This document shows, piece after piece, positions 1 through 16,564 of a stretch of 16,564 nucleotides of DNA (position 1 is its first letter; every line of letters starts with the position of its first letter). Below the pieces are notes generated by a model. It saw only the letters and a list, made by a program, of their open reading frames with translations. It did not search any database and had not been told where the DNA came from. The stretch covers positions 13,085 to 29,648 of the forward strand of contig JBHEMM010000006.1 in the NCBI GenBank assembly GCA_046262595.1. Direction: 5' to 3'. The translations under genes and the position numbers were made by a program. This DNA comes from Vulcanimicrobiaceae bacterium (GTDB taxonomy: Bacteria; Vulcanimicrobiota; Vulcanimicrobiia; Vulcanimicrobiales; Vulcanimicrobiaceae).

Positions 1-648
1 CCTCGTAGCGGTCCTCCGGGAGCAGGTCGCCGCGGTAGAGGTCGATCGCCTCTGCATAGGCCTCCGGATCGCCGGTTCGACGGGCGCGTTCAATCCCGCC
101 GCTGCGAACGCTTGCGCGAGCGCCATGATCCGCGCCGTCGAGGAGCCGTCCAGCTCCCCCAGCGGGTAGAGCATCCCACCGCTTTGCGCCACCACACCGG
201 GCGCGGCGATGTGCCCCGATGCGTGCACCACGCCGCCGATAATGCGCCCCGGCGGTATCGCGTGCTGCAGCACGCCGCCCGGATCGACCGCTTCGATTGC
301 GTAGCTGGACGAATACCAAAACGGCATGCCGTTCTGCAGCGTCACGATCGTAGCGCCCTGCTCCAATGCAGCCTGGAGCTGCTCAAGCATACCTTCCCAC
401 TGATGCGATTTGAAGGTGAGCAGCACGTATTCGGCCGGCGGCAGCTCGCGCAGATCGCGCGCCGCCTGCACCGGCGCTTCGAAGGCGCCCAAGTCGCTCG
501 AAGCAACGCTGATGGAACCGCTCGCGCGCATCGCTGCTAAGTGCGCGCCGCGAGCCACGACGGCGACCCGGTTGCCCGAACGCGCGAGTGCGGCGGCGAT
601 AAAGCCGCCGATTGCGCCGGCGCCGACTACAGCGACTGTGAAGTGCAT
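1..648 (-). CDS. panE: 2-dehydropantoate 2-reductase (ketopantoate reductase, ApbA/PanE family), 3'-partial
   Basis: Not in the ORF track because it runs off the window edge. Manual translation from ATG 648: MHFTVAVVGAGAIGGFIAAALARSGNRVAVVARGAHLAAM...LTFKSHQW...IVTLQNGMPFW...GRIIGGVVH...LGELDG. Rossmann GxGxxG, ARGAHL and LQNG motifs are present. Homology is lost below about nt 63. Confidence 0.88.
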   Translation of the reverse strand, partial: MHFTVAVVGAGAIGGFIAAALARSGNRVAVVARGAHLAAMRASGSISVASSDLGAFEAPVQAARDLRELPPAEYVLLTFKSHQWEGMLEQLQAALEQGATIVTLQNGMPFWYSSSYAIEAVDPGGVLQHAIPPGRIIGGVVHASGHIAAPGVVAQSGGMLYPLGELDGSSTARIMALAQAFAAAGLNAPVEPAIRRPMQRRSTSTAATCSRRTATR

Positions 649-662
649 CCTTTAAACTTTCA

Positions 663-734
663 AGGCGACGGGCAGATTCGAACTGCCGAATGGAGCTTTT
701 GCAGAGCTCTGCCTTACCACTTGGCTACGTCGCC
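663..734 (-). tRNA. tRNA-Cys(GCA), no encoded CCA
   Basis: Reverse complement GGCGACGTAGCCAAGTGGTAAGGCAGAGCTCTGCAAAAGCTCCATTCGGCAGTTCGAATCTGCCCGTCGCCT. Cloverleaf with anticodon loop CTGCAAA, T-loop TTCGAAT and a U discriminator. Confidence 0.96.
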
Positions 735-742
735 CCGAACAC

Positions 743-813
743 AGCGGGTGGCGGGAATCGAACCCGCGCATCAACCTTGGGAAGGTCGCAGGCTGCCATT
801 ACATCACACCCGC
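743..813 (-). tRNA. tRNA-Gly(CCC), no encoded CCA
   Basis: Reverse complement GCGGGTGTGATGTAATGGCAGCCTGCGACCTTCCCAAGGTTGATGCGCGGGTTCGATTCCCGCCACCCGCT. Anticodon loop TTCCCAA, T-loop TTCGATT. Confidence 0.96.
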
Positions 814-905
814 CCGAGTGCGCGAGGCCCTGCGTTCTCCCCTTCCGCCATCCGGACCTACAACGCCAACCCGGAGCGCAGGGTTGCGAGGGCGAACCAA
901 GCGTC

Positions 906-1700
906 GTGGTTTGGATATACAGCCTTCCGGCGTGGATCGTTATGCCGCTTATCGTCGTGGTGTTCTGTACCGTATCGGGCGCCGTTTTGCACGTTGTACG
1001 GACGTACTTCTCACGCAACGCCGTCATCCAGCACAACGACGTTGCGGGCCCCATACTCGCGACAATAGGAACGGTGCTTGCCGTCATGCTTTCGTTCATG
1101 GTCGCCGGTGTGTGGCAGCAGTATGACGCCGCCGCACAGACGGCGCAAACGGAGGCGAGTGCGATCTCCGATCTGCATCATTTGGCAGATGGTTTTCCCG
1201 CGAACGAGAAAGCGCGGATCCATCGCGAGATCGACCGCTATGCGCGCCTCGTCGTGACCGATGAGTGGCCGCTGATGCGGCACGGACGGTCCAGCGCCCG
1301 CGCCCACGATGCGGCATACGCCGTACAGACAACGCTGATCGCCTATTGGCCGAAAGACGCGGAACAGCAGGGCCTGCAGGCGCGCGGATTGGATTTGGCG
1401 ACCGTGATGCTCGATGCGCGCCGCAACCGGATCATGGCGAACCGCGAAGGCATCCCCATGGTGCTTTGGGCGACGATGCTCGTCCTCGGCGCCGTCACGA
1501 TTGCCTTTTCATTTTATTTCCGCGTGGACAGTGCGCGCGCGCATTATATTATGACGGTCGCGCTTGCCGGCGTCATCGCCATCACGTTCGCGCTTATTGC
1601 CGAACTCGACTACCCGTTCCGCGGCGATGTCGCCGTTTCACCGGGCGCGTTCAACGAGGTGATGCATGTCCTGCACCCGCACGGCGGCATGCAGGACTAA
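906..1700 (+). CDS. DUF4239-like (bestrophin-like) membrane protein
   Basis: Likely GTG start at 906, since the longer ORF from 690 overlaps the tRNAs. Four hydrophobic segments and family motifs HNDVAG, EASAISDL, VVTDEWPLM and ELDYPFRGDVAVSP. Confidence 0.75.
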   Translation: MVWIYSLPAWIVMPLIVVVFCTVSGAVLHVVRTYFSRNAVIQHNDVAGPILATIGTVLAVMLSFMVAGVWQQYDAAAQTAQTEASAISDLHHLADGFPANEKARIHREIDRYARLVVTDEWPLMRHGRSSARAHDAAYAVQTTLIAYWPKDAEQQGLQARGLDLATVMLDARRNRIMANREGIPMVLWATMLVLGAVTIAFSFYFRVDSARAHYIMTVALAGVIAITFALIAELDYPFRGDVAVSPGAFNEVMHVLHPHGGMQD

Positions 1701-2371
1701 CTTCCTAAAATATTGATGGCGCGCCCGGCAATCAGCGCGATCGTCACCAGCGAGGTGGCCGCCTGGGCCATCATCAGCACTTTTGCGCCGTGCGTGAGCG
1801 GGAACGTGTCGGTGGGGCTGAACGCGGTCGCATTGGTGAACGAAAGAAACACGTAGTCCAGAAACCTCGGGCGGAAGTCGAGGCGAGCCTGCACGTCTTT
1901 GTCCAAAATCTGCTGCGGAAAAAGAAAGTCGGCGCGTAGCGTACGTTGGGAGAGATCCGCATGCGCGCGCAGATCGGGTCCCCGGCCGTCGATCTCCCAA
2001 AACCAAAGCGCGTAAACGATGAGATTCGTCACCCAGATGTTCACGGCGGCGAGCAGCAGCTGCTCCCCTGAAAGATTGCGGTGATGCGGCGCGGCGAGCT
2101 GCCAGATAAACAGCATGACGATCGTCGCCACATTGAATGCATTGAGCAGCGCCACGCTGCCGATCGACATCCAGCGCTGCCATGACGTTTCCTCATGCCG
2201 GTGCGGCGAGAGAATCATCAGCGGCACCAGCATGAGCAGCACCAATAACGGCAAGAGCCAAAGCGGCCCCACGATGACGCGCGGCGGCAGTAAGAGGTAC
2301 AACCCGAGCGCAACGGCGACGGCAATGCCGGCGTGCCAGCGCGGTTCTTCGTCTTTGGCCGACTTGCGCAT
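1697..2371 (-). CDS. DUF1345-like membrane protein
   Basis: Multi-TM protein with FWEIDGRGP, DFLFPQ and PRFLDYVFLSFTNATAFSPTDTFPLT motifs. Confidence 0.75.
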   Translation of the reverse strand: MRKSAKDEEPRWHAGIAVAVALGLYLLLPPRVIVGPLWLLPLLVLLMLVPLMILSPHRHEETSWQRWMSIGSVALLNAFNVATIVMLFIWQLAAPHHRNLSGEQLLLAAVNIWVTNLIVYALWFWEIDGRGPDLRAHADLSQRTLRADFLFPQQILDKDVQARLDFRPRFLDYVFLSFTNATAFSPTDTFPLTHGAKVLMMAQAATSLVTIALIAGRAINILGS

Positions 2372-2432
2372 GCCCGTACGTTAGCCCGGCGGCGCACGCA
2401 TCCTCCGGCGCCGGCGCGCGGTTATACGTCAC

Positions 2433-2789
2433 ATGGCTACCGATTTTCGCGACGGCAAAACGTTTCCGCGCCCCGGGCGCACGGCGCTCGCGGGCGTCCT
2501 GTGGCTCGCGCGTCTGTTCGACAAAGCGCGCGCCGCAAAGAACGGCACGATCTTCGACTACATCTACCCTTGCCCAATGGACGAAGGGATTATGTCCCGC
2601 TGGGGTGTCCGGCCCGACGATTTCGACGCGGCAATCGCGCAGAACGAAACGGACGATGCAATCCTCGGGTGGCTGCAAGAGCGCGTGACGCGCGATCGCA
2701 TCGAAGAGGCAAACCGCTGGCTGCTTGACGAGAAATCGTCCAACCTCGATCGGCAAGACGCGGAGGAGCGGCTGCACGCCGCCGGTTAA
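2433..2789 (+). CDS. DUF5069-like protein
   Basis: PRPGR..LAGVLWLARLFDKARA...DYIYPCPMD matches the family pattern. Confidence 0.7.
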   Translation: MATDFRDGKTFPRPGRTALAGVLWLARLFDKARAAKNGTIFDYIYPCPMDEGIMSRWGVRPDDFDAAIAQNETDDAILGWLQERVTRDRIEEANRWLLDEKSSNLDRQDAEERLHAAG

Positions 2790-2798
2790 GCACCCGGC

Positions 2799-3494
2799 AT
2801 GGGAGAGATGACGGAGATCGCGCGACCTGACGGCGGACGCGTCCCGGTTTATGCGGCGCACCCGCAGAGTGGCGGTTCAGCGCCGGGTATCGTCGTGGTC
2901 CAAGAATGGTGGGGCCTGATCGACGAGATCAAGGGCAGGGCGGACGCTCTGGCCGCCTGCGGTTTTCGCGCCGTCGTGCCCGACCTGTTCCGCGGCCGCA
3001 AAGCGGCCGTTGGCGGTGAAGCGAATCACCTGATGGAAGGGCTGAACTTTCAGGACGCTTTTTCGCAAGACGTGCGCGGCGCGCTGCTTCATTTAAAGAA
3101 CGACGGCGCAAAGGCCGGCGTGCTGGGATACTGCATGGGCGGCGCGCTCGCCCTGCTTGCAGCGATGCACGTGCCTGAAGATGACGCGTCCGTGGTGTTT
3201 TACGGCATGCCGCCGGCGCAGGCCGGGGATCCCGGAGCGATCAAGATTCCGGTGCAACTGCACTTCGGCACGGCGGATGAGTTCTATGCGCGCGACGCGG
3301 TCGAACGGCTCGAGGGAAATCTGAAGGCAGGCGGCGTGCCGTACGAGATGCATTGGTATGAAGGCGCCGGTCACGGCTTCTGCAATCCAAACCAGCCTGG
3401 GGAGTCGGGATTGGGAAACTACGACGGAAAAGCGGCGCGTCTTGCATGGGAACGCACGGTAGCGTTTCTTACTCGAACTTTGTCCCCGCGTTGA
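2799..3494 (+). CDS. Dienelactone hydrolase family protein
   Basis: VVVQEWWGL, PDLFRG, nucleophile elbow GYCMGG, FYG, YEGAGHGF (catalytic His). Confidence 0.92.
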   Translation: MGEMTEIARPDGGRVPVYAAHPQSGGSAPGIVVVQEWWGLIDEIKGRADALAACGFRAVVPDLFRGRKAAVGGEANHLMEGLNFQDAFSQDVRGALLHLKNDGAKAGVLGYCMGGALALLAAMHVPEDDASVVFYGMPPAQAGDPGAIKIPVQLHFGTADEFYARDAVERLEGNLKAGGVPYEMHWYEGAGHGFCNPNQPGESGLGNYDGKAARLAWERTVAFLTRTLSPR

Positions 3495-4272
3495 CGGGCG
3501 CCGAACGCATCGCGCCTTGCTCTAAACCCCATTTGCGCAACAGGCGGTCGTATCGTCCATCGGCGATCAGCGCTTTCAGCGCCGTTTGCACGCGATCGCG
3601 CAGCGCGGCGTTGTGCTTCGAAACGGCGATGCCGTAACGCACGACGTTGAACTGTGAGCCTGCGACCGCATAGGCGCGTCCGCCTCCCACCGTGCGTGCA
3701 AGGTGCACGACGACGGGGTAATCAGAGATGTGGGCGACCGTCTCGCGGGCGTGGAAGTGGTTGAGCGCCTCGCCGTCGGTAGCGTACGCATGCACGTCGA
3801 TGCCTTTAAGACCCGCACGTACGCATTTTTTCGACTGCGCCGCCGCGGCCGACTCCTGCGAAGTGCCGCGCTGCAGATCGACGCTCATGCCGCAAAGGCT
3901 CGCCAGATTAAAGATATGGCGCGGATTGCCCGCACGCACGAGAATACCGCTGCCTGCCAAGAAGTAATCGATGAAGTCCACTTGCTGCGAACGTTTGCGC
4001 GTATCGGAGATAGCGGAGATCGCAAGGTCGTACCGCCCGGCGTTCACCGACTCGAGCAAATCGTTGAAATCGTGGTTGCGGAAGTCCGCACGCGTGCCCA
4101 TCTGCGCTGCAAGGGCGGCAGTTAAGTCATAGTCGAAGCCTTGAACCGCTTTGGAATGCGTTGCATAAAACTCCAGCGGCGCATAAGAAATGTCGGATCC
4201 GACGCGCAGCGCGGAGGCTGCCGCGGCGGCCGGGATAAGCGCAAAGAGCAGCGCGGCAATACGAACGAGCAT
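3469..4272 (-). CDS. Polar amino-acid ABC transporter substrate-binding protein (SBP_bac_3)
   Basis: ATG 4272 with signal peptide MLVRIAALLFALIPAAAAASA. Motifs LRVGSDISYAPLEF, GFDYDL, SAISDTRKRSQQVDFIDYF, YGIAVSK and DGRYDRLLRKWGL. Confidence 0.9.
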   Translation of the reverse strand: MLVRIAALLFALIPAAAAASALRVGSDISYAPLEFYATHSKAVQGFDYDLTAALAAQMGTRADFRNHDFNDLLESVNAGRYDLAISAISDTRKRSQQVDFIDYFLAGSGILVRAGNPRHIFNLASLCGMSVDLQRGTSQESAAAAQSKKCVRAGLKGIDVHAYATDGEALNHFHARETVAHISDYPVVVHLARTVGGGRAYAVAGSQFNVVRYGIAVSKHNAALRDRVQTALKALIADGRYDRLLRKWGLEQGAMRSAPVNAGTKFE

Positions 4273-4311
4273 AAACCTAGTATCGGCCGCAAGGGCCGCC
4301 GGATTAGTGCA

Positions 4312-5355
4312 ATGAAGCTCGCCGCGGTGCAGGATCTTCCGTTTCTTCAGGCGTGCCGCCGGGAACGCACGCCGTTCACACCGGTCTGGCTGATGCGGCA
4401 AGCCGGGCGGTACCTGCCCGAATACCGCCGCGTACGCGATCGTTATTCGTTTTTGGAGCTCTGCAGCGACTCGAGCGCTGCCGCTGAGGTCACCGTCAAC
4501 ACCGTGCGGCGGTTAGGCGTCGATGCGGCAATCATTTTCGCCGATATTCTGCTGCCGCTGGTACCGATGGGTTTGGGACTGCGCTACGACAAAGGGGAGG
4601 GACCGCGCATCGAACGTCCGGTTCGAACGCCGGCCGACGTTGAAGCCATACCGCCGGTCGACGTTCGCGAGCCGCTCGCCTTCGTCGCGCGAACCGTTCG
4701 GCTCGTGCGAGCCGAACTCGAAGGAAAAACTCCCGTCATCGGCTTCGCCGGCGCGCCTTTTACCGTCGCGTCGTACGCGATCGAAGGCGCGGGTTCGAAA
4801 AACTATTTGGCCACAAAAACGCTCATGCACGGCGATCCGAAGACTTGGCACGCGTTCATGGAGCGCATCAGCTCGCTCACCGCGGATTACCTCAACATGC
4901 AGATCGACGCCGGCGCACACGCGGTGCAGCTTTTCGACAGCTGGGTGGGAACGCTTTCGCCGCAGCAATACCGCACGTTCGTGCAGCCGCATTCACGCGC
5001 GGTTATCGCCGCGCTGCGCCCGGGAACGCCCGTGCTGCACTTCGGCACGATGACGGGAAGCCTGCTGTGCGACATGCGGGATGCCGGCGGCGACGTCATT
5101 GGACTTGACTGGCGCGTCGAATTGGACGAAGCATGGGAACGGCTCGGCCCGAACGTCGGCGTGCAGGGCAACTTCGATCCGGCGCTTCTCTTTACCGACG
5201 CGGAAACGATCCGCACCGGCGCGCGCGACATTCTACGTCGCGCGAACCGCCGGCCCGGCCACATCTTCAATCTCGGCCACGGCATCTTGCCGCAGACGCC
5301 CGTTGATAACGTGCTCGCGCTCATCGACGCCGTGCACGCGATAAGCCGCGCGTGA
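4312..5355 (+). CDS. hemE: Uroporphyrinogen decarboxylase
   Basis: PVWLMRQAGRYLPEY, DAAIIFADIL, IGFAGAPFTVASY, QLFDSW, HIFNLGHGI. ATG at 4312. Confidence 0.97.
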   Translation: MKLAAVQDLPFLQACRRERTPFTPVWLMRQAGRYLPEYRRVRDRYSFLELCSDSSAAAEVTVNTVRRLGVDAAIIFADILLPLVPMGLGLRYDKGEGPRIERPVRTPADVEAIPPVDVREPLAFVARTVRLVRAELEGKTPVIGFAGAPFTVASYAIEGAGSKNYLATKTLMHGDPKTWHAFMERISSLTADYLNMQIDAGAHAVQLFDSWVGTLSPQQYRTFVQPHSRAVIAALRPGTPVLHFGTMTGSLLCDMRDAGGDVIGLDWRVELDEAWERLGPNVGVQGNFDPALLFTDAETIRTGARDILRRANRRPGHIFNLGHGILPQTPVDNVLALIDAVHAISRA

Positions 5356-6230
5356 AACAGGTGACGCTGCTGGGATTCGGCGGCCCTGAAACACCGAAAG
5401 ACGTGCGGCCGTTTCTGGATCGCATCGTTGCCGGCCGCCCGATACCGCCCCAGCGGTACGAACAAGTCGTCGACCATTACCGCGTCATCGGTGGTGCTTC
5501 GCCGTTCAACGAACTGACACGGCGGCAAGCAAACGCGCTGCAAGCGGAGTTGGAGGCGCGCGGCGCGGCGCTTCCCGTGAGCGTCGCATACCGTTTCAGC
5601 GAGCCGTTTATCGCGGATGCGGCGCGAGCCGCGAACGCGCGCGGTGATGAAATCATCGCCGTCATCTTAGCCGCGCATCAGAGCGGCACGAGTTGGGACA
5701 AGTACGTCGAGCTGTTTCCGCGCGCGCGCTTTACGCAGCCGTTCTACGACAAGCCGGGATTCGTGCAAGCGAACGCGGCGCGGATTCACGATGCGCTCAC
5801 AGCGCTCGGCCGAAGCGACTTCTCGCAGACCACACTTATTTTCACCGCGCACAGCATCCCGCAAGCGATGGCGCACCGCAGCGGGTACGAGGCGCAACTG
5901 CAGCGCTCGGCGCAGCTCGCGGCGCGCGCGGCTGGCGCAACCGCGTACGAGATCGCGTACACCAGCCGGAGCGGGCCGCCGGCCGAACCGTGGCTCGAGC
6001 CGGACGTGCGCGATCTGCTGCCCGTACTTTCCGCGCGCGGCGTACGAGAAGTTCTCGTGGACCCGATCGGCTTTTTATGCGACCACGTCGAGGTGCTTTA
6101 CGACTTGGACATCGGCGCGGCCGCTGTAGCGAATCGTTTGAATATGCGCCTATCGCGCGCAAGGGCGCTGAACGATCATCCCACGTTCATCGGCGCCCTT
6201 GCCGACGCCGTTCAAGCGTGCCTCGGGTAG
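5352..6230 (+). CDS. hemH: Ferrochelatase (likely coproporphyrin ferrochelatase CpfC)
   Basis: LLGFGGPE, HY..IGGASP, FTAHSIP, YTSRSGP...PWLEPD, PIGFLCDHVEVLYDLD. GTGA overlap with the hemE stop. Confidence 0.95.
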   Translation: MKQVTLLGFGGPETPKDVRPFLDRIVAGRPIPPQRYEQVVDHYRVIGGASPFNELTRRQANALQAELEARGAALPVSVAYRFSEPFIADAARAANARGDEIIAVILAAHQSGTSWDKYVELFPRARFTQPFYDKPGFVQANAARIHDALTALGRSDFSQTTLIFTAHSIPQAMAHRSGYEAQLQRSAQLAARAAGATAYEIAYTSRSGPPAEPWLEPDVRDLLPVLSARGVREVLVDPIGFLCDHVEVLYDLDIGAAAVANRLNMRLSRARALNDHPTFIGALADAVQACLG

Positions 6231-7612
6231 CCGTTCTCGGCGGCGGCATCAGCGGGCTCATAGCGGCGCACCGGCTGCAAGAACTCGCCCAAGAGAGCGG
6301 CATGGCACTCGAGATCGCCGTCTACGAGCGCGATGCACAGGCCGGAGGCTGCCTGCGCACCGTGCGCGAGAACGGCCTCGTCATGGAACTGGGCGCGGAT
6401 TCGCTGCTGATAGGGAAGCCCGCGGCATCAGGGCTCATCGAACACCTGCGCCTGGCCGCGGAAATCGTCGAAATGCAGCCGCAGTACCGCGGCGCGCGTC
6501 TTCTGCACGGCAACCGCTTGCGCCCGATACCCAGAGATTTTCGTCTGTTCGCTCCGCGCTCGCTTCCGGCGCTGCTGCGCAGCGGCATTTTCTCGCCGGC
6601 CGGCGTGGCGCGCGCCGCACTCGAACCGTTTGTGCCCGCGCGAAAAGAGACGAGTGATGAAAGTTTAGCTTCGTTTGTCGCGCGCCGCTTCGGGCGCGAA
6701 GTCCTCGAGCGGCTCGCGCAGCCGCTTGTCGGCGGCATCTACTGCGCCGATCCGCGACGCCTCTCGATGCAGACGGCGCTGCCGCAGTTCGTGGAACTGG
6801 AGCAACGGTACGGGAGTGTCGTGCGCGGACTTACGCACGTTTCCCGGGATCCGCAGGCAAACCGGCTCGTGAGTTTGCGCGGCGGCATGGCCGCCCTGAT
6901 ACACGCTCTCATGCAGCGCTTGGACGGCGTCGTGTACACCGGCGTTGCCGTGGAACATATCGAACGCACGGCCGATGGATGGAACGTACGCCTTGCCGGC
7001 GGCAGATCGGATCGCGCCGATGCGATCGTTTGCGCCCTGCAAGCGCCGGCCGCGGCCGCGCTGCTGCGTCCGGTTGATGCCGGCATCGCGCGCCTGCTCG
7101 AACAGATCCGCTGCAACTCGGTCGCAACCATCAATCTCGTCTACGATGGCGCATCGGTGCGTCTGCCGCCGGCCACCGGCTTCGTCGTGCCGTTCACCGA
7201 AGGGCGCCGCATCGTCGCCGCAACGTTCAGCTCGCAAAAGTATCCGCACCGCAGCAGCCCTGACGAAGTGCTGGTGCGCGTCTTTGCCGGCGGGGCGCTT
7301 CAAGAAAACGTTTTGCAGACGTCCGATGAAGGGCTCGCGCGGCTCGCGCATACGGAGCTGTGTGCGGTTCTGCCGGTGCGCCAAGCACCAAAGCGCTCGC
7401 TCGTGACCCGCTGGAGCGCCGTCTTGCCTGAATATGCGCCCGGGCACCAGACGACGATGCAGGTCCTTCTTGCCAGGTCCCGTGCCATTCCGGGCATCAA
7501 CTTCGCCGGCTGTGCCTACAGCGGCGTTGGCATCCCCGATTGTGTCGCCGGCGCGCAGGCCGCCGCCGGGTCGGTTTTTGGGTATATCAGAGCCCGAAAG
7601 GAGCTTAACTAA
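6218..7612 (+). CDS. hemY: Protoporphyrinogen/coproporphyrinogen oxidase, HemY type
   Basis: GTG 6218. VAVLGGGISGL FAD motif, ELGADSL, DESLASFVARRFGRE, QPLVGGIY, GVGIPDCV. Confidence 0.93.
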   Translation: MPRVAVLGGGISGLIAAHRLQELAQESGMALEIAVYERDAQAGGCLRTVRENGLVMELGADSLLIGKPAASGLIEHLRLAAEIVEMQPQYRGARLLHGNRLRPIPRDFRLFAPRSLPALLRSGIFSPAGVARAALEPFVPARKETSDESLASFVARRFGREVLERLAQPLVGGIYCADPRRLSMQTALPQFVELEQRYGSVVRGLTHVSRDPQANRLVSLRGGMAALIHALMQRLDGVVYTGVAVEHIERTADGWNVRLAGGRSDRADAIVCALQAPAAAALLRPVDAGIARLLEQIRCNSVATINLVYDGASVRLPPATGFVVPFTEGRRIVAATFSSQKYPHRSSPDEVLVRVFAGGALQENVLQTSDEGLARLAHTELCAVLPVRQAPKRSLVTRWSAVLPEYAPGHQTTMQVLLARSRAIPGINFAGCAYSGVGIPDCVAGAQAAAGSVFGYIRARKELN

Positions 7613-7615
7613 CCT

Positions 7616-8176
7616 ATGCGTTTTTTTATCGCCGCCCTGGCTCTGGCGGTTTCATCCCTCACGATTTCGCCGCTTACGGCGAGCGCCGCCCCGATGGCGG
7701 GCGCGCAATATGCGGGCGTCCTCACGACACCGGTTGACAGTCGCACGGGCTACGTCGGCGAACGCGTGACGATTACGCACGTCTATTCCGAAGGCAACCA
7801 AATCACCGGCGCCACGATGTACGGAACCGTTACGCACGTCGTTCACGCGGGCCAAGGGCGCCCTGGACAGATCCAACTCACGTTTACCCGGATGGTGCTG
7901 CGAGACGGCAGCTCTTATGCCATTGACGGCATCGTCACGGGCATGCAGGCGATCACGAAGAACAATGCGCTCAAGGAAGCGGGCGGTGCCGTTGCCGGTA
8001 TGTTGATCGGCAACATGCTCGGCAAGACGATCTTCCACGCGAGCGGCGGCGGCTTCTTAGGCGCTGCGGGCGGTTTCTTGGCCGCCAAGAACAACCGCCA
8101 GGATGTTACGGTCTCCCGCGGCACCACGGTGCGCGTGACCCTGCGTTCGGTCCGCCGTCAAACCCGGCGCTACTAA
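7616..8176 (+). CDS. Secreted hypothetical protein with glycine-zipper segment (VirB10/TrbI-like beta fold possible)
   Basis: Signal peptide, beta-rich core (GATMYGTVTHVVHAGQGRPGQIQLTF), GGAVAGMLIGNMLG...GGFLGAAGG, then DVTVSRGTTVRVTL. Confidence 0.7.
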   Translation: MRFFIAALALAVSSLTISPLTASAAPMAGAQYAGVLTTPVDSRTGYVGERVTITHVYSEGNQITGATMYGTVTHVVHAGQGRPGQIQLTFTRMVLRDGSSYAIDGIVTGMQAITKNNALKEAGGAVAGMLIGNMLGKTIFHASGGGFLGAAGGFLAAKNNRQDVTVSRGTTVRVTLRSVRRQTRRY

Positions 8177-8202
8177 GCGCTAGCGGTCCTTAGACCGCAG
8201 AA

Positions 8203-8278
8203 CACGCAGCAGCGCTGCATTGACCTCTTTCGATTCACCTGATAACATCGAAGTATGTCAATGCAGCGCTGCTGCGTG
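8203..8278. repeat. Perfect 22-bp inverted repeat with a 32-nt spacer
   Basis: CACGCAGCAGCGCTGCATTGAC (8203-8224) is the exact reverse complement of GTCAATGCAGCGCTGCTGCGTG (8257-8278). Confidence 0.95.
8220..8255 (+). promoter_or_regulatory. Sigma70-type promoter for a leaderless arsR transcript, with a putative ArsR operator
   Basis: TTGACC(8220-8225)-17 nt-TAACAT(8243-8248)-6 nt-ATG(8255). The inner palindrome TTCGAT-N12-ATCGAA (8229-8252) overlaps the promoter. Confidence 0.7.
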
Positions 8279-8587
8279 CCCGCGCGGATCGCGCGCAAGG
8301 ATTTCAACGGCGAGGCGATGCTGCTCAAAGCTGTCGCGGACCCGTACCGGCTTAAAATGCTTGCTACGCTCGCGAGTGTGAGCGGCGAGGTGTGCGTGTG
8401 CGATTTCGCCGATGCGCTGCCGCTCAATCAGCCGACCGTCTCGCATCATCTGCGGCTTCTGCGCGACGCCGGACTCATCAGTTCCGACCGCCGGGGAACG
8501 TGGGTTTATTACCGCTTGGAGGAAGGCGCATACGAGCGGCTGACCTCCGTATTGGGCAGCGTCTTCAGGCACAAAGTTCTTGCATGA
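8255..8587 (+). CDS. arsR: ArsR/SmtB family arsenic-responsive repressor
   Basis: KAVADPYRLKML, GEVCVCD metal-binding box, NQPTVSHHLRLLRDAGL, RRGTWVYYRL, plus an N-terminal CC pair. Confidence 0.9.
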   Translation: MSMQRCCVPARIARKDFNGEAMLLKAVADPYRLKMLATLASVSGEVCVCDFADALPLNQPTVSHHLRLLRDAGLISSDRRGTWVYYRLEEGAYERLTSVLGSVFRHKVLA

Positions 8588-8762
8588 AATCCGGAGATGC
8601 GTCCTGCACGTCCACCTGGCGCGCGGGTCCGCTGCGGAGTTTATCGGCACGGCGCTTTTGCTGGCAACGGTGATCGGTTCGGCCATTATGCGAAGCACTT
8701 ATGCAAGGAGTGCGCCGCTGATGCTGCTTGCGAACGCCCTCGTCAGAGGCGGCGCGCGTTAA
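8584..8762 (+). pseudogene. Truncated MIP/aquaporin (AqpS-like arsenite channel) remnant
   Basis: LARGSAAEFIGTALLLATVIGSAIM...LMLLANAL resembles TM1-2 of ars-operon aquaporins. The ATG at 8584 coupled to the arsR stop is out of frame with this homology. Stop at 8760-8762 comes before any NPA motif. Confidence 0.75.
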
Positions 8763-8935
8763 AAAAAGACGCCGTTCGACCACGTTATCACGATGTGCGA
8801 TGAGACGCACGCGCAAGCATGGCCGATGGTCCCCGTAACGGGCGCACCCCTTGGCAGTTTCCGGATCCGTCGGCCTTCGGCGGCACGCGCGCGGAACGCT
8901 TGGCCGCCACGCGCCGCGCACTGCGGCGTTGCAGA
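8763..8935 (+). pseudogene. arsC: Arsenate reductase (LMW-PTP-type ArsC) C-terminal remnant
   Basis: PFDHVITMCDETHAQAWPMVP, then a frameshift to WQFPDPSAFGGTRAERLAATRR (from 8852). Compare the family pattern FDYVITVCD..A.ACP..PG....HW.F.DP. The CX5R P-loop is missing. Confidence 0.75.
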
Positions 8936-8972
8936 GTTAGCGCAGCCGCAGGATGGGAAAATCACTCTCACC

Positions 8973-9560
8973 ATGGATATTGATACATCGTTGCGCGATA
9001 TCGCGCTCTTGCTTTCGCGGCTGACGCTCGGCGGCTCGATCGCCTCGCACGGCGCGCAAAAAATGTTCGGCGTGCTTGGCGGCCCCGGACTGAAAGCCAC
9101 CGCTGAGTCGATGGAATCGCTCGGGTTCTCACCAGGCGGACGTTATGCGCCGATGGTGGCTGCAACCGAAATGACCTCGGGAATGCTGATGATGCTCGGC
9201 GCGTTCGGACCGGTCGCGCCCGCAATGCTGCTTTCCGTCATGGTTGTCGCAATCGAAACCGTTCACAAGCCCAAAGGGTACTTCGCTCAAAACGGCGGCT
9301 ACGAGATGAACACGATGTATATTCTCAACGCCGTGCTGCTTGCCAACGAGGGTTACGGCGCTTATTCGGTGGACGAGATGCTCGCCGTGCGCACCAAATT
9401 GCGTCCCATCCACGGTTGGCTTACGCTCTTAGCCGGTGCCGCGGGTGCAATGCTGGTTTTAAGCCAGCGCAGCCAAAGCGGCGGGCAGCAAAGCGCAGAA
9501 AAGAGCGCCCACAAAAACGAAACGGCCGCCACCGATTCGGAAATCGGCGCGGCCGTTTAA
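8973..9560 (+). CDS. DoxX family membrane protein
   Basis: ATG 8973. LLLSRLTLGG..ASHGAQKMFG..GGPGL, E..SG..MMLG, VHKPKGYFAQNGGYE. Confidence 0.88.
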   Translation: MDIDTSLRDIALLLSRLTLGGSIASHGAQKMFGVLGGPGLKATAESMESLGFSPGGRYAPMVAATEMTSGMLMMLGAFGPVAPAMLLSVMVVAIETVHKPKGYFAQNGGYEMNTMYILNAVLLANEGYGAYSVDEMLAVRTKLRPIHGWLTLLAGAAGAMLVLSQRSQSGGQQSAEKSAHKNETAATDSEIGAAV

Positions 9561-9565
9561 CGTGG

Positions 9566-9641
9566 TGGTGCCAAGAGCCGGGATCGAACCGGCGACACCG
9601 CACTTTTCAGGCGCGTGCTCTACCAACTGAGCTATCTTGGC
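9566..9641 (-). tRNA. tRNA-Phe(GAA), CCA encoded
   Basis: Reverse complement GCCAAGATAGCTCAGTTGGTAGAGCACGCGCCTGAAAAGTGCGGTGTCGCCGGTTCGATCCCGGCTCTTGGCACCA. Anticodon loop CTGAAAA. Confidence 0.97.
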
Positions 9642-9735
9642 GAAAGACCTGCGCGGCGACCGCCCTGGCTTCGCTGCGGGGGTCTCGTACCCTGCCCTCG
9701 TTGTTTGACGGTTTGCGCGGCTTGCGCGCTGCACG

Positions 9736-10407
9736 TCACTCCTGAAAATCGACAGTAAACAAGTAAGAGCCCGGAATATTCTTGCACGCGCGCTCTTCGG
9801 GCGCGTACCGGCTCGCCTTTGCGGCATGAAGCGCCGCCATGTCGAGTTGCTGGTTTCCGGAGGTGCCGTAGATCGCGGCGCCGGACACGTTGCCTGCCGC
9901 ATCGAGATCGACTTTGACTTTGACTTGTGCAGCGATGCCTTGCGCGTCGGGCGGCGCTTGAGGCGTCACGGCGTCTACGGCGCTCGCTGCGACGTCGGGC
10001 GCGCTGCACGCGGGCTTCGGCGTAGGCGTGGGCCGTTGCGGAACACCGGTGGCCGTCACATCAGGCGCGGCGCTCGACGAGGGACTGGGCGCAGGTGTTC
10101 CCGGCGGTGCGGATGCAAGTCCAATGTGATGCGCCGCCGTGTCACGGTTATGCGTACGAACGAGATGGACGGGCAGGCGTTGCTGCGTGTTTGAAACGGC
10201 GCGCTGCGGCGTTACGGGATGCGGCTTGGGCGGCTGCGGCGTCGGTGTGGACTTCGGTAAGGCAAGACGGATAATGTGCAATCCCTCGGGCAGTTGTTCC
10301 GGCGCGGCTTGCGCCGGATGCGGATGCACGAGCGCGGCGACGGCGAGATGCACGGCAAGTGATCCGGCGATCGCGATGCGAAAGATACGAAGACGCGAAC
10401 CTTTCAT
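9736..10407 (-). CDS. TonB family energy transducer
   Basis: ATG 10407. TM helix with S-x3-H (SLAVH), a Pro-rich linker, and a TonB-C domain (VKVKVDLDAAGNV...TSGNQQLDMAALHAAKASRYAP). Confidence 0.85.
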   Translation of the reverse strand: MKGSRLRIFRIAIAGSLAVHLAVAALVHPHPAQAAPEQLPEGLHIIRLALPKSTPTPQPPKPHPVTPQRAVSNTQQRLPVHLVRTHNRDTAAHHIGLASAPPGTPAPSPSSSAAPDVTATGVPQRPTPTPKPACSAPDVAASAVDAVTPQAPPDAQGIAAQVKVKVDLDAAGNVSGAAIYGTSGNQQLDMAALHAAKASRYAPEERACKNIPGSYLFTVDFQE

Positions 10408-10436
10408 ATCGCAAGAACAAAAGGAATACGCATATT

Positions 10437-11513
10437 GTGACGATCGTCGTGCTTGGCCTGGGCGCAATGGGAAGTGCGGCGCTCTACCACCTCGCGCGGC
10501 GAGGCGAAAACGCGATCGGCATCGAGCAGTTCGGTCCGGCGCATACGAAGGGCGCTTCGCACGGGCGCTCGCGCATCATCCGGCAGGCGTATTTTGAAGA
10601 TCCGCGGTACGTGCCGCTGCTCTTGCGCGCGTACGAACTTTGGGATGCGTTGAATGAAGCCGCGGCCGAATCGGTGTGGGATCTGTGCGGCGGCCTAGCA
10701 ATCGGCATGAAAAACTGCGCGCTCATTTCGGGAAATCTGCGCGCTGCACAACGCTACGGTTTACCGCACGAAGTGCTCGATCGCCGCGCGATGGCGGAAC
10801 GCTTCCCCGCATTCCGGTTGAACGCGGACGAAATAGCGGTGTACGAAGCTGCCGCCGGCGTGCTCTTTCCGGAGCGATGCGTGCTCGAACATCTGCGCCA
10901 AGCCGTTGAAGCGGGCGCGCAAGCGCATTTCGGAACGCGCGTGACGGCGATTGCGCATCGCTCAGAGGGGATCGAACTTTCAACCGCGGACGGCGCCACG
11001 ATCGCGTGCGACCGGCTCGTCGCGACGGCGGGGCCCTGGATACGCGATTTCTTCGACGTGCCGGTGCGAGTGGAGCGCAACGTTCAGCATTGGTTCGCCA
11101 AGCCCGCGGCCGATGCGCCGCAGCAGATCTTCATGTTGGAACGCGCTGGATGGCCGCGCTTGTTCTATGGTTTTCCCGACTTCGGTGACGGCGTCAAAGC
11201 CGCGTTTCATCACTCCGGTGAGTTTGTGAGCGATGCCGGCGAGCACGATCCGGTTGCGCGGCCGGACGAGGTTCACGCCGTCGGGGCAGCGTTGGCGCAA
11301 ACGCTTTCGCACGCGCCGGGTGAACACTTACGATCGGAGCCGTGCATGTATGCCGTCACGCCGGACGAACACCGCAGCGTAGCCGTGGCCGGCGGCTTTT
11401 CCGGTCATGGCTTCAAATTCGCGTCCGTCGCCGGCGAAATTCTTGCTGACCTTGCAACCGCAGGCACGACGAGCCGCGATATTTCGCTGTTCGATCCGCT
11501 GCGCTTCGCCTGA
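10437..11513 (+). CDS. solA: N-methyl-L-tryptophan oxidase / monomeric sarcosine oxidase family
   Basis: GTG 10437 after AAGGA. GLGAMGS, ASHGRSRIIRQAYFE, covalent-FAD CMY, GFSGHGFKF. A short in-frame deletion is suspected near 11372. Confidence 0.9.
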   Translation: MTIVVLGLGAMGSAALYHLARRGENAIGIEQFGPAHTKGASHGRSRIIRQAYFEDPRYVPLLLRAYELWDALNEAAAESVWDLCGGLAIGMKNCALISGNLRAAQRYGLPHEVLDRRAMAERFPAFRLNADEIAVYEAAAGVLFPERCVLEHLRQAVEAGAQAHFGTRVTAIAHRSEGIELSTADGATIACDRLVATAGPWIRDFFDVPVRVERNVQHWFAKPAADAPQQIFMLERAGWPRLFYGFPDFGDGVKAAFHHSGEFVSDAGEHDPVARPDEVHAVGAALAQTLSHAPGEHLRSEPCMYAVTPDEHRSVAVAGGFSGHGFKFASVAGEILADLATAGTTSRDISLFDPLRFA

Positions 11514-11537
11514 GCGCGCGCGGGGTATAGGGCGCGC

Positions 11538-11816
11538 ATGGAAACAGGCGAGGGACTGAGCCGCGCGCTGAGCGCCGGCGATTACGTCATCCTAAGCACG
11601 GGCGCGATCGCGCGCGTCTCAACGGCGTATCCGCAAGGCTACCATGGTCCGGTGGAGATGACGCTGGACGGCCAGCCCATGAGCGAGCTTGCGGCAACGC
11701 TCGTGCTGCCCGATAACGATCAGGCCGCGGCAAGGCAAGGCGACGGCGGAGTTGCCGGCGGCAGCAGCGCGCACGCCTCGCATGTGCGTGAACCGCACCT
11801 GCGCATGGAAGATTGA
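11538..11816 (+). CDS. Hypothetical protein (92 aa)
   Basis: Fills the gap between solA and the GH1 stop without overlapping either. No recognised motif. Confidence 0.55.
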   Translation: METGEGLSRALSAGDYVILSTGAIARVSTAYPQGYHGPVEMTLDGQPMSELAATLVLPDNDQAAARQGDGGVAGGSSAHASHVREPHLRMED

Positions 11817-11826
11817 GCCGCCGGCT

Positions 11827-13944
11827 TCAGAAGTCGCGGATGATCTGCGCATACTGGGCGCTCGCCTCGGTGGGTTTACGCGTCAGCTGCGGATCGTCAT
11901 CGAGATCGATGTGATACAGGCCGAAGTCGCTGTTGTCGTCGAACGGCAATCCCCACTCCCGGTTCGATGTGATGCTCCAACAGACGTACGCTTCCAGCGG
12001 CGCGCCGCGCTCGCGCGCGCGTTTCACCTGCGCGATGTGCGCACGTAAATAGCGGGCGCGCGAAAAGCCGTCGGCGCTCGTGACGCAGCCGTTTTCGATC
12101 ACGACAATGGACTTGCCCGGAAACGCGTCCTGCGCTTCGCGTATGATTTCCTCGAGCACGCCCGGCCAGACGGGCGCATTCGCATAGCGGCATTCCGCCG
12201 CCGCGGCGAGCCGGTGGAATTGCAAAAACGACGGCGCGCCCCAGTAGTAATCCAAACCGACATAATCCAGCGCGCCAATGCATTCCGGCGGGCAGAGAAA
12301 TGCAGGCAACTTTCCGGCCATGCCCAGGTTCCACCAATTCGTTCCAATCAGCGTCCCAAACATCCCGATCGACTTGCGGAAGCCGTCAAACAAACGGAAC
12401 GCCGAACGGGTTGCGCTCAAGCGCCGTTTTCCGCTCAAAGCGATGAACGTTACGCGCGGCGTGCGGCCGTGAAAGATCTGTGCGGCAATATGCCTGGCCA
12501 CATCGGGCTCCAGGCCCGTGTACGCTCCGCGCTCGTCGCGCATGCACAGGCCTTCCACGCCCGGGTGCACGCCGACGCGAAGCACGCCGCGCTTGCGGAT
12601 TGCCTGCAGCGATTTATCCAGATCGGGAACGCTTTGGGCGTTCAACAAACGGCCTTCGACCGTTTTGCCGATATCGGCGACCGTTTTGCGGTTGTCGTTG
12701 GCGGGCAGCCCGGCAGTGCTCTTTTTAAAGTCGCGCAGGGCAGCATCCACGGCGTTGAGCAGCGCGCGGCTTCCCAACGGCATCGCGACAGCAAACAACT
12801 GCGGATTTGCCTGCAACCGCACGAGCGTCAGATCGCCGCCCGCGAACGGACGAAGCATGACATCATCGTCGAAGAGCACGTCGATCGCGCGCGCACGCAG
12901 CGCGGCGGCCGCAGCGGCGATGTCTTCGTAATAGCACACGTCCGCATCGACGAAGAGCCCGCCCGCGATTTTGGCCGTCGCGGTCCCGCTCACAACACCG
13001 GCGCGGCCGCGCCACCGGGCCGGATCGGACGGCGCGTCGCGATCTCGCCAATGCAGCAACGCAAGATGAGCGGCAAAATACGGCTCTGAGAAAAGCGCGT
13101 GCTCCCTGCGCGCTTGCGTCATCGTCAGCTGCGCGATTGAGATGTCGACCTCTCCGCGATCCAACAGCGAGGTCTGCGAGAGACGCGCCGCTTGGCGCCG
13201 CACGTTTTCGGGCGACTTCACGCGCGTGGCACTGCGATCCACCAAGCGCTGGAGCCAGCGCGGGAGGCCCAAAACCAGCGGGTTCGCGCCGACCAGCGCC
13301 GCGGGGCACACCTCGCGTATCGCGGCGCGCGCCTGCGCGTGCGCGCGAAACAAATTTGGAATCAAACGCAGGACGGCATCCATCTGCTGCTCGCCCGTCG
13401 CAAACGGCTCCATGCCCGGCGGCATCGGGTACGCGCGCATCCAAAAGCCTTTGATGTACCCGTAGACCAGTTGATTCGGCTCGTTCAGCGTGACGTAATA
13501 GTCGATCAAGCTGCCCAGACGGCGCGCCGCTTGCGCCGCATATGCGGCGACGCGGCCGGGAAAGCCCGGATCCAGCATGCCATCGCCGTCCCCCGCCGCC
13601 TGCACGTGAAGCGGCCACGTGTTATGATGCAGCGTAACGATCGTTTTCATGCCGGCATCGCGTACGTATTGAAGCACGCTCCGGTAGTGCTCGAACGCCG
13701 CGTCGTCCCATACGCCGCTTTGCGGTTCCAAGCGCGCCCATGCAAGCGAGAGACGGAACGCTCTGCAGCCCAGACCCTTGGCCAAATCGACGTCCTCGCG
13801 ATACCGGTTCCAGAAGTCCGTTCCCCGGCCGCGCGGTGTCAGGCCGCGAACGCGTTCCCATACGTCCCGCACGTCGTCGTTGCCGTCGTAGGCCTCGCAC
13901 TGGTGGTCGGCCGTTGCCACTCCGAAGCGGAAATCACGTTCCAT
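11827..13944 (-). CDS. Glycoside hydrolase family 1 with an inserted, circularly permuted SBP_bac_3 domain
   Basis: ATG 13944, 705 aa. GH1 motifs FRFGVATADHQCE, DFWNRYRED, FRLSLAWARLEP, TLNEP, DYVGLDYY, IENG, WSITSNREW and FGLY. SBP-like sequence spans about 12412-13167. Confidence 0.9.
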   Translation of the reverse strand: MERDFRFGVATADHQCEAYDGNDDVRDVWERVRGLTPRGRGTDFWNRYREDVDLAKGLGCRAFRLSLAWARLEPQSGVWDDAAFEHYRSVLQYVRDAGMKTIVTLHHNTWPLHVQAAGDGDGMLDPGFPGRVAAYAAQAARRLGSLIDYYVTLNEPNQLVYGYIKGFWMRAYPMPPGMEPFATGEQQMDAVLRLIPNLFRAHAQARAAIREVCPAALVGANPLVLGLPRWLQRLVDRSATRVKSPENVRRQAARLSQTSLLDRGEVDISIAQLTMTQARREHALFSEPYFAAHLALLHWRDRDAPSDPARWRGRAGVVSGTATAKIAGGLFVDADVCYYEDIAAAAAALRARAIDVLFDDDVMLRPFAGGDLTLVRLQANPQLFAVAMPLGSRALLNAVDAALRDFKKSTAGLPANDNRKTVADIGKTVEGRLLNAQSVPDLDKSLQAIRKRGVLRVGVHPGVEGLCMRDERGAYTGLEPDVARHIAAQIFHGRTPRVTFIALSGKRRLSATRSAFRLFDGFRKSIGMFGTLIGTNWWNLGMAGKLPAFLCPPECIGALDYVGLDYYWGAPSFLQFHRLAAAAECRYANAPVWPGVLEEIIREAQDAFPGKSIVVIENGCVTSADGFSRARYLRAHIAQVKRARERGAPLEAYVCWSITSNREWGLPFDDNSDFGLYHIDLDDDPQLTRKPTEASAQYAQIIRDF

Positions 13945-14004
13945 CGCCGCAATGTTCGTTGCAGCTAGCGGTTCACTCCGCCCGCGTGAAGAATCTACCG
14001 CCCA

Positions 14005-14736
14005 ATGAGATTCAGCAACAAGACGTGCCTCGTAACAGGAGGAGGCTCCGGCATCGGACGCGCCACTTGCCTGCGCATGGCCGCAGAGGGCGCCAACGTG
14101 GTGGTGGCAGACCTGCGGCAAGACGCGGCGCAAGCGACCGTTGACGCGATTACCGCGGCAAACGGTCAAGCCGTCGCCGTCGCGGTGGACGTGGGGAACT
14201 CCGCTCAGGTGCAAGCCGCGATCGCCAAAGCGCTACAGACGTACGATTCGCTCGACGTGATCGTGAACGACGCGGCGATGATGACGTTCAACCCGATCGT
14301 CGACCTTGCCGAAGCGGACTTCTTCCACGTCATCACGACGAATCTGGGCTCGGTGTTTTTCTTTGCGAAGTACGGCGCACCGCACATGCCGCCCGGATCG
14401 GCGATCGTGAACATCAGTTCGGTGCACGCGCATGAAACGACCGACAACGTCGTACCCTATGCGGCCTCAAAGGGCGCCATCGAAGCGTTCACGCGCGGTT
14501 TCAGCATGGAGATGGAATCGCGTAAGATCCGCATCAATTCCGTGGCGCCCGGAGCGGTCGATACGCCCATGCTCTGGAACAATCCCGACATCAAGAGCGG
14601 CGCCGAAAAAATAGAAGGCGCGGTGGGTAAACCCGAAGATCTCGCTGCTGCGATATGCTTTATGGCCTCGGACGAAGCGCGTTTCATCAACGGCACGACG
14701 CTGGTTGTCGACGGCGGCCGTTTGGACATTCTGTAG
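14005..14736 (+). CDS. SDR family oxidoreductase (glucose 1-dehydrogenase-like)
   Basis: TGGGSGIG, NISSVH, YAASK, INSVAPG, FINGTTLVVDGG. Confidence 0.92.
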   Translation: MRFSNKTCLVTGGGSGIGRATCLRMAAEGANVVVADLRQDAAQATVDAITAANGQAVAVAVDVGNSAQVQAAIAKALQTYDSLDVIVNDAAMMTFNPIVDLAEADFFHVITTNLGSVFFFAKYGAPHMPPGSAIVNISSVHAHETTDNVVPYAASKGAIEAFTRGFSMEMESRKIRINSVAPGAVDTPMLWNNPDIKSGAEKIEGAVGKPEDLAAAICFMASDEARFINGTTLVVDGGRLDIL

Positions 14737-16564
14737 CCATCGAAACGCTCGACGAATCCGCGACAACGCTCGAGACCGTCCTCAAGCGCACGTTCGGCTT
14801 CGATTCTTTCCGGCCGCTGCAGCGCGAGATAGCGCAAGCGTCGCTGCAAGGCAACGACGTGCTTGCGCTGCTCCCCACCGGCGGCGGGAAGTCGCTGTGC
14901 TATCAGCTTCCCGCGCTGCTCGAACCGGGTTTGACCCTCGTCATCTCGCCGCTCATCGCGCTCATGAAAGATCAAGTGGACGCGCTGCGGGCAAACGGCG
15001 TCGCCGCGACGTTTTTGAACAGCTCGCTGGATGCCCAGACGGCGGCGCAGCGGATTCACGAGTTGGACGCGGGCGCATACCGGCTGCTTTACGTCGCGCC
15101 GGAGCGCATCGTGCTGCCCGCGTTTTATGCTTCGCTTGCGCGCTGGAATATTCAGCGCATCGCGGTTGATGAAGCCCACTGCGTGAGCGAGTGGGGACAC
15201 GATTTCCGCCCGGAGTACCGCCGCATCGCCTCGCTGCGCGAGCGTTATCCCAAGGTGCCGATCCTGGCGCTCACCGCGACTGCGACGGATCGCGTTCGCG
15301 CCGATATCGAGCGTTTTCTGCAACTGCGCGCGCCGCAGCGTTTTATCGCCGGTTTCAACCGTCCCAATCTGCGCTACAGCGTCTACGAAAAGCGGGACGC
15401 GTACAAACAGTTGCTCGAGTTCTGCACGCAGCGCGCTGCGGAAAGCGGCATCGTGTACGTGCAGAGCCGCAAAGCGGCCGAAGATCTGGCGCAGCGGCTT
15501 TCGGCCGCCGGCATTTCCGCGCGGCCGTACCACGCAGGGCTCACGCCGGGCGAGCGCACGCGCAATCAAGACCTCTTTATCCGCGACGAGATTCGCGTGG
15601 TCTGCGCGACGATTGCCTTCGGCATGGGCATCGACAAGCCCAATGTGCGGTACGTCGTGCACTACGATATTCCGAAAAACGTCGAGGGCTATTACCAGGA
15701 AACCGGCCGCGCCGGGCGCGATGGCTTGCCGAGCGACTGCGCGCTCTTCTTCAGCGGCGGCGATGCGGCCAAGCAGCGCCACTTCATCCGTCAGATCCAA
15801 GATCCGCAGGAACGCGCGCAAGCCGAGCATCTGCTGCGCAGCATGCTCGATTTTGCGGCGGCGGGCGACTGCCGGCGCGCCCACCTGCTGCGCTACTTCG
15901 GCGAAACGTGGGGCGAGGACGGCTGTGCCAACTGCGATAATTGCCTTACACCGCCCGAACGCATGGACGGCACGGTGGCCGCCCGCAAGTTTCTCTCATG
16001 CGTGTACCGCATCCGGCAAAGCGGCGGTTTCGCGACGGGCTCGCATCACGTCATCGACGTGCTGCTCGGCGAGCGGACGGAAAAAGTACAAGCCTGGCGG
16101 CACGATATGCTCTCCACGTTCGGCATTGGCGCGGAGCTCGCGAAAACGGAGTGGATGGCCGTGGTATCGGAGTTGCTGCGCTGCGGCTGCGTCGAGCAAG
16201 AGCCCGAGCACCGCACCATCTCGCTGACGGCGGAGGGCATGCAAGCCATCAAAGACGGCAGGGCGTTCGCGTTTTTGAAGCCGCGCGCGATCCACGGTGC
16301 TAAGAAGACGCGCAAGGGCAAGCGCGATACCGCAACGCTTTCGTACGAGGGCGGCCTGTTCGAAGCGCTGCGCACGGTGCGCAAACGGCTGGCTGACGAA
16401 CACCGCGTGCCGCCGTACGTGATTTTTTCCGACGCAACGTTACGAGAAATGACGGCACGAAAGCCGGCCTCGCAGTCCGCGTTCTTATCGATCTCCGGCG
16501 TAGGCGACGTGAAGCTCGCACGCTTCGGCGAGGTCTTTATGGCGGCGATTGCCCAGCATAGGCC
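14655..16564 (+). CDS. recQ: ATP-dependent DNA helicase RecQ, 3'-partial, start uncertain (homology begins about 14770)
   Basis: Manual translation is open to the window end: FGFDSFRPLQ, LPTGGGKSLCYQLP, DEAHCVSEWGHDFRPEY, ALTATA, ATIAFGMGIDK, YYQETGRAGRDG, Zn site CRR...CANCDNC, winged helix and HRDC (VPPYVIFSDATL). Confidence 0.96.
   Translation, partial: MLYGLGRSAFHQRHDAGCRRRPFGHSVAIETLDESATTLETVLKRTFGFDSFRPLQREIAQASLQGNDVLALLPTGGGKSLCYQLPALLEPGLTLVISPLIALMKDQVDALRANGVAATFLNSSLDAQTAAQRIHELDAGAYRLLYVAPERIVLPAFYASLARWNIQRIAVDEAHCVSEWGHDFRPEYRRIASLRERYPKVPILALTATATDRVRADIERFLQLRAPQRFIAGFNRPNLRYSVYEKRDAYKQLLEFCTQRAAESGIVYVQSRKAAEDLAQRLSAAGISARPYHAGLTPGERTRNQDLFIRDEIRVVCATIAFGMGIDKPNVRYVVHYDIPKNVEGYYQETGRAGRDGLPSDCALFFSGGDAAKQRHFIRQIQDPQERAQAEHLLRSMLDFAAAGDCRRAHLLRYFGETWGEDGCANCDNCLTPPERMDGTVAARKFLSCVYRIRQSGGFATGSHHVIDVLLGERTEKVQAWRHDMLSTFGIGAELAKTEWMAVVSELLRCGCVEQEPEHRTISLTAEGMQAIKDGRAFAFLKPRAIHGAKKTRKGKRDTATLSYEGGLFEALRTVRKRLADEHRVPPYVIFSDATLREMTARKPASQSAFLSISGVGDVKLARFGEVFMAAIAQHR

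Follow-up and report, generated by a model that had tools for sequence, protein, structure and literature searches.

The window analyzed here (the whole stretch of 16,564 nt from a Vulcanimicrobiaceae bacterium) encodes a predicted cytoplasmic retaining β-glycosidase of a divergent GH1 subfamily, in which the catalytic and sugar-binding residues are all intact and whose barrel hosts a complete class-II (SBP_bac_3-type) amino-acid-binding-type domain in circularly permuted order. The best explanation, to which we assign a probability of roughly 0.5, is that the nested domain binds a small ligand and modulates the glycosidase. The architecture outlined in a first-pass annotation of this DNA, namely an intact GH1 barrel with a single whole SBP_bac_3 domain permuted and nested within it, a cytoplasmic location and full-length homologues that conserve the arrangement, withstood the analysis described below.

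Translation of the gene (Table 1) yields 705 aa plus a stop codon with no internal stops, matching the single uninterrupted ORF originally described, and the gene is present in a single copy in the source genome. The stop-to-stop frame extends up to a TTG at 14214. Homologue N-termini, which read M-x-x-x-FRFGVATADHQCEA, and a divergently oriented SDR gene that begins at 14005 support a start at the ATG at 13944. As had been claimed, the protein has no visible signal peptide, because the GH1 match begins at residue 3; likewise, 23 of 24 representative N-termini are short and non-hydrophobic, with P0124 being the lone hydrophobic one.

Table 1. Features of the GH1/SBP gene (window positions; res, residues of the encoded protein).
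Feature	Position	Strand	Basis
Whole CDS, GH1 glycosidase with nested permuted SBP domain	11827..13944	-	Translation, homologue starts
GH1 barrel N-terminal part, res 1-228, β1-β5	13261..13944	-	Pfam, DSSP strands
Helical connector A, res 229-255, from β5 to the insert	13180..13260	-	DSSP helices 229-240, 245-250, 252-255
SBP lobe 1 middle segment, res 256-291	13072..13179	-	Aligns to PEB1a chain 94-127, AncQR 65-98
SBP lobe 2, res 292-382, including D360	12799..13071	-	PDB sequence alignment, VIA fold match
SBP lobe 1 canonical C-terminal segment, res 383-410, strand and long helix	12715..12798	-	PEB1a chain ~225-249
Linker, res 411-444, from SBP canonical C-terminus to canonical N-terminus	12613..12714	-	Model pLDDT drop
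SBP lobe 1 canonical N-terminal segment, res 445-512	12409..12612	-	PEB1a chain 28-93, AncCDT-1 15-60
Helical connector B, res 513-545, back to the barrel	12310..12408	-	DSSP H515-529, H537-542
GH1 barrel C-terminal part, res 546-705, β6-β8	11830..12309	-	phmmer against solved GH1 enzymes

Pfam matched PF00232 (GH1) with an E-value of 1.8e-37 (129.3 bits versus a gathering score of 22.6) in two stretches that flank the insert, the first of which (residues 3–220) covers profile positions 7–218. PF00497 (SBP_bac_3) was also matched in two stretches (E = 6.5e-13; 49.0 bits versus a cut-off of 26.4), so that both profiles are split in the way that the first-pass annotation had anticipated. NCBIfam models TIGR01096 (E = 4.3e-14) and NF008885 (E = 3e-11) recognized the SBP part, both with scores under their cut-offs, and the GH1 β-glucosidase equivalog TIGR03356 scored 148.4 bits, which is below its cut-off of 478.5. 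By these profiles, the protein is a GH1 member, yet no equivalog of the typical BGL.

Both GH1 catalytic motifs, initially reported as intact, were located. Specifically, the N-terminal part of the barrel contains Q15, H107 and the acid/base motif N154-E155-P156 (TLNEP, residues 152–156; E155 codon at 13480–13482), and the C-terminal part contains Y566/Y567, the nucleophile motif E617-N618-G619 (IENG; E617 codon at 12094–12096), W656 and E663-W664. In phmmer alignments, IENG pairs with the (V/I)TENG motif of solved GH1 enzymes ('vvieng' with 'yvteng'), and 'wsitsnrewg' pairs with 'wslmdnfewa'. N154, E155, P156 and E617-N618-G619 are invariant in 48 of 48 homologues, as are Y566/Y567, W656 and E663-W664. 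Nine of the residues (Q15, H107, N154, E155, Y567, E617, W656, E663 and W664) are all kept in 22/22 Eremiobacterota-type sequences; among 56 Verrucomicrobiota sequences, the first six are invariant, and the last three are found in 55, the other sequence having an alignment gap. A subfamily-specific segment, NWWxLGMAGxLPxxLCPxEC, precedes β6. The 48 homologues also share six conserved subfamily cysteines (C16, C60, C551, C555, C620 and C655), which were considered as ligands of a metal or as a redox site; this idea was rejected, as Verrucomicrobiota keep C60 and C551 only, with C620 kept partly.

The chain order of the nested domain was determined by phmmer comparison of residues 226–560 with PDB sequences. 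We found that residues 258–409 (insert positions 33–184) align to chain residues 94–249 of PEB1a (2v25), while residues 443–508 (insert positions 218–283) align to chain residues 28–93, and the same reversed order emerged against AncQR (4zv1) and AncCDT-1 (5t0w). The two SBP pieces abut exactly at PEB1a 93|94, so the breakpoint is contiguous, which confirms the earlier proposal that the order is permuted and one whole domain is retained. The position proposed for the insert, between β5 and β6, was likewise recovered: DSSP applied to the AlphaFold2 model placed strand β5 at 217–221 (LVGAN) before the 259-aa nested domain and strand β6 at 561–565 (YVGLD) after it. The window's canonical SBP_bac_3 gene (3469–4401, (−) strand) was tried as a donor of the insert and discarded, as BLASTP returned no significant similarity between the two.

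Within the nested domain, the chain enters in the middle of lobe 1, continues through lobe 2 to the canonical C-terminus, crosses a flexible linker of about 34 aa (originally put at ~35 aa) to the canonical N-terminal third and exits from lobe 1. Because the chain enters and exits via lobe 1, this lobe is tied to the barrel at both ends by two conserved helices, with lobe 2 hanging free. The middle segment of lobe 1 carries the canonical D-x6-T-x-T-x-x-R...FSxPY motif (D267, T274, T276, R279 and Y289), the canonical C-terminal segment consists of a strand (DSSP E382–388) and a helix (H393–409), and the canonical N-terminal segment includes H460, G477, E479 and R508. Connector A (dN/dS 0.26) is found also in relatives that have no insert (common NPLxLGLP...), and connector B (dN/dS 0.18) bears the subfamily-specific NWWNLGMAG motif, which is matched in subfamily members with no insert but not in canonical GH1.

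Structure modeling recovered both parts that had been expected of it, a GH1 barrel and a bilobed class-II SBP fold. The full AlphaFold2 model reached a pLDDT of 90.4 and a pTM of 0.91, and the model of the insert alone reached 79.3 and 0.75, respectively; the linker drops to a pLDDT of 62 in block 431–440 of the full model and to <50 at residues 168–189 of the insert model. The top Foldseek matches of the full model were all GH1 β-glucosidases (E = 2e-20; TM ~0.70, normalized to the target). For the insert, Foldseek returned an E-value of 1e-10 to PEB1a and a best fit to open GlnBP (1ggg; TMt 0.60, rmsd 2.6), and VIA gave Z-scores of 12–14.1 to many class-II amino-acid SBPs. VIA also aligned domain 2 of TmArgBP (6gpm) with insert-model residues 42–130, i.e., lobe 2 (Z 12.7, rmsd 2.1). 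Single SBPs covered 152–180 columns of the insert in the Foldseek search and tandem SBPs (BvgS, 4q0c; GlnPQ SBD1-SBD2, 6h30) covered 253–264, with an alignment over the full insert given by tandem SBPs only. A tandem SBP that lost its two outer ends is the most likely origin of the permutation. When GH1-N, GH1-C and the insert were treated as separate pieces, complex prediction scored 0.03 against a mark of 0.32, which weighs neither way.

Next, we considered the distribution of the architecture. Both Pfam families were present in 120 of the 120 best database homologues, and 17 full-length representatives of 50%-identity clusters were colinear with an HMM of the permuted insert, so that full-length homologues with the same permutation, called for by the first-pass annotation, do exist. 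A match was found in 103 of 301 genomes of the same phylum. The architecture also occurs in Verrucomicrobiota (80 loci kept out of 166 relatives found), including cultured Luteolibacter and Haloferula, and in one Thermoflexales MAG. The window itself comes from a fragmented MAG (122 contigs, 89.7% complete), as might befit a chimeric assembly, a frameshifted GH1-SBP gene fusion or two SBP fragments that do not cooperate; against this, the identical uninterrupted architecture recurs in many independent assemblies, among them single-contig genomes and the complete chromosomes of cultured strains (NZ_CP151837.1 and NZ_CP161812.1), and the SBP pieces adjoin exactly in canonical numbering and are modeled confidently as one domain. 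An artefact is thus effectively refuted, as it is implausible that all assemblies share one misassembly; the architecture is real.

We then examined the predicted ligand site, counting residues in 48 homologues down to 35% identity. In GlnH of M. tuberculosis, as reported in PMC6069109, a Ser164/Arg169/Asp250 triad holds the α-amino and α-carboxyl groups, and Arg147 is the Asp/Glu-specific Arg. Mapped by motif, T274/R279/D360 correspond to this triad, and R508 occupies the position of Arg147. The carboxylate-binding Arg of the T-x-T-x-x-R motif and the second-lobe Asp, both noted at the outset, are thus present in the window protein as R279 and D360, the latter at the position of the Asp that binds the α-amino group. 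T274 is found in 36 of the 48 homologues (Ser in 5 more), R279 in 46, D360 in 41 and R508 in 46, with D267 (48/48), T276 (45/48) and E479 (47/48) similarly maintained; besides the Thr/Arg/Asp triad, two further basic residues of the pocket are conserved. All 56 Verrucomicrobiota sequences possess lobe 2 and keep R508, R/H460 and D360; 55 of these 56 orthologues have T/L/V/S in place of R279, so the triad is not kept there. D360 is T or L in two genomes of family f3 (L029 and L030).

Lobe 2 proved to be the least constrained part, evolving as fast as the linker (identity 0.39 and dN/dS 0.44 versus 0.40 and 0.43, with dS near saturation), and dN/dS is <1 for both SBP lobes. In at least two lineages, represented by G055/G151 (family f2) and G122 (genus g25), lobe 2 has been cleanly deleted in frame; these proteins branch at separate, well-supported positions inside the insert-bearing clade, none of their catalytic residues has been lost, and R279, R508, H/R460 and E479 are still conserved in them. 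Other members of the subfamily have no insert at all (P0153, of 457 aa, and P0136, P0142, P0148, P0154 and P0155), carrying instead a variable connector of ~30–100 aa at the SBP site, with NEP and ENG motifs intact. Since such catalytically intact members exist, the barrel does not need the domain. Insert-less and SBP-bearing proteins form one clade with 100% SH-aLRT support versus canonical GH1, and the insert-less members are scattered among the SBP-bearing forms in a tree that is poorly resolved at depth, so secondary losses may explain them. The insertion appears to be old within the subfamily, with repeated trimming or loss since then. To map the interface, conservation was compared in 104 SBP-bearing and 7 insert-less sequences; it differs at four positions only (Q158, P196, A239 and G563), which is uninformative.

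This record raises the question of whether the SBP, captured once, is now a structural relic that serves as a scaffold (stability, oligomerization or partner docking) and binds no small molecule, its conserved residues being a generic fold signature. Most of the conserved insert positions (D267, FSxPY, G477/E479 and G391) do belong to the general SBP_bac_3 signature, lobe 2 evolves like the linker and is repeatedly lost, and insert-less relatives exist. However, ligand-contacting positions that are dispensable for the fold are kept at the frequencies given above (R279, D360 and R508, the latter two in every Verrucomicrobiota sequence), all 56 Verrucomicrobiota orthologues retain the full bilobed domain, and dN/dS stays below 1 in both lobes. 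Such a relic seems unlikely to us.

Alternatively, the nested domain might recognize substrate rather than regulate: the basic pocket of lobe 1 would grip a glycoconjugate by its carboxylate or amino-acid moiety, with the sugar bound in the −1 subsite of the GH1 barrel, and the domain would set aglycone specificity. We likewise consider this idea rather improbable. Conservation of R279, R508, H/R460 and E479 even where lobe 2 is deleted fits a function that needs no flytrap closure, the length and content of the insertion site differ from one subfamily member to another as expected of a specificity-determining region, and the insert varies whereas the glycone residues do not. On the other hand, the insert sits in the α5 region, within the β5–β6 connection, no candidate substrate pathway is encoded nearby, and R279 is lost in Verrucomicrobiota.

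Under the preferred explanation of a ligand-binding, modulating domain, a small amino-acid-like or anionic ligand would be bound in the lobe 1 pocket (T274, R279, H460 and R508), to which D360 of lobe 2 would contribute; given R508 and H/R460, the ligand may be an acidic amino acid. Occupancy or closure of the domain would modulate the glycosidase, either allosterically via the two connector helices or as a lid, and hydrolysis of a cytoplasmic β-glycoside would thereby be coupled to a metabolite signal. Reading the protein as a ligand-gated enzyme is plausible but unproven. The conserved T274/R279/D360 triad and R508 count in favor of this reading. Counting against it, lobe 2 must move in a Venus-flytrap switch, yet it is the least constrained part; the deletion of lobe 2 with catalytic residues kept, the loss of R279 in Verrucomicrobiota and the T or L at D360 in L029/L030 weigh in the same direction, as do the insert-less relatives and the absence of a conserved neighbor gene (see below). 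That the protein is a natural allosteric switch, in which an amino acid turns the β-glycosidase on or off through a permuted Venus-flytrap amino-acid sensor in its TIM barrel, is a tentative proposal that we regard as possible but somewhat doubtful. Forms without lobe 2 or without the insert would then be "unregulated" evolutionary derivatives of the switch.

Analysis of the gene neighborhood at 19 loci (the window and 18 regions of ~16–19.5 kb, with ORFs clustered) revealed, apart from the gene itself and its shadow frames, no flanking cluster in more than 4 of the 19, and no conserved neighbor hinting at a substrate or an effector was found at these Eremiobacterota loci; in the window, no transporter genes flank the GH1/SBP gene. 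In full-text literature searches and in a term search of the CIRPIN circular-permutation survey (PMC13552848), no GH1 that carries a nested or permuted SBP was found to be described. The one paper with both "SBP_bac_3" and "GH1" in its text, PMC13111413, gives them only as Pfam names in a table.

If the family is ligand-controlled, it would show that evolution arrived at the engineers' solution as well and has maintained it across three or more phyla. Full-domain, lobe-1-only and insert-less forms provide a natural control set within the family, and several hosts are cultured (Luteolibacter and Haloferula), so the coupling of flytrap closure to barrel catalysis is directly testable. Such work could reveal a novel cytoplasmic β-glycoside and how, in Eremiobacterota and Verrucomicrobiota, it is linked to amino-acid status. 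Should the domain turn out to be only a specificity module or a scaffold, the family would still document clearly that circular permutation and nested insertion can occur together in nature.

Compared with known systems, the protein shares the (β/α)8 barrel and the NEP, ENG and W...E-W glycone motifs with canonical GH1 β-glucosidases (4r27, 8znw and T. maritima BglA, 1od0) but differs from them in falling far under the BGL equivalog cut-off, in the NWWxLGMAGxLPxxLCPxEC segment before β6 and in its 259-aa nested domain; insert-less members of the subfamily have the same flanking motifs and catalytic residues as the SBP-bearing proteins. With periplasmic amino-acid SBPs of ABC transporters (PEB1a, 2v25; AncQR, 4zv1; GlnBP, 1ggg; GlnH, 6h1u) it has in common the fold and the signature motifs, among them the Thr/Ser-x4-Arg plus Asp ligand triad, whereas the insert is permuted at PEB1a 93|94 with its old termini joined by the ~34-aa linker, is embedded in an enzyme and has neither a signal peptide nor adjacent transporter genes.

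In MltF, according to PMC10746161, muropeptide binding to an SBP-like N-terminal module allosterically activates the glycan-cleaving domain. Like our protein, MltF is a glycosidic-bond-cleaving enzyme from nature with an SBP_bac_3-like module, and MltF chains match the insert by sequence (6hqh) and by fold (5aa1, Z 9.7; 5uh0, Z 10.6). This precedent supports the ligand-gated explanation, although the MltF module is N-terminal, colinear and periplasmic rather than permuted, nested in the catalytic fold and cytoplasmic, and the catalytic domain of MltF is a lytic transglycosylase rather than a GH1 barrel.

Biosensors and switchable enzymes are routinely engineered by domain insertion with circular permutation of one partner, and the MBP-β-lactamase RG13 is an engineered binding-protein/enzyme switch. 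A xylose-stimulated xylanase has been built from a chimera of a xylanase and a xylose-binding protein, as described in PMC4896006 and PMC4536891. These engineered switches, whose activity is ligand-modulated, resemble our protein in that domain insertion links a periplasmic-binding-protein fold to an enzyme, in some of them together with circular permutation, and the binding domain found here by Pfam, phmmer and AlphaFold2 is nested in the enzyme with the permuted connectivity of that class. The engineered switches are man-made, several with the enzyme inserted into the binding protein, whereas the GH1/SBP protein is natural and conserved across phyla, its binding protein is the permuted guest and its ligand dependence is putative.

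Sequence analysis and structure prediction show the window protein (P0001; residue numbers refer to it) to be a cytoplasmic glycosidase of family GH1, itself intact, whose β5–β6 connection houses a complete SBP in permuted order. Pfam reports both families in two stretches each, i.e., GH1 (PF00232; E-value 1.8e-37, 129.3 bits) and SBP_bac_3 (PF00497; E-value 6.5e-13, 49.0 bits versus a gathering score of 26.4), which is the split pattern anticipated in the first-pass annotation. In NCBIfam, the protein scores 148.4 bits, far below the 478.5 equivalog cut-off for typical GH1 β-glucosidases, and the top matches of the insert are Lys/Arg/Orn-, Asp/Glu-, and cystine-binding proteins, every one under its cut-off. 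The stop-to-stop frame of the gene reaches further upstream, to a TTG at 14214; the ATG at 13944 is supported as the start because homologue N-termini read M-x-x-x-FRFGVATADHQCEA, the GH1 match begins at residue 3, and a divergent short-chain dehydrogenase gene begins at 14005.

When residues 226–560 alone were compared with all PDB sequences, insert positions 33–184 (protein 258–409) matched chain residues 94–249 of PEB1a (2v25) and positions 218–283 (protein 443–508) matched chain residues 28–93. The two blocks lie in reversed order and meet exactly between PEB1a residues 93 and 94; the order is also reversed relative to AncQR (4zv1) and AncCDT-1 (5t0w). By these alignments the permutation is real, as the first-pass annotation had claimed, and the junction rejoined there (...KRRLSA to LLDRGEVD...) is this same breakpoint. 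Such an arrangement implies that the SBP begins midway through lobe 1, at the D-x6-T-x-T-x-x-R...FSxPY motif, and that the chain continues through lobe 2, the canonical C-terminal helix, a linker of ~34 residues, and the canonical N-terminal third before exiting.

The AlphaFold2 model of the whole protein, built on a 48-sequence alignment of homologues (A1), had a mean pLDDT of 90.4 and a pTM of 0.91, its sole weak internal block being residues 431–440 of the linker (pLDDT 62). DSSP placed strand 217–221 before the insert, strand 561–565 after it, and the connectors in helices 229–255 and 515–545. The model shows lobe 1 tethered at both ends via these two helices and lobe 2 free, and the three lobe-1 pieces are predicted to pack as one lobe, on the basis of model confidence rather than measured contacts. 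Foldseek with the whole model retrieved only GH1 β-glucosidases (E-value 2e-20, TM ~0.70 normalised to target). The insert modelled alone from a 19-sequence alignment (A2; pLDDT 79.3, pTM 0.75) retrieved class-II amino-acid SBPs (e.g., PEB1a, E-value 1e-10), with open, ligand-free glutamine-binding proteins as the closest geometric fits (1ggg, TMt 0.60, rmsd 2.6). Only 152–180 columns aligned with single SBPs versus 253–264 with tandem SBPs (BvgS 4q0c; GlnPQ SBD1-SBD2 6h30), as a circular permutant should. VIA-align over 48,161 chains gave Z 12–14 against many amino-acid SBPs, and isolated TmArgBP domain 2 matched insert-model residues 42–130 (Z 12.7, rmsd 2.1). The models thus agree with the expected intact barrel plus one bilobed SBP.

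In a search of 5.8 billion proteins, all of the best 120 of 960 matches carried both Pfam families, and 118 of these 120 were 680–759 aa long. An exhaustive search of 50%-identity representatives yielded 208 proteins at E ≤ 1e-30; among the 150 listed, at least 17 full-length representatives (680–792 aa, down to 37% identity) aligned colinearly with the GH1-N, permuted-insert, and GH1-C HMMs. ESM Atlas clusters with the same Pfam pair held 93, 176, and 51 members, and the source names of homologues pointed to Eremiobacterota/Vulcanimicrobiota, Verrucomicrobiota, and one Thermoflexales (Chloroflexota) MAG. Within the phylum of the window, 103 of 301 sampled genomes had a match at E ≤ 1e-20 (one of them, G010, covering only residues 5–168), specifically 96/206, 2/3, and 3/22 in families f1, f2, and f3, and 22 of 100 genera; these tallies take in three unpublished genomes (G231, G178, and G276), none of which underlies any individual claim. 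A Verrucomicrobiota representative used as query against species-representative genomes found 166 relatives, of which 80 were kept, all Verrucomicrobiota, including six from cultured strains (Luteolibacter algae KCTC 22040, Luteolibacter sp. AS25, L. marinus NBU1238, Luteolibacter sp. Populi, Haloferula sargassicola NBRC 104335, and H. luteola YC6886). That the GH1-SBP ORF is an artefact is a reading to which we give practically no credence. Copy number is one in the window's own MAG and two, both full-length, in each of G182, G125, and G191. For certain genomes from the window's family, the matches are broken across several frames or interrupted by stop codons (G047:C4, G146:C2, G049:C1 with three TGA, and G288:C2), which suggests pseudogenes.

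The catalytic motifs are intact, as first proposed: N154-E155-P156 and E617-N618-G619 are invariant in 48/48 homologues, and the ENG and W...E-W motifs align with those of solved GH1 enzymes. We take Q15, H107, N154, E155, Y567, E617, W656, E663, and W664 to be glycone contacts, as in GH1 structures. All nine occur in 22/22 Eremiobacterota-type sequences, lobe-2-less forms included; among 56 Verrucomicrobiota orthologues, H107, N154, E155, Y567, and E617 are kept in all and the other four in 55, the lone exception carrying Ser in place of Q15 and being gapped in the alignment where the remaining three would fall. Retention of E663 presumably points to a non-phosphorylated sugar.

In Mycobacterium tuberculosis GlnH, Ser164, Arg169, and Asp250, conserved across amino-acid SBPs, hold the ligand by its α-amino and α-carboxyl groups, and Arg147, Trp232, and Thr162 hold its acidic side chain (PMC6069109). 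Mapping inferred from motif spacing and the PEB1a alignment, with counts over 48 homologues, pairs Ser164 with T274 (36 Thr and 5 Ser), Arg169 with R279 (46/48), Asp250 with D360 (41/48), and Arg147 with R508 (46/48); Thr162 is replaced by Gln (Q272), and Trp232 is not conserved. The Arg of T-x-T-x-x-R and the second-lobe Asp recognized earlier correspond to R279 and D360. H460 (25 His, 14 Arg, and 3 Lys among the 48) aligns at the PEB1a Lys19 position. On this mapping, the window protein combines the triad common to amino-acid SBPs with a basic pocket into which an anionic side chain would fit. In Verrucomicrobiota, 55/56 orthologues carry another residue at R279 (T in 48, L in 5, V or S in the others), and two residues following this position are deleted; D360, R508, R460, and E479 are kept in 56/56, and lobe 2 is present in all. 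D360 is T or L in two f3 genomes. Cysteines C16, C60, C467, C551, C555, C620, and C655, including those of LCPxEC before β6, are conserved in 36–48 of the 48 homologues; Verrucomicrobiota keep only C60 and C551, with C620 in 39/56, which makes a metal or disulfide site common to the whole family unlikely, though one confined to a clade is possible.

The GH1 subfamily is marked by NPLxLGLP after β5 and NWWxLGMAGxLPxxLCPxEC before β6. These motifs and the catalytic residues are present in the insert-less members P0136, P0142, P0148, P0153, P0154, and P0155 and in P0140 (588 aa), whose degenerate insert looks decayed. In a quick IQ-TREE search (47 rows, GH1 columns only, root resting on 10 chosen outgroup sequences), the subfamily formed a single clade versus canonical GH1 (SH-aLRT 100%), and insert-less rows were interspersed with SBP-bearing ones, requiring six changes, at least two of them forced by well-supported branches. 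Such a distribution is consistent with an insertion made long ago and lost several times since, on a tree whose deep branches are poorly resolved. In SBP-less P0142 (551 aa, Chloroflexota cluster), P0148, and P0154, the β5–β6 site holds other, unrelated inserts of ~60–150 aa, with a hydrophobic stretch in P0142; the site seems to be an insertion-tolerant hot spot.

Lobe 2 (~292–382) has been excised in frame in Eremiobacterota G055 and G151 (f2; 636 and 626 aa), and the deletion in G122 (genus g25; 594 aa) is larger. The two deletion lineages occupy separate positions, each nested in SBP-bearing clades (97–98% SH-aLRT), and retain R279, R508, H/R460, E479, and all GH1 catalytic residues. G236:C3:958-2802 is one 677-aa frame matching residues 4–290 and 383–705 with 18 nt between, and may be another case of lobe-2 excision; it belongs to genus g45, whose member G244 has a full-length form. 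In 76 pairs with dS ~1.2, near saturation, so that rank order alone is trustworthy, lobe 2 resembled the linker (identity 0.39 vs 0.40; dN/dS 0.44 vs 0.43), followed by lobe 1 (0.55–0.57; ~0.31) and the barrel (0.68–0.73; ~0.15–0.17), with the connector helices at dN/dS 0.18–0.26 and, by this ranking, as conserved as the barrel.

We hypothesize that the nested SBP is a ligand switch: a small amino-acid-like or anionic ligand would bind the lobe-1 pocket, and domain closure would then modulate catalysis. We put the probability of such ligand modulation, allosteric or lid-type, at roughly 50%. Lobe-2 loss, relaxed lobe-2 constraint, and loss of Arg279 in one clade weaken a simple flytrap model, and the Verrucomicrobiota R279 change, the f3 D360 change, and weak lobe-2 conservation speak against a uniform mechanism. 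That the domain serves purely in substrate or aglycone recognition seems unlikely to us, and a structural relic about equally doubtful.

Features of the window around the GH1-SBP gene
Feature	Position	Strand	Remark
Canonical, colinear SBP_bac_3 gene	3469-4401	-	PF00497 E 4.6e-33, one stretch, profile positions 1-130
Haem-biosynthesis cluster: URO-D (hemE), ferrochelatase (hemH), flavin amine-oxidase-type protein	4141-7612	+	ORFs overlap or abut
DAO-family FAD oxidoreductase (glycine/D-amino-acid-oxidase type)	10359-11513	+	Converges on 3′ end of GH1-SBP gene
92-aa ORF without Pfam match	11538-11816	+	After DAO-family gene
GH1-SBP CDS	11827-13944	-	705 residues, stop-free translation
SDR	14005-14736	+	Divergent from GH1-SBP gene; RecQ next

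No transporter or sugar-pathway gene lies beside the GH1-SBP gene in the window. A comparison of 19 Eremiobacterota loci showed no conserved neighbour, and the pairing with the DAO-family gene and the 92-aa ORF is not kept at the other 18. The canonical SBP_bac_3 gene was ruled out as a recent donor of the insert because its BLASTP similarity to the nested domain is not significant; its stop-to-stop frame overlaps the hemE ORF where that ORF extends far upstream. The flavin amine-oxidase-type protein is probably hemY/protoporphyrinogen oxidase. Among the 56 of 80 Verrucomicrobiota loci of at least 12 kb, 20 have a LysM-domain protein gene directly upstream on the same strand (e.g., L032:1959-2861 (+), L035:6457-6996 (+), and 18 further loci), with the domain C-terminal and the gene ending a few bases before the GH1-SBP start; farther recurrent genes are MatE (15), CLC (13), UxaC (8), and lactonase (8). 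The LysM gene could be an operon partner or inherited synteny only, and the recurrent neighbours may reflect inherited synteny rather than functional linkage since those genomes are related.

The domain pair is already visible in automated annotation (double names at JGI, 'family 1 glycosylhydrolase' at NCBI, and the cluster name in the Atlas), and we found no published account of the nesting, the permutation, or a characterised member in searches of the open full-text literature and, by term, of PMC13552848. The architecture is unusual and robust, and it lends itself to testing in cultured hosts. It belongs to the wider classes of SBP-equipped enzymes and nested-domain proteins. The closest natural precedent is MltF, in which an SBP-like N-terminal module, when muropeptide-bound, activates a glycan-cleaving domain (PMC10746161), and the closest artificial ones are chimeras of a binding protein with an enzyme, for example the reported xylose-stimulated xylanases (PMC4896006, PMC4536891).
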